Shown here: positions 1 to 64,000 of the stretch, in pieces
How the letters are laid out: the number at the start of each line of letters is the position of its first letter
How positions within the stretch are numbered: position 1 is the first letter of the stretch
DNA from: Planctomycetota bacterium
Lineage (GTDB): Bacteria; Planctomycetota; Planctomycetia; Pirellulales; UBA1268
DNA length: 64,000 nt
Assembly: GCA_037129495.1 (NCBI GenBank)
Contig: JBAXUW010000001.1
Location: 9,970 to 73,969 of the forward strand
Direction: 5' to 3'
Translations under genes and position numbers: made by a program
The notes under the pieces: model-generated
Database searches by the model: none
What the model saw: only the letters and a program-made list of their open reading frames with translations
Told to the model about the DNA's origin: nothing

Positions 1-92
1 TTGGAATTGCGGAAAAAAAAGATGCCGGGCCGCCGAATTCTCCGTCACGACCCGTGCGGTTTGCCGCACGCGCTTCTGGAAAAGTAGTCGCT

Positions 93-659
93 TCAGGGGG
101 GAGGGCTGCCGGGTGGCAGCGCGATTTCGACATCGGCCGGCGGCGGCGGCGCTGGCTTCGCAGTCGGCGATGATGTGGCGGCGGGGTCGAACTTGGGCGT
201 GTCGGTGCCGGTTCGGGCTTCGAGATCCGCCGTGAGCATCAGGTGAGGAGCTCCTGATGCCGGCCGCAACTCCAGCCGAGTCACGCCCCAGTCTTTGCCG
301 AGTTTGTGGCCCTCGACAATCACGGTGCCTCGCCCCTTGGGGCCGCTTGCCTCAAACTCCATCGCCGCGATGCCGTCGGTCTCGTTCGCCCGGCCCGTCA
401 CTGCCTGGCTGCAGACCACCGTGCCACCCGGACCAGCGAGCAGTTCGATGACCCGTGCATTGCGGGTGATCTCCTGCTGGGCGTCGACCACAACAGGGTG
501 GCTCGACAGTTGGCCGCAGCCGACAGACAAGACGACCGCCAAAAAGCTGACCAAAGTGTGGAAAAGGTGACGAATCGAATGGACTGCCGAACAAGCGGGA
601 AAGGCCCATCGCTGGCTTTTGCCTGGAAAAGTAAGCCCCGGCATCGCGTTCCTTCGCAT
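93..659 (-). CDS. hypothetical lipoprotein (secreted, Pro/Ala-rich C-terminus)
   Basis: Track ORF 93..821(-). I trimmed the start to the in-frame ATG at 659 (alternative 644) so it does not overlap the upstream gene ending at 703. The hydrophobic N-terminus ends in a lipobox-like LSVGC. No family recognised. Confidence 0.5.
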   Translation of the reverse strand: MRRNAMPGLTFPGKSQRWAFPACSAVHSIRHLFHTLVSFLAVVLSVGCGQLSSHPVVVDAQQEITRNARVIELLAGPGGTVVCSQAVTGRANETDGIAAMEFEASGPKGRGTVIVEGHKLGKDWGVTRLELRPASGAPHLMLTADLEARTGTDTPKFDPAATSSPTAKPAPPPPADVEIALPPGSPPP

Positions 660-702
660 GACTGGCCTTCCTGGACGGGGTCTTCTTCTTGGACGGGGCG
701 GT

Positions 703-1347
703 TTAGCCCTTGGCATCGTGCTTTTGGCACCAGGCGATTTTTTCGGCTGTTGTCGTGGGGGCTGCGCCACCACCACCAGCCGGCTTTTTGGTAGCGGCAC
801 TTTTGACAGCCACCTCTTCAATAGCTACCTCTTCAACAGCTACCTCGAGCGGCCCGGTTTCGGACGCCGCGGGCTTCTTTTCGGCTGGTGCAACTGGCTG
901 CGCGGCTGCCGGCTGTGGGGCGGCACCACCAGCCTTGGCTCGGGCCGCGGCAAGGATAGCGGCCGTTGACGGGCGGGCAACTCCGGGCTTGGCTGCCGGG
1001 ATGGAAGCGGTGGGCTTGGCTGCCGGGATGGAAGCGGTGGGCTTGGCTGCCGGGATGGTGGCGGCCGGCTTCGCAGCAGCCGCAGGCTTTCCAGCGGTCG
1101 GCTTGGCAGCCTCTTTCTCCACTGGCTTCGGCAGCGGTTGCGGCACGATCTTGAGTGCCGATGGATGAATGTCGTACCAGCCGATGTTGTTGAATTGGTC
1201 AAACTCGACCAGACAACGACCGTTCATGTTGACGGTTTTGACAGTGCCGGTGGCATTGGCAAATCGGGCTAGTTCCGGGGCCCGGGAGTTGATGACGACA
1301 TATCGGTCGGTCCATTCCGACTTCAGGCGTTCAATAACTTCAAACAT
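703..1347 (-). CDS. hypothetical protein with a globular N-terminal domain and an Ala/Pro/Lys-rich repetitive tail
   Basis: Track ORF 703..1347(-) with an ATG start. The N-terminal ~70 aa are non-repetitive, followed by IPAAKPTAS x3 and an EEVA(I/V) repeat. The opposite-strand ORF 710..1168 is pure low complexity and was rejected. Confidence 0.55.
   Translation of the reverse strand: MFEVIERLKSEWTDRYVVINSRAPELARFANATGTVKTVNMNGRCLVEFDQFNNIGWYDIHPSALKIVPQPLPKPVEKEAAKPTAGKPAAAAKPAATIPAAKPTASIPAAKPTASIPAAKPGVARPSTAAILAAARAKAGGAAPQPAAAQPVAPAEKKPAASETGPLEVAVEEVAIEEVAVKSAATKKPAGGGGAAPTTTAEKIAWCQKHDAKG
985..1065. repeat. 27-bp tandem repeat x3 inside CDS 703..1347
   Basis: Units 985-1011 and 1012-1038 are identical (gggcttggctgccgggatggaagcggt). 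The third unit, 1039-1065, diverges at its end. It encodes the IPAAKPTAS peptide repeat on the minus strand. Confidence 0.85.
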
Positions 1348-1528
1348 GAGTGCATACCGGCGGCGGTCGGAAAGCGGTCAAGTGCGGCTGGGATCCAACC
1401 CTAGGAATTTGATCGATCGGCAGACGAATCGCAAGGCACAGGCGGCAGGCGGTTGGAAAAACGCAGGGAAGTGCTGATTTGAAGGGGGCGAGGCGGGACT
1501 CGCCGGGTCTGTTCTGCCGAGCCTCTTC

Positions 1529-2107
1529 TCAGCCGGGCCGGGTCGCGACCGTGGCTCCGCTGACTGCAACGATGCCCTGTGGTCCAACCGAATAGGACCA
1601 GATAGCCGTCCGCGGCACCGCTGAAGCGGCGGCATCGGCAGTAATCTCGTGTTGCTGGTTGCCTGCGTGATAGATCGACCCCAGCCAGGCGGGAGTCTCA
1701 GAAAGACGGCAGGCGATCTCAAACCGGATTGTGTCTGACAACTCTGGATCAGCCGTAATGCTCGCTGAGAAGTGGGAACGACCGGCCAAGCCGACGCCCA
1801 CAACGGCATAGCCCCCGGCGGAACCGCTCGTCGGCAACGCTACTCGCGAGAGTTCAACGAGGACTGGTGAGGCGGGCCAGCGGGGGTCGTCGCCCGGTGT
1901 CCGCGGGCCCTCCAGCGATTTCCAGCGTACTATTCCGGTACGTCGGTTGGTACTTCTGTCGGTGTGTCTGTGAAGGATCCGATGTGTCCACCGATCCCCG
2001 GCCCAGCTAAAGACAACGGAACTCGAGCCGACGATGAGTTCGAGCGGCGGCCTCGGAGCGGGCGGCGCGAGGCGGGAAGACTCGCTTTGTGGGTAGGATG
2101 ACGGCAT
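1529..2107 (-). CDS. hypothetical protein
   Basis: Track ORF 1529..2107(-) with an ATG start and non-repetitive composition. No motif recognised. Confidence 0.4.
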   Translation of the reverse strand: MPSSYPQSESSRLAPPAPRPPLELIVGSSSVVFSWAGDRWTHRILHRHTDRSTNRRTGIVRWKSLEGPRTPGDDPRWPASPVLVELSRVALPTSGSAGGYAVVGVGLAGRSHFSASITADPELSDTIRFEIACRLSETPAWLGSIYHAGNQQHEITADAAASAVPRTAIWSYSVGPQGIVAVSGATVATRPG

Positions 2108-2188
2108 AGATCATCGATAGCATACGCGAAGCAAACATGTAGGCACGATTTTTGGTGCGGCGTCAGACAGGGCTTTTCAGGGCTTTTC

Positions 2189-3169
2189 ATGGAACCGCGA
2201 CGCTCGTACGGCTGGCCGATCCTGCTCGGTGTCGTGCTGATTGGTTCGATCCTGGCGCTCGTCGTCGGCTGGGTGCTGATCAGCATCGCCGCAGCGCTTG
2301 GTTCAAAAAACGCTGCTTTTTACTGGGCAATCCTGGCTGTGGGGGTTGCGCTCCTCGTGCTCGTGCTCGTGGGAGTGATCATTTATTTGGCCCTCACGCT
2401 CAAGGCCATCGCCCTCTCTCAGCGACAAAGTAATTTTATCGACAGCGTTACTCATGAGCTCAAAAGCCCGCTGGCGTCGCTCAAGCTCTACCTTCAAACG
2501 CTCACGCGGCGGCCCGTGCCGTCGGAGCAACAGGTCGACTTCCATCGCTTCATGCTCGAGGACGTGGAGCGGCTCGACATGCTCATCGATCACCTGCTCG
2601 ATGCCGCCAAGACATTGCAGCGGCGGGGGCGGCCCGGCACCGACGCAACTGAGATCGAGCCGGTGCTGCGGCGGGCCTGCGACGCCGCCGTGCTCCGCTA
2701 TGCAGTGCCCCCGGAGTGCGTGCGGATCGATATCGTCGGCGTCGGTGTTGGTGTCGCGGGGGAGCCCGCCACAGGCGGCGTTTTGCGCGTCTGCGGCCGC
2801 GAAGCCGACGTGGAGATCGTGTTTCGTAATCTCATTGACAATGCGGTGAAGTATTCACTGCCCGATCCGGAAGTGAGTGTGACTGCGTCGGCACAACCGC
2901 GTGGCAAGCTGCTCGTCCGAGTGGCGGACAACGGTCCGGGCATTCCCTTGGCCGAACGGCAAAACATTTTTCAGCGGTTTGTGCGGTTGGGGAGCGAGCT
3001 AGAGCGATCAACGCCAGGCACCGGCCTCGGGCTCTTTCTGGTGCATGCGATCGTGAAGCAGCTGCGGGGCAGGGTGGTGGTGAAGGGCAACCTGCCGCAC
3101 AGGGGCACTATCATGGAGGTCGAACTACCAGCCGCCCCGGACAAGGTGGCAGCCACCAAATTTGGGTAA
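2189..3169 (+). CDS. sensor histidine kinase (two N-terminal TM helices, no obvious sensor domain)
   Basis: H-box SVTHELKSPLASL, N-box NLIDNAVKYS, and G-boxes DNGPGIP and GTGLGLFLV. Only two hydrophobic helices precede the HisKA domain. Confidence 0.85.
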   Translation: MEPRRSYGWPILLGVVLIGSILALVVGWVLISIAAALGSKNAAFYWAILAVGVALLVLVLVGVIIYLALTLKAIALSQRQSNFIDSVTHELKSPLASLKLYLQTLTRRPVPSEQQVDFHRFMLEDVERLDMLIDHLLDAAKTLQRRGRPGTDATEIEPVLRRACDAAVLRYAVPPECVRIDIVGVGVGVAGEPATGGVLRVCGREADVEIVFRNLIDNAVKYSLPDPEVSVTASAQPRGKLLVRVADNGPGIPLAERQNIFQRFVRLGSELERSTPGTGLGLFLVHAIVKQLRGRVVVKGNLPHRGTIMEVELPAAPDKVAATKFG

Positions 3170-3237
3170 ACTACGGCAGCTGCCTGCGCAGACCGGCCAC
3201 ATTCGGTGCCAGGCACCGTTTCCTCTCGAGACCAGCC

Positions 3238-4473
3238 ATGAGCCTTCCCGCCCTCCGCGCTTCCGAGCATCTACACGACGTCAAGTATGAGATCCGCGGC
3301 GCGCTGGCCCGCCGCGCCGAGCAGCTTGAGCGCGAGGGGCATGAAATCATCAAGCTCAACATCGGCAATCCCGGTGCCTTCGGCTTCCGCATGCCGGGCT
3401 CAATGCGGGTCGCGATCGTGGAAAACCTCCACCAAGCCGATCCCTATTCGCACCAAAAGGGAATCTTTCCGGCTCGTGAGGCCGTGGTGATGCAGCAGCA
3501 AAACCGCGGGGTCATGGACGTCACCGCCGACGACGTCTTTATCGGCAACGGCGTCTCCGAACTGATCATGATCGCCATGCGGGCGCTCCTCAATCCGGGC
3601 GACGAGGTGCTCGTGCCGAGCCCCGACTATCCGCTGTGGACGGCGTCGGTCGTGATCCACGGGGCAAAGGCGGTGCACTATCCCTGCCGGCCGGAGAACG
3701 GCTTCGTGCCCGACCCAGCCGAGGTGGAGTCGCTCGTCACCGACCGCACGCGGGCGCTGGTAGTGATCAATCCCAACAACCCGACCGGCGCGGTCTATTC
3801 GCGGGAGGTGCTCGCGAGCTTCGCGGCTCTCGCCGAGCGCCGTCACCTCGTCCTCTGCGTTGACGAGATCTACGATGAGATGCTCTACGGCAATGCGGAA
3901 TTCGTGCCCAGCGCGACGCTTGCAAAAAACACGCTCTGCCTGACCTTTAGCGGCTTGAGCAAGATCTACCGGGCCTGCGGTCTGCGCGTGGGCTGGGTTG
4001 TTTTTTCCGGTGAGCGAGACCACGCGCGGGACTACATTCAGGCGATTGAACTGCTCGCCTCGCTCCGCCTCTGCTCGAACGTGCCGGGTCAATACGCCGT
4101 ACAGACGGCGCTTGGTGGGCATCAGTCGATCTTCGATCTCACGCGGCCTGGCGGCCGACTCCATGCCACGCGGGCCGCGATGCTGGAGGCGATCCAGCAG
4201 AGTAAATTTCTCTCGGTGGTGCCGCCACAGGGGGCGATGTATGCCTTCTTCCGCGTCCATGCCGACCGCCTGCCCGGCGGAGTGGCGGCATTCAACGATC
4301 AGGCGTTCGCCCTCGACCTGCTCGAGCGGAAGCAGGTGTTGATCGCTCCCGGTTCGAGCTTCAACGTGCCCTACCGCGATCATTTCCGGGTCACGCTCCT
4401 GCCCGACGCGGAGCAGATGGCGGACGTCTTCGGCCGGATCGAGTCGTTGCTGGCGGAATACGCCGCGGCGTAG
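3238..4473 (+). CDS. alaA: PLP-dependent aminotransferase class I, AlaA (glutamate-pyruvate) type
   Basis: Colinear by eye with E. coli AlaA/YfbQ: YEIRG near the N-terminus, NIGNPGAFGF, GNGVSELI, INPNNPTGAVYS, PLP-lysine motif SGLSKIYRACGLRVGW, and LCSNVPGQYAVQTALGG. Confidence 0.8.
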   Translation: MSLPALRASEHLHDVKYEIRGALARRAEQLEREGHEIIKLNIGNPGAFGFRMPGSMRVAIVENLHQADPYSHQKGIFPAREAVVMQQQNRGVMDVTADDVFIGNGVSELIMIAMRALLNPGDEVLVPSPDYPLWTASVVIHGAKAVHYPCRPENGFVPDPAEVESLVTDRTRALVVINPNNPTGAVYSREVLASFAALAERRHLVLCVDEIYDEMLYGNAEFVPSATLAKNTLCLTFSGLSKIYRACGLRVGWVVFSGERDHARDYIQAIELLASLRLCSNVPGQYAVQTALGGHQSIFDLTRPGGRLHATRAAMLEAIQQSKFLSVVPPQGAMYAFFRVHADRLPGGVAAFNDQAFALDLLERKQVLIAPGSSFNVPYRDHFRVTLLPDAEQMADVFGRIESLLAEYAAA

Positions 4474-4518
4474 TCGCCCCCTCTTTTCCAGGGCGGTGGG
4501 ACTGGTCTAATCAGCAAC

Positions 4519-6189
4519 ATGAATTCACCCCATGCAGTCCAAACGGCCACCACGCCCAGCGTCGACATTGTGCCCATCCGCCGCGTCCTGGTGAGCGTGT
4601 TCGACAAGACCGGCCTCGGCCGGCTCGCTGCCGGCTTGAAGGCCGCGGGCGTTCGTGTTGTCAGCACCGGTGGCACGAGCAAAGCATTGGCCAGCCACGG
4701 CCTTGAGGTCGAGGACGTCTCGTCGATTACCTCGTTCCCCGAGATCCTCGATGGCCGAGTCAAGACGCTTCATCCGCGGATCTTCGCTGGCGTGCTCGCC
4801 CGGCCCGACCGGGCCGATGATCGGGCCATACTGGCCGAGCATGGCATCGACACGTTCGACGCCGTGATCGTGAACCTCTATGGTTTTGAGTCTGCGGTGA
4901 CGCGGCCCGGATGCACGCCCGGCGAGGCGATCGAATTGATCGATGTCGGCGGTCCGAGTCTTGTCCGGGCCGCGGCCAAGAACCACGCTTTCGCCGCCGT
5001 GGTAACCGGCCCTGAGCAATATGACGAATTCTTGGCCGCGGTCGGCCGCGGCGGCACCACGCTCGCCGAACGACGGCTGCTCGCCGCCCGCGCCTTCCAG
5101 CGCACTGCTGGCTACGACATGGCGATCGCGAGTTGGATGGCCCAGCATGCGGCGGTGCCCGCGACCGCGGGCCAATCGGCTCCGGGAGCAAACGGCGAAC
5201 GTGGCGATAGCGACGAACCGCCGCTCCCCACCCGGTTGACGTTTGAACTGGAGCGGCGGCTACCGCTGCGGTATGGGGAAAACCCGCACCAGTCGGCGGC
5301 CTTATTTGCCCCAGCGGGAACGCACCTTGGGCTTGCCGGACTGAAGCAGCTTTCGGGTAAGGAACTCTCCTACAACAACCTGCTCGATCTCGACGGGGCC
5401 ACGCGGCTCGCCGGCCTGCTTGATGTTCCGGCGGCAGTGGTTGTCAAGCACACCAATCCTTGCGGCGCCACAGCAGCGGCCACCCTCGAGGAGGCGGTTG
5501 CCGTGGCGCTCGCTGCCGACCCGACGAGTGCTTTCGGCTCGATTGTGGCGGTCAACCGCACGTTCAATCGGGCCTGCGCCGAGATTCTGCTTGCGCCGGG
5601 CCTCTTTGTGGAGGTGATCGCTGCACCTGCCTTCGAGCCAGAGGCGGTCGCCCTGCTGACAACAAAGCCGACGTGGAAGGGGAGCGTGAGGCTCGTGGAG
5701 GTGCCGGCGGGCGATCCGTGGTCGGCGACCGACGGGCTGGAACTACGGAGCATCGCCGGGGCAATCCTTGCCCAGCGGCCCGACACCGCCTGCGACGATC
5801 CCGCTACGTGGCGAGTGGTCACGCAGACAGCCCCTGCCCCCAGCCTGACACAGGCCCTCGACTTCGCCTTCACAATTGTGCGGCGGCTGACAAGCAACGC
5901 GATCGCCGTCTGCCAAGGCACGAGCCTCGTGGGGGCCGGTCTTGGCCAGACGAGTCGGGTCGATGCGGTACGGATCGCGCTGGAGAAGGCCGGGGATCGG
6001 GCCCGCGGAAGCGTGCTCTCGTCGGATGCGTTTTTCCCCTTTCCAGATTCGATCGAACTGATCGCGAGGGCGGGCATTGCGGCCGTGATTCAGCCGGGTG
6101 GTTCGAAGCGGGATGCCGAGGTGATCGCCGCAGCCGACGCAGCCGGAATCCCGATGGTGTTTACGTCGCGGCGCCACTTCCGACACTAG
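4519..6189 (+). CDS. purH: bifunctional AICAR transformylase / IMP cyclohydrolase
   Basis: MGS-like N-terminus RVLVSVFDKTGL..GGT, HPRI, VVNLYGF, the KHTNPCG motif, and C-terminal QPGGSKRD..FTSRRHFRH. Confidence 0.95.
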   Translation: MNSPHAVQTATTPSVDIVPIRRVLVSVFDKTGLGRLAAGLKAAGVRVVSTGGTSKALASHGLEVEDVSSITSFPEILDGRVKTLHPRIFAGVLARPDRADDRAILAEHGIDTFDAVIVNLYGFESAVTRPGCTPGEAIELIDVGGPSLVRAAAKNHAFAAVVTGPEQYDEFLAAVGRGGTTLAERRLLAARAFQRTAGYDMAIASWMAQHAAVPATAGQSAPGANGERGDSDEPPLPTRLTFELERRLPLRYGENPHQSAALFAPAGTHLGLAGLKQLSGKELSYNNLLDLDGATRLAGLLDVPAAVVVKHTNPCGATAAATLEEAVAVALAADPTSAFGSIVAVNRTFNRACAEILLAPGLFVEVIAAPAFEPEAVALLTTKPTWKGSVRLVEVPAGDPWSATDGLELRSIAGAILAQRPDTACDDPATWRVVTQTAPAPSLTQALDFAFTIVRRLTSNAIAVCQGTSLVGAGLGQTSRVDAVRIALEKAGDRARGSVLSSDAFFPFPDSIELIARAGIAAVIQPGGSKRDAEVIAAADAAGIPMVFTSRRHFRH

Positions 6190-6286
6190 TTTCACGCAAA
6201 CCACGACAGCCTGTCGTGTTTGCTTGGCCGGCCTCCGCCGGCTGGTGCTTTCCATCGCATCCATCCGACGTGGCCGTTTGTATTTC

Positions 6287-6349
6287 GTGGGATAAGATTT
6301 CGAGCTTGTCCGTTTCTTCGGCACGTTGGAAAACTCGCCGCCACGGGGG
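6287..6349 (+). repeat. palindromic intergenic repeat, full copy R1
   Basis: gtgggataagatttcgagcttgtcc-gtttcttc-ggcacgttggaaaactcgccgccacggggg. It aligns colinearly with 44946-45007 and with the split copy at 49795-49819/51015-51052. The two arms are imperfectly complementary. Confidence 0.85.
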
Positions 6350-6389
6350 CGCGGGCAGCCCGCCCCAGGCGGCTGGTACACTCCTCAGC

Positions 6390-7172
6390 ATGGCAACCAT
6401 CCTTGACGACATCGTGGCCCGGAAACATCGCGAGGTGGCGATCGCTCGGCAGCGAGTGCCGACCATGGCGCTTGAGGGGCGGCTGGCGACTGCGACGCCG
6501 GTGCGGGATTTCTTTGCCGCGGTCTCGGGGCCCGGACCGATCAAGCTGATCGCCGAATTTAAGCGGAAGAGCCCATCGGCCGGTGCACTCCAGCCCGGCG
6601 TCACGGTCGAGGAGATCGTCCGCGGCTATGCGGCGGCCGGCGCAGCGGCGCTCTCCGTGCTCACCGATGCCAGCGATTTCGGCGGCAGCCTCATCGATCT
6701 TGCGGACGCCCGCCTGGCAATGCCGCTGCCGGTGCTGCGAAAGGAGTTTGTTATTGACCGCTATCAGGTGCTCGAGGCCCGAGCCCACGGGGCCGACGCT
6801 GTCCTGCTGATCGCTGAATGCCTGGATGACTGCCATCTCCGCAGCCTCTATCGGGAAATCCTTGACCTGGGCATGACTCCGCTGGTCGAACTCCACGATG
6901 CCGAGCACCTCCAGCGCGTGCTCGATCTGGGGGCCACGCTCATCGGCATCAATAACCGCGACCTCCGCACGATGACAACCGACCTCGACCATGTGCTGCG
7001 GCTGTTTGACCGCGTCCCGGCGGAATGTGTCGTCGTGGCTGAGAGCGGCATCCGCACCCGGGCTGATGTCGAGCGGCTGGAGCGGGCTGGCATCGGCGCG
7101 ATGCTCGTCGGCGAATCACTCCTGCGGAGTGCCGATCCCGGGGCCGCCGCCGCCCTCCTTCTGGGTCGCTGA
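6390..7172 (+). CDS. trpC: indole-3-glycerol phosphate synthase
   Basis: Real start MATILDDIVARK at ATG 6390, inside the over-long track ORF 5460..7172. IGPS signature IAEFKRKSPS, plus LTD..FGGS and INNRDL. Confidence 0.9.
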   Translation: MATILDDIVARKHREVAIARQRVPTMALEGRLATATPVRDFFAAVSGPGPIKLIAEFKRKSPSAGALQPGVTVEEIVRGYAAAGAAALSVLTDASDFGGSLIDLADARLAMPLPVLRKEFVIDRYQVLEARAHGADAVLLIAECLDDCHLRSLYREILDLGMTPLVELHDAEHLQRVLDLGATLIGINNRDLRTMTTDLDHVLRLFDRVPAECVVVAESGIRTRADVERLERAGIGAMLVGESLLRSADPGAAAALLLGR

Positions 7173-7910
7173 CGGTGGCGTGCCTTTCACGAATCGATAG
7201 CCCATGCCGCGGACGGAGAGGAAGTGCACCGGCCGCGCGGGATCGGCCTCGAAATACTTGCGAAGGTTGAGCATGAACGTATCGACCGTCCGCGTCGCCG
7301 GTGCGCGGGCCATGCCCCAGACCCGCTTGAGCAGGTCGCTCCGCGATGACACCGTGCCCTCGTGCTCGACGAGATACCGAAGCAGCTTCATTTCCAGATT
7401 CGTCAGCCGCACCGGCCGGCCGCTGCTCTGTGCCTCCCAGGTATCAAAGTTGACCTCCGCCACGCCGAAACTATAAGTGTTTGCGGCCGCGGCGGTAGTC
7501 TCCTCGGGGGCCACGGCCCGCGTGCGGTCTTGCCGTATTCGACGGGCCAGCAAGTTGCGGACGATCGAGAGCAGTTCATCGAGATCGAACGGTTTTTGCA
7601 GATAGACATCCGTGCCGGCGTCGAAGCCGCGAATCCGGTCCTCGACAAGCGTTCTCGCGGTGAGCATGACAACCGGCACGTCATTTCCCTGCCGGCGAAT
7701 TGCCTCGCAGACGTCGTAGCCGCTCATCCCCGGAAGCATCAAGTCGAGCACCACGAGATCGACTGAGGCCTCGCCGCCTTGGCCGGCCAAAACCGTGAGG
7801 GCGGTCTGGCCGTCTCCGGCAGTTGTCACTGCGAAGCCTTCGGTCTCCAGGTTGTATTGGATGCCGATGGCCAGATGTTCTTCGTCTTCGACGACGAGAA
7901 TGTGCGACAT
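7116..7910 (-). CDS. OmpR-family response regulator
   Basis: Receiver domain (ILVVEDEE, VVLDLMLPGMSG, LTAR, KPF) plus a winged-helix output ending GMGYRF. A ~25-aa tail overlaps the 3' end of trpC on the opposite strand. Confidence 0.9.
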   Translation of the reverse strand: MSHILVVEDEEHLAIGIQYNLETEGFAVTTAGDGQTALTVLAGQGGEASVDLVVLDLMLPGMSGYDVCEAIRRQGNDVPVVMLTARTLVEDRIRGFDAGTDVYLQKPFDLDELLSIVRNLLARRIRQDRTRAVAPEETTAAAANTYSFGVAEVNFDTWEAQSSGRPVRLTNLEMKLLRYLVEHEGTVSSRSDLLKRVWGMARAPATRTVDTFMLNLRKYFEADPARPVHFLSVRGMGYRFVKGTPPSATQKEGGGGPGIGTPQE

Positions 7911-7985
7911 GGGCGGGCGGGGTGGCGAGTCAAGAGTGGAACATGCCTAGAAATGGCCAAAACCGATTCTAGCGTCCCACAGTTG

Positions 7986-9053
7986 TCACCGCACCAGCAC
8001 GGGCCGCGGCCGGACGCCGCGGACATAACCATGGCCGATAAACCAGTCCCAGGCGTCTTGGGCAGCCACCTCGAAGGATCCCCGCGTGTAGCTGAGTTCG
8101 GCCTCGGCCCGGGCAGAGGAGAAATTGTGGGACAGCATCGACATGCTGGTTGCCGCTGAGTTGACCTGCGGTTCCTGGCTGGTGAGCAGGCCGGCCAGAT
8201 CGCCGCACCAGCCAGCCATGTGCACGAAGGGCCATGGGGCAATGCCCAGCGGCTGGAGGCGGCCTGAGATGCGGGCAAAGATCCGCCAGGCATCAAGGTA
8301 GGAAAAAGGCTGTCCACCCAGAATGTAGCGGCGGCCGGTTTCGCCGCGGGTCATTGCCGAAATAATGCCCCGCGCGACATCCCGAACGTCGACGAAATCG
8401 TTCGAGCCAGGCGGAGCGAAGAGACCGCGACCCGCACCCACCTCCAAGAGCATCCTACCGCTTGACGGCTTCCAGTCCCATGGACCGATCATGTAGGCGG
8501 GATTGACGATGACGGCATCGAGTCCCTTCTCGACTTCGGCGAGCACGGCAGCCTCGGCCTCGCGCTTTGTCACCACGTAGGGGCATTCGGGCATGCCGCC
8601 GCAGGGCGTCTCTTCGTCGGCCGGGGCGCCGTCAGACCGGAGGCCGATCGCATCGACGCTGGAGACGTGGATGAACCTTGCGCCGGCCCGTCGGGCTGCT
8701 CGTGCCACCACCCGCGTACCTTCTACATTGACATGTCGCATCTCGGCCAAGTGCCGCCAGCCGACATGCACCAGCGCCGCCGAGTGCACGACATGGGTCG
8801 CGCCGGCAACGGCCCGCTGCATGGCAGCCTCGTCGTGGAGTTCGGCCGCGACTGTTTCGATTGGCAGCCCTAAGAATGCGCTGCGGCCGACGGGATGCCC
8901 GAACAACTGCCCCGGCCGCACCAACACCCGCACGTTGTGCTCGCGGTTGACCAATTGACGAACGACGTTGTTACCAACCAGACCTGTAGCACCGGTGACA
9001 AAGCAGTTCACTGCTGCGGTGGGCTGCAGAAGAGTAGGGTTTTTGGCAATCAT
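7986..9053 (-). CDS. NAD-dependent epimerase/dehydratase family protein (extended SDR)
   Basis: Rossmann motif VTGATGLVGNNVV near the N-terminus when started at ATG 9053 (track ORF runs to 9119). YVVTK catalytic Y-x3-K. Confidence 0.8.
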   Translation of the reverse strand: MIAKNPTLLQPTAAVNCFVTGATGLVGNNVVRQLVNREHNVRVLVRPGQLFGHPVGRSAFLGLPIETVAAELHDEAAMQRAVAGATHVVHSAALVHVGWRHLAEMRHVNVEGTRVVARAARRAGARFIHVSSVDAIGLRSDGAPADEETPCGGMPECPYVVTKREAEAAVLAEVEKGLDAVIVNPAYMIGPWDWKPSSGRMLLEVGAGRGLFAPPGSNDFVDVRDVARGIISAMTRGETGRRYILGGQPFSYLDAWRIFARISGRLQPLGIAPWPFVHMAGWCGDLAGLLTSQEPQVNSAATSMSMLSHNFSSARAEAELSYTRGSFEVAAQDAWDWFIGHGYVRGVRPRPVLVR

Positions 9054-9308
9054 AGACGGAAAACTTCCGAACCTTCCGGATGCAGCCGGATTGAACGATG
9101 TCGTCCATGACGCACACACAAACCAGCTTGAAGGATATCATCGGACGGAGCGACCCGAAATTTTGATACCAAAAAAGTTTGTTGAATTCGTTGGATTCAG
9201 CTGCCTCCGGGCGACTCTGCTGGCCTTGCTGATGTTGACGATCCCGGCGGCTGGGCAGAAAATACAGGGACGTCCACGAAACCCCTGCTCTGACAGGATT
9301 TCCAGCCG

Positions 9309-10487
9309 ATGCACGATCGGCATTCCTCTTCCATGGAGCCTGCCGTGCCGGAAGTGATCGTTCGACCAGTAGACACCCGCGCGGATCGGAAGCGATTTAT
9401 CCAACTGCCGTGGCGGATCTACCGGGACGACCCCTGCTGGATGCCACCGCTGGTCATGTCGCAGGAGGAGTTGCTCGGGTTCCGCCCGCACCCGTTTTAC
9501 GACCAGTCGAAGAGCCGATCGTTTCTGGCCACCCGCGGCAACCGCGACGTGGGGCGGATCACGGCAATCGTCAATGCGGGGCACATCGCGCGTTACAAGG
9601 AGCAGCGTGGCTTCTTCGGATTCTTCGAATGCGACGATGATCCCGCTGCGGCCCGCGGCCTGTTTCAGGCAGCCCGCGAGTGGCTCCACGGTCAGGGCAT
9701 GCAGTCAATCCGCGGGCCGGTGAACCCCTCGATGAACTATGAGTGTGGTCTTTTAATCGAGGGCTTCGAGACGCCCCCGTTCTTCATGATGACGCACAAC
9801 CGGCCCTGGTATGGCAAGCTGATTGAGGACAATGGCTTCGGCAAGATCGAAGACCTCTACGCCTTCTGGGGTGAGCTCTCGATGCTCGCGTCGCTCGACG
9901 CAAAGCTCGCTACGATGGTGGAGGGTGTGAAGGATCGCTTCGGCGTGAAGATCCGACCGATCGATCGCAGTCGCTTCGACGACGAGGTGCGGATGTTTCT
10001 CGACATCTACAATGCAAGCCTCGCCGGCACTTGGGGCTTCGTGCCACTCTCGTCGGGCGAGGTGAAGCACATGGCCGAGAGCCTGAAGTTTCTGATTGTG
10101 CCGGAACTCTCGCTCATAGCGGAGGTGAACGGGAAGGCGATCGGCAGTGCCTTCTGCCTGCTCGACTACAATCCGCGGATTAAGGCGATCAACGGTCGTC
10201 TCTTTCCCTTTGGCTTCCTGCGGCTGCTTTGGAACAAGAAGGGCATCAAGCGAATGCGGGCGATCAGTACGAACGTTGTCCCCGAATACCAGGCTTGGGG
10301 CGTGGGGCTTGTGCTGATGGCCGGACTGATCAAGCCGCTGCAGGACTGGGGTATGGAAGAGGTTGAATTTTCCTGGGTGCTCGATAGCAACTACCTCTCC
10401 AAGCGGTCGCTTGAACGTGGCGGTGCGAAGATCACTAAGACGTACCGGATCTATCAGGACGACCCGCCCCAGCGGGCCGGGTCATAA
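9309..10487 (+). CDS. GNAT-like acyl-CoA N-acyltransferase family protein (function unknown)
   Basis: Track ORF 9309..10487 (alternative ATG 9333). By-eye resemblance to a widespread ~380-aa family annotated as GNAT N-acetyltransferases (RIYRDDPCWMPPL, GFFGFFE). Confidence 0.55.
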   Translation: MHDRHSSSMEPAVPEVIVRPVDTRADRKRFIQLPWRIYRDDPCWMPPLVMSQEELLGFRPHPFYDQSKSRSFLATRGNRDVGRITAIVNAGHIARYKEQRGFFGFFECDDDPAAARGLFQAAREWLHGQGMQSIRGPVNPSMNYECGLLIEGFETPPFFMMTHNRPWYGKLIEDNGFGKIEDLYAFWGELSMLASLDAKLATMVEGVKDRFGVKIRPIDRSRFDDEVRMFLDIYNASLAGTWGFVPLSSGEVKHMAESLKFLIVPELSLIAEVNGKAIGSAFCLLDYNPRIKAINGRLFPFGFLRLLWNKKGIKRMRAISTNVVPEYQAWGVGLVLMAGLIKPLQDWGMEEVEFSWVLDSNYLSKRSLERGGAKITKTYRIYQDDPPQRAGS

Positions 10488-10536
10488 CGCCTCCGCAGGC
10501 CCCTCGTGGGTGACGTTTTCTAGCGTGTCGTCTTGC

Positions 10537-10612
10537 AGGCCCACGCATCTGGGTGAAATGCTGCGGGAGGATTTCCTGCCGGCCTATGGGCTCACTGTTG
10601 CCGACGTTGGAA
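10537..10612 (+). pseudogene. relic of a HigA/Xre-type antitoxin N-terminus
   Basis: The translation RPTHLGEMLREDFLPAYGLTVADV matches the characteristic HigA N-terminus (HPGEiLrEeFLeplGls) and then loses similarity. No start codon and no HTH remainder. Confidence 0.35.
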
Positions 10613-10796
10613 CAAGGTGGCTGCCACCTTGTTCTTCGATTGTGCGGGCGCTGGCGATGCACTGCGCACCTGCCGCAGCAAAGCCCTCCTCGGAGCGTCG
10701 CAAAACGGCCGCCATCATCGTGATGGCGGCCAAGACGTGGCCATGCAGATCGAAAATCGGCGCGGCCAGACAGTGGATTCCCGCCAGGCCCGCGGC
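10584..10796 (-). pseudogene. relic of an IclR-family regulator C-terminal (effector-binding) end
   Basis: The minus-frame translation GIHCLAAPIFDLHGHVLAAITMMAAVLRRSEEGFAAAGAQCIASARTIEEQ matches the IclR/KdgR C-terminal pattern G-I-x-C-[IL]-A-[AV]-P-[IV]-F-D..G..[IL]A..[ST]...R.SEE...A.AR.I. There is no start codon, no N-terminal HTH, and a repeat copy abuts it upstream. Confidence 0.5.
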
Positions 10797-10797
10797 C

Positions 10798-10845
10798 CAA
10801 TCGACAGGAAGCGATGTTTCGCGTGAAGTGAGAAACTTTTCCCAC
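10798..10845 (-). repeat. box repeat plus 'cacgcgaaacatcgc' module (copy C2)
   Basis: The minus strand reads gtgggaaaagtttctcacttcacgcgaaacatcgcttcctgtcgattgg. It is colinear with 49681-49730, gtgggataagatttctaacttcacgcgaaacatcgcatcctgcgatttt. Confidence 0.75.
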
Positions 10846-10865
10846 TTCCAGGCAGGGGAGGCAAC

Positions 10866-11756
10866 TCAGCCTTCGCCAAGGAAGTTTGGCCGGAGGCGGT
10901 AGCTGCCGGTTTCAAGCCGCTTCAAGACGCCCACCAGCTGGCCGCTGGCATCGAGAGCCGCGATGGTGGGGCCCGGGTTCTCGGGCAATGCAGCCACGTT
11001 GAGGAGTCCGCCGCGGACGGCGCTGGCGAGCAGATCGCCATCCAGCACCATGCTAGGGAGATGGCTGACCGCGGCCGACGCCGGCAGGAGCGCTGCCGTC
11101 ACCGCCTCAAGAGTGATCGCATCCAGCGGCAGACTCTGCTCCAGTAAAAACGGCCCGACCGCCGTTCGCACGAGTGACTTCATCACCGCTCTCGTGCCGA
11201 TCGCGATTGCGAGGTCGCGGCCGATTGCCCGCACAAACGTGCCCGACGAACACTCAATCTTCATGGCCAGCCGCGGCCACTCGTAGCCCGTGATCGTGAG
11301 CCGCTCAATCCGGACCGGCTTTTCGGCAAGCGTGAGCTCCTGCCCCTGGCGGGCAAGGCGATAGGCCCGCTTCCCATCGACATGCACGGCCGAGTAGTCG
11401 CACGGCCGCTGCATGATGTCACCCCGAAACGCCTCGGCCGCCGCCTCAATCTCGGCCGCCGACGGCCGCACGGGGTCTGCCTCCTCTGTCATCAAAGTCT
11501 CCACATCGTCTGACGGGCTCGACCGCCCCAGCAGAAACGTGGCCGCATAGTGCTTCGGGAGTTCGTGCAGGGCGTCGACGAGTTTTGTGGCATTGCCCAC
11601 GCAGACGATGACAACGCCGCTGGCGAGCGGATCGAGCGTGCCGGCATGGCCGACCGCTTTCATGCGGAGGCTCCGCGCCACCACGTTGACGACACCCCGC
11701 GACGATACGCCCACAGGCTTGTCAACCGGGATCACACCCGTATATGGGAAATGCAT
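10866..11756 (-). CDS. truB: tRNA pseudouridine(55) synthase
   Basis: GVIPVDKPVGVSS and the catalytic-Asp motif GHAGTLDPLASGVVIVCVG. Size is typical for TruB. Confidence 0.9.
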   Translation of the reverse strand: MHFPYTGVIPVDKPVGVSSRGVVNVVARSLRMKAVGHAGTLDPLASGVVIVCVGNATKLVDALHELPKHYAATFLLGRSSPSDDVETLMTEEADPVRPSAAEIEAAAEAFRGDIMQRPCDYSAVHVDGKRAYRLARQGQELTLAEKPVRIERLTITGYEWPRLAMKIECSSGTFVRAIGRDLAIAIGTRAVMKSLVRTAVGPFLLEQSLPLDAITLEAVTAALLPASAAVSHLPSMVLDGDLLASAVRGGLLNVAALPENPGPTIAALDASGQLVGVLKRLETGSYRLRPNFLGEG

Positions 11757-13290
11757 AGAGCTCCGCTATTTCTTCGGGGGTTTGACCGGCGACGGAAAGA
11801 CGTTTCCGCAAAGCCTGAGGATCGGCCACCGCTCCCGCCACGAGGCGATCAAACTTCAGCGCAACGACCGCTGCCGTGCGGGCCGCGTCGGATCGGGCGT
11901 GGCCGAGCGGATACCGCACCAGACCGCCGCCGAGTGGCCCAAGCGACTCGTGCTCGATCGTGACGCTCGTCGGGATGCCGTCAGGATAGAGCACGTCATA
12001 GGCTTGGCCCCCGTGCTCGATCACAATCCGGTCGATCAAGCTACTCACTTCGAGGTCGGCAATCGCCGCAGTGGAATAATCCTCTGGCAAGAGCATGACC
12101 GACTCCCAGTCGATCACGGCACCGGCGGTCACAGCGGCGCGGGCCTTGAGGATCGTCTTGGCGAGAATGAAGGGGAGCGAGTGGTCAGCCGACTGCCGGG
12201 TGGTCGGCGTCTTCTTTGCCGGATCGGCAATGATCGAGTAGGCCGGCTCATAGATCTTGACGCGGATCGCGCGGATGCGGCTGAGATCGCTGGCCACCGC
12301 AGGGTGGAGCGCAAGCGTGTCGATGATCGACTGGATCGCGCCGGCCGACTGATGCTCGTAGAGCCCGAGCTTAAAATGCATCGGATGGATCGCGAAGGCA
12401 TCGCCAGCAACGCCCAGTTCCAGATCAAACGGGCTTTGCCCAGCAGGGCCGGGCTCGCTGAGCCGGTAGATCGCCAGCGGATTACGAAACACATCCTGCG
12501 GCCCGAGAAAACCGGCCAGTGCTCGGCGGGCGCTCAGCACGGCCACCTCCGCCGAGAGCGCCGCCGACGCCCCTTTGCTGTCGGAGAGTTGCTGGCCGGC
12601 GCGGATCGCACGGTAGGGCACATAGTGGGCTACCACCATCCCAATCGCCGACTCAATCTGGTCAGCCGTGCCGCCGACGGCTGCCGCAAACGCCGCCGCA
12701 CTTGCCACGGCCCCATGATGCACATGGTCGATCGAATATTTCCGCAGCGCAAAGACCTCCGCCAGCCGGCCGCGGATCTCGTCGATCAGGAGCATTACGC
12801 GGAGCGTGGCATCGCCATCGAGACGGGCCTCCCGCGCGGCGGCGACCGCGACGGGATAGAAATCGTTGTGGCCAAACTCGCCGGCCGTGCGGCCCTTGGC
12901 GGCGTCGTAGCCAAAATTCGTGCCGTTGGAATCCCACTCGCGGACAGCCGAGGCATTCGCGACAACGGCCTTCTCGATCGCGCAGGGGTGGGCCGAGCCG
13001 AAGCAGATGCCACCCCGGCTGCCCACGCCCGGGGCCGTATCAAGCGCCTCCCGCCGCAGGACGGTCGGAGCATTGGCCCGCTGAGCCAGGGCCGAAACGC
13101 CGCAGCCGACGCTGTCGAGATGAAACTGTTCGAGCCGGTCGAGCGTGGCCGAACCGATGCTCCGGGGCGACTGGAGAAATTCGATGCAGTAGCGGGCCAG
13201 GCCGCGGGCCTGGTTTTCCGTCCGTGGCAACAAAACGGTCTCGGCCGGGCGGCCGGAACCGGGCGTGGAGGGCAGCGTTTGAGTCGGCAT
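11722..13290 (-). CDS. MmgE/PrpD family protein (2-methylcitrate dehydratase-like)
   Basis: Track ORF 11722..13365(-), with the start set at ATG 13290 (MPTQTL). Length and by-eye similarity fit the PrpD fold family. Its 3' end overlaps the truB start by 35 nt. Confidence 0.7.
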   Translation of the reverse strand: MPTQTLPSTPGSGRPAETVLLPRTENQARGLARYCIEFLQSPRSIGSATLDRLEQFHLDSVGCGVSALAQRANAPTVLRREALDTAPGVGSRGGICFGSAHPCAIEKAVVANASAVREWDSNGTNFGYDAAKGRTAGEFGHNDFYPVAVAAAREARLDGDATLRVMLLIDEIRGRLAEVFALRKYSIDHVHHGAVASAAAFAAAVGGTADQIESAIGMVVAHYVPYRAIRAGQQLSDSKGASAALSAEVAVLSARRALAGFLGPQDVFRNPLAIYRLSEPGPAGQSPFDLELGVAGDAFAIHPMHFKLGLYEHQSAGAIQSIIDTLALHPAVASDLSRIRAIRVKIYEPAYSIIADPAKKTPTTRQSADHSLPFILAKTILKARAAVTAGAVIDWESVMLLPEDYSTAAIADLEVSSLIDRIVIEHGGQAYDVLYPDGIPTSVTIEHESLGPLGGGLVRYPLGHARSDAARTAAVVALKFDRLVAGAVADPQALRKRLSVAGQTPEEIAELYAFPIYGCDPG

Positions 13291-13427
13291 CTTTTCTGTC
13301 TGTTTCTCTCCCTGGAGGGCACTCGAGTGGCTGTCGTAGCCGCAGTTGTACACAACGGGAAACATCGAAACTCCGACCGTGCCGGTCTGGCTACGTGTTT
13401 GGCTGCGGGACGGTTACAATACCGGAT

Positions 13428-15461
13428 ATGATCCCGACCCAACTGGGCCCCTATACGATCCAGTCTCGACTCGGTCGTGGCGGCATGGGGGCAGTCTACG
13501 AGGCGATCGACGCGGCGAACGGCAACTCGGTCGCCGTGAAGGTTCTTGCCGCGCACCTCGCCGACGATGCCGGAGTCAGACAGCGGTTTGATGCCGAAAT
13601 CGAAACGCTCAAAAATCTCCGTCATCCGGGCATCGTCCAACTGCTCGCATTTGGCGTGCATGACGACCAGCCCTACTTCGCGATGGAACTGGTCCGCGGC
13701 AAGAGCCTGGAGCAAATTCTTCGCGCCGGCCGCCGGTTCACCTGGCGGGAGACCGTGAATGTCGCGATTGAGATCACCCGGTCCCTGAAATACGCCCACG
13801 ATAATGGCGTGGTGCACCGGGATCTCAAGCCTGCTAACCTCCTCCTTGCCCTCGCCGACAGTTCGCCGGAGGCGGCAGCCGCTTCAGCATCTGGCGCTGC
13901 CGGCGGGGGTGGCGGAAAGGTGATTGTAAAGCTTGCCGACTTCGGGATCGCGAAGCTCTTCGGCGGGGCGTCTCACACGGCGCATGGCCATGCGGTCGGC
14001 ACTCCCGAATACATGGCACCAGAGCAGGCGACCGGCAAGCCGATCGATCTGCGGGCCGATCTCTACGCCTTGGGCCTCGTGATGTATGCGATGCTGACCG
14101 GCGGGCCGCCCTTCCGCGGCACGCAGTTGGCTGAGATCATCGACAAGCAACTCCGGTCGATTCCGCCCCGCGTGTCGACGCTCGTTCTCGACGTGCCGCC
14201 GGCACTCGACGAGTTGATCGCTCGCCTGCTCTCCAAGGAGCCCTCGCAGCGGCCCGCCAACGGCCTGGCGCTTGGTCGGATCCTGGCCGAGATCGTGACG
14301 CTCCATGCGACTCTACCCGCCGCCAGCCACGATGCTCTGCGAACTCTTCCATTCACAACTGAAGTGGCTGTTTCCCCTCCCGTGAAAGCCGTCGATCTGC
14401 AGGTGGCCACGCAGCCGCTGCCTATTTCAAAACAGCCCTCGGCTGCCGGCCAACTCGGGCAGCGGCCCGCCCCGCTCGTTGGCACTCTAGCTCCCCCAGT
14501 TGGCAGTCTCGGGGAGACGATCGACCTCACCGGCGGTAACGCACTGGCACCGACCGCGGCCTTGGCATTGCCAGCGAAGCCATCTCAGATCCCCACCGCT
14601 GCGGCGTCGGCCGAGACCCTGGTCGATCGCAGCCTGCGCGACAGATTCACGAGAATGGCGGAAGAAGAACGCAACAAAGCCGAGGCCGAGGCCCGGGAGC
14701 AACGGTGGCAACTGGTCTGGCAGATGCTCACGGGGACCGTGGTCATCGCGGCGTCAGCGTTTGGCGGCTGCCTACTATTTAAGCCGGTGACCGCCGATCA
14801 GCTCCATCAACGGATCATGGCCGTCGTCGATGAGAAGAGCGGCGACCGCCGTGACGTCCGCGACGAGATCGAACTCTTTCTCGAGCGGCACGGCGACGAC
14901 CCTCGAGCTGCTGACATTCGCACGCACAAACACGACCTCGACCTCAACAGGCTCGAAATCCGCTTACGTCGTCGCCCCCGCAGCGATCAGGACCAGACGC
15001 CGCTCGAACGCGACTACCGCGCTAGCTTGCCAACCGAGAAAGACGGACCATCTGCCTGGCTGAAGTCGCTTGAGGCCCTGCTCGCCGTGCAGGGAGAGAG
15101 GCCTCACGCCAAGAGTGATGATAATCTCTTGCTCGATCTCATCCGCCGACAGATGGATCGGCTCCGCCCTCGAGCGGCTGAAGAGCAACAGGATGACCTC
15201 TCCCTGATTGAAAAACTCGTTGCCAAGGCCGCCTCCTTCGCGGCCCGGGCCCAGATCGCCAACGACGAGGTCGCCCGCAGGAATCTCATTGCGCAGCAGC
15301 GGGCGACTCTCGAGAACATCATCGAGGTCTATGCCAAGCGGCCATATGCTGCCGAAGCTGTTGAGACTGCCCAACGTGAGTTGGCAGCCATCGCCCTTGA
15401 GTGGCCAACTCCACAGGCAAGGCCACCGGCGACTCCCGCACCACCGACTGGAACCGACTGA
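13428..15461 (+). CDS. Ser/Thr protein kinase with a TM segment and a helical C-terminal domain
   Basis: Real start MIPTQLGPY at ATG 13428, inside track ORF 12519..15461. GRGGMGAVYEA, AVK, HRDLKPANLL, DFG, GTPEYMAPE. TM helix VVIAASAFGGCLLF. Confidence 0.9.
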   Translation: MIPTQLGPYTIQSRLGRGGMGAVYEAIDAANGNSVAVKVLAAHLADDAGVRQRFDAEIETLKNLRHPGIVQLLAFGVHDDQPYFAMELVRGKSLEQILRAGRRFTWRETVNVAIEITRSLKYAHDNGVVHRDLKPANLLLALADSSPEAAAASASGAAGGGGGKVIVKLADFGIAKLFGGASHTAHGHAVGTPEYMAPEQATGKPIDLRADLYALGLVMYAMLTGGPPFRGTQLAEIIDKQLRSIPPRVSTLVLDVPPALDELIARLLSKEPSQRPANGLALGRILAEIVTLHATLPAASHDALRTLPFTTEVAVSPPVKAVDLQVATQPLPISKQPSAAGQLGQRPAPLVGTLAPPVGSLGETIDLTGGNALAPTAALALPAKPSQIPTAAASAETLVDRSLRDRFTRMAEEERNKAEAEAREQRWQLVWQMLTGTVVIAASAFGGCLLFKPVTADQLHQRIMAVVDEKSGDRRDVRDEIELFLERHGDDPRAADIRTHKHDLDLNRLEIRLRRRPRSDQDQTPLERDYRASLPTEKDGPSAWLKSLEALLAVQGERPHAKSDDNLLLDLIRRQMDRLRPRAAEEQQDDLSLIEKLVAKAASFAARAQIANDEVARRNLIAQQRATLENIIEVYAKRPYAAEAVETAQRELAAIALEWPTPQARPPATPAPPTGTD

Positions 15462-15465
15462 CACC

Positions 15466-16845
15466 ATGAGCATCAATACGCAGCCCACAACTCTCCACAC
15501 GGCCCATCTGGGCCAGGTGGCGCAGCTGGCCCACTTGGCGCATGCCGACCGCCGCACCGCCAGCCACGCTGCCTTCGCGCGGGCCAAACAACTGATTCCC
15601 GGCGGCGTCAATTCACCGGCTCGAGCCTTTGGCGGCGTGGGCGGCGAGCCGATCTTTTTTAAGAATGGCCAGGGCCAGTGGCTCACCGACATCGATGGCA
15701 ACAGCTACCTCGATTACATCGGCTCCTGGGGACCGATGATCCTCGGCCACCGGCACCCACGGGTCGTCGCCGCAATCGCCGCGGCGCTCGAAACAGGCAC
15801 AAGCTACGGCGCGCCAACAGAGGCCGAGAGCGGGTTGGCCGAGATGATCATCGAGGCAGTTCCGAGCATCGAGAAGGTCCGCATGGTCAGCTCCGGCACC
15901 GAGGCGACGATGAGCGCGGTGCGACTCGCTCGGGGGTTCACCGGCCGCGACAAGCTGATCAAGTTTGCGGGCAACTACCACGGCCATGCCGACAGCCTGC
16001 TCGTGGCCGCTGGTTCTGCGGCCGCCACGCTCGGCGTGCCGAATTCACCAGGCGTAACGGCCGGTACGGCCCAAGACACGATCGTGCTTGAATACAACGC
16101 TCCCGAGCAGCTGAAGGCGGCGTTTCGATCAGGCGGAGCCGCGATCGCGGCTGTGCTCATGGAGCCCGTGGTGGGCAACATGGGGCTGGTCGTGCCGACG
16201 CGGGAATTTTTGGAGACCGCCCGCCGACTCACTCACGCCCATGGCGCACTCCTCGTCTTCGATGAGGTGATGACGGGCTTCCGGCTCTCACTCGGCGGTG
16301 CGCAACAGATCCTCGGCGTCACGCCCGATCTCACCACGCTCGGCAAGATCGTCGGCGGCGGCCTGCCGCTGGGGGCCTACGGCGGCCGCCACGATGTGAT
16401 GGACCATGTGCTTCCGGCTGGCAAGGTGTTTCAGGCGGGCACGCTCTCGGGCAATCCACTCGCCGTCGCAGCCGGCACGGCCACGCTCGCAGAGCTTCGC
16501 GATGACCCGCCCTACGCCCATCTGGAGCGGCACGGAGCCATGCTTGAGCAGGGCTTCCGCGCCGCCGCCGCCAAGGCAGGCATCCCGGTGTGGGTCGCCC
16601 GCGTGGGCAGCATGATGACGATCTTCTTTCAGCGAGGGCCGCAGGCCGTGCCCGTTCTCGGCTGGCAGACCGCCTCGCAGAGCGACACCGCTCGCTACGC
16701 AGCCTTCTTCTGGGGCATGATCGATCGCGGCATCTATCTGCCGTGCAGCCAATACGAGGCGCTCTTCTTTTCCAGCACGCACACCGACGCCGACATCGAA
16801 ACGACGATCGCGGCGGCTGAGGAAGTGCTCGTGGCGATCGCCTGA
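15466..16845 (+). CDS. hemL: glutamate-1-semialdehyde 2,1-aminomutase
   Basis: Start at ATG 15466, inside track ORF 15208..16845. IPGGVNSPARAF, class-III aminotransferase body, LGKIVGGGLP (PLP-lysine region). Confidence 0.95.
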   Translation: MSINTQPTTLHTAHLGQVAQLAHLAHADRRTASHAAFARAKQLIPGGVNSPARAFGGVGGEPIFFKNGQGQWLTDIDGNSYLDYIGSWGPMILGHRHPRVVAAIAAALETGTSYGAPTEAESGLAEMIIEAVPSIEKVRMVSSGTEATMSAVRLARGFTGRDKLIKFAGNYHGHADSLLVAAGSAAATLGVPNSPGVTAGTAQDTIVLEYNAPEQLKAAFRSGGAAIAAVLMEPVVGNMGLVVPTREFLETARRLTHAHGALLVFDEVMTGFRLSLGGAQQILGVTPDLTTLGKIVGGGLPLGAYGGRHDVMDHVLPAGKVFQAGTLSGNPLAVAAGTATLAELRDDPPYAHLERHGAMLEQGFRAAAAKAGIPVWVARVGSMMTIFFQRGPQAVPVLGWQTASQSDTARYAAFFWGMIDRGIYLPCSQYEALFFSSTHTDADIETTIAAAEEVLVAIA

Positions 16846-16852
16846 CAAGGCG

Positions 16853-17058
16853 GGCAAGAAAACGTATCCCACGAGGAGAGAGGGATTCCGGAGAGCCGGG
16901 ATCGGCGGAAGCCCGACGAGCGTTGGAATTTCGCCCTGTTCAGTCCTGAACTACCAACACGCCCCACGGCGAAAGTCCAAGCGAAGGAGACTTCTGCCGG
17001 CCCGGCGGTGCAGTGCCACAGCGGGTAGCAACACGCATTTGGACAAGTTAGATCCCAC
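16853..17058. repeat. ~200-bp composite intergenic element, copy A, bounded by box motifs
   Basis: Starts ggcaagaaaacgtatcccac and ends ggacaagttagatcccac. The interior aligns with 24536-24736, sharing identical blocks gcgaaggagacttctgccggcccggcg, cacggcgaaagtcc and gaactaccaacac. Confidence 0.85.
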
Positions 17059-17070
17059 GGGCGCGACGGC

Positions 17071-19923
17071 TTACTCAGCAGTGGCTGGCAGCACGTTGAT
17101 CACTACCGGCGGCGACGACTGCTCTCCGTCGGCCTTGGTACGCAGGTGGAAGAGCCGCCGCTGCGGCTTCGCCACCGGTGCGGCGGTGATAAAAAACTCC
17201 CGCTCTTCCTGCCCTTCAACAATCAGCAGGCCGTTGAGCCCGATGTTATCCACAAACACCCCATACGGCAGGTTGCGGCCTGAATCGCTGCCGCCGAGTT
17301 CGATCCGATCCTTGAAGTCGTGCCGAGTGGCCTTGACCTTCGCGGTGATCGTCTGCCCTGGTCGGATCGAAAGCTCAAGCGGCTTGCCCGGCTCCTGTGT
17401 CACAGAGGATCGATCCTCACCCGGGAGGATTTCGACCGTAAGTTTCGGCTGCTCGGCGAGTTGGACATCGCCAATCGAGCCGAGATCCTGGACCACCTCC
17501 AGGCCATCCACCAAGGCCTTTGCCCGCACAGTCACGGCCTTGTCGGCGGCCTCGTCGGGCGGCATGCACTCAAGTCCAGCCGACAGCACACCGATCGCCT
17601 TCCGCTGGCCGGCAGGAATCTCGATCGGACCGTGGAAGACAAATCCCGCAGGCAAATTTTCGACTGTGATCACGATCGGCCCGCTGAAGCCCTCTGCCCG
17701 CGTGGCAGTGAACACCAGTTCGCGGCCGCTGCCAGGGCTGACCTTCGGATCCTTACCAGCGACCGCGACCGTAAACGCTGGAGCAGGGGGACGGATCGCG
17801 AGCGCATAGTGATAGTCGCCCGGATTTATCGCGGAGCCGCTCCCACGGACATCGGTGACCCGCACCACATACTCGCCATCGGCCGGGGCCTTGAACAAGA
17901 CCTGTGAATCGCTGCCCAACTGTCGCGTGGGCTCGTCGTCGTTTTCGTAGAAGATCGGCACCACCGGCAGGCCGTTTGGCTTTGGCTTACTGCCCGATTG
18001 CAGCGGCGTCACGATCCATGCCGGCTCGCCGAGGGCATGCGTGATCGCTGATGTGCCGAAGAAGGTGTGCCGGTCGCCCTCGCCTGGATAGACCGAGAAA
18101 CCGGAGTCGGGGCCATCGGGATACCGCCAGAGCTTCACGACCTCGCCGCTTGCATAGACATATTCGTCGAGCTCCATCTCCATCCAGTTTTGGAGCCGGT
18201 AGTCGCCCGACTGCTTGGAGTCTTTCCCGAGAAACGTAAACCATGAATCGCGGGTCGCCTGCAGGATGACCTGCACCACGGGATTGCCCGTGGAATCAAG
18301 CACCTCAATCCGCGAGTCAAGCTTCGATTTCGACCGCGCCGCATTGACGTCTAAAACGAGCAGCTCGCCAGCACGGGCCGCAAAGCGGAAGCAGTCGGGA
18401 TCACCCGCGCGGCCGATCGCCCCCTTGATCACGACCGGCAGAGAGACGGGCAGAGCCTGCGACGGGGTATCGTTTGGCTCCCGCTCGTCGAGCGTGACAG
18501 CGGCGTTACCAGCGCTTTCGGCAGCGCCGCCAACAAGCGCAGCGGGCCCGTCACGCCGAGTGACTGGTCCAGATGCAACGCCAGCGCCGAGCGCATCGAC
18601 TTCCAGAGCAACTGCCTCGAGCGAACCGTCCATCCGTCCGATCAGAAAGCTCTGAACATCCCGGGGCACGAGCACCGAGATGAGGTCTGGCTGCAGCGGA
18701 AAATCGTGCTCAAGCACGAGTTCTGGGACACTCCAGCACTTCAGCGAACGGTCTTCGGCCGACGTGAAGAGGTGCCGCCCGTCGGCCGAAAGCCCAATCG
18801 TAACAATCGGGCTCTCGTGGGCAAACAGCGCGTGGAGTGGAGGGTTGATCGCCGGCGCATCAAGCGCCGTGAGCTTCCAGAGATGGATCCTTTTGTCGCG
18901 TCCGGCGGCAATCACATGCCTGCCATCGGGGCTGAAGCAGACGCTTGAGATCTCCCCCTGCGGCTGGTTGAGCGTGTCGAGCCGAACGCCATCGACAGCT
19001 CGCCAGAGCTTGACTGTCTCGTCGGCACTGGCCGACGCGAGCAGCTTGCCGGTCGGATGCCAGGCCAGATCGAAGACGGCGCCGTTATGGCCGTCGATCG
19101 ACCGGATCAGCGACCCATCGGCCATGTTCCAGAGTTTGATCGACCGGTCGTAGCCTGCCGTGGCGAGCGTCTGCTCGTCAGGCGACAGCTCGGCGTCGTA
19201 GAGCAGGTCGCGGTGGCCTTCAAACCTGCTGATGACGGCGCCGCTGACTGCATCGCGAACCTGGGCCACGCCTGTGAGCCCGGTGATCCCACCGGCAAGG
19301 ACCAGCTGTCGGCCGTCGCGGCTGAAGTGCACCGCCGTGACCTTGCCCGGCAGGTCGGCCAGCGACAGAAGACCCGCTCCGCCAGCCGGAGCACGTGCAT
19401 CAAAAAGCTCGACCGTGCGGCCTCGCGCCACGACCAGCCGGCTGCCATCAGGGGAGACCGCTGCGGCAGTCACCGGCTTGATTCCCCTGTGAGGCGGCAG
19501 CTTCGGGACCGTGAGCGACCGGAGAATCGAGGCATCGCTCTGCGGGCCGGTGGCGCCGGCCGCAATCCAGGCCTTGAGCGTCGCTAGCTCCGCAGTCGGT
19601 ACCTGCGGCTCGTCGTCTGGCGGCATGTGGCCGCCGTCGGTGCTTTCGATCCGCTGAATCATGACCGATGCCGCGGCATCGCCGGGAGTGACCGAATCGC
19701 CCGATCCCTCGCCACCACGGCGGAGCGAGGCAAACCGCTCGACTGAAAGCTGCCCTGTCATGTCGCGGTCGTTGTGGCAGCCGGAGCAGTAGGTCCGTAA
19801 GATTGGCGTGATGTCTTGCTCATACGATGGCGCCGCGGCGACCGGCACCGCCGCGCAGACGCCGCCGACGGCGATTGCGGCCATGACGAGAAGGAGAAAC
19901 GGCTGTGTCCAATACCTGTTCAT
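17071..19923 (-). CDS. secreted c-type cytochrome domain / WD40 repeat / PPC-domain protein (PSCyt1-type)
   Basis: Signal peptide, heme motif CSGCHN, second planctomycete-cytochrome-like segment GGHMPPDD..LKAWIAAG, multiple WD repeats (LW, KLW, KCW ends), and a C-terminal pre-peptidase-like EREPNDTP..GDPDCFRF. Confidence 0.85.
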   Translation of the reverse strand: MNRYWTQPFLLLVMAAIAVGGVCAAVPVAAAPSYEQDITPILRTYCSGCHNDRDMTGQLSVERFASLRRGGEGSGDSVTPGDAAASVMIQRIESTDGGHMPPDDEPQVPTAELATLKAWIAAGATGPQSDASILRSLTVPKLPPHRGIKPVTAAAVSPDGSRLVVARGRTVELFDARAPAGGAGLLSLADLPGKVTAVHFSRDGRQLVLAGGITGLTGVAQVRDAVSGAVISRFEGHRDLLYDAELSPDEQTLATAGYDRSIKLWNMADGSLIRSIDGHNGAVFDLAWHPTGKLLASASADETVKLWRAVDGVRLDTLNQPQGEISSVCFSPDGRHVIAAGRDKRIHLWKLTALDAPAINPPLHALFAHESPIVTIGLSADGRHLFTSAEDRSLKCWSVPELVLEHDFPLQPDLISVLVPRDVQSFLIGRMDGSLEAVALEVDALGAGVASGPVTRRDGPAALVGGAAESAGNAAVTLDEREPNDTPSQALPVSLPVVIKGAIGRAGDPDCFRFAARAGELLVLDVNAARSKSKLDSRIEVLDSTGNPVVQVILQATRDSWFTFLGKDSKQSGDYRLQNWMEMELDEYVYASGEVVKLWRYPDGPDSGFSVYPGEGDRHTFFGTSAITHALGEPAWIVTPLQSGSKPKPNGLPVVPIFYENDDEPTRQLGSDSQVLFKAPADGEYVVRVTDVRGSGSAINPGDYHYALAIRPPAPAFTVAVAGKDPKVSPGSGRELVFTATRAEGFSGPIVITVENLPAGFVFHGPIEIPAGQRKAIGVLSAGLECMPPDEAADKAVTVRAKALVDGLEVVQDLGSIGDVQLAEQPKLTVEILPGEDRSSVTQEPGKPLELSIRPGQTITAKVKATRHDFKDRIELGGSDSGRNLPYGVFVDNIGLNGLLIVEGQEEREFFITAAPVAKPQRRLFHLRTKADGEQSSPPVVINVLPATAE

Positions 19924-19964
19924 AGTCCTGGTCCCTGAACGATCGACTGCACTCGTGCCTCAAG

Positions 19965-22235
19965 CTAGTGCCTAAACAAGAACTCACGGCTGGTCAGCAG
20001 CGACCAATACATATCTTCGACCATGTCACGTTTTTCCTCGGGCTTAGCGGCCGTGAGCATCTCCTCAAACGGTTTTCGCTCCTCGTCGGTCGGCAGCCGT
20101 GAGAGGGCCCGCAGCCAGGCCTCGTCGACCAGCGACTTGGGCGTCGGATCGGTGGCGAGGAGTTGTGTGATTCGGCCCGCCTTGGCGGCGAGTTTGTCGT
20201 TGACAGTCGAGCCGTTGGAGAGATGCAACACCTGCACAAGGCTCGGCTGGTTCGACCGCTCGCACTCGCACGTGATCTCCCGCGCATTGCGGCCAAAGAC
20301 CTTCAAAAAGTAGTTCTTCACCGCCGAGTCGTGGAGCTGGATGGCCCGCGTGTCTTCATCGTAGCCCTTTACCTTCTCGGTCGAGCCGTCATTATTTGCG
20401 ATCTCGGTATAGCTGTCGCGAACGCCGGTCACGTCGGAAAAGGCGTCGCTCAAGACCTCCGCCATGAGTCGCTTCGGATAGGTCCTGGCAAACCACTTCC
20501 GGTCGTCGCGGTTTTCTGGCAGTGGATCACTCGACCGCCGGTAGGTCTCCGAAAGGAGGATCAGCCGCATCAGCGACTTGAGGTCGTAGCTGTGATCCAC
20601 GGTATGGCGACAGAGGGCAACGAGTAGTTTCTCATTGCTCGGCGGATTTGATGTCCGCAGGTCGTCGACCGGATCGACAAGCCCCATGCCGAAGAAGTTG
20701 GCCCAGACACGGTTTGCAATCGCCCGCGTAAAGTATGGATTGGTGGGTGACGTCAGCCAGGCGGCCAGGGCGACGCGTCGATCGCCGGTGTCGGTCATCG
20801 GCAGCGGTTCGCCGTCGAGAGGAGCGGGCGGCTGCGGCTTGCCGGTGCGGGGCTGCAGCAGGTCGCCGCGCGAGTCGACATAAAGGGTGCGACTGCCATC
20901 GCCGCTGCGGGTATCGCCGCCCCAGCCCTTGGCGCGGACCCGCGAGAAGAGATTGGCGAAGGCGTAATACTGATCGTTTGTCCATTTTTCGAGCGGATGG
21001 TTGTGGCACTTCGCGCAGCCGATCGAGAGCGATAGAAACGCCTGGCTGGTGTTTTCCGCCATCGTCTCGGGATCCTGGTGGACCGCGAAATAGTTTGTTG
21101 CGCCGTTCTCCAAGCTCGATCCACGGGCTGTCAGCAGTTCGCTCACGAGCCGGTCCCACGGTGTATTCTCCGCCACACGGTCGCGGATCCATTGGTAGTA
21201 GGCGTTCACCGCTGCGGGTCGCAGTTTCGAGCCGGTCACAAGCAAAACGTCAGACCACTTGTAGGTCCAGTAGTCAACAAATTCGGAGCGTGCCAGCAGG
21301 AGAGTGACCAGCCGCTCTTTTCTACCGGGCGACTTGTCGGCAAGATACTCATGCACCTCTTCCGGCGTCGGCAGGCGACCGATCGTGTCGAGAAACGCCC
21401 GCCGCAGGTAGGTCGCATCGTCGCAGGGGGGCGACGGCTTGAGATGGAGTTTCTGCAACTTTTCCAGGACGAGGTCGTCGATGATGTTGGCCCTGGGACT
21501 GCTTGCAAAAAACTCGGCGGGAATCTCGTGCGGGAAGGGCGATACGACACTCGCCGCAGCGATCTTCGAGGAAAACCAGGCGGTCACCGCCCCCTCGCCA
21601 TGTGCCAATCCCTTCACGATGCCCTGCGGATCGACCGTGCAGACCGTCTCGTCAGTTGATGTAAACCGCGCCCAACGCGTGACATCCCGTGAACTGCCGT
21701 CGCTGTATTTCGCCGTCACGGTCAGCTGCGCCGTCTGCCCCGGCTCCACGAGGCTCTCGGCCGGCCCCAGTTCGATTGCGTCGAGCGTTTTCTCCGCTGG
21801 CTTCGGCCCCGGACAGCCGGCCTCAATCCAGGCCGCTAACCTCCGGTAGTCATCGCCACCGACTTCCAGACGCTTGCCACCTTTGTGAGACACAGCCGTG
21901 GTGGGCTTTGTGAGCAGGAGGCTCGACCCCGGGTCGGCGAGATCCACCCGACGGCCGCGGGCGTCACGTGTCAGCATGAGGTAGTCGGTCTTTGGGTCGT
22001 AGCCAAAGAGCGAGAGCCGAAAGCCGCCCTTGCCGGCAAGCGCCCCGTGGCATCCACCGCCATTACAGCCTCCCTTTGAGAAGATCGGCATCACATCGAG
22101 TTCAAAGCTGACCTCCTCTGCTCCATGAACAGCCTGAATAGCCTGAACAGCTGGCAAAACCATCCCGATCACCATCCAGGCGACAGACAGGGCAAAGCGG
22201 AGGCGTCGTGTGATCCGTGTGGTCCGTGTGGACAT
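19965..22235 (-). CDS. DUF1549/DUF1553 (PSCyt2 + PSD1) domain protein with a Big_2-like insert
   Basis: GGCNGGGCHG, FVDYWTYKWSDVLLV (DUF1549-like), CAKCHNHPLEKWTNDQYY (DUF1553-like). Track start 22250 is GTG; the ATG at 22235 (MSTRTTR) is used here. Confidence 0.85.
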   Translation of the reverse strand: MSTRTTRITRRLRFALSVAWMVIGMVLPAVQAIQAVHGAEEVSFELDVMPIFSKGGCNGGGCHGALAGKGGFRLSLFGYDPKTDYLMLTRDARGRRVDLADPGSSLLLTKPTTAVSHKGGKRLEVGGDDYRRLAAWIEAGCPGPKPAEKTLDAIELGPAESLVEPGQTAQLTVTAKYSDGSSRDVTRWARFTSTDETVCTVDPQGIVKGLAHGEGAVTAWFSSKIAAASVVSPFPHEIPAEFFASSPRANIIDDLVLEKLQKLHLKPSPPCDDATYLRRAFLDTIGRLPTPEEVHEYLADKSPGRKERLVTLLLARSEFVDYWTYKWSDVLLVTGSKLRPAAVNAYYQWIRDRVAENTPWDRLVSELLTARGSSLENGATNYFAVHQDPETMAENTSQAFLSLSIGCAKCHNHPLEKWTNDQYYAFANLFSRVRAKGWGGDTRSGDGSRTLYVDSRGDLLQPRTGKPQPPAPLDGEPLPMTDTGDRRVALAAWLTSPTNPYFTRAIANRVWANFFGMGLVDPVDDLRTSNPPSNEKLLVALCRHTVDHSYDLKSLMRLILLSETYRRSSDPLPENRDDRKWFARTYPKRLMAEVLSDAFSDVTGVRDSYTEIANNDGSTEKVKGYDEDTRAIQLHDSAVKNYFLKVFGRNAREITCECERSNQPSLVQVLHLSNGSTVNDKLAAKAGRITQLLATDPTPKSLVDEAWLRALSRLPTDEERKPFEEMLTAAKPEEKRDMVEDMYWSLLTSREFLFRH

Positions 22236-22246
22236 GGGTGGGTTCC

Positions 22247-23638
22247 TCACGCGAAGAGTTCGCGAATCGGTTCGGTGCCGAAATCGGTGAGCGCAAACGG
22301 CCGGCCGGCGGGTCCCGGCAGGTGCCCGGTGTGGTCGAGGCCAAGGCTATTGAAGATCGTGGCCACAATGTCGCCGGGGCCGATCGGCCGTTCAGCAGGG
22401 AAGCCGCCGATCGGATCGCTGGCTCCCACCACGCGGCCACCCTTGACACCGCCGCCGGCAAACGAGCAGGTAAAACACTGCGGCCAGTGGTCTCGGCCAC
22501 CGGCTGGATTCACCTTCGGCGTGCGGCCAAATTCCGCGAGGCCGGCGACGAGCGTATCGTCAAGCAGGCCACGCTGGTGGAGATCCTCAATCAGAGCGCT
22601 GTAGGCCTGGTCGTACATCGGGCAGACAATGCTCTTCATCCCCTCGATCGATGTAAACGGCTTCGAGCCGTGGATGTCCCACGTGATCTCATCAAAAACG
22701 GTGAGAAACGTGTTGATCGTTACAAACCGTACGCCGTTTTCCACCAGGCGGCGAGCGAGCAGGCAGCATTGGCCGAACCGGTTCATGCCATACCGCTCGC
22801 GGACCGCCTGCGGCTCCTTCGAGAGATCAAAGGCCTCACGGGCCTGCGTGCTCGTCATCAGTCGATAGGCGGCGTGGAAATTGTCGTCGAGCAGCCGGGC
22901 GTCTTCGCTCAACTCAAATTCTTTCGCCGCGCTCTCCACGATCTCACGCATTTTTCGCCGCCGGTCGATCCGGGTAACGCCAATCTGATCGGGAGGCAGG
23001 AGATCGGGCACCCGGAAGTTGGGCTGCGACGGATCGGCCATCAGCGCAAAAGGATCCTGCGCCTTACCGAGAAAGCCACCTGACTGTCCGTTGGGCAAGT
23101 TGCCGCCGCCGCGGCCCATCAACTGCGGCAGCACAACAAACGGCGGCAGGTCGGTTCGCCGACCGCAGAGATAGGACGCCACGCTGCCCACATGCGGCGT
23201 GTGGATGCCTCCGGTGAACCGGCGGCCGGTCTGCAGCATCTGCCAGCCGGCGTCGTGCACCGCGGCGCCATCGTGCCGACACGACCGCACGAGCGAAAAC
23301 TTATCGGCGATCTCCGCATGCTTCGGCAGCAGTTCGGAGATCTCAAAGGCATCAGACTTTGTCCGGATCGGCTTGAACGGTCCGCGGACCTCGGCCGCTG
23401 CCTCGGGCTTCATGTCCCAGAGATCGATGTGGCTGGGCCCGCCGAGGTTAAAGATCATGATGCACGACCGCTGCTCATGACCGGGCCGAACCTTCCCCTC
23501 GCTCGCCGCCCGGAGATACTGCGGCAGTGATAGCCCCACGGCAGCCAGCGCCCCCACCTGCAGGAAGTCCCGCCGGCTGGGTCCACTGCCGCAGAGCTGC
23601 GCCCGGCCACCTGGAGACGGGACACGAAATTCAAACAT
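22247..23638 (-). CDS. DUF1501 domain protein (sulfatase-fold, Tat signal)
   Basis: Start at ATG 23638 (MFEFRV). Tat-like SRRDFLQVGALAAVG. GGPSHIDLWDMKP and GRDHW motifs are typical of DUF1501. Confidence 0.9.
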   Translation of the reverse strand: MFEFRVPSPGGRAQLCGSGPSRRDFLQVGALAAVGLSLPQYLRAASEGKVRPGHEQRSCIMIFNLGGPSHIDLWDMKPEAAAEVRGPFKPIRTKSDAFEISELLPKHAEIADKFSLVRSCRHDGAAVHDAGWQMLQTGRRFTGGIHTPHVGSVASYLCGRRTDLPPFVVLPQLMGRGGGNLPNGQSGGFLGKAQDPFALMADPSQPNFRVPDLLPPDQIGVTRIDRRRKMREIVESAAKEFELSEDARLLDDNFHAAYRLMTSTQAREAFDLSKEPQAVRERYGMNRFGQCCLLARRLVENGVRFVTINTFLTVFDEITWDIHGSKPFTSIEGMKSIVCPMYDQAYSALIEDLHQRGLLDDTLVAGLAEFGRTPKVNPAGGRDHWPQCFTCSFAGGGVKGGRVVGASDPIGGFPAERPIGPGDIVATIFNSLGLDHTGHLPGPAGRPFALTDFGTEPIRELFA

Positions 23639-23746
23639 GGCCTTCTCCGTTCGATACTGACGGTCGCGATGCAACACCCTTATCATAGCCAGCGTGTGAG
23701 AGCGGTGTCATTTGACAACAGCGGCAGCCGTTTGTATTAAAGGGTC

Positions 23747-24619
23747 ATGCCCCGAAACCCTCCGCCAGCCGCGCCGGTGCCTTCGCAAGGCGATCAGATC
23801 CTCGCTTTGTTCGACGCATTGCCCGATGTGATGCTGTTTGTGAAAAACCGGCGGAGCCGGTTTGTGGGGGGCAACAAGGCCTGTGCCATCATGCACGGTT
23901 GCCGCACGGCTGCGGAGATGACCGGCAAGAACGATGCCGATTTCCATCCCCCGGCGCTCGCCGCGCAGTATGTGGCTGAGGACCGCAAGGTGATGACGTC
24001 GAGACGGCCACTCCGCGACCAGGCGTGGCTGGTGCCCGACCACGCCGGCATGCCGCGTTGGTATCTCTGCACGAAGATGCCGCTCTTTGCTGCCGATGGG
24101 AGCGTCTCGGGGCTGGCTGGCGTTCTGCGTCCGTTTGATCAGGCGGGCAACGCGCCACAGGAATACCATCGGCTCACGCCGGTGATGGAACACGTGCTCC
24201 GCCACTATCGGCGGCCGATCGCACTGCCGGACTTGGCGCGGCTGGCAGGTCTATCGGTGAGTCAATTGCAGCGGGAGTTTCGTCGGCTGTTTAACATCAG
24301 CCCGGGCGACTACATCCTCTGGATGCGGCTCTCGATGGCCCGCCAGCGTCTGGAAGAGACAGCCGATTCCATCCGCCAGATCGGCGCAGACTGCGGCTTC
24401 TATGACCAGAGCCACTTCACGCGGTCGTTCAAACAGCACACGGGCCTGCCGCCGCGGCAATATCGGCAACGACACAGCCGCAGCGAGTGCAATGCAGTGC
24501 CCGGAAGCTTGGCGACGCTTGAGAGGAAGGCTCTCAGAACTTATCCCACCGGGAATTCCGGAAAGTCGGGATCGGCTGCAGCTCGACAAGCGTCGGCATT
24601 TCGCCCTGAAAAGATTTGA
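23747..24619 (+). CDS. PAS-domain AraC-family transcriptional regulator
   Basis: N-terminal PAS-like segment (LPDVMLFVKNRRSRFVGGN..) and a C-terminal AraC HTH (LAGLSVSQLQREFRR.., IGADCGFYDQSHFTRSFKQHTGLPPRQYRQ). The last ~28 codons and the stop lie inside repeat copy B. Confidence 0.85.
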   Translation: MPRNPPPAAPVPSQGDQILALFDALPDVMLFVKNRRSRFVGGNKACAIMHGCRTAAEMTGKNDADFHPPALAAQYVAEDRKVMTSRRPLRDQAWLVPDHAGMPRWYLCTKMPLFAADGSVSGLAGVLRPFDQAGNAPQEYHRLTPVMEHVLRHYRRPIALPDLARLAGLSVSQLQREFRRLFNISPGDYILWMRLSMARQRLEETADSIRQIGADCGFYDQSHFTRSFKQHTGLPPRQYRQRHSRSECNAVPGSLATLERKALRTYPTGNSGKSGSAAARQASAFRPEKI

Positions 24620-24763
24620 ACTACCAACACACATCACGGCGAAAGTCCCCGCGAAGGAGACTTCTGCCGGCCCGGCGATGCACTACCAGAGACGGTAGAG
24701 CAAATCGAGGAGGAAAGCTTTAAAAACTTATCCCACGAAAGACAGAAGACGGCGTGGATGAAG
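24536..24763. repeat. ~200-bp composite intergenic element, copy B, plus a tail module
   Basis: agaacttatcccac ... aaaaacttatcccac, then gaaagacagaagacggcgtggatgaag. The tail is the reverse complement of the module seen at 49766-49800. Confidence 0.85.
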
Positions 24764-24764
24764 G

Positions 24765-25877
24765 TCAGCCCGCGTAGGCCGAGATCGTTGGCTGACGAAC
24801 GAGGTCGTCTTCAACCGAGCGGTGCGGCCGAATGCCGAGCTTCTCAAGCTCGCCATGATAGGCCCGCACCGCCTCGGCCGCCGGGAGCTCATCGTCGGCG
24901 ACGGCGCGGAGTAACTTCACAAACGAGAGCTGGTGTTCCGCGGCGTTGATCTTGCGGCCAAAGAGAGCGACGCGACCGCCGTGCTGCTTGGCTTCGGCGA
25001 CGAGCCCAAACGCATCGTGCGTGGTGCCAGCACCGCCGCCCAGAATCCCCACGACCACAGAGCGATCGTAGGCGGCAAGCTGCTCGGTGACCTCGGGACC
25101 AAGGTACGGAATCTTGAGGAAGATCGGCCGGCCCGCCCGCGGCACGCCCGCCAACGCCCGCACCACATGATCGGCGAGGAAGCGGGCGATGTCGCGTGGC
25201 TTTTCGCTCGCCGCCTTCCCGGGCACGCGATCGAGGGCGTTGGGGAAAAAGACCTCGAGGAAATGTCGGAAGCCAGCCCGTTCAGCCGCGACGCGAAACT
25301 CGCGGTAGGCCGTGAGCATGTCGCGGTCAAGCGACGCATCGTCATTGAGCGTGAGCGAGAAGAGGCCGAGATTCGCGCCGCGGATATTGTCGGCATGCTT
25401 GGGCTGATCAGCAGGCGGGGCCCGATCACCAGGCATGGCATCGACCCGGCCGCAGCGGGCCTGGGAGATCGTGGTGGTGGAGAAGGGGAGAGCGGGCTGG
25501 CGGCCGTAACTACCAGTGCCGGCGGCTAGCCAGATATCGGTCGTGTCGTTCATCCGCACCGCGGGCGTGACATGGCTGCTCACAAACAGTCCTTCCTCGA
25601 TCGCCAGTTGCTCACTTGTGCTGGCGCTCATGAGCATGATGTCGACATGCCCTTGTCTGACGAGTTCGCGGATGTTGTCGCGGTAATCGGCCATCGACCG
25701 AAACGGACCCGTGCCGGGCTGGCCGCCCGGTGCGAGGCCGGGCGCCGCCAGCCCAAACGCCATGTCGGCGTCTTTGGCATCGGCGAGGATAAAGTCGCGG
25801 CAGTTGGGGTCAGCGACGATCCGGGCTAGCTTGAGATCCAGCGACTTCTCAGGCTGCTTTGTTGACGGAGGGGGCAT
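24765..25877 (-). CDS. conserved hypothetical, possibly a class-I aldolase-like TIM-barrel protein
   Basis: Start set to ATG 25877 (MPPPSTKQ) within track ORF 24765..26132. The C-terminal pattern VVVGILGGGAGTT..EAKQHGGRVALFGRKI resembles DhnA/LacD-type aldolases. The function call is weak. Confidence 0.4.
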   Translation of the reverse strand: MPPPSTKQPEKSLDLKLARIVADPNCRDFILADAKDADMAFGLAAPGLAPGGQPGTGPFRSMADYRDNIRELVRQGHVDIMLMSASTSEQLAIEEGLFVSSHVTPAVRMNDTTDIWLAAGTGSYGRQPALPFSTTTISQARCGRVDAMPGDRAPPADQPKHADNIRGANLGLFSLTLNDDASLDRDMLTAYREFRVAAERAGFRHFLEVFFPNALDRVPGKAASEKPRDIARFLADHVVRALAGVPRAGRPIFLKIPYLGPEVTEQLAAYDRSVVVGILGGGAGTTHDAFGLVAEAKQHGGRVALFGRKINAAEHQLSFVKLLRAVADDELPAAEAVRAYHGELEKLGIRPHRSVEDDLVRQPTISAYAG

Positions 25878-25958
25878 GCTGACGATTCCCGGGGTTTCGA
25901 TCGAAGAACCCCATGCTACCCGACCTGCGGCGCGGGCTCGCCTGTCGCTCTCTAATAA

Positions 25959-25973
25959 CGTAAAACTTTTACG
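25959..25973. promoter_or_regulatory. candidate operator palindrome in a divergent promoter region
   Basis: cgtaaaa-c-ttttacg has perfect 7-bp arms. It lies between divergent genes 24765..25877(-) and 26069..27106(+), next to a XylR-family regulator gene. Confidence 0.3.
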
Positions 25974-26068
25974 CAAGAGCATAACTCCTGCCAGATAGTC
26001 TATCCGGCTTTGGCAGACGCATCGTTGCTCGTGATCGGGTTCCCCGCATTTGAGGAGGATGTTTTGTG

Positions 26069-27106
26069 ATGGCAGCCACGTCGTATCGGTTTTCACTCGG
26101 TCCCTGGAATATCGGCCGCGGCGCCGATCCATTCGGCCCCCCCGTCCGGCCGCCGGTGGAGTTTGACGACGTGCTCAAGGCGGCCGTTGCACTCGGCTTC
26201 GAGGGGATCCAACTTCACGATGACGACGCGGTGCCCGACCTCGAAAATCTTGCGCCGGCTAAGATCGTCGCTGCGGCCGAGGCGATGCGGAAGAAACTCG
26301 CCGACTTGGGTCTGACGGCCGAATTCGTCGCCCCTCGTCTCTGGGAGCATTCCCACGGCATCGATGGCGGCTATACCAGCAACGATCCAGCTGGGCGGAA
26401 GTGGGCGATCGAGCGATCACAGCGGGCGGTCGACGTGGCGCTGGCGCTCGGCACGGATCTGATCGTGATGTGGCCGGCCCGCGAGGGCACGTCCGTTCGC
26501 GAAAGTAAGAATCCCGTCGATGCGTCGCGGCAGATTCTGGAGGCGATCAACGCGATCTTGAGCGCGAGCCCCAAGGCGAGAATCGCCATCGAGCCCAAGC
26601 CGAACGAGCCAGTCGACCATGCCTTCGTGCCGACGATCGGCCATGCGCTCTCACTTGGTGCGCGGTCGGCTGATCCAGCCCGCGTGGGCGTACTCATCGA
26701 ATCGGCACACGCGATTCTGGCGGGCCTCGACCCCTCGGACGAGATGGGCTTTGCGATTGCCGCTGGAAAACTCTGGGGCGTGCATTTAAACGACCAGAAC
26801 GGACTCAAGTTTGACCAAGACAAGGTCTTTGGCGCTGCCAATCTCCGCGGTGCCTTCGATCAGGTCCGCGTGCTTGAGAATGCCAACTACGCCGCCACTC
26901 GTGCCTTCATCGGCTTCGACGTGAAGGCCCAGCGGACGCAGAAGGCCGAGTCGGCCACGGCGCACCTGGCCACGAGCAAGGCGGTGTTTCTTCGGCTTGT
27001 CGAGAAGGTCCGCTCCTTCCCCAAAACAACAGCCGACCAGTGCATCGCCGCCCGCGATTACGAGGCTCTTGAGCGACTCGTGCTGGAGCACCTGCTCTCC
27101 GCCTGA
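26069..27106 (+). CDS. xylA: xylose isomerase (class I, actinobacterial type)-like TIM-barrel protein, short C-terminus
   Basis: GAGGAGGA sits 9 nt upstream of ATG 26069. Colinear by eye with class I XylA active-site blocks: FSLGPWN..DPFG, HDDD, IAIEPKPNEP, ESAHAILAG, WGVHLNDQNGLKFDQD, FDVK. About 40 aa shorter than typical XylA, so substrate is uncertain. Confidence 0.6.
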   Translation: MAATSYRFSLGPWNIGRGADPFGPPVRPPVEFDDVLKAAVALGFEGIQLHDDDAVPDLENLAPAKIVAAAEAMRKKLADLGLTAEFVAPRLWEHSHGIDGGYTSNDPAGRKWAIERSQRAVDVALALGTDLIVMWPAREGTSVRESKNPVDASRQILEAINAILSASPKARIAIEPKPNEPVDHAFVPTIGHALSLGARSADPARVGVLIESAHAILAGLDPSDEMGFAIAAGKLWGVHLNDQNGLKFDQDKVFGAANLRGAFDQVRVLENANYAATRAFIGFDVKAQRTQKAESATAHLATSKAVFLRLVEKVRSFPKTTADQCIAARDYEALERLVLEHLLSA

Positions 27107-27126
27107 CGAGAGTTCGTAGTGTATCC

Positions 27127-28341
27127 ATGCCTGCCGCACCACTCGTCGCCGTCATTCTCGATGCAGCGCGGGCCTACGACCGGCTGATCATCGGCGGCGT
27201 GGCGCAGTTTGCCCGGGAGCGGGCCCACTGGAGTCTGTATGTCGAGGAAGACCCGCTCCAAAAACTGCCCGACCTCGGCCGCTGGCACGGCCAAGGCATC
27301 ATCGCAAACTTTGACGACCGTCGGGTGGCCACCGCGATCCGCGGCCTCGATATTCCTGTCGTCGGCGTCGGCGGCGGCTATGGCTGGTACGACGCGTCGT
27401 CTGGCATTCCTTATATCTACACCGACAACGCCGCCATTGGCCGGCTGGCTGCCGAGCATTTGCTCGCCTGCGGCCTCACACACCTCGCCTTCTGCGGCTA
27501 TCCCACCACGCAGACCAGCGGCTGGTCGGAGGAGCGGGCGGCGGCGTTTGAACAGGCCTGCATGAGAGCTGGCCGCCACTGCCACACGTTTACCGGTAAA
27601 CATGGCAACGCGCGCCGCTGGGCTGACCTCCAGACTGAGTTGACCCGCTGGCTCGCCCCGTTGCCAAAGCCGCTGGGCCTCGTGGCCTGCAACGACCTCC
27701 GCGCCCGGCATGTGCTCGAGGCCTGCCGCACGCTCGGGCTACGGGTGCCGCACGACGTGGCTGTGCTCGGCGTCGACAACGACGAGATGATCTGCGAGCT
27801 GACCAACCCACCCCTCTCGAGCATCGACCAGGCGGCGCGGCGGATCGGCTACGAGGCGGCGGCGGCGCTCGACCGTCTGATGGGCACCGCGCCGTCGGTG
27901 GCGATGGCCAGCCGTAACAAAGGGCGGCAACGCCGAGGTCAGGCCGCTCCGGGTAGGATCGTGGTGCCCCCCATCGGCGTCGTGGCCCGCGCGTCGACAG
28001 ACACGCTCACGACCAGCGATCCCGTTGTCGTCAACACGCTGCAGTCCCTGCGACACAGCCCGGCGACAAGGCTCAATTCCGAGTCGTTGGCCGCCGCAGC
28101 GGGCCTCTCGCGGGCGACCCTCGAGGCCCGGTTTAAGATGGCCGTTGGCCGGTCGATTCATGACGAGCACATCCGGCTGCGGGTCGCGATCACCCGCCGG
28201 CTCATCACTGGCTCCGACCTACCACTGAAAACCGTGGCGATCCGCAGTGGCTTCCCGTCGGTGCAATACATGACGACGTTTCTCCGCCGCCACACCGGCC
28301 TCACGCCCGCCCGCCTGCGGGCCCTCGAGCGGAAACGATGA
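27127..28341 (+). CDS. XylR-family regulator (periplasmic-binding-protein-like sugar domain + AraC HTH)
   Basis: N-terminal LacI/PBP-like fold (VAVILD.., ACNDLRARHVLEA, AVLGVDND) and a C-terminal AraC HTH (IAIRSGFPSVQYMTTFLRRHTGLTPARLR). Confidence 0.8.
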   Translation: MPAAPLVAVILDAARAYDRLIIGGVAQFARERAHWSLYVEEDPLQKLPDLGRWHGQGIIANFDDRRVATAIRGLDIPVVGVGGGYGWYDASSGIPYIYTDNAAIGRLAAEHLLACGLTHLAFCGYPTTQTSGWSEERAAAFEQACMRAGRHCHTFTGKHGNARRWADLQTELTRWLAPLPKPLGLVACNDLRARHVLEACRTLGLRVPHDVAVLGVDNDEMICELTNPPLSSIDQAARRIGYEAAAALDRLMGTAPSVAMASRNKGRQRRGQAAPGRIVVPPIGVVARASTDTLTTSDPVVVNTLQSLRHSPATRLNSESLAAAAGLSRATLEARFKMAVGRSIHDEHIRLRVAITRRLITGSDLPLKTVAIRSGFPSVQYMTTFLRRHTGLTPARLRALERKR

Positions 28342-28588
28342 CCCCGCTGGTGAAACAGGCGCGCGATGAAGGACAGGCCAGACAATCTCATTTCCCCGTG
28401 GAGGCGAGTTTGTGAAGTGTGCCGTTCCCACGTAAACCAAAACGTATCCCACGCCAGCCGTAACGTGGGCTCACATTCTCTGGTTCTCCATTTCCTATCC
28501 TTCTGGCCCTCTCCTCTCAGAGGGGAAAGGCAGGTGTCTCACCTATCATTGGCACAGAGGGCCTGCCAGCTAGCCCTCACAGGGTGCG

Positions 28589-30628
28589 TTATGAATTGCC
28601 CCGCTTTGGCCGGTAGCCGACGCTCTTCCGCTGGCGGGCTTCCTTACGGGAGCCCGTGGCTGGGCCGCCTCGCTCGCGGCCCGTGGCTGGGCCGCCTCGT
28701 ATGTGGTCGCCGGAGGTGGATTCAGTGAACGCGCGGGTGGCTTCGCTCCGCTTCCTATCGAGTGCCTCCTTGGGCGCACGGTCTGGGATCAGGCAGTCGC
28801 AGCCGGAGCCGATGAGGTCGTGCCGGCCCGCCTGTTCCAGCGCCCGCCGCACCTCGAAATAGTTTTCTGGCTTGAAAAATTGCAGCAGTGCCCGCTGCAT
28901 CCGGCGGTCGCGGAGGCCCTTTGTCACCTTCACCGGCTGCCGCGTCATCGGGTCGATCCCGGTGTGATACATGCAGGCGGCGATGTCGAAGGGGCTCGGG
29001 ATGAAGTCTTGCACCTGATCGGGCTCGTAGCTGTTGCGCTTGAGGAAAAGGGCCAGTTCGATCATCTCTTCGACGCCGCTGCCCGGGTGGCTGGCGATGA
29101 AATAAGGCACTGTGTATTGCTTCTTCCCCACGCGGCGACTGGCGGCCTTGAAAGCCTTGTCAAACTCGAGGAAGTCGTCAGCCGCCGGCTTCTTCATGAG
29201 GCTCAAAACCTCGGGGCTGGTGTGCTCGGGAGCGACTTTCAAGTGGCCGCCGACATGATGCTCGGCGAGTTCGCGGAGATATTCTGGGTCTTTACGGGCC
29301 AGATCCATGCGGACGCCCGACGCCACCAGCACCCGCTTCACTCCCGTGACGCTCCGCGCCTCCTTCATCACCGCCTTGAGCGGCCCGTGGTCTGTGCCGA
29401 GGAGCTTGCAGACGGTGGGGTGCACGCACGAGAGCCGGCGGCACTTCGCCTCCACCTCGGGCCGTGTGCACCGCATCTGATACATGTTCGCCGTTGGGCC
29501 CCCGATGTCAGACACGGTGCCCTTGAAGCCGGGCTGTGCAGCGAGCAGTTTGATCTCGGTGATGATCGACTCTTGTGAGCGGCTCTGGATGATCCGCCCC
29601 TCGTGGGCTGTGATCGAGCAGAACGTGCAGCCACCAAAGCAGCCCCGCATAATCTGCACGCTCGTCTCGACGACCTCGAAGGCGGGGATTCGGGCGCCGC
29701 CATACGAGGGATGCGGCCGACGGGTGAACGGCTGGCCGTAGACCTCGTCCATTTCATCTTGTTCCAGCGGCAGGGCAGGGGGATTCACGACCACTGCCTC
29801 ACGGCCATACCGCTGCACCAGCCGCCGTGCGTTGTGGGGATTCGTTTCCAGATGTGAGATCCTGGTCATCTCGCAAAAGGCCAGCGGGTCGCGGACGACC
29901 GCTTCGTAGTCGGGCAGTGCCAGCGTGTCGGCGCCGGACGGCGGCGGCTCGCTGGCGCCGAGCCGGTAGGCGACTCCCCGCCTGTCGCGGAGCTGCTTTA
30001 CCATGGCGACCGTGGCCTGGCCGTCGGTGGCCGTGTCGGTCATGGCGGCGAGACTGCGGGCGATGTCGAGCACCGTCCGCTCTCCCATGCCGAAGACAAC
30101 GAGGTCGGCCTTTGAGTCGAGCAGGATCGACCGGCGGACCGTGTCGCTCCAGTAGTCGTAGTGGGCGATCCGGCGGAGGCTCGCCTCGACGCCGCCAGCC
30201 ACCACCGGCACCCCCCCAAACGCCTCCCGTGACCGTTGGCAGTAGGCAAGCGTGGCCCGGTCGGGCCGGCGGCCGATGATGCCATCTGGTGAGTAGGCGT
30301 CGTCGTTGCGAACCTTCCGGTTGGCGGTGTAGTGGTTGATCATCGAATCCATGTTGCCCGCCGAGATGCCGAAGAAGAGCCGCGGCCGGCCAAACTGTCG
30401 CCAGGGCTCGCAACTGCTCCAGTCGGGCTGGGCTAGGACGGCCACGCGGAAGCCTGCCGCTTCGAGGAGCCGGGCGATCAGGCCGTTGGCGAAGCTGGGG
30501 TGATCGACGTAAGCGTCACCGCTCACGAAGACGACGTCGACAGAGTCCCAGCCCCGCGCCGCCATCTCGGCAGCGGTGGTCGGCAGCGGTGGTCGAGGGG
30601 TACGGTCGGTGGTAAGGGAGAGCGACAT
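28589..30628 (-). CDS. ygiQ: YgiQ-family radical SAM protein (UPF0313)
   Basis: Start at ATG 30628 (track start 30664 is TTG). [21 protein letters not shown] as in E. coli YgiQ. Radical SAM cluster motif CFGGCTFC. The basic C-terminal tail contains a duplicated GGPATG, from a 20-nt direct repeat at 28653-28672 / 28680-28699. Confidence 0.9.
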
Positions 30629-30779
30629 GTCAGGCCGGAGGCAGTGGAACAGGCTCGAGTCCAAAGTCTACACCCGGGAAAGATGGCGGGCTGGCACCTC
30701 GGCATCTTCTTCTGCAAGTTGCCAGCCGTCGGCGGACTCGAGCTGGGGCAGAGGGGGTGGTCAGTGCTATATTTATCGC

Positions 30780-31817
30780 ATGACAACCGTCACAGCTTCC
30801 CTTGCCGCCAGAGCCCAAACCGTCGGGATCGCGCTGGCTGTATTGTCAGTGTTGGTCGGGGCCGGGCTGGCGGCTGGTGATGAATCGGCGACCCCGACTG
30901 ACGCTGTTCCTCCCGATATCAGCCAGATCAGCAGTTGGATCGACCTGCTGGCCGCCGAACAGTATGCCCAACGCGAGGCCGCTACCCGCAGCCTTGCCGC
31001 TGCCGGCCAGATTGCGGTCGAACCGCTCCGCGCGGCGACCCAGCGGGGCGACTTGGAAGTGAGCAGCCGGGCCGTAGCGATCCTCCGGGAGATGCTGACC
31101 GGCGACGATACCGATCTCGCTGGTTCAGCTGAGCGGGTGCTCGAATCCCTGGCCGAGGGGCCAGACACAGCCGTGGCCCGCCTCGCGGAGGCCACGCTCG
31201 ATTTCCATACGATCGGGATGGCCGGCGCGGCCCGCGAGAAGCTGGAGTCGTTGGGCGCGATCATTACTGAGGGATTCATGCCCAGCGGACAGCGCGGTCT
31301 GCTGGTTCTGATCAACGCCAACTGGTCAGGCAGGAGTGAAGACCTCCGGCTCCTCTCCAGACTCCGCAAACTGGTGCAGGTGGGCGTGCACAGCGTGGTG
31401 CTCGACGATGCGAGCCTCGCGGTGCTCGGTCGCCTGCGGGGGGTCGAGCAGATCCAGCTCTATGGCACAGGGATCGGTGATGCGGCAATCGCAGCCCTCG
31501 CGGTGAAACTTGCTGATACTAGAATAGATGTGCGGAAGGGGGGCAAGCTCGGCGTCGCCGGACAGGCGGCGATCGGCCCCTGCGTGATCACCCACGTGCA
31601 GGAGGGATCGGCCGCGGCCCAGGCGGGCCTCCAGATCGGTGACATTGTTCTCACCATCGACGCCGCCCCGGTGGTCAGCTTTGAGGCACTCACCGAGTCG
31701 GTGGGTGGCCACGGAGCGGGAGACAAAATCGTGCTGGAGATCGAGCGTGGGAGGCTGGGCCCCGGCGTCGAACCCCAGCGGTTCAAACGCACGGTCGAGT
31801 TGGGCGGTTGGGAGTGA
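30780..31817 (+). CDS. secreted HEAT-like / leucine-rich-repeat / PDZ domain protein
   Basis: Start at ATG 30780 (MTTVTASL, signal-like) inside track ORF 30576..31817. C-terminal PDZ pattern GVAGQ..VQEGSAAAQAGLQIGDIVLTID. Confidence 0.7.
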   Translation: MTTVTASLAARAQTVGIALAVLSVLVGAGLAAGDESATPTDAVPPDISQISSWIDLLAAEQYAQREAATRSLAAAGQIAVEPLRAATQRGDLEVSSRAVAILREMLTGDDTDLAGSAERVLESLAEGPDTAVARLAEATLDFHTIGMAGAAREKLESLGAIITEGFMPSGQRGLLVLINANWSGRSEDLRLLSRLRKLVQVGVHSVVLDDASLAVLGRLRGVEQIQLYGTGIGDAAIAALAVKLADTRIDVRKGGKLGVAGQAAIGPCVITHVQEGSAAAQAGLQIGDIVLTIDAAPVVSFEALTESVGGHGAGDKIVLEIERGRLGPGVEPQRFKRTVELGGWE

Positions 31818-31900
31818 GCGGGGCGGCTGGTGGCCGCAGGCTGATGTCGGCCTGATGATCGGCCTGATAACAAAGCACAAAGCGACAGGAAAGCGAAGCC

Positions 31901-32560
31901 ATGGACGAAACGATTGATGTCCGTTGGCATGCCCATGCGGTGACCCGCGAGACCCGCGAGCGGACTGCCGGCCACCAGGGCTGCGTGCTCTGGTTCACGG
32001 GGCTCTCCGGCTGCGGCAAGAGCACGCTGGCCAACCTTGTCGATCATCGGCTGCACAGCCGCGGCGTGCGGAGTTTCGTGCTCGACGGGGATAATGTCCG
32101 CCTGGGGCTCAATGCGGCGCCGGCCCTCTTGCGAGAGCAGCATGGCGACGAGTTTGCCCACCGGTTTGGCCTGGGCTTTGGAGCCCAAGACCGCGCGGAG
32201 AACATCCGCCGCATCGGAGCCGTGGCCGAACTCTTCGTGCAGGCTGGGATGGTGACGTTGACTGCCTTCATCAGCCCCTACCGACGGGATCGTGATGCCG
32301 TGCGGGCCATGCTGACGCCAGGCGACTTTATCGAGATCTACGTGCGGGCGCCGCTTGAGGTCTGCGAACAGCGGGATCCGAAGGGGCTCTACAAGAAGGC
32401 CCGCGCGGGGGAGATCAAGGGGTTCACGGGCATCGACGATCCCTACGAAGAACCACTCGCCCCAGAGTTGGTCGTTGATTCCGCCGCAACGCCAGCCGAT
32501 CAGTTGGCCGATGGGGTGCTCGCCTGGTTGGAGCGGGCAGGGAAGATCGCGAGGCCGTAA
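31901..32560 (+). CDS. cysC: adenylyl-sulfate (APS) kinase
   Basis: P-loop [30 protein letters not shown], and the PYEEP end block. Confidence 0.9.
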
Positions 32561-32571
32561 GCCAAGCTCGA

Positions 32572-32784
32572 TCAGCCCTTCTTGATCCACCAGTGATTTT
32601 GTTTCATTTCCTTGGACGGGCACTTGGTAAAGGCCGGGGGAGAAGCACCTTGATACTGCTGGTGGCAGTAGTTGCACTCCCAAAGACCGGCTGCCATCGC
32701 CAGGCCGGCGGACCCGGCTACGCAAGCCACGCTGAGAGTGGTGACAGCAATGATGCGGAGGAATTCGCGACGAAGTTGACGCAT
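32572..32784 (-). CDS. small Tat-signal Cys-containing secreted protein (hypothetical)
   Basis: ATG 32784: MRQLRREFLRIIAVTTLSVACVAGSAGLAMA / AGLWECNYCHQQYQG..CPSKEMKQNHWWIKKG. It has an RR-x-FL twin-arginine pattern, an AxA site, and a CxxC plus one further Cys in a ~40-aa mature part. Confidence 0.4.
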   Translation of the reverse strand: MRQLRREFLRIIAVTTLSVACVAGSAGLAMAAGLWECNYCHQQYQGASPPAFTKCPSKEMKQNHWWIKKG

Positions 32785-32934
32785 GGAAAGGTCTCCAGGG
32801 AAGTGATTGCCACCGGGTGAGACCCTGACAACAGGAGGGGTCATACACCCAGTAGAGCTGAACTGTATCGATGGGCGGGCCGACGCGTCAACTGAGCGGA
32901 CTGGATCGCATGTTCCAGGGCTGCCGGGTCCCCG

Positions 32935-33285
32935 TTATTTCCGCGGCCCGAGCAGTTCGATGAGATTGCCGTCGGGATCCCGCACGCCGGTGAGCGACAT
33001 GCTTGGGGCGAGTGATTCCGGCAGGGCAACGGGCGACTTGGCAAGTGGCTTTACGCCCAGCTTAGCCAGCCGGGCCAGAGCGGCATCGGTGTCAGCCACC
33101 ACGATTGTGAGATAGCGAAAACCGGTGTGCGAGTGGATGAAGTCATTGTCTCCGGTCCGGGGTGAAGTGCCGGCCACCTGCATGAGCTTGAGTTTGGTAG
33201 CCTCGCCGCCAGTGCCTAAAACGAGCACGCGGATGGAGAGCGGCTTTGCATCGGTCAGACCGGCCGCCGTGGCGACGTTTTCCAA
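32935..33285 (-). CDS. VOC (glyoxalase/bleomycin-resistance fold) protein, apparently 5'-truncated
   Basis: C-terminal VOC pattern YLTIVVADTDAALARL..GV..VRDPDGNLIELL. The ORF opens only 10 nt after the rpoD stop, has only a TTG at its head, and lacks the usual first beta-alpha-beta module. Confidence 0.45.
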   Translation of the reverse strand: MENVATAAGLTDAKPLSIRVLVLGTGGEATKLKLMQVAGTSPRTGDNDFIHSHTGFRYLTIVVADTDAALARLAKLGVKPLAKSPVALPESLAPSMSLTGVRDPDGNLIELLGPRK

Positions 33286-33295
33286 CTTGGCGACG

Positions 33296-34885
33296 TTAGT
33301 CGAGGAATCCCGAGAGTTCCTCGCTCCGCGCCGGAGCCTGGAGTTTGCGGACGGCCTTCGCCTCGATCTGCCGAATCCGCTCGCGAGTCACTTTGAAGAT
33401 GTGGCCGACCTCTTCGAGCGTGTAGCTGTAGCCGTCGCCCAAACCGTAACGAAGTTTGATGATCTCACGCTCCCGGTAAGAGAGCGACTTGAGCACCTTC
33501 GCGATCCGGTTGCGGAGCATCTCCTGCGCGGCACCCACCGCCGGGTTTTCGGCGCCCGTGTCGGGAAGCAGGTCGCCGAAGTGGCTGTCTTCACTGTTGC
33601 CAACCGGCCGGTCGAGGCTGATCGGGTAACGGCTCATCGCCGTGACGCGTCGGGTCTCGTCGACTTGGGTGCCAGCCCGGGCGGCGATCTCCTCGATCGT
33701 GGGCTCGCGGCCATATTCCTGGAGCAGTTGGCGGGCGACATTTCGCACGCGAGACATCGTCTCCACCATATGAACCGGGATGCGGATCGTGCGGCTCTGG
33801 TCGGCCACCGCGCGGGTGATCGCCTGCCGAATCCACCACGTGGCATAGGTGCAGAACTTGAAGCCGCGGCGGTATTCGAACTTGTCCACCGCCCGCATCA
33901 GGCCGGCGTTGCCTTCCTGGATCAGGTCGAGGAACGACAGCCCACGGTTGCGGTATTTCTTGGCGATCGACACCACAAGTCGGAGATTGCCTTCGGAGAG
34001 GCCGCGCTTCGCCTGCTGGTAACGGGCGTAGATCACGCGAATCTCGTCCATCCGCCGCTTGAGACTCCGCGGTGTCTCTTGGCACGACTTGAGAATGGCG
34101 CGATATTCTTCGACCAGTTTAAGCCGGCTCGTCGGCGGTTGCTTCGACCGGCGGTGCGACTCGATCTTGCTGCGCAGTTCCTTGAGCCGCAACACGAAGT
34201 TGTCGAGCGTCGGGATCATCGTTTCGATCCGCTGGGTCCGCAGGCCGAGTTCCTCGATCAGCCGCACGCAACGACGGCGGCGGTGGCCGAGACGGGCCCA
34301 CGCCTCACGGCGTTCGGCCATCTTCCGCTTCTTTGAGAGCGAGATGCGGTAGTCGCCTCGGTTTTGGCGGAGCAGCACTTCCAGAGTACGGAGATTGTGA
34401 GGCAGGCGGCCGAGGATCTGTTCCTTCTCCAGGCGGTCGGTCACCGATACCTGCACGGTGCGGTCGAACGGCAACTCGCCACGATGCACCCGCGACAGCA
34501 CCTTGAACGACTGCTGGCAGACATACTCGCATTCCAAAAGCTTTGCGCGGAACAGTGCCCGGGTGCCTTCAATCTGCCGCGCCAGATAGATCTCTTGGGC
34601 ACGAGTCAGCAGTGGAATCTCGCCCATCTGCGTCAGATACATCCGCACGGGATCATCCGACCAGTTTTCGACCTGTTCGATGATCATGTCGTCGTTTTCA
34701 CCGTTCGACTCGATCTCCGCGTCGACTTCGATTTCGCCGTCAGGGAGCACGGCCACGTCGCCGTCGTCTACCAGAATATCCACGTCGGCTTCTTCGACAT
34801 CAACGACCTTGTCGGCGAGTTCCTCAACTTCCATGGGAGAGGAAACAACATCGTCTTCGAGTTCATCGAGCAAAGAATCGTACAA
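33296..34885 (-). CDS. rpoD: primary RNA polymerase sigma factor (sigma-70)
   Basis: Acidic region 1.1, [11 protein letters not shown] (1.2), [13 protein letters not shown] (2.4), region 3, and [27 protein letters not shown] (4.2). Track start 34885 is TTG; the first ATG is at 34834. Confidence 0.95.
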
Positions 34886-35406
34886 GGCAAAGCTCCTTCG
34901 TGGATCGTTCTTCAGGATTCAAACAAAACTTGAGACAGACTGAATCGTGGTGCCCGCAGCACACGAAGCATCATTCGCAATGTCGCGAGTGTGATTCAAG
35001 GGCTGGGGAAATCCAGTTGAAAAAAAACGGTTTTTGAGGCCGGCCGGTTCTCCCGGCTTGCCCATTCCCCCGATAGCCGGGAGAAGACTGGCTTTGGGCC
35101 TTGGCGTGTTCTTCGTGCGGGCAACCATGAAGCCAGCACCGCAGCTTCGAGTGCCCCGGATCAGTCGCACCGCCAACGGAGACTGGGCGGGATGCGAAGG
35201 AGAAGCGGAGGGCATTGGCAGTCTCAGCGGCGGGCACTCATCGGACGCAACATTATGCACCTGTCTCCGAGGAAAATCCAGCAAATTTTTGCTTGAAAAT
35301 GGCCTGGGGTTCGAGTTTGAGGGGCGGGAATGGTAAAAGGAAGCGGCAGGAGAATCTCTGCGCTCACCGGCCGACCTGGCCACTGGCAGCATCGAGCGAT
35401 CAAACC

Positions 35407-35958
35407 ATGAAGAGAGAACAGAAAACCCTTCTGTTGCCCTGTGGGGCTTGCGCGACAGAGATCGAGATTGTCTCGGGTCAGGCCGGCGGACACGCGGAGT
35501 GTCCATCCTGCCACCGGCAAAACGACGTGCCGAAGTTCCGGGATCTGGAACAACTGCAGATCAAAGCCTCGTCTGCCGTCAAACCAACGATGCCATGGGG
35601 GCTACCGCAGGCGCTCGCCATGGCGGGCGTGTCGGTCGCTGTTCTGACCTGCGCCACTGTGGCTCTGGTGGGATCGCCACCCAAGAGTGCGTTTGACCGC
35701 GAACGCCTGCGGGCCAGTATTTTTGCGGTCGACGATACGCGGCTCTATCTGGCGCTTGAAGACTTCTCCCGCGCCAGCGTGGCCCGGCCTCCCACCATTG
35801 AGGAGACCGAACTCAATCGCCGCACGCAGTATTCCCGGGGCGTGTCCCGCGCGCTGTTCGCGATCGGCGGGCTGGGTGCGGCTGTCGCCGCCGCAGCTGG
35901 CCTCGTGATTTTAAGCGGTTCGAAAACCAAGCCCATCGTTGACAGCATAAGAGGCTAA
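35407..35958 (+). CDS. hypothetical zinc-ribbon membrane protein
   Basis: Start at ATG 35407 inside track ORF 35215..35958. CGAC..17..CPSC zinc-ribbon pattern followed by two hydrophobic helices. Confidence 0.5.
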   Translation: MKREQKTLLLPCGACATEIEIVSGQAGGHAECPSCHRQNDVPKFRDLEQLQIKASSAVKPTMPWGLPQALAMAGVSVAVLTCATVALVGSPPKSAFDRERLRASIFAVDDTRLYLALEDFSRASVARPPTIEETELNRRTQYSRGVSRALFAIGGLGAAVAAAAGLVILSGSKTKPIVDSIRG

Positions 35959-36004
35959 CAGCAGACGAGGCTGATAGCGCTGGCATGCAGAGTGGGATAA
36001 CGTC

Positions 36005-37456
36005 TCATCGAACCGTGACTGGCCGTGGCCCAACGGCTGCAGGCTGGGGTGCCTGATCGCTCGGCTGCTGACGACTCTGGCCCCACTCGCCCCCCAAGCC
36101 TGCCGAGAGATTCGGAAACATCGCCCCGCCGACTCGGGGCTGTTTTTCTGAGGCCGAGGGCGTCCTCGTGGTGGGCGGCGGCGTCTGGCGGCTCTGCCGC
36201 TGTGGCTGTCGCGACGGCGGCGTGCCGGCTGGTGACTTTGTGGTGAGCGGGTTTCGCTGGGCGGTGGCGTCCATCGTCGCCGGCAAGGGCCTGACGGCTG
36301 CCGATCCGGATTGGGCCGTGGGCTGCAAAACGGGAGTGGCCGCCTGCATCGCAAGAGGATGCTTCACAAACGAGGCGTCGGCCTGCACGGCAATGCGCTC
36401 TGGAATCACGAGCAGTCGGGCCGCCGGCCGCGGCTTGTCTACAGGCACTGTGTCCACGGTCGGCTGCACGGACGCGACGGGCTGCGACGGCATCTCGGCA
36501 CCACCGATACCCGATTCCGGGGCGATACCCGATTCCGGGGCGATTCCCGATTCCGGGGCGACGACCAATTCGGGGGCGACGACCAATTCGGGGGCGACGA
36601 ACTCTTGGATGGAAAGCATATCTGCCACATCTGACAAGTCTGGAAGAGCGTCGACGGCCAGGACGATGTCCGTGGCCGGCATCTCCACGGGAGTTTGCGG
36701 CAGCGGCTCGGCAGCGGCCAGCGGTATGTGCGGAGCAGATTTTTGCTCAGCGGACAGCTGTGGGGAGGGTTCTGCCACTGCGGTGTCCAGATCTGTAAAT
36801 TTCCCTTCCGGCTGTTGTTCGGACGGAGTGAGCGTCGTAGACGCGATGGGAGCCACCGTCGTTGACGGCGGAACGGTCTCCTGCTTCTGCACCGGCGCCG
36901 TGGCGACCGGTGGCATCGTGGCTGGCGGTGCAGCCTGCGGCCCCGGAGCCGCCGCCGGCTTTGCAATGGCGGTTGTGCCCTGGTCGACCGCCGACCAGAG
37001 ATCGCCATCGGTCTTGGCCTCAGCCCCAATGGTCGATTGCGTGAAGGCCGCAGGTGGCGGAATGGGCGGTGGTTCGGCCGACGACGATGTGCCCTGGCTG
37101 GGCGGCAAGAGTTGGATGGAGAGCAGGGGTTGCCCCTCGCGGAGCGGATGTTTCAGCACCAGACCGCTGAAAGTGTCGTGCGCCCGAACGGCTGAGGTGG
37201 GCATCATCGCCTTCGGCCAGTCGCGGAGCGCCACGTCCCAGACCGTGACAGGGGCTCCCTGAGGCAAAGAACGCAGTGCGACGAAAATCACTTCGCTCTC
37301 CACACGGGGCTTCGACTGTGCCAGCCGGACATCCAGCGCGCGATTGACGCCCACGGCTGCCGCCGCACCCGCCACGAAGGCGGCCGCGAAGACGGTGATA
37401 GCCCGCGGCCGGTGTGACTGTTTCGAAGGCGTGGGCTTTGGCAGAGCGGTGCGCAT
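36005..37456 (-). CDS. CpaB/SAF-domain-like protein with a long Pro/Ala/Thr-rich repetitive tail
   Basis: Start at ATG 37456 (MRTALPKP). TM anchor, then a SAF-like segment (VIFVALRSLPQGAPVTVWDV..LKHPLREGQPLL) as in Flp-pilus CpaB N-termini. The remaining ~330 aa are low complexity. Confidence 0.6.
   Translation of the reverse strand: MRTALPKPTPSKQSHRPRAITVFAAAFVAGAAAAVGVNRALDVRLAQSKPRVESEVIFVALRSLPQGAPVTVWDVALRDWPKAMMPTSAVRAHDTFSGLVLKHPLREGQPLLSIQLLPPSQGTSSSAEPPPIPPPAAFTQSTIGAEAKTDGDLWSAVDQGTTAIAKPAAAPGPQAAPPATMPPVATAPVQKQETVPPSTTVAPIASTTLTPSEQQPEGKFTDLDTAVAEPSPQLSAEQKSAPHIPLAAAEPLPQTPVEMPATDIVLAVDALPDLSDVADMLSIQEFVAPELVVAPELVVAPESGIAPESGIAPESGIGGAEMPSQPVASVQPTVDTVPVDKPRPAARLLVIPERIAVQADASFVKHPLAMQAATPVLQPTAQSGSAAVRPLPATMDATAQRNPLTTKSPAGTPPSRQPQRQSRQTPPPTTRTPSASEKQPRVGGAMFPNLSAGLGGEWGQSRQQPSDQAPQPAAVGPRPVTVR
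36506..36600. repeat. 18-bp tandem repeats (5.3 units) inside CDS 36005..37456
   Basis: Units gatacccgattccggggc x2, gattcccgattccggggc, and gacgaccaattcgggggc x2. They encode APESGI x3 / APELVV x2 on the minus strand. Confidence 0.85.
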
Positions 37457-37741
37457 GATGTCTTCTTTCGTCAATACCTTCTTGAGGCTGCGTCGCAATG
37501 GCAACGCTCTCTCAGAGGGGCCATCGACACCCATGGCAGGGTGCGTAAAGTCTGCGATAGGAAGGGATCGCTGTTTGCCAGAACGCCGCAGACTCTCGGG
37601 CTCAAAGAGGCCGCCGCCACTGCGCTCACCCCCCAAGTTGTCCGACTTCAGCGACCCGCAAACTGACCGCGGTTTGCGGCAGGCCGCAGGATCGCCTACC
37701 CTACCCCGTCCCTGGCATTCCCGAGGCTATTCTTTTTCGCG

Positions 37742-38482
37742 ATGAGCACGCTCCACGGTGACCCTGCTGCCGGATTCGACCCGAGCGAGAGGCGCGGTGT
37801 CTATCGCGCCATTTATGAGCGTCGGGACGTGCGATCCCAGTTCCTCTCCGATCCGCTGCCAGCGGCCTTGATCTCCCGCCTACTGAGCGCCGCGCATCAT
37901 GCCCCTTCTGTCGGCTTCATGCAGCCGTGGGATTTCTTGCTTATCGACGACGTGCCGCTACGGCAGGAGATTAAGGAGTTATTTTCCCGGGAGAACGCTG
38001 CAGCGGCCACCCACTACGAGGGACCGCGGGGCGAACTCTACCGCTCGCTCAAGCTTGAAGGCATCCTCGACACGCCGCTCAACATCTGTATCACGTGCGA
38101 TCGGTCGCGCGGAGGCGCCCATGTACTCGGCCGCAATTCGGTGCTTGATGGCGACTTGTTCAGCACCTGCTTGGCCGTACAAAACCTCTGGCTGTCGGCC
38201 CGCGCCGAAGGGATTGGCATCGGTTGGGTGAGCATTCTCGATCCCGCAAAGCTGGCGGGCCTGCTCGGCCTACCCGCGGAGGTCTATCCGCTGGCCTACC
38301 TCTGCGTCGGCTACGTGAGTGAGTTTCTCGAAGGTCCGGAACTGGCGGCGAAGGGCTGGCGCGATCGGGTGCCGCTTCTCGATCTGATTCATCACAATCG
38401 CTGGGGCACGCCCGTGACAGATGACTGGCCGCTGCTGTCCCCCACCGACTCGCTGTTCGACATCGCGCCGCCAACCGACTGA
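37742..38482 (+). CDS. bluB: 5,6-dimethylbenzimidazole synthase
   Basis: Nitroreductase fold with the BluB-type N-terminus GVYRAIYERRDVRSQF and HAPSVGFMQPW. It sits directly upstream of cobT. Confidence 0.85.
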   Translation: MSTLHGDPAAGFDPSERRGVYRAIYERRDVRSQFLSDPLPAALISRLLSAAHHAPSVGFMQPWDFLLIDDVPLRQEIKELFSRENAAAATHYEGPRGELYRSLKLEGILDTPLNICITCDRSRGGAHVLGRNSVLDGDLFSTCLAVQNLWLSARAEGIGIGWVSILDPAKLAGLLGLPAEVYPLAYLCVGYVSEFLEGPELAAKGWRDRVPLLDLIHHNRWGTPVTDDWPLLSPTDSLFDIAPPTD

Positions 38483-38502
38483 TACTCCCCATTGAGGCTG
38501 CC

Positions 38503-39561
38503 ATGCGTTGGTCAATGCCCGCTCCCTGCGAACTCTCCCGCGCGGCGGCGGCAGACCGACAACTCCGGCTCACCAAACCACCTGGAAGTCTTGGCCGCCT
38601 CGAATCGCTCGCCGTGGAGATCGCGGCCTGGCAGGCGACCGATCGCCCGCAGGTCCGTCCCGCGAGTGTCTTGATCTTTGCCGCCGATCACCCGATCGCC
38701 CAGGCCGATGTTTCCCCCTACCCGCAGTCGGTCACGGCGGCGATGGTCAAAAACTTTATCCGTGGCGGCGCAGCTTCGGTGGTCATGGCTCAGACCTTGG
38801 GGGTTGGAGTGCAGGTAATCGATGTGGGCGTTGTCGGGCCACGAGAAGTGATCAGCAGGGCCGCGTTACCAAACAGCAGCATCTCATTCTGGCGGGCGGC
38901 GGTGGCCGACGCCGACGAGGCCGACATTCGCTGGGCCGACGCCATGACGTCAGACGTGTTTGCCTCTGCCTGGCAGGCCGGATGCGATGCGGTCGCCACC
39001 GTGCTTCCCGACACCCGCTGTGTCATCCTCGGCGAAATGGGCATCGCCAACTCCACACTGGCGGCGGCCGTAACGAGCGGGCTGTGCAACTTTGCGCCGG
39101 ACCAGGTAACGGGCCCGGGCACTGGTGCCGCTGGGAGTTGTCTGGCCCGGAAGATCGAGGCGGTGGGGCAGGTGCGGGCACGGGTCAGCGGCAGCCCGCC
39201 GCTGGAGATCCTTCGCCGAGCGGGCGGTCGCGAACTGGCCGCGATCGCCGGTGCCGCGACAGCGGCCCTGGCCCGTCGCATGGTCGTGATCGTCGACGGC
39301 TTCATCGCCTCGGCCGCGATCGCCCCCGTGCTCGCGGTCGATCCTGCTGCCCGCGCCGGCACGATTTTTTCCCACGTGGGTAGTGAACCCGGTCACCGAG
39401 CCTTACTAGAATGGCTGAAAGTCTCCCCGCTGCTTGCACTCGGCATGGCACTGGGGGAGGGTACGGGAGGTTTGGCTGCGTTTCCCCTGCTCGATCTGGC
39501 CTGCGCCACACACAACTCGATGCTGACGTTTGCAGAGGCGGGCGTTCCCGATCGGGTCTGA
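38503..39561 (+). CDS. cobT: nicotinate-nucleotide--dimethylbenzimidazole phosphoribosyltransferase
   Basis: LTKPPGSLGRLE, EMGIANST, and the GEGTG block near the C-terminus. Confidence 0.9.
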   Translation: MRWSMPAPCELSRAAAADRQLRLTKPPGSLGRLESLAVEIAAWQATDRPQVRPASVLIFAADHPIAQADVSPYPQSVTAAMVKNFIRGGAASVVMAQTLGVGVQVIDVGVVGPREVISRAALPNSSISFWRAAVADADEADIRWADAMTSDVFASAWQAGCDAVATVLPDTRCVILGEMGIANSTLAAAVTSGLCNFAPDQVTGPGTGAAGSCLARKIEAVGQVRARVSGSPPLEILRRAGGRELAAIAGAATAALARRMVVIVDGFIASAAIAPVLAVDPAARAGTIFSHVGSEPGHRALLEWLKVSPLLALGMALGEGTGGLAAFPLLDLACATHNSMLTFAEAGVPDRV

Positions 39562-39591
39562 GCACGTCCCCCACTCACTCCGCGCAACTTC

Positions 39592-40386
39592 ATGCCAACG
39601 ATCCCGCCACCGATTCGTGCCTGCCGCGTGGCCTTCTTCTTCCTGACCCGGATCCCGGTGGGCGGATTTCCCTATACCGACGCTGAATGGCGGTGGTCCT
39701 CCGGCTGGTTTCCGTTTGTTGGGTTGGTGATCGGTGCGGCCATGGCGGCGGTCTGGCTCCTGGTCGACCGTGCCGGTGGACTCGTTGCTGCCACGCTGGC
39801 AACGGGAGTGGGCATGCTGCTCACCGGCGCCTTCCACGAGGATGGTCTCGCCGACACCGCCGATGCGATCGGCGGTGTGGTCGATCGGGAAAAGATGTTC
39901 GAAATTCTCAAAGACAGCCGCATCGGCGCCTTTGGGGCGGCCTGCTTAGTGATCGTGCTCCTCCTGCGAATCGGCCTGCTGACGCGCCTCGGTCAGTCCA
40001 CTTCCGAAGGGATCATCGGCCTGATCATTCTCAGCCAGTGCCTGGCCCGTACGCCACCAGTCTGGCTGATGGCAACGATTCCCTACGTCACGATGGACGA
40101 TACATCGAAGAGCAAACTCGTGACGCGTGCCGGTTTCGGACAGGCCTGGCTCGCGACAGCGTGGTGCGGTGGTGGTGTGGCGGCTGCGGTATATGGCGGC
40201 TGCCTGAGCCCGCTGGAGGCGGTGTGGGGCGTGATGGCCGCCGCCATCATTGCCGCCTGGCTGGGCTGGCGTTTTATTGTCCGGGCCGGGGGTATCACCG
40301 GAGATTTTCTCGGGGCGGCCGAGCAGTGCAGCGAGGTGGCGTTTCTGCTGGCTGTGGCGGTGGCGCGGGGAAGTGGTGGCGGATGA
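39592..40386 (+). CDS. cobS: adenosylcobinamide-GDP ribazoletransferase (cobalamin synthase)
   Basis: FLTRIPV, HEDGLADTAD, and a polytopic membrane profile. Confidence 0.9.
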   Translation: MPTIPPPIRACRVAFFFLTRIPVGGFPYTDAEWRWSSGWFPFVGLVIGAAMAAVWLLVDRAGGLVAATLATGVGMLLTGAFHEDGLADTADAIGGVVDREKMFEILKDSRIGAFGAACLVIVLLLRIGLLTRLGQSTSEGIIGLIILSQCLARTPPVWLMATIPYVTMDDTSKSKLVTRAGFGQAWLATAWCGGGVAAAVYGGCLSPLEAVWGVMAAAIIAAWLGWRFIVRAGGITGDFLGAAEQCSEVAFLLAVAVARGSGGG

Positions 40387-40958
40387 TCGTCGCGATCCGG
40401 CATGGACGCGTGGCAGCCGAGGGCATCTGCTATGGACGCTGGGATGCCCCGCTGATCAACCCGCCTGAGACCGATGCGGCAGCGCTCGCGGCGCGGCTCG
40501 AAGGCCTGTCGGCCGTGGCGGCCGTGCCATCCGCTGGCCGCCTCGCGGGGATCATTTCTTCGCCGTCGGCCCGCTGCCAGCAGATTGCCATCCGGTTGGC
40601 AGACCAACTCGACCTCCCGCTCTTTGAAGACGCGGGCATCGCCGAACTGTCGATGGGTGAATGGGAAGGCTTGTTGTGGCGACAGATCGAGGATCAGGAT
40701 GCCAGACGGCTGCAGGACTGGATGAAAGACTGGCAGACCGCAGCTCCGCCCGGAGGTGAGACGCTTGCTGATCTTGAAACGCGGGTTCGCGGGGCCGTCG
40801 TGGCAGCGGCCAACCGGGGGCCGGCAATCTGGCTGACGCATGCGGGCGTCATTCGCGCGCTCCGGGTCATCCTCTGCCAGGCAGACTGGCCCACGGCCAT
40901 GCAGTCGCCTGTGCAGCACCTTGATCCGGAAGTATTCCTAACACCAGTTGCCGATTGA
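40383..40958 (+). CDS. cobC: histidine-phosphatase family protein, likely alpha-ribazole phosphatase
   Basis: Start ATG 40383 overlaps the cobS stop (ATGA). RHG catalytic motif at residues 6-8 and THAGVIRAL near the C-terminus. The operon context with cobT and cobS supports the call. Confidence 0.7.
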   Translation: MIVAIRHGRVAAEGICYGRWDAPLINPPETDAAALAARLEGLSAVAAVPSAGRLAGIISSPSARCQQIAIRLADQLDLPLFEDAGIAELSMGEWEGLLWRQIEDQDARRLQDWMKDWQTAAPPGGETLADLETRVRGAVVAAANRGPAIWLTHAGVIRALRVILCQADWPTAMQSPVQHLDPEVFLTPVAD

Positions 40959-40965
40959 CTGTTCA

Positions 40966-41847
40966 CTATTCCGGCGGCTCGGCGTCGGTCGGCGCAAACA
41001 TCGGGTCGACAGGCTGGCTCTGCGGTACGGGGCGGATTGCTAGCAAGCGCTGCCCAGACCGGCTGCCGCTGCGGTCGCGGAAGAAGGCGTCACCCACGTT
41101 CGAGGCCGGTTCACCGACGCAGCTCACGATGATCATTGAACCGTTTGGTACCGTGGCCTCAAACTCAAGCCCCTGCAGCAGGTCGCGGCGTTGGCCGGCC
41201 TCCAAGCGAAACATGCCTTCCTCACCGACCCACGACCGCTCTACTGGTCCGTGTTTGATCGTCGGCACGAATTGGAGCCGCACCCGGCCGTCCGCCGCGG
41301 GCCAGGCCCGCAAGGCAAACAGCGAGCTAGCGCCGTGATAGGTCGTGCCCCGCAGACTATCACCGTCGCGCTTGAGCAGCACGAGTTCCGGCAGGCCAGT
41401 CGCTGCCATCACATCGCTGACGCGGCCGGGCAACAGTCGGAGCACGTGCAGCATGAGCGCTGGGTTGTCGGGGAGCGCGGCGGGCAGGGTTTCACCCACG
41501 TCAGCGGCCGGCGGCTGAAACCGCGCGGCGATGTGGGGCGGCAGCTGGGCTGTCACCAAGCCCGCCCGGAGGCCGTTGGCCTGCAGCCGTCGACGGAGGT
41601 CATCTTCAAACACCTGTTCGTCGGCCAGATTCCAGAGCTCGTCGCGGAAGATCGGATCGTCGGCTTCATGGCGGACGAAGACGAGCTCCAACGGAATCGT
41701 TTTGAGAGCTACCCGCGGTCGGTCGGTCATCCCGGCCAGTGGGGCCTCGGCCGACGCGTCGGGTCTCATGCCGAGGTGGCAGCCGCCCGCCGCCAGGAGA
41801 GCGAGGCAGGTCAGCAGGCCGCGAATGGAAATGAGAACATCCCTCAT
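40966..41847 (-). CDS. hypothetical lipoprotein
   Basis: Signal sequence plus lipobox LLAAGGC. No family recognised. Confidence 0.6.
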   Translation of the reverse strand: MRDVLISIRGLLTCLALLAAGGCHLGMRPDASAEAPLAGMTDRPRVALKTIPLELVFVRHEADDPIFRDELWNLADEQVFEDDLRRRLQANGLRAGLVTAQLPPHIAARFQPPAADVGETLPAALPDNPALMLHVLRLLPGRVSDVMAATGLPELVLLKRDGDSLRGTTYHGASSLFALRAWPAADGRVRLQFVPTIKHGPVERSWVGEEGMFRLEAGQRRDLLQGLEFEATVPNGSMIIVSCVGEPASNVGDAFFRDRSGSRSGQRLLAIRPVPQSQPVDPMFAPTDAEPPE

Positions 41848-42123
41848 TGTGGGCTCGCGACACCAGTGCCTGCGCAGATCGCCAGCCGGAACATGGGGAA
41901 GTCCTCATGTCTGTGGCGCGGTGGGAAAATAGGGAAGGAAGCCCGGCGAGTCAACGCCGCCGTGTCCCCGTGCCCGCTGTCTTTACGTGTGAAACAGACA
42001 AACAGCGAAAAAACCCGCGGAGAATCCGGAATCTGACATTATCTCATATACTCCGGGCCGTGGATCGCAGCGGATGCATCGCATCCGGACTCCACGCCCC
42101 CGAGAGCGGCCAGGGCCGCAGGC

Positions 42124-43497
42124 ATGAGCGACATCCTCTTCCACTACTACCGCGTCAATCCCACGACGTGGTTCTACCTGTCATCGCTCCTCTCAGTCGC
42201 GGTGTTCTTTAAGTTCAACCGCGTCTGGAGTATGCGAAATCTCGACCTGATCGGACTGATCCTGCTCACGCCGGGCCTGCTGGCAGTCGAATACGGTGGA
42301 TATAAAGCCAGCGCCGCCGCCCAGCAACTCGGCTACATCTGGATCTTCTCCGTCTCGGGAATCTTCCTGGTCAGGATGCTCTTCGACTCGCTCATGGTCC
42401 GCCGACCGCTGCTCGACTCAAACCTCACCGTCGGTGGTCTTATTTTCCTGGGGATCTCGCTGCTTGTCTTTCTGCTAGCCAACGTGATCACCACCCGGCC
42501 GCAGCGCGACGATCTCGCCGGCGCGGCCGGCGCTGCCCGGCTCAATGCCCGCGACGCTGAGGTCGATGCCGACCAACTCTCCCGCCTCGGCCCCGGCTAT
42601 CCCTTGCTCTTTGTGTTGCCCCAGATCTCGACTCAGCGACTCTTTTCAGCCGATTCCGACGCCGCCGAGACGGGCCAAGCCCGTGCGGTGAACAGCCGTG
42701 TCGTCTATGAGACCACCGCCCGCGCGATGGCGATCCTCTCGCAGTTGGCGATTGTGACCGGCATGGTGGTTATCGGCTGGCGGCATTTCGGCGCGATCCG
42801 CCTAGGAATCGCGGCGGCGGTGCTTTATCTCCTCCTCCCCTATACCGCCATCATGACCGGCCGCGTCGACCACGTGCTGCCCGGTGCGCTCATCGTCTGG
42901 GCGCTGGCCGCCTACCGCCGCCCCTTCCTCTCGGGAGCGCTTCTTGGCCTAGCCACAGGAACGATCTACTACCCCGTTTTCTTGCTGCCGCTGTGGTGCG
43001 GGTTTTACTGGCAACGAGGTATCGGCCGGTTTGCGATCGGCATCTCCGCGGCGCTCGTCGCGCTCGTTTTTGGACTTTGGTTCACCTCGCCCGCAACGGC
43101 CATCTTCGTGGGACAATTGCGGCAGATGTTCGGCTGGATCTTTCCCAACGCCGTTGCGCTTGAGGGTTTTTGGGCGCTGTCCTACAACGACCCCGTCTTC
43201 CGCCTGCCGGTGCTGGCCGCCTTCATCGCCATGATCTCGACGCTCGCCATTTGGCCAGCCCCAAAAAATCTCGGCACCCTGATGAGTTGCACCGCCGCAG
43301 TGCTCTTGGGGAGCCAGTTCTGGAAGGCCCACAACGGCGGCCTCTTCATGGCCTGGTTTCTGCCGGTGCTCCTGCTGGTGATCTTTCGCCCCAACCTGGA
43401 AAACCGGGTGGCAACGCTTGTGCTCGACGTGGAATGGTTTCCCAAACGCCGCCGCCAGTCCGCCGTCCCCGTCGCTGTTGCCGAGCAGGTCGCCTGA
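42124..43497 (+). CDS. hypothetical polytopic membrane protein
   Basis: 457 aa with about 10 or more hydrophobic helices. No catalytic motif recognised. Confidence 0.7.
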   Translation: MSDILFHYYRVNPTTWFYLSSLLSVAVFFKFNRVWSMRNLDLIGLILLTPGLLAVEYGGYKASAAAQQLGYIWIFSVSGIFLVRMLFDSLMVRRPLLDSNLTVGGLIFLGISLLVFLLANVITTRPQRDDLAGAAGAARLNARDAEVDADQLSRLGPGYPLLFVLPQISTQRLFSADSDAAETGQARAVNSRVVYETTARAMAILSQLAIVTGMVVIGWRHFGAIRLGIAAAVLYLLLPYTAIMTGRVDHVLPGALIVWALAAYRRPFLSGALLGLATGTIYYPVFLLPLWCGFYWQRGIGRFAIGISAALVALVFGLWFTSPATAIFVGQLRQMFGWIFPNAVALEGFWALSYNDPVFRLPVLAAFIAMISTLAIWPAPKNLGTLMSCTAAVLLGSQFWKAHNGGLFMAWFLPVLLLVIFRPNLENRVATLVLDVEWFPKRRRQSAVPVAVAEQVA

Positions 43498-43521
43498 CCG
43501 ACTGGCGTCAGCCCCGCCGCG

Positions 43522-44439
43522 TCAGCCGCGCCTGGGATCGAAGTCGGGGGGCGAGTGGCGCTGGGCCAGCCAGGCCCGCCAAGCGGCAACATCCCACTCA
43601 AAGTTTGCGCCGCTGAGCTTTACAAGCGCCTCAAGCACGCGCTGGTTATGGACGCGGGTCTTCTGCTTTTTTGGCCCCGAGCCCATCGAGAGCCCAGCCC
43701 CAGAGGGCGTGAACGTGGCGGTTGTCGAGCCCTCCGGCGGGCCCCCACCGCTCACCACCATGTGATCGGTCTCGAGCACCGCGATCAGCGGCCCGATGGT
43801 CGCGGTGGAGCCGAGCACTCCGAGTGCTTCGGCCGCCCGATTGATGCGGTCGTTGTCGGCGCTGCCGAGCGCCGGCACGATCGCTCCCGCTGCCATGTCG
43901 CGCCCGCTGGCGATCAGCCGTTCTACGGCGAGGATCCGCGTCTCGGGATCGGGATGGTCGATCGCCACGACGACGAGCGCCATCGTTCCCTCACCGCCAC
44001 GGATGTGGGAGAACGCCTCGACATAGCAGGCCCGCACGCGGGGCAGTCGCTCCTTGCGGATGGCCGCGGCCAGCGCCGGCACGGCGAACGGGTCGGCGAT
44101 CTCGCGAATCTCTTCAGCGGCGGTTTCGGCCTGCCGCGGATCGTCGAGCCGCTTCCGAAGCCGCTCGAGCCGGATCGTCCACTCCTTTTGAGAGAGGTTT
44201 GCGCGGTCGGCCTGTTCGATCAGTTCGATCTCCTGTACGCAGCGCCACATGCCGCGATAGCGAACCAGCCCTCGGGCCGCCATCAGTTCTTGCGGGCTCG
44301 GTGGTTTTTCGGCCGCGGTTTCAGCCGTGGTCTCGGCCGCAGGGTGAGCCGCTGCCAGCGGCTCGTCTGCGTGAACAGTCGCAACCGTTCGTTCTGTCAG
44401 CAGAAGAACGGCACCAATAAAAAGACGTGACGCAAGCAT
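43522..44439 (-). CDS. secreted HEAT-repeat protein
   Basis: Signal peptide, then repeated PALxxAL..D...R..A..AL patterns (AVPALAAAIR.., IVPALGSADNDRINRAAEALG). Confidence 0.65.
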   Translation of the reverse strand: MLASRLFIGAVLLLTERTVATVHADEPLAAAHPAAETTAETAAEKPPSPQELMAARGLVRYRGMWRCVQEIELIEQADRANLSQKEWTIRLERLRKRLDDPRQAETAAEEIREIADPFAVPALAAAIRKERLPRVRACYVEAFSHIRGGEGTMALVVVAIDHPDPETRILAVERLIASGRDMAAGAIVPALGSADNDRINRAAEALGVLGSTATIGPLIAVLETDHMVVSGGGPPEGSTTATFTPSGAGLSMGSGPKKQKTRVHNQRVLEALVKLSGANFEWDVAAWRAWLAQRHSPPDFDPRRG

Positions 44440-44448
44440 GCTAGATCC

Positions 44449-44829
44449 TCAGCGGCCGTTGGCGGCGTTTTGAATCATCCCAAGGTACGACGAGAAAATC
44501 CAGAACACGATCAGTGTGATCAGTCCGGCGACCGCGGCCCAGACCAGAAAACCTGACCCTCGGGCCGCTGCGGCAAAGCCGTCGCGAGCCTCGTCATCGA
44601 GTTGGCCAGCCAATCGCTCGAGCACTCGCCGCGGAAACCGGCGACTTCGATCGAGCGACTCTGCCAGCGGATTCCCTGCCGCGAACGCCTGCGGAACCTT
44701 CTGCCTACGCGGCCGCCACACCGCCGGCACTCGCGTTGACTCCAGCTTCCACGCCCGTCGTAGGTCGATGCCCGCAGACAATGCGACGGCGAGCCGACCG
44801 AGCATGTCAGCCAGAATCTTCCGTGGCAT
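44449..44829 (-). CDS. short type II secretion/T4P platform (GspF/PilC, T2SSF)-like fragment
   Basis: Start set to ATG 44829. LGRLAVALSAGIDLRRAW and the terminal TM helix FLVWAAVAGLITLIVFWIF resemble one compressed T2SSF repeat. It is too short for a functional GspF. The upstream part of track ORF 44449..45030 runs through repeat R2. Confidence 0.3.
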   Translation of the reverse strand: MPRKILADMLGRLAVALSAGIDLRRAWKLESTRVPAVWRPRRQKVPQAFAAGNPLAESLDRSRRFPRRVLERLAGQLDDEARDGFAAAARGSGFLVWAAVAGLITLIVFWIFSSYLGMIQNAANGR

Positions 44830-44945
44830 TTCTTGTGGGCTGAAGAGCAGAGTAAGAGGCTTTAAACTGGGGTGGAGCGGCGTCTTATCGGGAGGCCAAG
44901 TTTCACAAAAATCATCGTCTCCAGGCGACGCGGTCTTCTGTCTTT

Positions 44946-45007
44946 TGTGGGATACGTTTTCTAACTTGTCCGCTTCGGCAGGCTCGAAAAACTCGCCTCT
45001 ACGGGTG
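44946..45007 (+). repeat. palindromic intergenic repeat, full copy R2
   Basis: gtgggatacgttttctaacttgtcc-gcttc-ggcaggctcgaaaaactcgcctctacgggtgg, colinear with R1 and R3. Confidence 0.85.
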
Positions 45008-45079
45008 GTGGCTTTCCCCTGCTCCCGCATCTGCTAAAAACGGCACTTTCATTCTGCCCCGCCCTCACAGTTTCCGTGC

Positions 45080-45946
45080 GTGCCCATGAAAGCCCCGAAA
45101 CCTCACTGGCCGACCGTCGCGATCGTAGGGGTGGGCCTGATCGGAGGCTCGATCGGGCTCGCCCTCAAGGCTCGAAAACTGGCCGGCCGCGTTATCGGCA
45201 TCGGCCGATCGGCCGCGTCGCTGGCTGAGGCCAAGCGGCTCCAGGCGATCGATGAAGCAGCGACAGACATTCTGGCGGGTGTGGCCGAGGCGGATCTGGT
45301 CGTGGTGGCGACTGGGGTGGCGTCGATCCCGAAGATCCTCGACGCGGTCGATGCCGCTGTGCGACCGGGCACGCTGCTCACCGATGCCGGCAGCACAAAG
45401 GCCTCAATCGTTGCCGCCTGGGAGAAGCGCCGCCGCTTCAGGCGCGGCCGCTTTGTGGGTGGCCATCCGCTGGCCGGCAGCCACCGCCGCGGGCCCGCCG
45501 CCGCTGATCTAAACCTCTTCAATGGCCGGGTCACGATCGTTACGCCCGTCGCAGCCACGCCGCCGGGAGATGCCGATGAGATTGGCGGCTTCTGGTCGGC
45601 CCTCGGCGCGACGGTCTACATGATGCCGCCCCGCAACCACGACCGGATCCTCGCCGACACCAGCCATGCGCCGCACGTCATCGCCGCTGCAATCGCTGCC
45701 GCCACGCCCGCCGAGGCGCGAGTGTTTACGGCCGGCGGCTGGCGGGATACGACGCGGATTGCCGCGGGCGATCCCGACCTCTGGGCCGACATTCTGCTCG
45801 ACAATGCCCCGACCGTCGCGCGGAGCTTGTCGCGGATCGCTGCGGCAACCGAAAAGTTTCTCATCGCCCTCGAGGCGGGCGACCGTCGCCGGCTGGTGTC
45901 ATTGCTCAAGCGAGCCAAGGAAGACCGCGATGCTGTGGGAAGTTGA
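45080..45946 (+). CDS. tyrA: prephenate/arogenate dehydrogenase
   Basis: Rossmann VAIVGVGLIGGSIGLALK, GGHPLAG, SHAPH. Track start 45080 is GTG; an ATG follows at 45086. Confidence 0.85.
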   Translation: MPMKAPKPHWPTVAIVGVGLIGGSIGLALKARKLAGRVIGIGRSAASLAEAKRLQAIDEAATDILAGVAEADLVVVATGVASIPKILDAVDAAVRPGTLLTDAGSTKASIVAAWEKRRRFRRGRFVGGHPLAGSHRRGPAAADLNLFNGRVTIVTPVAATPPGDADEIGGFWSALGATVYMMPPRNHDRILADTSHAPHVIAAAIAAATPAEARVFTAGGWRDTTRIAAGDPDLWADILLDNAPTVARSLSRIAAATEKFLIALEAGDRRRLVSLLKRAKEDRDAVGS

Positions 45947-48890
45947 CGTCCATCTTCGCGATGCCGCTGCCGACCATGCCGCGAGGGCAGTGGTGACCGG
46001 CGCCGCCGAACTGGGTATCAACCTGGGCATCAACCTGGGCATCAGTGGCTGTGCAGGGGCGCAGACTGCGGCCGCTTGGCTGATCGAGGGAGATTTTCTC
46101 CAGGCCGATGTGGAGCGACTCGCTGCCACCGTGCTGACCGATCCGGTCACCGAGACCTTCACGGTTGCCCAGGCAGGCGCCGATGTGCTCACGGCTGCGG
46201 CTGCCGGCGGAGCCCTGCCGACCGTGCTCCATGTGCTGCCCAAGGCTGGCGTCACCGATCCGGCTGCTGAGACCACGCTTGCGGCCTGCAGCTTGCTCGG
46301 CCTGCGGCCCACTGCGGTCCGCAGTGTTCGAAAATATTGGCTCCCCGCCCTCGAGCCGGCCGACGCCGATCGGCTGGCCTGGAAGCTGCTGGCCAGCGAG
46401 GCGATCCACGACGTAGTGATCGGTCCGCTGCCGCATCGCACGCTCGCTGGCGGTCGGCCGTGGACGTTTGCGCAAGAGACCATCCGCCTCGAGGGCCTCG
46501 ACGACGCGGCGCTTGATCGTCTCAGCCGCGAGCGGTGCCTGGCGCTCTCGGCCGCCGAACTGTACGCGGTTCGCGACCACTTCCGCGGGCTCGGCCGCGA
46601 TCCGGTTGAGATCGAGCTGGAATCGATCGCGCAGACCTGGAGCGAGCACTGCTGCCACAAAACACTCGGCAGCCCGATTGACCATGTCGGTCCCGCCGGC
46701 CCGGTCAGCTACGATAACCTCCTTAAAGAAACGGTTTTCGCGGCCACTCAGAAAATCCGCCAGCAGCTGGGGGCTCAGGACTGGTGCGTGAGCGTGTTTC
46801 GCGACAACTCAGGCGTGGTGAGGTTTGACGGCGATCACGATATCTGCGTGAAGGTGGAGACGCACAACCATCCCTCAGCCATCGAGCCCTACGGCGGCGC
46901 GGCCACGGGGCTGGGCGGCGTGATCCGCGACGTGCTCGGCACTGGCCTCGGCGCCAAGCCAATCGCCAACCTCGACGTCTTCTGCGTGGGTCGGCCCGAT
47001 ACGCCCGCTGCCGACCTGCCACCGGGCGTGATCCCGCCTCGCCGGCTGCTTGCCGGCGTGGTGGCGGGTGTCCGCGACTATGGCAACCGCATGGGCATTC
47101 CCACGATCGCAGGCGCTGTTGCCTTCGATCCCGGCTATATCGGCAACCCGCTGGTGTTCTGCGGCACGGTCGGCATCATGCCTCGCAACTCGGCCGATGC
47201 CTCGATACACCCCGGTGACCTGGTGGTCGTGGCCGGTGGCCGGACCGGCCGCGACGGGATTCATGGCGCCACGTTTTCAAGCGTTGAGCTCTCAAGTGAC
47301 AGCGAGAGCCAGTCGGGCGGGTCGGTGCAGATCGGCCACGCGATTCACGAGAAGATGCTCGTCGACTTTGTGCTTGAGGCCGCGCGTCAGCGGCTCTTTC
47401 ATGCCATTACCGACTGCGGCGCCGGTGGGCTCTCAAGCGCCGTCGGCGAGATGGCCGTCACGCTCGGCGCGGAAGTCGACCTCGAACGAGTGCCGCTGAA
47501 GTATGACGGCCTGTCCGCCACTGAGGCTTGGATCTCGGAGGCGCAGGAGCGGATGGTACTCGCCGTGGCTCCCGCCGACTGGGACAAGCTCGCCGTGGTT
47601 GCGGCCGACGAGGGAGTCGAAGCGACCGTGATTGGCACGTTCACCGGCCACGGCAAACTCCTGCTCCGCTGGCAGGGCCGAACAGCCGGCGAACTCGACT
47701 GCCACTTTCTCCACGAGGGCCGTCCTCGGCGGCGGCTCGCATCGCGGTATCTACCACCAGCGTTCACACCGCTCCGGTGGACACCCCGCGCAGACGACTC
47801 GCTTACCACCTGCCTGCTCGACCTGCTCGCCGCCCCCGACGTGGCCAGCAAGGAATGGATCATCCGGCAATACGACCACGAGGTGCAGGGCTCGAGCATC
47901 GTCAAGCCGCTGCTGGGCCCAGGTGAGGGGCCCGCTGACGGCACTGTGATCCGTGGCGTCCTCGGCCGCAATCGCGGCATCGTGCTCGGCGTCGGCCTGC
48001 GGCACCGGCTGGGCCATCTCGATCCCTATCAGATGGCCGCCGGGGCCATCGTTGAGGCGATCGCCAACGCGGTTGCCGCCGGCGCCGATCCCGCGCGGAT
48101 TGCCCTGCTCGACAACTTCTGCTGGGGCGACTGCCGCCGTGAAGAATCGCTGGGCACGCTCGTGGAGGCCTGCCGGGCCTGCTACGACATGGCGGTGGCA
48201 TTTGCCGCGCCTTTTGTCAGCGGCAAGGACAGCCTCAACAACGTCTTCGCCTGGACCGATGCGGCGGGCGGGCATCACGAGCGTTCTATTCCTCCCACGC
48301 TCCTCGCCACGGCGCTGGGCCAAGTGGAAGACGTCCGCCGCGTGTTCACGCCCGATCTCAAGCAAGCCGGCGGCCGGCTGGCGATCGTGGGGCTGTCGGC
48401 AGGCGACCTCGCCGGCAGCCAGTTGGAGTTGGTGGGCCGGGTTGGCGGCGGCCGCGTGCCACAGGTCGAGGCAGTCGGCTGCCGGAAGGTATTCGCCGCC
48501 ATTGCGACGGCGCAGCGGGCGGGCCTTCTGGCCGCCTGTCACGACTGCTCCGACGGCGGCCTCCTGACTGCGGTCGCCGAGATGGCGATTGCTGGCAGGA
48601 TCGGCGCGAGGATCAGACTGGCTGATGTACCCATAGACTCCAACACAGTGGCCTCTGGCTCTTCGCTGCACCGCGACCTGACGATCGCTTTCGTGGAAAC
48701 ACCGGGCCGTTTTCTCTGCGAGGTGCCGGCCGCTGCGGCCGAACGGTTTGCAGAATACGTCAGCGGCGTGCCCTGGGCCTGGATCGGTGAGGTCCTGGCC
48801 GACGATCAATTTGAGATCGTCTCCGCCACCGGCGTTATCGCGGCCGTGCCGGTGGCGAGCCTCGACCGAGCCTGGCGGGGAGGAACATAA
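45930..48890 (+). CDS. purL: phosphoribosylformylglycinamidine synthase, PurL synthetase subunit with a ~200-aa PurS-like/lgPurL-type N-terminal extension
   Basis: Start ATG 45930 (MLWEVDV) inside track ORF 45665-frame 45666..48890. WSEHCCHK, ETHNHPSAIEPYGGAATG, and a duplicated AIR-synthase-like body. There is no glutaminase domain; it is encoded separately by purQ. Confidence 0.95.
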   Translation: MLWEVDVHLRDAAADHAARAVVTGAAELGINLGINLGISGCAGAQTAAAWLIEGDFLQADVERLAATVLTDPVTETFTVAQAGADVLTAAAAGGALPTVLHVLPKAGVTDPAAETTLAACSLLGLRPTAVRSVRKYWLPALEPADADRLAWKLLASEAIHDVVIGPLPHRTLAGGRPWTFAQETIRLEGLDDAALDRLSRERCLALSAAELYAVRDHFRGLGRDPVEIELESIAQTWSEHCCHKTLGSPIDHVGPAGPVSYDNLLKETVFAATQKIRQQLGAQDWCVSVFRDNSGVVRFDGDHDICVKVETHNHPSAIEPYGGAATGLGGVIRDVLGTGLGAKPIANLDVFCVGRPDTPAADLPPGVIPPRRLLAGVVAGVRDYGNRMGIPTIAGAVAFDPGYIGNPLVFCGTVGIMPRNSADASIHPGDLVVVAGGRTGRDGIHGATFSSVELSSDSESQSGGSVQIGHAIHEKMLVDFVLEAARQRLFHAITDCGAGGLSSAVGEMAVTLGAEVDLERVPLKYDGLSATEAWISEAQERMVLAVAPADWDKLAVVAADEGVEATVIGTFTGHGKLLLRWQGRTAGELDCHFLHEGRPRRRLASRYLPPAFTPLRWTPRADDSLTTCLLDLLAAPDVASKEWIIRQYDHEVQGSSIVKPLLGPGEGPADGTVIRGVLGRNRGIVLGVGLRHRLGHLDPYQMAAGAIVEAIANAVAAGADPARIALLDNFCWGDCRREESLGTLVEACRACYDMAVAFAAPFVSGKDSLNNVFAWTDAAGGHHERSIPPTLLATALGQVEDVRRVFTPDLKQAGGRLAIVGLSAGDLAGSQLELVGRVGGGRVPQVEAVGCRKVFAAIATAQRAGLLAACHDCSDGGLLTAVAEMAIAGRIGARIRLADVPIDSNTVASGSSLHRDLTIAFVETPGRFLCEVPAAAAERFAEYVSGVPWAWIGEVLADDQFEIVSATGVIAAVPVASLDRAWRGGT

Positions 48891-48892
48891 GC

Positions 48893-49660
48893 ATGCTGTC
48901 ACCCCGAGCGTTGATCCTCCGAGCCCCGGGCACGAACTGCGACCATGAGACCGCCCATGCCTTTGAGCGGGCCGGTGCCATCGCTCGCCGCGTGCATGTG
49001 CGGGCGCTCACGCAGAGGCCGGCGCTTGCCGACGACTTCCAGATCCTCTGCATCCCCGGCGGCTTCTCCTACGGCGACGATATTGCCAGCGGCCGAATCT
49101 TCGCGATTGAGCTGAAGTCGCGGCTCGCCGAGTGCCTCGCCAAGTTTCGCGACCGCGGCGGTCTTATTCTCGGCATCTGCAATGGCTTTCAGGTGCTGCT
49201 CCAGACGGGCCTCTTGCTGGCGGATCCGCAGACCGGCGTGGCCCGTGCGAGTCTTGCCCACAATCACTCGGGTCTGTTCATCGATCGCTGGGTGCCGTTG
49301 CGGGCGGTGCCGGGCCGCTGCGTATTTCTGCAAGGCCTGGATCGCTTTGAGCTGCCGGTTGCCCACGGCGAAGGCCGGTTTGTGACCCGTTCTCCCGCAG
49401 ACTTCGCCGCGTTCGACGTTGCTGGCCAACTCGTGCTGCGGTACGGCGTCGATGAGCATGGGGTCGCCTCCAATCCCAACGGCGCGATGGGAGATGTGGC
49501 GGGCGTCTGCGACGAGACCGGCCGAATCTTCGGCCTCATGCCGCATCCGGAGCGGTTTATCGACGCCCTCCAATATCCAGCCTGGAACGGCCACCTCGAT
49601 CCTGCGGCAACCGGCGCCGGTCTGTCATTCTTCACAAACGCTATTCGATCGGTGTCGTAG
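48893..49660 (+). CDS. purQ: phosphoribosylformylglycinamidine synthase glutaminase subunit
   Basis: Class I amidotransferase triad context: GICNGFQVL, MPHPER. Confidence 0.95.
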   Translation: MLSPRALILRAPGTNCDHETAHAFERAGAIARRVHVRALTQRPALADDFQILCIPGGFSYGDDIASGRIFAIELKSRLAECLAKFRDRGGLILGICNGFQVLLQTGLLLADPQTGVARASLAHNHSGLFIDRWVPLRAVPGRCVFLQGLDRFELPVAHGEGRFVTRSPADFAAFDVAGQLVLRYGVDEHGVASNPNGAMGDVAGVCDETGRIFGLMPHPERFIDALQYPAWNGHLDPAATGAGLSFFTNAIRSVS

Positions 49661-49680
49661 ACGGAGTCTTACACCCTTTC

Positions 49681-49794
49681 GTGGGATAAGATTTCTAACT
49701 TCACGCGAAACATCGCATCCTGCGATTTTCACTTGGCAAACACAGTTTGCTGGTGGGAAGCGTCGCATCCATGCGCCGCAATCTTCTGTCTTTC
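49681..49794 (+). repeat. box repeat plus modules (copy C1)
   Basis: The head gtgggataagatttctaacttcacgcgaaacatcgc matches 10798-10845(-). The tail ...catccatgcgccgcaatcttctgtctttcg matches the reverse complement of 24737-24763. Confidence 0.75.
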
Positions 49795-49819
49795 GGGGGA
49801 TAAGATTTCTATCTTGTCC
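49795..49819 (+). repeat. palindromic repeat R3, 5' arm (interrupted by the IS)
   Basis: gggggataagatttctatcttgtcc. The last 9 nt (atcttgtcc) are duplicated at 51006-51014. Confidence 0.85.
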
Positions 49820-49889
49820 CAATCCTGTTCGGCACGGCAGTTGCTGCAGTTCAAGTAGCTCAACAAGGGAGTGTGGGTTGAGTTGCGCG

Positions 49890-50798
49890 ATGGGCTTGAA
49901 GCATTTCAAGGCGCTGCGGGGCTTGATCGAGCGGCTGCACTTCGCAGGGACGCAGCGGGATAAGACAGGCAATCGTGATCTGCACATGGATCAGTACTGC
50001 TCACTGCTCCTGCTGTGGTTTTTTAGTCCCATGGTCGACAGCCTCCGCGGGAGGCTAGCAGGCCGGCACGCTCGACAAGGTACGCAAGCGCTTCGGTGTC
50101 GGACGTGCCTCGCGGGGCTCGCTTTCAGGGGGCGTCGCTGTGCGGCTATCGTCTGCACACTCAGTTGGAAGTGTTGCGTGGAATTCCGTCACGGATCGAC
50201 GTGACGCCCGCTAGTCCAAAGGGTGAAAACGACGAGCGGGCGGTCCTCGCCCGCTCGGTCGAACCATACCGGATGGACGTGATGGATCGCGGCTATGCCC
50301 AGTTCTCGCTGTGGAATGTGATCGTCGCCAAGGGCAGCAGTTCCTGCTGTCGCGTCAGGGACAACTCAGCGCATGACGTCGAGCGAACCCTGGAGCTGAC
50401 CGATGCCGATCGTGCGGCTGGTGTGGTCAGTGACGAAGTGGTCGTGTTCGGCCGCCCCAAAGCACGGGTCATCCTCTGACCATCCGGTGCGAATCGTGAC
50501 TCATCGCCTCGATCTGCCCGCTGAACTCAGCGGAGAGATCTATCGGCTGCGGTGGCTGATCGAGACGTTCTTTCGGATGTTCAAGCAACTGCTGGGCTGT
50601 CGCCATCTGCTTTCCACCAAGCAGACCGGAGTGGAGATCCAGGTGTTCTTTGGAATTATCGCCTGCCTGTTGATCCTCCTCTCCACGGGCCGTAAGCCGA
50701 CGAAGCGAACCTTTGAGATGGTCTGCTTTTATCTCTCAGGCTGGGCAAGCGTGAATGAAATGGAGCGGCATATCGAAGCACTTCCTAGGCCGGCGTGA
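49890..50798 (+). pseudogene. IS4-family DDE transposase, frameshifted and internally deleted
   Basis: The coding signal is split over track ORFs 49419..50204, 50096..50479 and 50403..50798. The last carries a canonical Y-2-R-3-E-6-K motif (YRLRWLIETFFRMFK). The N-terminal part is MGLKHFKALRGL..SLRG, after which similarity continues in another frame past a TAG at 50056. The element is shorter than intact IS4 members. Confidence 0.75.
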
Positions 50799-50942
50799 TC
50801 CTTCTGCGCACCGAACGGCGCCGCAGCGATTACTGCTGCGCCGGTGACGACAACCACGCCCATCCTGCCTCGCGCTCCTGATGCTGGAGAGCATGGCGCA
50901 ACAAGCAAGCTGCAACTAGAACGCAGCAGCAGCCTCAACTCC

Positions 50943-50967
50943 GGACAAGTTAGAAAACTTATCCCAC
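50943..50967 (-). repeat. box half-copy lying inside the right end of the IS
   Basis: ggacaagttagaaaacttatcccac is the reverse complement of the repeat 5' arm gtgggataagttttctaacttgtcc. It sits 10 nt inside the right IR. Confidence 0.8.
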
Positions 50968-51005
50968 AGAGGAGGGAGCAGCAACTGCCGTGCCGAACAG
51001 GATTG

Positions 51006-51052
51006 ATCTTGTCCTCTTCTTCGGCAAGTTGGAAAACTCGCCTCCACGGGGG
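51006..51052 (+). repeat. palindromic repeat R3, TSD copy + loop + 3' arm
   Basis: atcttgtcc|tcttcttcggcaagttggaaaactcgcctccacggggg. Removing the IS and one TSD copy restores a unit colinear with R1 and R2. Confidence 0.85.
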
Positions 51053-51130
51053 AGGGCTATGAAAAAGAGAAAGCCCCGGCCGCATGGCCGGGGCTTTCGT
51101 CGAATCGCGAGCCGATCGCGAGGGATCCGA

Positions 51131-52309
51131 TCAATACTTGGACTTATCGCCGAGGTGCTCGTTGCCGGCGCGGGTCACGAGCGCGGAGAAGACGCGGATC
51201 GTGACGTCGCTGGAGATCAGCTTCGTGCTGCCATCGCCAAAAACGACGTTGGCGCCGGCCGGATGGAACGCGAAGACCTCGCTGCCGCCGTCGGTGCCAT
51301 AGTAGCCCGAGCTGAACACCGCGGTGAGCATGCTCTCGCCGTTGGTGGCGTTGACCACCTTCGTCGGACTGGAGCGGAAGGCGTTGCCGTTGACATTGGA
51401 ACCGTCGATCGAGATGTCAGACGCCGGCCGCACCCAGCCGCCGGCGTTGACCCGCAGCGTCGGGAACTTGTCGGTCACACCGTCGGCACGGCTTCGCTTC
51501 CGATAGACGAAGGGCCGGCCGGCGCTCTCCGCAATCAGGATCGTCGTCGAGAGGCCGTCGGTCGCGTCACTGAGCTTCGGCTTGTAGCCGTCGCCATAGT
51601 CCTTGGACAGAAGGCCGTCACCGGAACTCGCCGCCGTGTTGCCCTTGTCGACAACCGGAGCCGCCGCGGCGGCGATGTCGGCCTTGTTATCGTCGGGCAC
51701 AAGCGGCGACGACGCGTTGGCCAAGGCGTTGTCGACGTAGATCGTCGGCCCGTAGTCAGATGGCGCGCAAAACCCAGGAGAGCTTCCCGCGTTTGAGAAA
51801 GCGGTGCCGCTGGCGACGGTGATGGCCTTCACATAGGTGGTCGGCACGGCATACGGCTGGCTGCTCGACTGCGGATCGTAGTCAAAGCGAGTGTCTGGGT
51901 TCGGGGCCGACGGGCACTCGTATCCAGCGATCCGGGTCGCCGCCAGCACGTAGTTGGGGATCGTGTAGCCCGGCCCGGCGGTATTGTTTGACCATGTCTG
52001 CGACGGGTCGTACCGGTCAAAGAGGGCCGCCTGTTCCATGTAGGGAAGGATCCGGACGAAGAATCCGAGCCGTAGGCCGGCGGTGCGGAGACTGTTGGGG
52101 AGGGCACCACCGGAGCCATCGGCAAACGTCAGCGTGGCGATGCCGAGTTGCTTTAAATTGTTCGAGCAACTGTTGCGGCGGGCGGATTCCCGGGCTGCCT
52201 GTACGGCCGGAAGCAGCAGGCCAACAAGCGTGCCGATGATGGCAATCACGACCAGCAACTCGACGAGGGTGAAGCCCTGACGGGCTCTCGATGGAGACAG
52301 AACTGACAT
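51131..52309 (-). CDS. DUF1559 domain protein with a prepilin-type N-terminal cleavage/methylation motif
   Basis: [44 protein letters not shown] is the hallmark N-terminus of the planctomycetal DUF1559 family. Confidence 0.9.
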
Positions 52310-52427
52310 GATGAAAACTCCTGGAAAGGGGTGATTAAGCGAATCGAACCAATCAAAACTGACGAACGAATCGGAGAACGAATTGCGTAGACCGTGAAGC
52401 GACGGCTATCACGGTCTTTGGAGACCG

Positions 52428-53141
52428 TCACTTCCGGTGCTTGCCGGCCGGGGCCTGGCCCCTGCGAATTGAGACCTGGAGACCCGAGAGGTCTTCCAGG
52501 ATCTCAAACCGAAGGGGCGTCGTCTCGGAAGACTTGTAGGACGTGGGGATCGGCGCGGCCGATTCAGCGGGCCTGACCGTGATGGTGTAGGTGCCGGAGG
52601 GTAGGCCTGCGGCAGCGGCGAAGTGAAACGAGCCGTCGGCTGCCGTCAGGATTGTCTGCGCGGCGACGTCTACCGCGCTGGGCTTCGGCGGGCCGCCAAA
52701 CTTCTGGAACGTCAGCGTGACACGGCCCAGCGGCTTGCCATCAAGCGTGGCTATGCCCGAGACGGCATGCCGGGCCAGCAGCGGAAGCGTGTTGATGACG
52801 GCGAAAGTAAGCACGAGGCCGACGCCTGCCAGCGCGAGACCAAGCAGGAACCACCGAGGCATGCCGAACGAATCGACCGTTGCCGCTACATTCGAGGTGA
52901 GGGTCTCAACGCCACGGCTCACAGCCGACTCCTCCACACCGTTATCCGCGGCGCGGTTTCTCCACTGGTGGCCCTGCTTGAAGCTCTGGATTACGGCGTT
53001 GGCGGCCCGCGAGGAGGCAGATGAACTGCTGTCGGCGCGGCGGCTGGTCGACCGCCGGGGGCGGGGAGTACCCGAGGCGATGGAGAGTGCTGCAGAGGCC
53101 ATATCGAGTGCTCCCTTGAAGCCAGTGGGTCCACCGGTCAT
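52428..53141 (-). CDS. hypothetical membrane-anchored protein with a carboxypeptidase-regulatory-like beta-sandwich C-terminus
   Basis: Track ORF 52428..53204 starts at TTG; the first ATGs are at 53141 and 53102. TM helix WFLLGLALAGVGLVLTFAV. The C-terminus GRVTLTF..DGSFHF..GTYTITVRP resembles CarboxypepD_reg-like partners of DUF1559 genes. Confidence 0.5.
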   Translation of the reverse strand: MTGGPTGFKGALDMASAALSIASGTPRPRRSTSRRADSSSSASSRAANAVIQSFKQGHQWRNRAADNGVEESAVSRGVETLTSNVAATVDSFGMPRWFLLGLALAGVGLVLTFAVINTLPLLARHAVSGIATLDGKPLGRVTLTFQKFGGPPKPSAVDVAAQTILTAADGSFHFAAAAGLPSGTYTITVRPAESAAPIPTSYKSSETTPLRFEILEDLSGLQVSIRRGQAPAGKHRK

Positions 53142-53317
53142 TCCGGTCGGCGTTGCGTGTATCGAGAACGTTGCAGAGCGAGTGAAAAACGACTTAAGTA
53201 CCAATATATTATAATATCGATCATATTTGTCAAGTAGATGATATAAAAATCAAAATGGCTATTTTTATGGGATAAAAGACATAAAAAAGATTTTTTTCTA
53301 TTCAGAAAGCAGAGAAA

Positions 53318-53392
53318 CACGATTAATCATTAGCAATTTGCTAATGATTAATCGTGGCATAAAAAAAGCGTGGGCCGTCTGCGCGACCGGCA
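53318..53392 (-). terminator. candidate tandem terminator of the cys transporter operon (GC hairpin + U7, then a 39-nt perfect AT-rich palindrome)
   Basis: On the minus strand, after the cysA stop (53393): gccggtcgcgcagacggc..cacgcttttttt, then cacgattaatcattagcaa-a-ttgctaatgattaatcgtg (53356..53318), followed by tttctctgctttctg. The terminator role is inferred; an operator role is not excluded. Confidence 0.45.
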
Positions 53393-54478
53393 TCAAATGA
53401 TGTATTCCGGGTCGGGAAGGAAAACCCGCACCTTACGGGGCGTGATCGTGACCCGTTCGCCCGGCTGTAAAGCCAATTCCCGGACCGTGTCCGAGGGCAT
53501 GTCAACGTGCAACTCGCTCTTGCTGCCGTCGGGCTGGCATGAGATCCGCGCTATCGCACCGCTCCGGGTGATCCGGAGCACACTGGCCGGCAGGCTGCCC
53601 GTGCCCTCGCTAGCGTCGGCGGGCTTGCTGGACGCGCGAGCGATGTCGAGCTCGTGGGGCCGCAGATAGACCTGGGCTGGCCGGGCCTGCGAGTGCGGAT
53701 AGTCCGGATAGGCGATTGGGATGCCGTGCCAGAAGGCCTGGCCCTTCTCGACGCGGCCGTGGAAGACGTTCACGTTGCCGAGAAAGTCCATCACAAACGG
53801 CGTGGCCGGATGCTCGAAGACTTCGTCGGGGGTGCCCCGCTGTTCGATCTTGCCACGGTTCATTACGACCACCTCGTCGGCCAGTTCAAAGGCCTCCTCC
53901 TGATCATGCGTGACGAAGACGCTCGTCATGCCGATCTCGTCGTGCAGCCGCCGCAGCCATTGGCGTAGCTCGACGCGGACCTTGGCGTCTAAGGCGCCGA
54001 AGGGCTCGTCGAGCAGCAGGATCTTTGGCCGGATGGCCAAGGCCCGCGCAAGAGCTACCCGCTGCCGCTGCCCGCCCGAGAGCTGCGCCGGCTTGCGGCC
54101 GCCGAGGCCGTCGAGCCGCACCAGATGCAGCAGTTCTTGAACCTTCGTCTCCACCTCGCGGTTCGGTATCTTGCGGATCCGAAGCCCGAAGGCGATGTTC
54201 TCGAACACGCTCATGTGCCGAAAGAGAGCGTAGTGCTGAAATACGAAGCCCACCTCCCGCTGTCTGGCATGGCGGTCGGTGATATCGGAGCCGTCCTCCT
54301 CGATGCGTCCTGAGTCGGGCCATTCGAGCCCAGCAATGATTCGCAGCAGGGTCGTCTTGCCGGATCCCGATGGACCGAGCAGCGCCAGGAGTGTGCCCTC
54401 CGGCACCTCGAGCGAGACGCTGTCGAGCGCCTTGAATGTTCCGAATGATTTCGAGACGTCACGGATGTGAATGCTCAT
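53393..54478 (-). CDS. cysA: sulfate/thiosulfate ABC transporter ATP-binding protein
   Basis: Walker [10 protein letters not shown], signature [15 protein letters not shown], Walker B LLLDEPF, and a C-terminal TOBE-like domain. It is last in the sbp-cysT-cysW-cysA order. Confidence 0.95.
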
Positions 54479-55398
54479 GCGACGGGGCCTTTCGTGGAAG
54501 TGGTCAGACTGGCGTCGTGCGGCGTGTTGTCGAGGGAATCGGGCAGTGACCGGGCGGCTGCCAGTGCGTGGGCCTCAGCCTCCATGTGGCGTTCGATCAC
54601 CACCTTGGCCACGAGCGTGACGAGCGCCAGCCCGGCCAACACGCTGGCCACCGCCATCGAGGCCGGCGTGCGGTATTCCTGGAAGAGTTTTTCGACCCGC
54701 AGCGGCATCGTGTCGGTGGCGCCGGCGATATGGCCGCTCACGACGTAGACCGCGCCGAATTCGCCCATGGCGCGGGCGTTGGCCAGCACGATGCCATGCA
54801 GCAGCGCCCAGCGGATGTTGGGAAGTGTGATCCGGGTGAACACCTGCCAGCCGCTGGCTCCGAGGCTCACGGCGGCCAGTTCCTCTTCCGGGCCAATCGC
54901 CTCCATCACCGGGATCAATTCGCGGACGACCAGCGGCAGCGTCACAAACGTCGTTGCCAGCACCAGCCCGGGCCAGGCAAAAATCACCTTCCAGCCGAGT
55001 GACTGCAGCATCGGCCCGAGCAGCCCCTGCCGGCCGAAGATCAGCACGAGAGCCAGTCCAGCCACGACCGGCGAGACCGAGAAGGGCACGTCGCAGAGCG
55101 TGATCAAGAGCGAGCGTCCCGGGAACCGAAATCGCGAGACCAGCCAGGCCGTGGCGATGCCAAACACGGTGTTGATCGCCACGGCAAGCGGAGCCACCGT
55201 CAGCGACAGCCAGATCGCATGCCGCGTGTCCGGATCGTGGGCGAGGGCCCGCCACCAGGCGGCCGGGCCTTCGGCAAACGCCTCGGCGAAGACGCTCGCC
55301 AGCGGCACGACGATGAGCAGGCCGACGACGCCGACGGCGGCGGCAATGAGCAGCCTTTCGGTGAGCGGGCTGGCGGAGGTGATCGTTGGTTGTGGCAT
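54475..55398 (-). CDS. cysW: sulfate ABC transporter permease
   Basis: Polytopic BPD-type permease, second permease in the operon, with a 4-nt overlap with the cysA start. It has a C-terminal ~40-aa hydrophilic extension. Confidence 0.85.
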
Positions 55399-55458
55399 GC
55401 TATTTGGGAGCGTTTGTTCGAGGGGTAGAAAAAGTCGTGGGGCTCGTGCGACGCCGGC

Positions 55459-56307
55459 CTACTGTGCGTTGCGGGCGACCCGCTGCTGCAGTCCATTGAC
55501 GATCACGAGCAGGGTGATCGACATCGCCAGCAGGACGACGGCGATGGCGGTCGCCTCTGCGTAGGCGAATTCCTCGAGCCGCGACACGATCAGCACCGGG
55601 GCGATTTCAGTCTTGAACGGCATGTTGCCCGAAATGAAGACAACCGCACCGTATTCGCCGAGCGCCCGGGCCAGCGCCAGAGCAAACCCGGTAATGACCG
55701 CCGGGAAGATGGCCGGCAGGATGACTCGCAGGAAGGTCTGCCTTCGGGAAGCTCCGAGCATCCGCGACGCCTCCTCGGTATCGCGGTCGAGGCTCTCGAG
55801 CACCGGTTGCACGACGCGAATCGTGAACGGCAGGCTCACGAACACAAGCACGAGCACGATGCCCAGCCACGAATAGGCGGCCTGGACCCCCATCGGCACG
55901 AGGAACCGTCCCAGCCAGCCCCGCTCCACGTAGAGCGTCGAATAGACGAGCCCCGCGACGGCTGTGGGCAGCGCAAGTGGCACGTCGACGAGTGAATCGA
56001 GCAGGCGTCGGCCAGGAAAATTGATCCGCACGAGAACCCAGGCGACCAGCAGGCCGCAGACAGAACTTGCGATCGCCGCCGTCAGCGAAGCGCCCAATGA
56101 CACCGCATAGGCCGCGCGGGCCCGCGGTGTCCATGCCGCCGCGAGGAATTCGGTCGGCCCGAGCGATGCCGCCCGCAGTCCAAGCACGGCCAGCGGAACG
56201 ATCACCATCGCCGTGATCATCAGCGTCGTGATCGCGGCGCTCATGCCAAACCCCGGGAGCACGGAGCGTCGCCGCGCGGTCTGGCGAGCGGGTGTGGGCA
56301 TGTTCAT
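55459..56307 (-). CDS. cysT: sulfate ABC transporter permease
   Basis: BPD-type permease with an EAA-like loop (EEASRMLGASRRQTFLRVILP), first permease after the binding protein. Confidence 0.85.
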   Translation of the reverse strand: MNMPTPARQTARRRSVLPGFGMSAAITTLMITAMVIVPLAVLGLRAASLGPTEFLAAAWTPRARAAYAVSLGASLTAAIASSVCGLLVAWVLVRINFPGRRLLDSLVDVPLALPTAVAGLVYSTLYVERGWLGRFLVPMGVQAAYSWLGIVLVLVFVSLPFTIRVVQPVLESLDRDTEEASRMLGASRRQTFLRVILPAIFPAVITGFALALARALGEYGAVVFISGNMPFKTEIAPVLIVSRLEEFAYAEATAIAVVLLAMSITLLVIVNGLQQRVARNAQ

Positions 56308-57446
56308 GTGCCACCCTGTTTTTTTGCCTGATTGCCAGCTTGCTTTGCAGGCTGCTTGTCAGGCTGGGGCTGGTAGATGGCATCGAACACGCCGCCTTCG
56401 CCGAAGAATTTCTTCATGGCGTTGTTCCAGTCGCCGGCGACGAAAGCGATATCGAAGGTCTCGATTTCAGGCCAGGTCTCGCCCGCGGCGGGGGGCGGTG
56501 GAGTGTCACCCCAAGGCCTCAGGTGATGGCTGGCGATGATCGCCCTGCCCTCGGGGGAATAGAGGAATCCGAGGTAGGCCTCAGCGGCATGCCGTGAGGC
56601 TTTGCGGTCGGCATTCTGGTCGACCACGGCCACGGGCGGGTCGACCCGGATCGATCGCTTGGGGTAGACAATCTCGAGTTCTCCCTTCGATTCGTTCACC
56701 TCCAGGTGGGCCTCCTGCTCAAATGTGAGGTGCACGTCGCCGATCCCCTTTTGCGAAAAAGTAGCGGTGGCGGCCCGGGCGCCGGTGTCGAGTACGGGGG
56801 TGCGGCGATAGATCGCCGACACAAATTTCTCCGCGTCTGCCTCGCTGCCACCGGCCGCCAGAATCGCGCCCCAGGCTGCGAGAAAGCTATATTTCCCGTT
56901 GCCCGAGGTCTTGGGGTTGGGCGTGATGATCGAGATGTTGCCGTGATCGAGGTCCGGCCAGTCAGCGATCTTCTGCGGATTGCCCTTGCGGACAACAAAG
57001 ACAACGACTGAGTGATAAGGAAGCGAGTTATTGTCGTAGCGTTTCTGCCAGTCGGCCCGGATCAGGCCGCTCTTGGCAATCGCTTCGACATCGGGCCAGG
57101 TGGCAAGAGTGACAACATCGGCGTCGAGCCCGTCGATCACCGCGCGAGACTGACTGCCCGAGGCGGCATGCGACTGCTTGACCGTGACGATCGTGCCGTG
57201 CTGCTCCTCGTAGTGCTTTGCGAAAGCGACGTTGATATCGCGATAGAGTTCGCGAGTTGGGTCGTAGGAGACATTGAGCAGTTCGACAGCCTTGGGGCGA
57301 CTGGCCCCGTCGGAAGAAGAAGTGTTTGAGCTGGAGCATCCGGTGAAGGCGGCGACCAGCAGCAGGGCAAGGCCTGACGCCAACGGGATGGCAGAGAAAA
57401 AAGCCCGCTTTGAACGTTGCATTGCAGACCGCCTTGGGAGTGTCAT
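56304..57446 (-). CDS. sbp: sulfate-binding periplasmic lipoprotein
   Basis: Start trimmed to ATG 57446 (or 57422), because the track ORF to 57548 runs into AT-rich non-coding-looking sequence. Lipobox AAFTGC. Colinear by eye with Sbp/CysP (LLNVSYDPTRELY, SGSQSRAVIDGL, ITPNPKTSGNG). Confidence 0.85.
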   Translation of the reverse strand: MTLPRRSAMQRSKRAFFSAIPLASGLALLLVAAFTGCSSSNTSSSDGASRPKAVELLNVSYDPTRELYRDINVAFAKHYEEQHGTIVTVKQSHAASGSQSRAVIDGLDADVVTLATWPDVEAIAKSGLIRADWQKRYDNNSLPYHSVVVFVVRKGNPQKIADWPDLDHGNISIITPNPKTSGNGKYSFLAAWGAILAAGGSEADAEKFVSAIYRRTPVLDTGARAATATFSQKGIGDVHLTFEQEAHLEVNESKGELEIVYPKRSIRVDPPVAVVDQNADRKASRHAAEAYLGFLYSPEGRAIIASHHLRPWGDTPPPPAAGETWPEIETFDIAFVAGDWNNAMKKFFGEGGVFDAIYQPQPDKQPAKQAGNQAKKQGGT

Positions 57447-57705
57447 GGTGCTTGGGGGTGGAGCCACTGGTTTCGAGTAGAATCCACAGACTTCTAACAG
57501 ATAAATATAAAGATCGTCAACTTTGTAATGTATTCTTGAATTAAACACGTAAGTAGTTTTCTTGAAAGGGTTTGCGTCGAAAAAAAACTTGATCAGAAGA
57601 GGTTTGCTGGGGCTAAAACCTGAGCAAGAAGATCTTCTGCGATATATTCACGAAGGCCGGTACGGCAGATTCCCCCGATAAACCCCGCTTCAGGAGTAGT
57701 CCGTC

Positions 57706-58311
57706 ATGATTGATCAGTTGCTCGAAGGCAACCGGCAGTTCGTCGAAAACGAGTATCGCCCGAATGCCGACTACTACCGCACGATCGCCAATCGGCAGAC
57801 GCCGAAGGTGCTCTGGATCGGCTGCTCCGACTCCCGTGTCAGCGAGCACCAGATGACCGGCTCGAAGCCGGGCACGATGTTTGTGCATCGCAACGTCGCC
57901 AACATCATCGCTTTTAACGATGTCAACATCTCATCGATTCTCGAATATGGCGTCGTGCACCTGAAGATCGAAGACATCATTGTCTGCGGCCACACCCGCT
58001 GCGGCGGCATTGCCGCGATCGAGGATGGCGTTCACGAAAATTACATTTCCGACTGGCTCTGCATAGCTTCGGGGGCCAAGGTGATCGCCGATCGCGTGGC
58101 AGCCGAACGTGGACTGTCGCGGGATGAGAAGCTGGAGTTACTGACGGCTGAGAACGTCAAACTCCAGATCAGGCACCTCCAGAATCTCGCCCTCATTAAA
58201 AACCAGCATGCGAAGGGCCCGTTGCCGCGGATCCACGGCTGGCTCTATCGCGTGGAAGACGGCACAATCGAGGTGCTGGTCGACGGTCGCAAGGCTACGG
58301 CGAAGGCGTAG
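57706..58311 (+). CDS. beta-class carbonic anhydrase
   Basis: AGGAG sits 9 nt upstream of the ATG. Zinc-site motifs CSDSR and HTRCGG. Confidence 0.9.
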   Translation: MIDQLLEGNRQFVENEYRPNADYYRTIANRQTPKVLWIGCSDSRVSEHQMTGSKPGTMFVHRNVANIIAFNDVNISSILEYGVVHLKIEDIIVCGHTRCGGIAAIEDGVHENYISDWLCIASGAKVIADRVAAERGLSRDEKLELLTAENVKLQIRHLQNLALIKNQHAKGPLPRIHGWLYRVEDGTIEVLVDGRKATAKA

Positions 58312-58474
58312 CGTTTTTCGGCCTGTTTTCTGAATACGGGGCGAAACTGTCCCCAGCTGTCAGTTTCTTACAAAGCGGGCAGATTCTAATTTGGCTGTGG
58401 CCGGATTGGTCCGGAAGCCGACTTCGCCCATAGAATGAGGAGTTGTCAAAACCGAGTCAAAAGGATGGCCAATC

Positions 58475-58753
58475 GTGACCCACTTTAGAACGTTATTGAT
58501 GGCGTCGGCCATCGTGTCCGCCGGACTTATCACCCAGCAAGCAGTGGCCCAGCAGGTGGTGTCAAAACCAACCGTGCAAGCTGTGCAACCAGTCCCTGCG
58601 GAGGCGAGGGTAGTTCAGCCGACTCGCTCCTACCGCAGTTACTCGGTGAATCCGACCCGAGGTGACGTACGGCGGAACGGGCCGCACAGAGGCGAAGCGA
58701 CCTGGCGGCATGCCGGATCAAAATCTGTCGGCCACTACGGCACGGGCCGCTGA
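58475..58753 (+). CDS. small secreted hypothetical protein
   Basis: GTG start, with signal-peptide-like LLMASAIVSAGLITQQAVA/QQ. No family recognised, so coding status is uncertain. Confidence 0.35.
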   Translation: MTHFRTLLMASAIVSAGLITQQAVAQQVVSKPTVQAVQPVPAEARVVQPTRSYRSYSVNPTRGDVRRNGPHRGEATWRHAGSKSVGHYGTGR

Positions 58754-58809
58754 ACATGACTCCACAAAATTTGGAGCGGAAGCAGATGGACTATGAACAT
58801 CCACCGCCG

Positions 58810-59694
58810 CTAACGTTTGGATAAACCAAGGGAGTTGATGGAAGCCACCTCCTTCCAGGCGGATGAGACGGAAGCCAAAGAATGAATCGAGTAGTGCCGG
58901 TAGAGAGACGCCGCTATGCCATCCACATCAATGTCATCAAGAAACCGGACGAATGTTGCCGCGTCTCGGCGGGCTATCAACCAGCGGACCAAGGCCGCGC
59001 TTTGACCGTAGAAGACTCGCTGACGGCCGCCGTCGTCTGGATAGTCTTCAAGAGTCAGCAGTTCCTCAGCAGACCAAGCCATGCCGCGGCGGCGGGCAGC
59101 CTGAAAATCAGCCTCATGAGCCCGCTGTTTCTCGGGAGAATCGAAGAGCAATGCGACGCCTTCGTCGGCCCAGCGGGGGGGCGGAGCAAGTGAAAAATGG
59201 TCGGCGAGCACGACATGCACAAGCTCATGATTTATAGCATCGGGCACGATCTCAGGGCCATCTCCCACGACATCAATCCGCCGGGAGAGTACGCGGTCGC
59301 CAGCAAACTCAAGCGAGGTGGCGCCGCGGGCGTCGATGGGCGATCCGCCTACGGCAGCGGCGAAGGACTCGGGCGTGGTATGCACGTGGATGACGCAGCG
59401 CACTCTCCACGGTCGTGGAGACTCTTCTCCAAGCAGTGCGGCGAAGGCCTCCCGTCGCATCGCTTCGGCATGCTCGCGGATGGCTCGGCCACGGGCATCG
59501 CTGGTGCCACGCACCACGACGCTGCTGGTGTCAAGATGCTCTGCAGACCATGCAGGTACGTTCAACACCGTCCCGGTGAGCAAGACGAGCAGCATTGGTA
59601 GCGACCGAACCTTCACGGTCTTCGACACGACGCAGGCCCGCTTCTCTGACGCTGCAGGAAGCGGTACCTTCTGTGGATTCGGCAGACGTTGCAT
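58810..59694 (-). CDS. secreted MA-clan (HExxH) metallopeptidase-like protein
   Basis: Signal peptide (alternative start M34 at 59595), zinc motif INHELVHVV, and a downstream acidic WADEGVALLF. Confidence 0.6.
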   Translation of the reverse strand: MQRLPNPQKVPLPAASEKRACVVSKTVKVRSLPMLLVLLTGTVLNVPAWSAEHLDTSSVVVRGTSDARGRAIREHAEAMRREAFAALLGEESPRPWRVRCVIHVHTTPESFAAAVGGSPIDARGATSLEFAGDRVLSRRIDVVGDGPEIVPDAINHELVHVVLADHFSLAPPPRWADEGVALLFDSPEKQRAHEADFQAARRRGMAWSAEELLTLEDYPDDGGRQRVFYGQSAALVRWLIARRDAATFVRFLDDIDVDGIAASLYRHYSIHSLASVSSAWKEVASINSLGLSKR

Positions 59695-59934
59695 CGGAAA
59701 CTGCTCCCCACATCGGCTGATTGTGAGTGCTTTAGTTGCGTTGGCAGTTGCGGGACACTGAAGGTGGTTGCACGTGGCGTGCCAAACGACCTCTGGCTTA
59801 GAGCGAGGCTGCTTGAAAGCGGTGTTTGCCCAAAAAACGCAGGTGCGCTCTGGCGGGCGGGCTCGGGAGCACGGCCCGCCTGCTCAAAAAAAGGGCAGGG
59901 ACTGCTGCAGCCGGGGGCAAAGCAACACGGAATT

Positions 59935-59964
59935 GGACAGGTTGGAAAACTTATCCCACGGGGG
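59935..59964 (-). repeat. box half-copy upstream of the HDAC-like gene
   Basis: ggacaggttggaaaacttatcccacggggg matches the 3' arm of the palindromic repeat, with the box restored to ..cttatcccac. Confidence 0.75.
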
Positions 59965-60001
59965 AGAGAGACCGGCGGCGGCAGCCAGTTAGAATTCACG
60001 C

Positions 60002-60955
60002 ATGCGACTCTTTCCCTGCGACCGCTATCGGCTGCCGCTGCCGGATGGGCACCGGTTTCCGATCGATAAATACACGCTTCTCAGGCGCCGGCTCGAACAG
60101 CATGCCCGAGCGGGGGCGGCGCTTGAGTTCATTGAACCGCATGCCGCCACCGACGAGGAATTGTTCCGGGTGCACGGCCGCGAGTATCTCGGCCGCGTGA
60201 TGTCAGGCACTCTCTCCCAAGACGAGGTGCGGCGGATCGGGTTTCCCTGGAGCCAGGAACTGGTGAACCGGTCGCTGCGTAGCACCGGCGCCGCTGTCGA
60301 TGCGGCAGCCGCGGCCCTCGAGGATGGCGTCGCCGCCAGCCTGGCCGGGGGCACGCACCATGCGGGCACCGACTGGGGCGAGGGCTTCTGCGTCTTCAAT
60401 GACACGGCCGTGGCGGCGCGGGAAATGCAGGCCCGGGGCGCGGTGGAGAAGGTGCTGATCCTCGACTGCGACGTTCATCAGGGGAATGGCACGGCTGAGA
60501 TCTTTGCAAGCGACTCGACCGTGTTCACGATGTCGATTCACGGCGCCCGCAACTTCCCGCTGCGGAAATTTCCCAGCTCACTCGATGTGCCGCTGAAGGA
60601 TGGGACTGGGGATGACGAATATCTGCGGGTTTTAGCTGCGGCACTGGCGGAGTCGTTTGCCCGGGCGAGTGCCGATCTCGTGCTCTACATCGCTGGCGCC
60701 GATCCCTACGTGGAAGACAGACTTGGCCGGCTCGGGCTTTCGAAGGCAGGGCTGCTCGACCGCGACCGGATGGTGCTCGCGGCGGCGCGGGCTGCGAACA
60801 CGCCCGTGGGAATCGTCTGCGGGGGCGGTTATTGCCAGGATTTGGAGGCGATCGTCGACATCCATGCCGCAACGATGCTCCTCGCGGCAGGCCATCTCGA
60901 GGCGAAACTGCCGTCTGAAACTGACGCTGAGGTTGGGATTTCGGGCCGCCGCTGA
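60002..60955 (+). CDS. histone deacetylase-family (arginase-fold) deacetylase
   Basis: GGTHHAG catalytic His pair, FCVFND, metal-binding LDCDVHQGNGT, and a later GADPY block. Confidence 0.85.
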   Translation: MRLFPCDRYRLPLPDGHRFPIDKYTLLRRRLEQHARAGAALEFIEPHAATDEELFRVHGREYLGRVMSGTLSQDEVRRIGFPWSQELVNRSLRSTGAAVDAAAAALEDGVAASLAGGTHHAGTDWGEGFCVFNDTAVAAREMQARGAVEKVLILDCDVHQGNGTAEIFASDSTVFTMSIHGARNFPLRKFPSSLDVPLKDGTGDDEYLRVLAAALAESFARASADLVLYIAGADPYVEDRLGRLGLSKAGLLDRDRMVLAAARAANTPVGIVCGGGYCQDLEAIVDIHAATMLLAAGHLEAKLPSETDAEVGISGRR

Positions 60956-61018
60956 GCCTGCTACCGTCTGGCCCCCTCTCTCGCCCAATCCTCTCTCCCA
61001 GTCGGAGGCGGGTGCGCC

Positions 61019-63583
61019 ATGCGTCGCGGTCACAATCGGCATCTTTCAGGCAGGAAAAAGTCTTGGATGGTGGGGATTTTCTGCGGGGCCGTGGCCACGT
61101 TGGGCCTCGCTAGGGCGTTGGCCGAGCCTGTCGGTCGCATCGGCGCGGCCGATCGGCTCGTTGTTCGCGGCCTGCAACAGATCAATCCGGAGCAATTGCG
61201 GCAGTCGCTCATTGATGACGCCGACCTCATTTGGCTCTCCCGCCCCCATGCCGATCGCGAGCGGTTCGTGTCGGCGTTCGTCCGCAAGGCAACGCTGGCG
61301 ATTGAGCGGGCCGGGTATGCCTCGCCCGATGTGCAGGCTGCAATCGAATCATCCGATGGTGTCGAGCGGCTCGTACTCACGGTGACCGAGGGGCCGCGGT
61401 TTGAGGCCGGGGCGGTCAAGGTGACGGGGGTGGACGACGAACTGGCCGCGCGGCTCGTGCGGCAGCTCACGGAGCGAATGTCATCCCATGATTCAGATGA
61501 CCCGCATGACCCGCATGACCCACCCGATCCGCCGCTGTGGCTGGCAGGCAGCCCGGCCCCGTGCGATGCCGTTGCAGTTCACGAGATTCGCATTGCAGTG
61601 GCCAGGTTCCTCCGCGATGAGGGCTATCTTTCGATCGCGCCGGTGATCGATCGGCGCATGTCTGCAAGGCTGCCAGGCGGAGGATCATTAACGACTCGAT
61701 CGACACAGATCGATACCGCGGGCACTCAGGCCGGGTTTGATGTCAGCATCAGCCTAGGCGATCGCAGCGCAGATCTCATAATCGCGATCCACGATCTGCC
61801 GCCAAAGGGAGTGCTGCGAGGGATAGAGCTGCCAGCGGACTGCAGGACGAGCGACCGCGATCTCATGCAGTATCTCGGTATTGAGATTGACGCGGCTGTC
61901 ACCGAGCGAGATCGGCTGGCATGGCGGGAACGCCTGCGTCAGTCCGGTCGGTTCGTCCGGCATGAGATTGATTTTTATGCCGACCCGGAGGATCCTGCAG
62001 CGGTGGTGGCCCGCTTTGACTTCGAGGAATATCGGGCGGCCACGCCCCTGTCGCAGCCGCTCTCTCGGGAAGAGGCCACCATGCTCCGCTGCCGTGACTG
62101 GCTGGTGAAGGCCATGAACCGCGGCGATGACTTCGTGATCGATGTCGCCCGCTCGCAGGCCAAGGTGGCCCAGATTTTGATCTCGGCGACAAATGGTTTT
62201 CTACTTGTAGCGATGCCCAACGGGGATCAGTCTTGTGGCCTAGCGGTGAGCGGCACGGCGGTGAGCCTGTTGCCAGCGGGCGGGGCAGGGCGGTTGGATG
62301 TGCCGCTGCCGACGTTTGGTCGCCTCACGGCGACTCTGGGGCTGTCGCTGGTCCGTGATCGGGCGTCTACCGCGTCGGCGTCGCGATACAACCTGAGCCG
62401 CACCATGGGCTACAGCTTCAAATCTGGAACTAAAAACGCTCCGACAGCGTTTGTGGCCAAGTTGCAGTTTGAACCGGTCGCCTGTCTCGCCATGGTGCAC
62501 GAGGGCAGTCCGAACGTCCGCTTCGAAGGAGAGACGCTCGTGATCGAGTCAGCCAGCGCGGCCAGTCGGATCGACAGCGTGTCTGGCCGGCCGCTGCGAT
62601 TGAGCGTTTCTGGTTGCGAGCTGTCGATTGATGCCAGGCGAGCGGCTCTGGACGGCGAGTTGGATCGCCTGCGCGCGGTGGCCGGTCCAAATATCGCCCA
62701 GCCCGATCAGCTCATCACATCGGCAGTCAAGTTTCTCCTGTCGGGCGATGTGGCCGCAGCATGTGGCCGGATCGCTGATGCGGCCGACTTTGCGGATGAT
62801 GCTCGAGCAGGCTGGGAGGCAGGGCTGCTGCAGACAATAGTCGCTGTTCAGCAGTGCCTCGACGATGGCGGGCTCTCAGAGTGTGATAGTCTCCTAGCGG
62901 CTGCGTCGGAAGTCAGTAATCCAGTGAAGCAGGTGGAGCCACTCCAGATCCCATCAGAAGACGATCCGACCACCGCGGCTGCCGTGCACAAGGCCCTCAC
63001 GCGTAAGGTGGCCGCGATCATCTGGCGGTTTACAGAGGAGCATTGCGGTCGTAACTCCTGGCCCGCGGCGCTCGTCAGCGCCGGAGCCTGCGGGCTGGTG
63101 GGCGATGCTGCACTCCTCGACGAACTCACGGAGTTTATGGCGGACGACGACTACGGTCCGCTGGCCCACGTTGTCGCCGCGTCGTTCACGCCCGTGCCGC
63201 TGGTGGCCATGTCGCTGGCCCGCCGCGGTCAGGATCGGCTCTCTACGGTTGCTTTTCACACCGACTGCCATCCCCTCCTCGTGGTGGCCGACTCTTACGG
63301 CCTCGACGAGTGTCTTGTGTCAATCCTGCGGGCGATCGATGACGACACGGCCCGCAAGATCGGCCAGATAGTATGCGGTGTGCCGGAGATCCTCCTGCCG
63401 CTCTTGCACGGGCTGCAGGCTCATTCCAATCGCGAAGACGCCGTCGCAGGGCTTCAGGCAGCACTCGATGTCTGGTGGGCGGAAGGCCTACGAGCGCTGG
63501 TGGCGGCGCGACTCGCTGCCGTTGCGACGCCGCGGACGGCAGCGGCCCCCGGCACGGGGAACGCTCCGCCGGTGAAGAAATAG
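61019..63583 (+). CDS. large secreted hypothetical protein with N-terminal POTRA-like repeats and an alpha-rich C-terminal region
   Basis: Signal-like N-terminus. LVVRGLQQINPEQLRQSL...VERLVLTVTEGPRFEAGAVKVTGV follows the POTRA pattern (x-I-x-V-x-G..........V-x-E-G-x-x-x-x-x-x-I-x-x-x-G). Two further looser repeats follow. I did not see C-terminal beta-barrel periodicity. Confidence 0.55.
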   Translation: MRRGHNRHLSGRKKSWMVGIFCGAVATLGLARALAEPVGRIGAADRLVVRGLQQINPEQLRQSLIDDADLIWLSRPHADRERFVSAFVRKATLAIERAGYASPDVQAAIESSDGVERLVLTVTEGPRFEAGAVKVTGVDDELAARLVRQLTERMSSHDSDDPHDPHDPPDPPLWLAGSPAPCDAVAVHEIRIAVARFLRDEGYLSIAPVIDRRMSARLPGGGSLTTRSTQIDTAGTQAGFDVSISLGDRSADLIIAIHDLPPKGVLRGIELPADCRTSDRDLMQYLGIEIDAAVTERDRLAWRERLRQSGRFVRHEIDFYADPEDPAAVVARFDFEEYRAATPLSQPLSREEATMLRCRDWLVKAMNRGDDFVIDVARSQAKVAQILISATNGFLLVAMPNGDQSCGLAVSGTAVSLLPAGGAGRLDVPLPTFGRLTATLGLSLVRDRASTASASRYNLSRTMGYSFKSGTKNAPTAFVAKLQFEPVACLAMVHEGSPNVRFEGETLVIESASAASRIDSVSGRPLRLSVSGCELSIDARRAALDGELDRLRAVAGPNIAQPDQLITSAVKFLLSGDVAAACGRIADAADFADDARAGWEAGLLQTIVAVQQCLDDGGLSECDSLLAAASEVSNPVKQVEPLQIPSEDDPTTAAAVHKALTRKVAAIIWRFTEEHCGRNSWPAALVSAGACGLVGDAALLDELTEFMADDDYGPLAHVVAASFTPVPLVAMSLARRGQDRLSTVAFHTDCHPLLVVADSYGLDECLVSILRAIDDDTARKIGQIVCGVPEILLPLLHGLQAHSNREDAVAGLQAALDVWWAEGLRALVAARLAAVATPRTAAAPGTGNAPPVKK

Positions 63584-63683
63584 ACACCGCTGCCCTCTTT
63601 GAGCCACGGTCTGATAAACTCCGATCGTGCTGCGCCTGGGCTGCCGTTGCTGTTTTTTTGCCACTGAAAGAGGGAGTCTTCGC

Positions 63684-64000
63684 ATGAACGCCCGCCGCTT
63701 GCGGCTCTGGTTGGTGCTTGTATTGGTTGCTGCTGCGAGCGGTCTGACTCCTGGCGTGACTCCTCATGAGGCCCATGCCCAGTCTGGTAGGCGACTGCTG
63801 CGTCGTCGGGCCGCAGTCGGGTTGCCGACTCCCGCGCCGGCAACAGCTCCGGCCACTTCGGCTGCGAAACCTGCCCCGACAGTGCTTGAGAAAAAACCCA
63901 CGCGGGCTCCCACGCCAACGCTGGCGTCCACGCCCGCTGCCGCCGACCAGACGACGGCCGCCTTTACTGCGGACTGGTATGCCCGCTACCCGCAGGCCTG
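63684..64000 (+). CDS. secreted hypothetical protein, 5' part (runs off the window)
   Basis: ATG 63684: MNARRLRLWLVLVLVAAASGLTPGVTPHEAHA/QS is signal-peptide-like, followed by a Pro/Ala/Thr-rich stretch. The frame is open to position 64000. It is not in the ORF track because it has no stop. Confidence 0.45.
   Translation, partial: MNARRLRLWLVLVLVAAASGLTPGVTPHEAHAQSGRRLLRRRAAVGLPTPAPATAPATSAAKPAPTVLEKKPTRAPTPTLASTPAAADQTTAAFTADWYARYPQA

Follow-up and report, generated by a model that had tools for sequence, protein, structure and literature searches.

A probable family of GTGG-headed REP/BIME-type repeats in an uncultured planctomycete

The 64,000-nucleotide stretch of DNA analyzed here (the window), in which genes of the PSCyt1, PSCyt2, PSD1 and DUF1501 types mark a planctomycete, contains three similar sequences, R1, R2 and R3, and the question that they raise is what kind of repeat they represent and how it came to lie where it does. 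A first-pass annotation had described them as three full copies of an imperfect palindrome of about 62 nt and had suggested a REP or MITE-like family. The three sequences were confirmed and align with one another (R1, 6287-6349; R2, 44947-45007; R3, 49795-49819 together with 51015-51052), and R3 is indeed split by an insertion sequence (IS) of 1186 bp. The sequence given for R2 was correct as well but its start was misplaced by one position, since the GTGG head begins at 44947 rather than at 44946. The explanation favored here, to which we assign a probability of roughly 0.7, is that the repeats form a species-specific family of REPs of the GTAG-tagged type, organized in the manner of a REP-BIME system, in an uncultured planctomycete.

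The conserved unit is smaller than the 62-nt palindrome initially proposed. When up to three mismatches were allowed, a 15-nt core (GTGGGATAAGaTTTC / GTGGGATAAGATTTC) matched the window 11 times, compared with 0.76 matches expected, and none of 100 shuffled sequences reached 11; the right arm GGCAAGTTGGAAAACTCGCC was matched twice, with no match expected. The basic unit, referred to as the box, comprises 25 nt, GTGGGATAAGTTTTC(C/T)AACTTGTCC, in which an unpaired GTGG head precedes a 9-bp stem with one T.G pair and a 4-nt loop, the stem being formed by the palindromic arms GGATAAGTT and AACTTGTCC. A sister subfamily, box' (GTGGAGGCGAGTTTTCCAACTTGCC), follows the same plan with an 8-bp stem that includes a G.T pair. 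The right arm of the supposed palindrome is an inverted box', such that R1, R2 and R3 are tail-to-tail (TT) heterodimers of box and box', and the 62 nt correspond to only one of several arrangements in which the box occurs. Two REP subfamilies, box and box', coexist. The coordinates of all elements found in the window are collected in Table 1.

Table 1 Repeat elements of the window, with their parts and surroundings
Position	Strand	Element	Parts, context and evidence
6192-6286	+	Module B of R1, pyrimidine-rich tail abutting the box	Alignment with the left side of R3 and with 32 distinct B copies; hp1 at 6202-6218 is terminator-like (A-tract/stem/U-tract)
6287-6311	+	REP box of R1, GTGG head and stem-loop GTGGGATAAGATTTCGAGCTTGTCC	Forms a tail-to-tail dimer with 6320-6344 around the spacer GTTTCTTC
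6320-6344	-	box' of R1, inverted REP of the sister subfamily	GTGGCGGCGAGTTTTCCAACGTGCC on the - strand
10506-10530	+	Degenerate box GTGGGTGACGTTTTCTAGCGTGTCG	19 nt past the stop of the gene at 9333-10487; weak nhmmer match, E = 0.18
10806-10845	-	Degenerate truncated box GTGGGAAAAGTTTCTCAC fused to the start of module B, TTCACGCGAAACATCGC...	Convergent spacer beside truB; the same type of junction recurs in L009, L033 and L102
16858-17058	-	Box-A-box element filling a convergent spacer	Degenerate box with a 7-nt deletion (17041-17058), module A (16873-17040), half box (16858-16872) abutting the stop codon of an aminotransferase gene
24525-24736	-	Box-A-box element	Box 24712-24736, module A, degenerate box 24525-24549; between a convergent AraC-type gene and a hypothetical gene
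28394-28452	-	Degenerate tail-to-tail dimer	Half box GTGGGATACGTTTTG ... GGCACACTTCACAAACTCGCCTCCAC; between convergent XylR-type and radical-SAM genes
44920-44946	+	Shortened module B of R2, 3' part	hp3 remnant and pyrimidine tail TCTTCTGTCTTTT; the start of the shortened module, TTTCACAAAAATCAT, lies just upstream at about 44903-44917
44947-45002	+	Tail-to-tail dimer of R2	Divergent spacer upstream of tyrA; box 44947-44971 (+), spacer GCTTC, box' 44977-45002 (-)
49681-49819	+	Left side of R3	Truncated box 49681-49699, module B 49700-49794, box 49795-49819
49820-51005	+	DDE_Tnp_1-type IS with fragmented transposase	Within the 3' arm of the R3 box
50943-50967	-	Box inside the IS	11 nt from the right inverted repeat, reading inward
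51015-51047	-	Right side of R3	Spacer TCTTCTTC and box' (51023-51047)
59935-59959	-	Single box GTGGGATAAGTTTTCCAACCTGTCC	Followed by a start resembling module A

The first-pass annotation had proposed a search for further copies elsewhere, and such copies proved to be numerous. A metagenome scan for GTGGGATAMGNTTTCNNNCYTGTCC returned 110 stretches, nearly all of them in one sample that also holds this organism. These loci and the window amount to 631 kb, in which 190 boxes and 31 box' were counted, compared with none in shuffled sequence; the boxes occupy 133 non-redundant sites, and the window itself holds about nine intergenic ones. The loci were gathered by means of the exact 25-nt pattern, which inflates the apparent conservation of the box, and it is with this bias that the head positions are to be read: G1 is present in 189, T2 in 187, G3 in 188 and G4 in 188 of the 190 boxes. 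Among the box', about 28 of 31 have the GTGG head. Identical copies of the box are abundant, with 55 and 53 copies of the two loop variants, which fits a recent spread of the box, the count again being inflated by collection with the exact pattern. Among the copies in the window, conservation is far stronger in the left half of the box (GTGGGATAMGNTTT) than in the right arm, which points to protein binding or to another sequence-specific role beyond that of a simple hairpin.

Folding supports the short unit and not the long one. The box alone folds into the 9-bp hairpin with z-scores of -3.0 (RNA) and -3.1 (DNA), and the corresponding values for box' are -2.5 and -3.5. A compensatory change was found at stem pair 11-18: it reads T-A in 169 boxes, and of the 16 boxes with A at position 11, 9 have A-T. 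No compensation was seen at pair 9-20, where 28 boxes have C-T and 11 have A-G but only two have C-G. A long hairpin extending over the entire 62 nt, as first envisaged, was not borne out: with z-scores of -0.4 and -0.1, R1 and R2 fold no better than shuffled sequences, and R3 forms two local hairpins. Nor is there a conserved C-TTCG-G loop, the place of which is taken by a pyrimidine-rich spacer that varies between 5 and 24 nt among 15 distinct TT dimers. About ten head-to-head (HH) arrangements with a conserved spacer were also found; dimers account for a minority of the sites. These properties bear on the resemblance to the REPINs of Pseudomonas fluorescens (Bertels and Rainey 2011, cited in PMC3733652), which likewise consist of two inverted REPs with a short spacer and the potential to form a long hairpin. 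Compared with these, the halves of R1-R3 differ in deriving from different subfamilies and in leaving a 6x7 internal loop, and dimers are the exception. A strict REPIN was rejected, as doublets follow only 17 of the 190 boxes, are heterodimeric and lack a significant long hairpin in R1 and R2.

The similarity among R1-R3 does not end at the box. It reaches at least 27 nt upstream into pyrimidine-rich sequence, and in R1 and R3 it covers about 95 nt, a segment designated module B. Each of the three full copies is a composite of B, box and box'. In R1 module B begins 2 nt past the purH stop codon, in R2 it is shortened, and in R3 it is preceded by an additional truncated box. Across the 631 kb, module A follows the box 68 times, module B 24 times and box' 17 times, the remaining boxes being followed by unique sequence. 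What precedes a box is the 3' end of module B or A, a box' or an IS inverted repeat. Module A, of about 160 nt, is a long imperfect palindrome (z = -3.2). Module B, represented by 32 distinct copies, contains three hairpins, two of which are supported by RNAalifold on 20 copies: 8 of the 11 pairs of hp1 and 3 of the 8 pairs of hp2 were changed on both sides. For hp3 compensatory variation was recognized by eye (GCGTCGCA/TGCGACGC, GCGTTGCA/TGCAACGC and CATCGCA/TGCGATG). A terminator scan flagged hp1 of module B on both strands, hp3, and the box together with its T-rich spacer. No Rfam family matched the window at the gathering score, and a search of four array-rich loci at E <= 1 gave one chance-level match outside the box arrays.

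The boxes are the junctions between these repeated palindromic modules. They generate mosaics of the BIME or NIME kind, in the form of box-A-box, box-B-box and box-box', and tandem arrays with periods of 48, 81, 88, about 123 and about 184 nt; one locus (L054) contains five near-identical periods of 81 nt. The sequences between the boxes of such arrays, that of L054 for example, are themselves repeated modules, and a CRISPR array was dismissed on this ground.

Neisseria NIMEs are RS modules flanked by dRS3 repeats; dRS3 is used as a phage or recombinase target, and BIMEs are bound by IHF or gyrase. The present system resembles the NIMEs and the BIMEs of E. coli, the latter as defined in PMC3733652, in being an intergenic mosaic in which a short palindrome alternates with longer modules and forms tandem arrays of variable length, whereas the box and modules A and B have no sequence relationship to either. 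The closest agreement is with the GTAG-tagged REPs (Di Nocera, De Gregorio and Rocco 2013; PMC3733652). These have stems of 6-9 bp and form TT and HH dimers; their tag can degenerate and is GTGG in the GTAG-20 repeats of Opitutus terrae; they are placed between convergent and unidirectional ORFs, near 3' ends; and they occur in the PVC superphylum, including Rhodopirellula baltica with its REP families, a species that has many Y1 transposases with flanking repeats (PMC3733652). The box shares with them an unpaired tag of the GT[AG]G type, a stem-loop within the same size range, dispersal in high copy number, coexisting subfamilies, TT and HH dimers, an extragenic location near stop codons in convergent and unidirectional spacers, and a PVC host. 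The REP-like interpretation of the first-pass annotation, based on the GT[AG]G-type head and the palindrome, is upheld by this agreement, to which the copy number, the position at gene 3' ends and the inverted dimers contribute. The box family differs from the described ones in three respects: its sequence is new, no cognate RAYT or REPtron was seen, and the box is joined to long unrelated modules more often than to another REP.

In the proposed scheme, the REPs would have been spread by a RAYT (REP-associated HUH tyrosine transposase) whose substrate is the hairpin in single-stranded form with its GTGG tag. Modules would then be shuffled, and arrays created, by recombination or slippage from box to box, and the elements would survive behind genes, where insertion is tolerated. 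Once transcribed, the hairpins and their U-rich tails would probably terminate transcription or protect mRNA 3' ends. The window had been reported to contain no RAYT gene, which holds and extends to about 0.7 Mb of the organism's contigs, where no RAYT or Y1 transposase was detected by tblastn with YafM, IS608 TnpA and IS200 TnpA sequences, nor by a regular expression (HUH...Y-x-NP) applied to ORFs of at least 90 amino acids. Pfam scans of ten genes flanking box sites revealed Fasciclin, TPR/MerR, Dabb, RNase D-like, glycosyltransferase and other domains, none of them a transposase. The proteins recurring beside the repeats were limited to translated repeats and the transposase of the IS. Since a RAYT gene usually has copies of its own REP on either side, a sample assembled around the boxes should have been enriched for one. 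The dependence of these REPs on a RAYT is accordingly a tentative part of the scheme, to which we give less than even odds.

Two alternatives make the box a site at which modules are inserted or exchanged. According to the first, the boxes are the joints of a cassette-like system that inserts or exchanges ready-made terminator or hairpin modules (A and B) at a 25-nt site and are not RAYT substrates; the agent might be the box-carrying DDE IS or a recombinase. This is unlikely, but if true it would provide a planctomycete genome with a means of placing bidirectional terminators at the ends of its genes. The second, which we consider a little less likely still, regards the box as a recombination site of the dRS3/NIME type, at which a recombinase or homologous recombination swaps the modules as cassettes without any HUH transposase. 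It would account for the finding that modules A and B each lie between direct copies of the box, that the same box joins different modules and that the junctions vary by microhomology (AACTTGTCCGCTTCACG versus AACTTCACG), as well as for the missing RAYT in the window and the 0.7 Mb. However, no recombinase gene recurs by the arrays, the transposase of the IS being the only recurrent protein of the loci, and the combination of GTGG head, hairpin and inverted dimers is the signature of a RAYT substrate (PMC3733652). Moreover, shuffling of the modules by general recombination is compatible with the REP interpretation and need not replace it.

The position of the boxes relative to genes speaks against a function in transcription initiation. 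Genes were predicted in all loci with a home-made, codon-usage-based caller trained on database gene calls; the latter, which came with Pfam domains from exact-protein look-ups that assign the window to a 73-kb ENA metagenome contig and to JGI contigs, cover window positions 1 to about 38,000. Although 79% of the sequence was called coding, only 2 of the 190 boxes overlapped a called CDS. The statement that the copies lie outside coding sequence is thereby confirmed, and the frequent occurrence inside genes that would have spoken against a repeat family was not observed. Gene 3' ends adjoined the boxes 120 times and 5' ends 44 times, at a median distance of 41 nt from stop codon to box. Among the 57 of the 133 non-redundant sites that could be resolved, 29 were convergent, 21 tandem and 7 divergent, compared with 63, 232 and 61 background gene pairs, respectively (chi-square p = 4e-10). 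The elements are almost exclusively intergenic and lie beside gene 3' ends.

This placement, at 3' ends and biased toward convergent spacers, argues against a promoter role, which we judge to be improbable. In that proposal GATAAGTT or TAAGTT would serve as a -10-like, AT-rich hexamer in a genome of 64% GC, and the box would drive either trpC and tyrA or small RNA genes, represented by modules A and B, with hp3 of B and its U-rich tail as the terminator. R1 and R2 do point to trpC and tyrA, whose start codons follow the box head at about 100 and 140 nt, respectively; the left half of the box is conserved beyond the needs of a hairpin; tandem B units are each preceded by a box and end in a GC-rich hairpin followed by TCTTTCTGTCTTTC; and the hairpins of B covary as in a structured RNA. 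Yet about half of the resolved sites are convergent and few are divergent, at tandem sites about half of the boxes are oriented with and half against the genes, and a scan yielded no sigma-70-type match. In addition, the near-identical 25-mers occupy 133 non-redundant sites in the 631 kb, more than a regulon would account for, module B of R1 has no box upstream of it, and neither module has an Rfam family match. For trpC and tyrA in particular, a promoter or leader was rejected on the basis of the gene-context statistics and the lack of promoter matches.

The IS in R3 suggests another origin of the repeats, namely as MITE-like debris of a DDE element of the IS4/IS5 type, spread by its transposase or left behind by IS decay. 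The IS has perfect inverted repeats of 27 bp and is flanked by a 9-bp target duplication, ATCTTGTCC, at 49811-49819 and 51006-51014. It carries a box close to its right end (Table 1), an arrangement that recurs in other IS copies (L107, L114 and L098), and 15 of the 190 boxes adjoin the same inverted repeat, some of them being followed by module A or B and not by the interior of the IS. These 15 cases nevertheless represent only about 8% of the boxes. The inverted repeat, CAATCCTGTTCGGCACGGCAGTTGCTG, has no similarity to the box, and no target-site duplications were found around any of the 15 TT dimers, whereas the IS itself generates one of 9 bp. On these two grounds the MITE label of the first-pass annotation was given up. 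The REPs of the box' type in relatives of the organism (see below) are likewise not accompanied by an IS inverted repeat. It is simpler to assume that the IS has picked up a REP and uses palindromic repeats as insertion sites, in the manner of the ISs that use REPs as targets in Pseudomonas, Neisseria and Sinorhizobium (PMC3733652). Like those, the IS at R3 sits inside a REP stem; it differs from them in that it also carries a REP in its own end. Other copies of the IS adjoin a further palindromic repeat, AAAAGGGGACGCAGC. An origin of the family from the IS is thus hardly probable, and a chance match or a local duplication without any family, for which only the limitation of the full copies in the window to three could be cited, has a negligible likelihood and had already been refuted by the shuffled sequences and by the 110 metagenome stretches with the exact 25-nt pattern.

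How widely the REP family extends was examined in other genomes. The exact 25-nt pattern had no match in 185,579 species-representative genomes and none in viral contigs, which gives no indication of a link to phages. The closest PurH of a species-representative genome is 68% identical and the next are 50-54% identical, among them those of Thermoguttaceae and of a Pirellulaceae MAG; in 1.46 Mb of PurH-anchored loci of other species (68% for the closest, at most 54% for the rest) no boxes were present. Nor were boxes found in three metagenomic relatives in which TrpC is 86-87% identical and the gene order is conserved. Two of these three carry a REP of the box' type, ccccGTGGCGGCAAGTTTTCAACTTGCC, and its compensated variant GGCAAGATGCAATCTTGCC-GCCAC, both GTGG-headed, and the AAGAT/ATCTT stem variant, the one with A-T at pair 11-18, is also present in relatives. 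In two of the relatives (L196 and L198) the purH-trpC spacer opens with hairpin hp1 of module B directly past the stop codon, and in the third (L197) B-like units lie deeper inside a longer, gapped spacer. Because relatives without the box retain both, the GTGG-headed REP type and module B are common to the clade, and the box with its GATAAG motif is a recent subfamily at approximately the species level.

The relatives show that REP subfamilies are replaced from one species to the next and that the GTGG head is conserved throughout, a property that is useful for studying the co-evolution of REPs and their presumed transposase. GTGG-tagged REPs have already been described in the PVC superphylum; what is new is a sequence family specific to this lineage, which adds a REP/BIME-type system to an uncultured planctomycete whose nearest species-representative genome reaches only 68% identity in PurH. 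The family opens no new biological question by itself. In practical terms, the repeats mark gene 3' ends and carry terminator-like hairpins, and they break metagenome assemblies, as is evident from the many copies at contig ends.

The remaining observations concern single copies and strains. An nhmmer profile built from R1-R3 recovered half copies at 16854-16874, 24712-24755, 28394-28456, 49661-49701, 50943-50972 and 59933-59960, in agreement with the half or box-only copies listed initially. The exception is 53265-53275, which was removed from the family as an AT-rich spacer with only weak resemblance to the box, and a box-like match at 35992 is probably due to chance. No insertion event was observed in a second strain (L115; 99.45% identity over 21 kb of the window), which has the same elements at both sites covered and differs only by SNPs. 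Four contigs that cover R1 are identical there. The head of the R3 box is GGGG in the strain of the window and GTGG in L033.

Palindromic repeats occupy intergenic spacers also in relatives of the window organism whose TrpC is 86-87% identical, but these relatives have repeat families of their own, unlike those of the window organism (an example from the relative L196 is CATGCAAGCCCGAAGCGCCAGCGAGGG...CCCTCGCTTGCGCTTCGGGCTTGCATG). That the families of L196 and of a further relative, L197, are unlike those of the window organism argues for a fast turnover of repeat families inside the clade formed by the window organism and these relatives. The box, the 25-nt REP with a GTGG head, also forms tandem arrays at several metagenome loci, and these arrays show that the family is liable to slippage or unequal recombination. 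At another locus, L029 (about 960-1021), a box lies 6 nt downstream of the 3' end (...GGTTCGAGTCCCTTGTCGCCCA) of what reads in the sequence as a putative tRNA gene, and is followed by module B, the element of three hairpins, and then by a second box.

Intergenic repeats of relatives, tandem arrays of the box and the IS of the window
Feature	Location	Description
Intergenic palindromic repeats	L196 640-780, 6360-6640, 7870-8048, 14100-14335	
Intergenic palindromic repeats	L197 2565-2725, 20335-20470	
Tandem array	L054 61-409	five near-identical 81-nt units, each box + truncated module A
Tandem array	L111/L088	three 48-nt units from the box
Tandem array	L096 about 195-254	at least 5 copies of the 12-nt box head GTGGGATACGTT
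Tandem array	L012 3067-3464	four units of about 124 nt each, box + module B
IS, 1186 bp	window 49820-51005	perfect 27-bp inverted repeats CAATCCTGTTCGGCACGGCAGTTGCTG, 9-bp TSD, DDE_Tnp_1 transposase in fragments

In contigs outside the window, the inverted repeat of the IS usually adjoins a palindromic repeat, AAAAGGGGACGCAGC, that is distinct from the box, which suggests that this IS may insert preferentially into palindromic repeats. No copy of AAAAGGGGACGCAGC occurs within the 64-kb window; the relative L198 has the repeat as a perfect palindrome (7975-8041).

Only two indels separate the window from L115, a strain with 99.45% identity to it across the 21 kb that were compared. One is an in-frame indel of 9 nt within the PSCyt1/WD40 gene (19854-19862); the other, at 35020 in the spacer upstream of the rpoD-like gene, changes the length of an A run by one base (A8/A9). 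The stop codon of the AraC-type regulator, TAG in L115, is GAG in the window (24485-24487), so that the window ORF is extended by 44 codons, up to 24619, into the box-A-box repeat. The GAG is either a true read-through variant or an assembly/SNP artefact. Within the interval 24498-24760, the box-A-box element itself differs from its L115 counterpart at about 7 positions in about 200 nt, a SNP density several times the 0.55% mean of the pair, which fits with module A being under weaker constraint than the box.

Between two minus-strand genes of the window lies a spacer that is strongly AT-rich (53190-53370) in a genome of 64% GC. It contains a near-perfect inverted repeat, CACGATTAATCATTAGCAA-TT-TGCTAATGATTAATCGTG, at about 53319-53357, whose sequence resembles that of an operator or terminator.

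Follow-up and report, generated by a model that had tools for sequence, protein, structure and literature searches.

What are the two related elements of about 200 bp that follow hemL and end an AraC-family gene in a Pirellulales genome (assembly GCA_037129495.1)? They lie in a stretch of 64,000 nt, called the window below, and a sequence-only reading had described them as colinear composites bounded by a common box and carrying small hairpins with GNRA-type loops. That reading left two options side by side, a structured RNA borne in the 3′ UTR of the upstream gene and a MITE-like repeat. The answer depends on whether the elements belong to a larger family, on what their conserved part folds into, and on how copies are gained and lost beside their neighboring genes.

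Results

Two copies and their parts

Both elements are present where they had been placed, colinear in pairwise alignment and on the same strand. A repeat search of the window returns them as a direct repeat of 147 nt at 82% identity (16882-17028 against 24552-24698), nhmmer finds the two copies with E-values of 1e-40, and a covariance model of the family recovers both (Table 1). The similarity of the two is far above chance level. No third copy was found when the covariance model was run with filters off over the whole 64-kb window, where, besides weak reverse-strand echoes of both copies, the next-best match reaches 15 bits (E 0.09). A 71% match at 52795-52836 was dropped as a further copy, there being no model match at that position.

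Each unit is ordered as box, purine-rich linker, core of about 115-125 nt and short tail. Among the blocks that had been called identical between copies A and B, gcgaaggagacttctgccggcccggcg, cacggcgaaagtcc and gaactaccaacac are exactly so, but ccgggatcggc of copy A reads TCGGGATCGGC in copy B, with T at its start. The bounding box, of the pattern AAAAC[GT]TATCCCAC, is exact at the left of copy A and the right of copy B and has one mismatch at the left of copy B, whereas the right end of copy A holds a degenerate remnant. The left box of copy A lies 8 nt past the hemL stop codon, and the tail type of this copy recurs in other units of the window lineage. The left box of copy B lies within the 3′ end of the AraC-family ORF (23747-24619), whose stop codon falls inside the copy B core; past its right box stands what is left of a second repeat module (GAAAGACAGAAGA...).

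Table 1. Parts of the two copies and other box sites in the window
Feature	Position	Strand	Basis or remark
Copy A left box, partial REP-like (GGCAAGAAAACGTATCCCAC)	16853..16872	+	exact box-pattern match 16859-16872
Copy A purine-rich leader (GAGGAGAGAGGGATTCCGGAGA)	16873..16894	+	sequence
Copy A core, one long imperfect hairpin (rod)	16895..17006	+	covariance model 128 bits, E 6e-30; MFE fold
Copy A core, P1	16895-16906 with 16996-17006	+	fold
Copy A core, P1b	16908-16914 with 16987-16994	+	fold
Copy A core, internal loop	GACGA 16915-16919 opposite GAAG 16983-16986	+	fold
Copy A core, GCG pairing	16920-16922 with 16980-16982	+	fold
Copy A core, P2	16925-16935 with 16968-16978	+	fold
Copy A core, variable apex	16936-16967	+	fold
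Copy A tail, small semi-conserved hairpin UGCC-ACAGC-GGGUA	17007..17039	+	two-copy alignment
Copy A right box, degenerate remnant (TGGACAAGTTAGATCCCAC)	17040..17058	+	sequence
Copy B left box (AGAACTTATCCCAC)	24536..24549	+	1 mismatch to box pattern
Copy B core, rod	24565..24676	+	covariance model 122.7 bits, E 1e-28; MFE fold
Copy B tail, hairpin CUACC-AGAGAC-GGUAG	24677..24711	+	sequence, two-copy alignment
Copy B right box, full (GGAAAGCTTTAAAAACTTATCCCAC)	24712..24736	+	exact pattern match 24723-24736
Box doublet, REPIN-like inverted pair	6287..6344	box1 minus, box2 plus	repeat search
Box doublet between convergent genes	28395..28452	box2 minus, half of box1 plus	repeat and pattern search
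Box doublet, divergent intergenic region	44947..45005	box1 minus, box2-like plus	repeat and pattern search
Two box1 copies, 114 bp apart	49676..49819	-	directly past gene ending at 49660
Solitary box1	59935..59959	+	43 nt upstream of ORF starting at 60002

A repeat family of Pirellulales

An 18-mer from the longest identical block, used as seed on species-representative genomes, matched 53 stretches, 37 of which, with 52 exact matches, belong to one Pirellulales MAG (JBIIFB01), where copies are spread across at least 35 contigs. One other Pirellulales MAG and one Planctomycetaceae MAG carry a single exact match each, and about 14 of the 53 were discarded as chance 18-mers within genes of unrelated taxa. 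A metagenome scan with an overlapping 19-mer added at least 120 stretches; a single 18-mer match in a viral collection (L174) has no model match and is attributed to chance. Collection of copies by nhmmer, the check that the sequence-only reading had recommended, returned 245 matches over the collected sequence, including 197 full-length copies, of which 176 are distinct. These are counts of sequences and not of events, many metagenome loci being repeated samplings of the same populations. The invariance of the 3′ block is a product of the seed-based search design. As far as sampled, the family is limited to a freshwater clade of Pirellulales (Planctomycetota). Many copies sit at contig ends, and the repeat is abundant enough to break assemblies.

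Tandem arrays are frequent, with a period of 185-320 bp and up to 5 units, each made of box, leader, core and tail. Variants include a minimal form of 75-77 nt that lacks P2 and the apex and, in a subset of subfamily B, an insert forming a 23-nt hairpin; the three or more subfamilies (at least three were distinguished) and the minimal form all retain one architecture. Open frames that span single units, and a regular spacing with a hairpin repeat in between, are what a small-protein gene or a CRISPR-like or integron-like array would show, and yet we consider both readings hardly credible. Coding potential is rejected because 1-nt indels are common in the core (an extra A in 25 of 176 copies, others in the apex), and substitutions lack 3-periodicity. 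As for arrays, the supposed spacers have a conserved 125-nt core in common, the copies are dispersed over the contigs of one MAG instead of forming a single array beside cas or intI, and the box, read from its sequence, has no GTTRRRY/RYYYAAC core sites.

One long rod in the core

The core has two arms, each about 43 nt long and an imperfect inverted repeat of the other, which flank a variable spacer of about 35 nt; each of the single strands is therefore able to fold into a rod. From the base upward the predicted rod comprises P1 (GCCGGG-A-UCGGC with GCCGG-CCCGGC), P1b (GAAGCUC with GAG-A-CUUC), an internal loop of GACGA opposite GAAG, GCG paired with CGC, P2 (GGAaUUUCGCC with GGCGAAAgUCC) and an apex of about 35 nt, variable among copies, of which at least two classes are seen. 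The P1 arms (GCCGGGAUCGGC and GCCGGCCCGGC) are the inverted repeats at the core ends, and the duplicated unit extends beyond them with leader, tail and box. The RNAalifold consensus of the family is a single rod, as are the MFE and centroid structures of all four plus-strand cores that were folded, namely both window cores, one minimal 77-nt copy and one subfamily-B copy (z -3.5 to -5.0). Core energies range from -46 to -63 kcal/mol; in the window they are -55.4 kcal/mol (z -4.3) for copy A and -45.7 kcal/mol (z -3.5) for copy B.

The four small hairpins of the sequence-only reading can be drawn, but they give way to one long rod as the conserved fold. What had been taken for a hairpin GGC-GAAA-GUCC is the 3′ strand of P2, engaged in a long-range helix with GGAAUUUCGCC. 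GAAG-GAGA-CUUC and CGAC-GAGC-GUUG are local competitors in the middle of the rod, where thermodynamics prefers the rod and where invariance leaves no covariation signal for or against. The 5′ hairpin, in which UUCCGG of the copy A leader is able to pair with CCGGGA of P1, is limited to the window lineage and is paired in 46% of cells family-wide, so its conservation did not hold up. Of the eight loops quoted as GNRA only two, GAAA and GAGA, fit that consensus, while AGAG, AAAG, GAGC and AAGC do not.

Support for the rod comes from a model-fitted alignment of 97 copies, which leans towards the model and in which 95.5% of cells are paired and 15 of the 31 pairs show changes on both sides (65 cells), a result matched by none of 500 shuffles. 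When partners are slid by 1-3 columns, pairing falls to 38-50%. The clearest both-side changes are in P2 (G-C 71, C-G 19, U-A 1; C-G 81, U-A 6) and in outer P1. An unfitted MAFFT alignment retains 9 pairs with such changes against 1.6 in shuffles; it shifts subfamily B by one pair and thereby under-counts P2, and the model-based alignment is preferred. A conserved secondary structure of the core is supported by these sequence comparisons, and in this respect the view of the element as structured appears well founded.

The loop GACGA/GAAG, including its unpaired bases, is nearly invariant. Such strong constraint on scaffold and loop is a counterpoint to a mobile-repeat reading, being also compatible with a function of the RNA at host level. 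Several features may hint that one strand in particular folds: tandem G.A/A.G in place of two P2 pairs in subfamily B, a modest excess of G.U over A.C (38 vs 24), and a plus strand predicted to be more stable by about 3 kcal/mol on average over 93 copies, the two strands of the window copies folding about equally well.

As an alternative, the core could be a functional structured RNA family in many copies, acting in trans or as a 3′-UTR element, with the repeats being gene copies and not parasites, the internal loop shown to a protein or another RNA and the apex tuning specificity. The both-side changes in P1 and P2 around near-invariant unpaired bases, the strand pointers just listed and the single architecture of the subfamilies and minimal form all agree with it, as does a scaffold in which, by hand count, about 3 of 85 positions distinguish the window genome from JBIIFB01, the syntenic orthologues of the two sharing 70-87% protein identity. 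We nevertheless regard this explanation as unlikely. Both-side changes are equally expected of mobile DNA that depends on a hairpin, exact seed matches range from 1 (in two Planctomycetota MAGs) to 52 (in one MAG), and further points against it emerge from the transcription signals and the genomic context below.

A separate REP-like box

The box is a separate and much commoner motif that is not specific to the core element. In the window its pattern has 13 matches at up to 2 mismatches where 0.31 are expected, and 256 boxes were counted in core-bearing loci. The full box (GGACAAGTTAGAAAACTTATCCCAC in the window lineage, TCAACTCCCGGACAAGTTAAAAACTTGCCGCCAC in JBIIFB01) is an imperfect palindrome of 25-35 nt, which on the opposite strand reads as a GTGG or GTAG tag followed by a stem-loop: GTGG-GATAAGTTTTCTAACTTGTCC in the window lineage, GTGG-CGGCAAGTTTTTAACTTGTCCG in JBIIFB01 and, at the equivalent position in subfamily B, a canonical GTAG-tagged hairpin, GTAG-GACAGGCTTCAGCCTGTC. 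A tag joined to a palindrome is the layout of tagged REP elements as described in PMC3733652. The box stem covaries in part (A-T 133, C-G 22, C-T 23, A-G 11).

Boxes occur alone, beside cores, or as back-to-back inverted doublets of two subtypes. A box and the core beside it share a strand with 3 exceptions in 197 cases; a box stands within 80 nt upstream of the core in 96 of 185 and within 110 nt downstream in 98 of 170. Where it is present, then, the upstream box has the strand and fixed distance that a promoter would have, and the solitary window box ahead of an ORF start (Table 1) could be read in the same way, each unit being a small-RNA gene and the arrays tandem sRNA paralogues. We judge this very improbable. 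The promoter reading is disfavored because window boxes mostly face gene 3′ ends or lie between convergent genes, an orientation that speaks against promoter function and led us to reject it, and many boxes point into convergent 3′ ends or sit back to back there. Moreover, 86 of 185 cores have no upstream box, the first units of arrays sometimes lack the upstream box yet keep the downstream one, sigma-70 hexamers are unmatched, and the tagged palindrome is the layout of a REP.

Known RNAs, transcription signals and transposases

The element matches no known RNA family, as had been suspected: Rfam 15 at gathering thresholds gave no match in the whole window, and permissive searches gave nothing relevant at E<=10 around copy A or at E<=1 in five related loci. 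Readings of the core as hammerhead, twister, k-turn or tRNA-like were dropped: Rfam lends them no support, the U of CUGA varies (51 of 176 copies have G there), and the internal loop has two bases more than a canonical k-turn. A cis-regulatory RNA or riboswitch was rejected in view of unrelated flanking genes and copies that lie mostly at gene 3′ ends.

No intrinsic terminator (G+C-rich hairpin plus U-tract) overlaps either element on either strand, the sole site found lying upstream within the AraC-family ORF on the minus strand (24439-24456), and no sigma-70-type promoter was found at either window copy. The lack of both signals at both copies counts against the core as a dedicated RNA gene.

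A search for Y1/RAYT-like ORFs between inverted boxes found none in about 1.1 Mb of collected loci, which are genome fragments and hold only IS4-like fragments and unrelated ORFs at such places; among ten window ORFs scanned with Pfam, none matches Y1_Tnp. The sole transposase of the window belongs to a degraded, unrelated IS4/IS5-type element (49820-51005, DDE_Tnp_1). Its 28-bp terminal repeats (CAATCCTGTTCGGCACGGCAGTTGCTGC) are unrelated to the element, and this IS was ruled out as a parent with matching terminal repeats.

Genomic context, gain and loss

With genes called by a GC3-based method, the arrays were counted in 26 convergent, 18 tandem same-strand, 11 tandem opposite-strand and 3 divergent contexts. 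Both window copies lie between convergent genes, and their strand relative to genes is uninformative because convergent genes flank either orientation alike. Nor is there a clear strand bias relative to neighboring genes in tandem contexts (18 vs 11). The earlier argument that a plus strand shared with the upstream gene implies a 3′-UTR RNA therefore falls, both window strands folding about equally well, and the missing bias also weighs against a functional RNA family. A constant gene partner is absent; neighbors of minimal copies are housekeeping genes unrelated to one another (AP endonuclease-like, ThrRS, LigD_N, QueA, RsmH, PSD1, DUF1501, SCO1, COX4).

Gene order in a related genome, GCA_040397725.1, equals that of the window (PrpD, protein kinase, HemL, PSCyt1, PSCyt2/PSD1, DUF1501, AraC-family), with hemL products 87% identical in amino acids. 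Neither core (E<=1e-11) nor box was found in its 21-kb orthologous locus. The hemL/PSCyt1 spacer is 70 bp there, with only a box-like remnant (GACAAGCTATCCCG) similar to that at the right end of copy A, and 225 bp in the window; its AraC-family gene encodes 264 aa with a 13-bp spacer behind it, where the window has 290 aa and then the element. In a third lineage the hemL site is occupied by another family of tandem repeats. In the window, copy B has extended the AraC-family ORF by 26 codons. The neighboring genes need neither window copy, the orthologous sites being empty in the relative. Filled and empty sites are too diverged for base-by-base alignment, and no target-site duplication is definable.

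Copy A is also more polymorphic than hemL: six strains with identical HemL have 6 segregating sites in the 225-nt spacer and 3 in 1380 nt of hemL. A variant present in 4 of the 6 strains, that of the window among them, differs from the family consensus and disrupts a pair of P1b. Two empty sites, a copy A that carries pair-breaking changes and a copy B that interrupts a gene end all argue against the core as a functional RNA. The element behaves as neither a conserved RNA gene nor a cis-regulator.

The same context bears on whether the host has adopted the repeat as a 3′-end device, in which the rod, the box hairpin or both would block 3′-5′ exonucleases or stop convergent transcription. Convergent and tandem contexts are enriched and divergent ones nearly absent (26 + 29 vs 3), and the stability of the hairpin, at the energies given above, would suit such a role. 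We find this reading improbable, since a U-tract is absent at both copies, the same sites in the relative work without the element, arrays of up to 5 units exceed the need, and selection against insertions into promoters and genes explains the distribution equally well.

Discussion

Taken together, the two window elements are probably copies of a REPIN/ERIC/BIME-like composite mobile repeat of Pirellulales, modular, non-autonomous, dispersed and intergenic, a reading to which we assign a probability of roughly 0.6. They are filed in this way because conserved arms, a variable spacer and both-side changes match REPINs, ERIC and hairpin-dependent transposons, in which selection works by way of the machinery that copies them. 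Of the two options left by the sequence-only reading, it is the MITE-like repeat that has gained ground: copies number in the hundreds and form tandem arrays, the orthologous sites in a relative are empty, and no gene is a constant partner. Selfish or neutral mobile DNA is more likely than an RNA dedicated to regulation. As in REPs, the box is a short tagged palindrome with many extragenic copies and inverted doublets; small size, lack of coding content, multiple copies and presence/absence differences between related genomes are features shared with MITEs.

A mechanism can be proposed along the following lines. Units would insert where genes are sparse, for the most part in gaps flanked by convergent or tandem genes, and would multiply locally through duplication between boxes, giving rise to tandem arrays, with units gained and lost between related genomes. 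The rod and its GACGA/GAAG loop would be retained since the copying machinery recognizes structure, probably as single-stranded DNA, by analogy with REPIN-RAYT and IS200/IS605-type systems; on the same analogy, we infer that a putative mobilizing protein may recognize the rod. Read-through from an upstream gene would produce a very stable 3′ hairpin, which may incidentally stabilize or terminate the transcript. REP and ERIC elements are reported to stabilize or terminate transcripts at their 3′ ends.

The closest known systems share the architecture of the family in different respects. ERIC/IRU, the enterobacterial repetitive intergenic consensus, is about 127 bp long. Like ERIC, for which the comparison draws partly on PMC2759123, the core measures about 125 nt, is an imperfect palindrome folding into a long hairpin, lies outside genes in either orientation, is kept across genera while copy number varies widely among related genomes, and has length variants by internal indels, here the 75-nt minimal form and the form with the 23-nt hairpin insert. 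It differs in phylum, in the coupling of the palindrome to a REP-like box in tandem arrays, and in that no TA target duplication was identified; the likeness is one of architecture only, and similarity in sequence is not expected.

With REPs and REPINs, as the literature portrays them, the box has in common a short GT[AG]G-tagged imperfect palindrome, extragenic over-representation and inverted doublets. The core has in common a pair of inverted arms that are conserved, a spacer that varies more, and both-side changes that keep pairs; the mosaic and tandem arrangement of differing modules recalls the BIMEs of E. coli. Unlike REP/REPIN-RAYT systems, the collected genome fragments yielded no RAYT, the core arms are longer than those of REPs (about 43 nt) and have no GTAG or CGTC tag, and conservation between lineages is higher for the core than for the box. 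Conservation across lineages is known for vertically inherited REPIN populations.

Correia/NEMIS elements of Neisseria and pneumococcal BOX elements are likewise non-coding repeats of 100-200 bp with stable hairpins, and the latter are modular, their middle module being tandemly repeated. Both kinds are co-transcribed with neighboring genes. In sequence and host they are unrelated to the present family, and the clear terminal inverted repeats and TA duplication of Correia elements are not seen here. In size and structure the core is also typical of the bacterial structured RNAs collected in Rfam, yet it matches none of them.

A bolder interpretation, which we think quite unlikely, is that the rod is more than parasitic DNA and represents a structured nucleic acid of a new class, present in many copies. 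Its near-invariant loop, set between helices in which both-side changes preserve pairing, would be a docking or active site for a conserved Pirellulales protein, on RNA or single-stranded DNA. Its apex would give copies their individuality, and its constant coupling to the lineage-specific REP-like box would form a two-part system of recognition and cargo without a described counterpart. The element and its REP-plus-rod coupling do appear undescribed, whereas the kind of element is well known. Its sequence strings are absent from the searchable literature, a search of the literature on Planctomycetes repeats found no description of it, and the single relevant paper says in general terms that tagged REPs occur in Planctomycetes.

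Read as a composite mobile repeat, the family has several implications for Planctomycetota, where comparable repeats, well known in Proteobacteria, are poorly charted. The element alters gene ends, as the 26 codons added to the AraC-family ORF illustrate, and its length-variable arrays could act as strain markers. With its long conserved hairpin and unvarying internal loop, the family is a clean example of a structure that motif screens could mistake for a regulatory RNA, and cataloguing the repeat avoids false riboswitch and sRNA calls. If a mobilizing enzyme is found, REPIN-like biology would be extended to a deep-branching phylum.

Box subtypes, attached modules and an insertion sequence

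The REP-like boxes of the window are of more than one kind, and some are joined to sequences other than the core rod of the hairpin-forming repeat. A second subtype accompanies the main REP-like box (box1) of the window, and the box of JBIIFB01, a Pirellulales metagenome-assembled genome rich in copies, resembles this second subtype (box2) more closely than it does box1, and thus two REP-like subtypes occur within one genome. In a second box-attached module, GAAAGACAGAAGA precedes a hairpin, GCGUCGCA-AGGA-UGCGACGC, after which some copies also have GCCGGC-GGAG-GCCGGC. A remnant of this module lies at 24737-24760, directly after the right box of copy B, the repeat copy at the end of the AraC-family gene. 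The rod itself is interrupted in a subset of the variant subfamily B by a perfect 23-nt hairpin (GCCGGCC-CGA-GGCCGG) in the 3′ strand of P2, and therefore tolerates insertions at that position.

Repeat-associated and other features
Feature	Location	Attributes
Subfamily B copies with 23-nt hairpin insert	L080, L162, L145, L071:2850-3000, L135	
Second repeat module, joined to boxes	window 6241-6311, 44901-44971, 49749-49819; also L128:7300-7420	
Box subtype 2	window 6320-6344, 51023-51047, 44976-45005, 28395-28424 (minus strand)	GGCAMGTTGGAAAACTCGCCKCCAC
Degraded IS4/IS5-type insertion sequence	window 49820-51005	DDE_Tnp_1 match, terminal repeats, target duplication
Unrelated tandem repeat family	L183:4366-4879; tails of L040 and L043	

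The degraded insertion sequence lies exactly within a box1/box2 doublet. Its terminal inverted repeats are 28 bp long and perfect, the duplicated target measures 9 bp (ATCTTGTCC), its transposase match falls in a disrupted frame (ORF 50403-50798), and a box1 copy (50943-50967) lies immediately internal to its right end. Because a similar transposase fragment at locus L108 is likewise flanked by inverted REP hairpins, there are hints that elements of this type may prefer REP targets.

Other repeats and the AraC-family protein

In another Planctomycetota lineage the same site downstream of HemL is filled by the unrelated tandem family, with units of ~120 nt containing CCCATCGCTTACGCTCCGGGCTTGTA and CCCATAAAAGCCCTCGGCGTAAGCCGGGGGATCGGATGCCACACAG. 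Separately, long ORFs of the window contain short tandem repeats that probably encode protein repeats: an 18-nt unit (CGATACCCGATTCCGGGG) present 4-5 times at 36505-36594, and a 27-nt unit present 3-4 times at 967-1074.

The AraC-family ORF (23747-24619; PAS_4 and HTH_18) encodes 290 aa, versus 264 aa in the orthologue of the relative GCA_040397725.1, where the repeat site is empty. Copy B supplies its final ~28 codons through the box, the leader and the 5′ arm, and the C-terminus of this protein has thus been rewritten by the repeat.

Follow-up and report, generated by a model that had tools for sequence, protein, structure and literature searches.

The gap between the convergent purQ-like (GATase_5, 48893-49660, plus strand) and DUF1559/N_methyl (51131-52309, minus strand) genes, the same convergent gap as in the initial annotation, holds a wrecked insertion sequence (IS) inside a palindromic repeat of the host. 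This raises the question of whether the element chose the repeat or fell into it by chance. We analysed the locus within a 64-kb window (the whole stretch of planctomycete DNA, 64,000 nucleotides) together with relatives of the element and sibling contigs. The initial reading of a decayed IS4-family element inside a palindromic host repeat is upheld, and we consider it very probable that an IS4Sa-like member of this family entered one REP-doublet-like unit by sequence-directed target choice and then decayed.

Boundaries, family and decay of the element

The two 28-bp termini are exact reverse complements, and the same 9 bp (ATCTTGTCC) stand directly outside each of them, both as initially annotated (Table 1). 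At up to three mismatches, the inverted repeat (IR) has two matches in 64 kb, both being the element's own ends (shuffled sequences are expected to give 0), and 9 nt at a given pair of positions would be identical by chance with a probability of about 4e-6. The outer 18 nt of the left IR (IRL), CAATCCTGTTCGGCACGG, are present in at least 119 metagenomic contigs, and the left ends of relatives align to the IRL of the window. The initial annotation had asked whether the termini might recur as a host repeat, apart from transposases and duplications, and whether intact copies might have other ends. There are only these two copies in the window; elsewhere, the termini bracket transposase genes of the same family or short, internally deleted derivatives, and intact relatives agree with the window in the outer 17-18 nt. 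The exact 24-nt core of the IR had no match in 185,579 species genomes. Motifs in the flanks were considered as parts of a longer IR and rejected: in two-ended elements the 9 nt are direct and not inverted, and the idea is also ruled out by the motif being the reverse complement on the opposite side.

Perfect 9-bp duplications were found in 12 of the 38 scored end pairs, the window among them, and further in one metagenomic locus (L145) and in seven copies in the MAG HK-STAS-PLAN-19. Four metagenomic copies (L046, L050, L144, L147) have inverted instead of direct flanks and may be assembly chimeras or inversions.

Table 1. Features of the interrupted repeat unit, the element and their flanks (window coordinates).
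Feature	Position	Strand	Remarks
Nest of truncated repeat modules	49681..49794	+	REP1 cut after AACTT (49681-49701); leader-type module, then GCAAACACAGTTTGC hairpin and truncated REP head (49732-49763); leader of the interrupted unit
REP1 of the interrupted doublet	49795..49819	+	GGGGGATAAGATTTCTATCTTGTCC
Target duplication, left copy	49811..49819	+	ATCTTGTCC; doubles as 3' strand of the REP1 stem
Complete decayed IS4-family element	49820..51005	+	1186 bp; non-autonomous; 28-bp IRs and 9-bp duplication
Left inverted repeat (IRL)	49820..49847	+	28 bp; starts 5'-CA
Transposase pseudogene (DDE_Tnp_1)	49890..50798	+	alignment A1 with relatives
Non-coding 3' tail of the IS	50799..50977	+	small conserved hairpin CGCAGC-GATTACT-GCTGCG at 50822-50840
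Subterminal REP-like stem-loop carried by the IS	50943..50967	-	reads GTGGGATAAGTTTTCTAACTTGTCC, host REP1 type; ends 10 nt inside IRR
Right inverted repeat (IRR)	50978..51005	-	complementary to IRL, 28/28
Target duplication, right copy	51006..51014	+	ATCTTGTCC
Linker	51015-51022	+	TCTTCTTC; between right duplication copy and REP2
REP2 of the interrupted doublet	51023-51047	+	GGCAAGTTGGAAAACTCGCCTCCAC; GTGG head on minus strand
G+C-rich inverted repeat, 13 bp	51069..51098		GAAAGCCCCGGCC/GGCCGGGGCTTTC; terminator-like; in the interval from REP2 to the stop of the DUF1559 gene

The transposase has 6327 homologues, the best of which have 404-409 amino acids and are labelled 'IS4 transposase'. Intact relatives encode a protein of this length in a single ORF and come mostly from Planctomycetota MAGs. 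The NCBIfam IS4 equivalog NF033592 (cut-off 115) matches the proteins P0001 and P0005 with 185 and 170 bits, and both are far under the cut-offs of the IS701, IS1634, IS5 and IS982 models. The catalytic residues of P0001 are D133 (AVDGS), D206 (MMDRGY) and E327, with 72 and 120 residues between them; this spacing fits D(60-110)D(100-150)E, the criterion for the IS4 family as De Palmenaer 2008 defines it (PMC2266710), and the YREK block of the same protein reads YRLRWMIETFFRMFK. The single ORF, the terminal IRs and the 9-bp duplication, which is also the rule in relatives, agree with the family, where duplications measure about one helical turn (7-13 bp over the IS4 subgroups). For the subgroup IS4Sa, PMC2266710 gives ends of the form CA------T, direct repeats of 8-10 bp and sizes of 1150-1750 bp. 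The window end CAATCCTGT has this pattern (CA at positions 1-2, T at position 9), and full-length relatives, with 1442-1650 bp, are inside the size range. The element does not fit the IS4 subgroup (ends -AATR--------WTW, direct repeats of 10-13 bp). It is an IS4-family element that appears IS4Sa-like by end pattern, duplication length and size. The sole named match was a weak one, to 'IS4-like element IS4Bsu1 family' (24% identity), and the plasmid collection held distant relatives only, the best (45% identical) on an Isosphaeraceae plasmid.

The transposase is dead, as had been concluded, and the copy is unable to move by itself. Its reading frame is indeed broken over three frames, with the reported in-frame TAG at 50056-50058 (a CAG>TAG change) and the stop codon at 50796-50798. 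The suspicion that the central region was missing is borne out by the alignment with intact relatives, which places three deletions: 68 bp at ~49892/3, spanning the native start codon, 182 bp at ~50135/6, taking out the AVDGS segment with the first catalytic Asp, and 87 bp at ~50501/2. Two +1 insertions lie near 50048-50050 and near 50473-50476 (lesions were called against four relatives). About 75% of the gene survives in the window copy. The second Asp (MDRGY) and the Glu are still present, as is the YREK motif noticed earlier (YRLRWLIETFFRMFK, spacing Y(2)R(3)E(6)K), and the C-terminal fragment matches PF01609 with 36.5 bits (cut-off 23). The element is ~82% identical in nucleotides, over three blocks, to the intact 404-aa relative in contig L001. 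We found no intact copy above ~82% nucleotide identity, so the sequence of the ancestor and the timing of its decay are inferred.

The host repeat and the choice of target

The host repeat is REP-doublet-like, i.e., made of two inverted stem-loops with GTGG/GTAG heads. Such a head followed by a stem-loop was found in seven of the eight folded window copies, and the interrupted REP1 has GGGG. The stems differ by repeat family yet stay complementary (AAGAT/ATCTT, AAGTT/AACTT, AGGC/GCCT, AAGC/GCTT). With nhmmer, about eight full or partial copies were found in the 64 kb, and more in sibling contigs; all window copies sit in gaps between long ORFs, and the units occupy ~1% of the window. The doublet architecture is seen in the window and is perfect in HK-STAS-PLAN-19. 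Scanned against Rfam at gathering thresholds, the whole window had no match, so the repeat does not belong to any described RNA family.

The element had been placed at the junction between the 5' arm and the loop of a hairpin. It does lie inside the repeat, but the repeat is better seen as a pair of small inverted stem-loops than as one long hairpin: arm-to-arm complementarity in the window genome is ~60%, the predicted minimum-energy fold differs from the long arm-to-arm hairpin, and single-strand folding is no better than that of shuffles (z ~0) in two of three repeat units. The insertion point is at the foot of the first stem-loop, on its 3' side. The earlier proposal that excision restores a complete unit holds, since without 49820-51014 the sequence is colinear with the units at 6253-6362 and 44913-45019; likewise, truncated repeat modules were found in the left flank (49681-49794), which had been described as a mosaic. 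The predicted empty-site junction beside the DUF1559 gene reads ...GATAAGATTTCTATCTTGTCCTCTTCTTCGGCAAGTTGG... Separately, the host box was considered as a MITE of the window IS, a candidate that we rejected because the genomic units lack the CAATCC... termini.

The target logo of 102 unique flanks is gaAAAnGGGGaCnGTCC|IR, with an information content of ~0 further out, and the preference of the clade, as derived from metagenomic flanks only, is quasi-palindromic (AAAAnGG-GGACNGTCC-CCnTTTT). The canonical site of the nearest lineage, AAAAGA-GCTGCGTCC-CCTTTTC, is ~20 nt past a REP2-like stem and not between both stems. In a freshwater sub-lineage, one host repeat of ~82 nt is always interrupted, at the same position. 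Of the ten copies fetched from HK-STAS-PLAN-19, seven are flanked by direct 9-bp duplications, and each of these interrupts a GTGG-headed palindrome (REP doublet); two others (L147, L166) have REP-arm flanks and no direct duplication, and L158 is outside REP. A weight matrix trained on unrelated metagenomic copies, with the window excluded, ranks the actual insertion site 51st of 62,760 window positions (top 0.08%) and puts the corresponding junction of the unit at 6303 in 14th place, although it partly rewards A-richness and the genome is G+C-rich. At the window insertion, one half-site alone matches (left 0.8 bits, right 9.0 bits). On this evidence, site choice would be explained by the sequence preference of the lineage, which makes recognition of structure unnecessary. 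Each repeat unit has the target sequence at the junction of REP1 and linker, so landing in the repeat follows. For the one copy of the exact IS, targeting of the host repeat is suggested by the relatives and by the weight-matrix rank.

The likely order of events, with cut-and-paste chemistry, would be the following. A staggered 9-bp cut, presumed from the known mechanism of the family, would have opened the 3' foot of the first stem-loop and duplicated ATCTTGTCC, the 3' strand of the first stem. The site carries half of the preferred target, with the GTCC that ends the duplication followed by a YCTTYTT arm. After insertion, three deletions, two frameshifts and one stop would have accumulated, with loss of the first catalytic Asp, and one strain lineage probably still carries the dead copy as a fixed relic. 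The box copy close to the IRR is the subterminal REP-like hairpin common to the nearest lineage, here with the REP1 sequence of the host.

Could the insertion into the repeat be a coincidence, arising from a loose preference such as one for A/T-richer intergenic DNA? Only a single copy of the IS is available, just one of its half-sites fits the consensus, and 50 window positions outscore the real site, most of them outside repeats. Yet the site ranks where it does by a matrix trained elsewhere, in a window where the repeats fill so small a fraction, the directly duplicated copies of HK-STAS-PLAN-19 are in REP-like palindromes without exception, 39 of the 141 unique flanks are one freshwater repeat cut at one position, and the nearest lineage uses GCTGCGTCC again and again; a coincidence is therefore unlikely. 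It is far less credible still that the 28-bp termini belong to a larger host repeat in which the transposase remnant is an unrelated passenger. The two copies in 64 kb exactly bracket that remnant, and the ends of intact relatives are the same and at the same distance from the gene. Of the metagenomic loci that contain the 18-mer, around half lack a transposase match, but most of these are contig ends or short IR-IR derivatives with 9-bp duplications; the extra solo IRs that L001, L144 and L145 have 46-127 bp outside their left ends also speak for such a host repeat. Sequence-directed insertion into the repeat remains the reading that we prefer.

The REP-like hairpin in the non-coding tail

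The ~180 bp of non-coding sequence before the IRR had been noted as an oddity. The tail is present, but intact relatives have one of 165-310 bp too, so it is not a product of decay. Alignment A1 shows conservation over its first ~70 nt, and the hairpin after the stop is conserved in relatives. The nested half-copy of the box is also where it had been seen, though not as a peculiar insertion: seven related loci (L001, L111, L144, L145, L165, L168, L170) have a homologous hairpin in the same place by the IRR. The tail hairpins of the window and of L001 were left unaligned by MAFFT and were found by fuzzy pattern search. We found no description in the literature of an IS with its target repeat type inside its own right end.

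A role of the hairpin in this recurring pattern may be proposed. The REP-type stem-loop, or whole repeat unit, of the tail might be a functional homing device of the planctomycete IS4Sa-like clade: a repeat-binding protein, encoded by the host or the IS, would bridge the IS end to genomic repeats and direct insertion, and recombination would keep the tail matched to the host. This is a rather doubtful proposal; if true, it would amount to tethering-type target selection by a classic DDE insertion sequence and would tie the spread of the IS to REP/REPIN populations. With the repeat in the tail, it becomes possible to test how a DDE transposase locates repeated palindromes and how ISs and REPs swap sequence. 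Much more plausible, if still short of an even chance, is that the tail copy is passive cargo, acquired or overwritten from host repeats by homologous recombination, gene conversion or REP mobility and without a role in transposition. This would account for the host REP1 in the window tail (GGGATAAG...) where relatives have GTGGCGGCAAG..., for the host-specific tail repeats found elsewhere (L100 and L046 each have a full 82-nt unit, and L125, L136 and L165 have tandem arrays) and for the solo modules of IRR plus REP doublet, which resemble recombination products. It accounts less well for the fixed position of the hairpin (5-10 nt inside the IRR), for its being kept across IS copies diverged by ~18% or more in IRs and coding sequence, and for the upstream context TCAACTCC(C)GGACAAGTT common to the window and L001. 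Perfect ends around a wrecked gene could also be explained by a decayed element that is still mobile in trans, akin to a MITE precursor, which we hold to be improbable. In the clade, internally deleted IR-IR derivatives (123-990 bp) that have 9-bp duplications occur commonly, and the 28/28 IRs exceed the 17-18 nt common to the two ends of most relatives. However, the exact remnant ORF, with which we searched for a second locus of the decayed copy in public assemblies, was found at the same locus only, and there is no intact partner with matching ends in the 64 kb, the ~100 kb of sibling contigs or the species genomes. Moreover, the 56 bp of the ends are a small mutational target, so their perfection needs no special cause. 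The element is like MITEs in that its ends are intact and its interior deleted, and copies in the clade form a series of sizes from 123 bp up to the full length; the window element differs from them in being a single copy, as far as visible, with no sign of movement after decay.

Known REP-targeting elements and the strain context

An IS4-family element that targets REPs has been published before: all 10 copies of ISRm22, from Sinorhizobium meliloti, are in REPs (PMC1525189), and both the left and the right arms of its target are conserved (PMC2266710). The window element resembles this member of the IS4Sa subgroup in DDE/YREK, CA------T ends and 8-10-bp duplications, and differs in the phylum of its host, here Planctomycetota, and in the window copy being dead. 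The relation is distant: Sinorhizobium matches to P0001, which may or may not be ISRm22, are ~24-26% identical. A REP copy inside ISRm22 is not described in the parts of PMC1525189 and PMC2266710 that were available.

Insertion specific for palindromic intergenic repeats is listed for IS1397/ISKpn1 (IS3) and for IS621, ISPpu9, ISPpu10 and ISPa11 (IS110) in PMC1525189. The relatives in HK-STAS-PLAN-19 are like such REP/BIME-targeting ISs in that the apex of a GTGG-headed stem-loop lies within their duplication. IS3 and IS110 elements have other transposase families and chemistries; IS110 relies on a DEDD enzyme with a bridge/seek RNA as guide and lacks both duplication and IRs (PMC11208160, PMC11187229), whereas the window element has classic IRs and a 9-bp duplication. 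Within the IS4 family, target specificity of IS231 and the duplications of IS10/IS50 (PMC2266710) and a 9-bp consensus of Tn5 (PMC1525189) are on record. The clade is similar to IS231A, IS10 and IS50 in its symmetric, quasi-palindromic preference over duplication and arms, with another consensus, derived from metagenomic flanks only. The host repeat shares with REP/BIME/REPIN sequences the GTGG/GTAG head followed by an imperfect palindrome, the arrangement in inverted doublets, the dispersal over intergenic gaps of the window and the clustered mosaics, and differs from them in its low arm complementarity and in its long hairpin, which is not the minimum-energy fold. REPs have been noted to resemble subterminal IS hairpins (PMC3333891). 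The clade is widespread and mostly planctomycete, with a definable target consensus, and several of its sub-lineages hit REP-like repeats of their hosts; REP-targeting by the IS4 family thus reaches another phylum.

The element is of little consequence for the window genome, where it lies as an inert relic in non-coding DNA between convergent genes. Eight sibling contigs (L007-L009, L011-L014, L016) are ~99.7% identical to the window over purL-purQ, with an identical purQ protein, and part from it at 49710/49711. The siblings yielded no empty site: L007, L008, L009, L011 and L013 are the five that reach past the breakpoint, and they lack the whole of 49711-58145. On the DUF1559 side, contig L018 ends at 51024, within the doublet. 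The spot marked by the element is rich in repeats and coincides with a breakpoint of strain-level rearrangement.

The element, its family and its decay

We found that the initial annotation, a decayed insertion sequence (IS) within a palindromic repeat, was real and correctly interpreted, and every element of its description was borne out at its positions. The perfect inverted repeats (IRs) and the abutting duplications are as annotated (see table). The 28-bp IR has two matches in the 64-kb window, a number that does not rise when three mismatches are allowed, and none in shuffled sequence. The alternative that these termini belong to a larger host repeat failed: in the window, the IR is present solely as one pair. 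At least 119 metagenomic contigs contain its outer 18 nt, which there bound transposase genes of the same family or short IR-IR derivatives (123-990 bp), and perfect 9-bp direct duplications were found at 12 of the 38 end pairs scored, the window counted in. Nor do intact copies have different ends, since the same 17-18 terminal nt are found in L006, L035, L046, L156 and many other contigs. In most relatives the two ends agree over 17-18 nt and have no more than a ...TTGC... pattern in common after that, the agreement in the window being somewhat longer (28 nt). Because 56 bp are at stake, the perfect ends need no special explanation. Removing the IS and one copy of the duplication (49820-51014) leaves, as claimed, a complete repeat unit, which aligns colinearly with those at 6253-6362 and 44913-45019. 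The strands of the flanking genes agree with the convergent gap described between them.

The assignment to the IS4 family is upheld at several levels. The C-terminal fragment scores 36.5 bits against Pfam DDE_Tnp_1 (cut-off 23), and the frameshift-corrected translation has 6327 homologues, the best of which (404-409 aa) are named IS4 transposases by their sources. The NCBIfam IS4 equivalog NF033592 matches the closest of them, the intact relative P0001, at 185 bits (cut-off 115), and on this protein the IS701, IS1634, IS5 and IS982 models are far under threshold. The catalytic residues of P0001 (D133, D206, E327), together with YREK, match the definition of the family, D(60-110)D(100-150)E / YREK (PMC2266710). 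The element probably resembles the IS4Sa subgroup of the same source, which its ends (CA at 1-2, T at 9), its 9-bp duplication and the 1.44-1.65-kb size of its intact relatives fit, whereas these features do not fit the IS4 subgroup. In a genome scan, the relatives were almost all in Planctomycetota MAGs, Pirellulales and Planctomycetaceae among them, and the best plasmid match was on an Isosphaeraceae plasmid.

The transposase had been described as dead. Alignment of the element to four relatives, with a protein view, defined stop, frameshift and deletion lesions, and the interior is readable only as pieces across three frames. The YREK motif is kept, the peptide YRLRWLIETFFRMFK having the Y(2)R(3)E(6)K spacing. 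The window copy is unable to encode an active enzyme. The 182-bp deletion (window ~50127-50141) lies between two imperfect GG(A/G)GG(A/C)GT motifs of an intact relative, which suggests a slipped-strand or microhomology-mediated origin. The nearest intact sequence is ~82% identical in nucleotides and the exact IR core has no match in 185,579 species genomes, so no parent copy is known. The exact remnant ORF was found in public assemblies at the window locus only, and the same insertion is present in contigs of two other samples (99.95% identity). The element is a fixed relic, not an active non-autonomous element.

Features of the element, its host repeat and its setting (window positions)
Feature	Position	Remark
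Inverted repeats	49820-49847 and 50978-51005	28/28 reverse complements
9-bp duplication ATCTTGTCC	49811-49819 and 51006-51014	directly outside each IR
68-bp deletion		over native start region; leaves fortuitous in-frame ATG at 49890
+1 insertion	near 50048-50050	
TAG	50056-50058	CAG>TAG change
182-bp deletion	~50135/6	AVDGS first-Asp segment lost
+1 insertion	near 50473-50476	
87-bp deletion	~50501/2	
Transposase stop	50796-50798	
REP1, GTGG-GATAAGnT-TTCT-AaCTTGTCC		first module of unit, then short linker
REP2, GT(G/A)G-AGGCGAGTT-TTCC-AACTTGCC		read on other strand; inverted second module after linker
Other REP-doublet copies, full or partial	6253-6362, 24710-24756, 28389-28453, 44913-45019, 59929-59968	all intergenic
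Flanking genes		purQ-type amidotransferase (+), DUF1559/N-methyl protein (-); convergent gap

The host repeat and the choice of target

A profile of the three full units, run with nhmmer, detects about eight copies of the repeat in the window, full or partial, and more in sibling contigs, all in gaps between long ORFs. Each module has its own stem-loop behind a GTGG or GTAG head, and stem sequences vary among families with complementarity kept. This architecture appears to be that of REP doublets (BIME/REPIN-like). The annotated hairpin is rather a pair of small inverted stem-loops: folding does not predict a long hairpin from arm to arm, and at the insertion locus the local REP1 hairpin alone stands out (z = -2.5). 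The insertion lies inside the palindromic repeat, at the 3' foot of REP1, the duplication being the 3' strand of the REP1 stem. In the unit at 44913-45019 the second module is headed by GTAG; the 59929-59968 copy, a singlet, is conserved in the sibling strains. A second leader-type module, CTTGGCAAAC(A/G)CAGTTTGCTGGTGGGAAGCG, with a perfect 6-bp hairpin (GCAAAC...GTTTGC), stands before a REP head variant in two places (window 49732-49763 and L007 18573-18604), so the family has two or more kinds of upstream module.

The flanks of the metagenomic relatives are by no means random. The consensus of 102 unique flanks read toward the IS, one freshwater group being left out, is gaAAAnGGGGaCnGTCC, from which a quasi-palindromic target follows, AAAAnGG-GGACNGTCC-CCnTTTT; beyond it, hardly any information content remains. 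The right side in the window, GAAGAAGA-GGACAAGAT, fits one half-site. Among 62,760 positions, a weight matrix built without the window puts the true site 51st and the homologous junction of the 6303 unit 14th. Use of AAAAGA-GCTGCGTCC-CCTTTTC recurs in the nearest lineage, and the window's ATCTTGTCC-TCTTCTTC resembles this site.

Two independent sub-lineages target repeats outright. Of ten copies fetched from MAG HK-STAS-PLAN-19, seven have direct 9-bp duplications, and each of the seven interrupts a GTGG-headed palindrome: five are in GTGGGATAGGCTTCCAGCCTGTCA...TGACAGGCTGGAAGCCTATCCCAC doublets or a close variant (duplication GCTGGAAGC, GCTAGAAGC or GCTTCCAGC), one in a variant arm (L172) and one in another palindrome (L149). 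Of the other three, two have REP-arm flanks and no direct duplication, and one (L158) is outside REPs. In the freshwater group, one ~82-nt host repeat, which is also found free-standing and as a full copy in the IS tail, is always split at the same 9 nt (duplication CCATCCTGG/GCATCCTGC).

Some flanks are inverted over 9 nt (L147 and L166 of the same MAG, L046, L050; e.g., GTGGGATAGGCTTCCAGC|IS|GCTGGAAGCCTATCCCAC), as expected if insertions in both doublet arms had recombined or if the assemblies were chimeric. In several unrelated loci (L066, L082, L083, L091, L106), the target motif is present as short tandem duplicates (e.g., GGGAAAAGGGGACAG x2, GGGACAGTCA x2) directly outside the IR; these may be traces left by several rounds of insertion and excision at a single site.

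By analogy with IS4-family chemistry, a DDE transposase would have excised and integrated the IS with 9-bp staggered cuts at a preferred sequence; host REP doublets would have supplied this sequence at the REP1/linker junction, and the transposase gene would then have decayed via deletions and frameshifts. REP-targeting by an IS4-family element is not new in kind, since 10 of 10 copies of ISRm22, of the same family, are in REPs (PMC1525189), and its target arms are known to be conserved (PMC2266710). The target consensus of the clade and the repeat in its tail give the locus modestly more interest than a single dead IS.

The repeat in the non-coding tail

The ~180-bp non-coding stretch after the stop, first regarded as an oddity, is normal for the lineage: its counterpart measures 165-310 bp in intact relatives, and its first ~70 nt are conserved among them, a CGCAGC...GCTGCG hairpin included. 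The box half-copy annotated at 50943-50967 is present, but it is not a private nested insertion, since a homologous stem-loop, GGACAAGTT(A/G)AAAACTTGCCGCCAC, lies 5-10 nt inside the right IR of six related loci (L001, L111, L144, L145, L168, L170), and L165 has three copies of this type beside its right IR. Loci sharing the stem-loop have diverged coding and even IR sequence. The copies of this clade carry, beside the right IR, the type of repeat into which they insert, which is puzzling.

We regard it as more likely that recombination or gene conversion passively exchanges the tail copy with REPs of the host. The window's stem-loop is exactly the host REP1 sequence GTGGGATAAGTTTTCTAACTTGTCC, not the relatives' GTGGCGGCAAG... 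version, and modules of a solo right IR plus REP doublet are found in L144 and L145. The fixed position of the tail copy and its long retention speak against such exchange and make a functional role possible, though less likely in our rating: the copy could be a site for a host factor, a terminator, or a means of tethering or homing.

In the nearest lineage, an extra solo IR lies 46-127 bp outside the IS ends (L144 1275-1401 and 3050-3176; L145 682-807; L001 2859-2901), and in L144 and L145 a complete REP doublet comes next, with the canonical target AAAAGAGCTGCGTCC. L144 has such modules as mirror images on either side of the IS, whose 9-nt flanks are inverted instead of direct. These arrangements could result from recombination between tail and genomic REPs, repeated hits at one site, or assembly artefacts. 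The freshwater tail holds the full ~82-nt repeat (L100 1900-1981, L046 353-434), with free-standing copies at, e.g., L047 7668-7746 and L036 4797-4857. Short IR-IR derivatives of the clade, 123-470 bp long, lack a transposase (L030, L079, L085, L090, L092, L097, L117, L125, L130); the duplication is perfect over 9 bp in L085 and near-perfect in L079, and L125, like the tails of L136 and L036, consists largely of tandem REP-like stem-loops.

Sibling strains and the repeat nest

Sibling strains (contigs L007, L008, L009, L011, L013) are ~99.7% identical to the window across purL-purQ, with an identical purQ protein, and are without an 8435-bp segment (49711-58145). In the window this segment contains the DUF1559 gene, genes of ABC transporters and the larger part of a beta-carbonic-anhydrase gene, besides the dead IS and the repeat nest. 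The siblings have 152 bp there instead, the left end of an IS3-like element (TGACGTTCTCC...; MEKKHFSEEQIAFVLRQAESGTSVAE; HTH_Tnp_1 E=0.002), joined to the carbonic anhydrase gene at 58146 through GGCTGAG microhomology. The siblings seem to have undergone a deletion next to an IS, the window having the ancestral arrangement. The IS3-like insertion (49710/49711) directly follows a truncated REP1 (49681-49701 plus CACGCGAAA) and is only ~110 bp away from that of the IS4 element; two IS families have therefore struck the same repeat nest.
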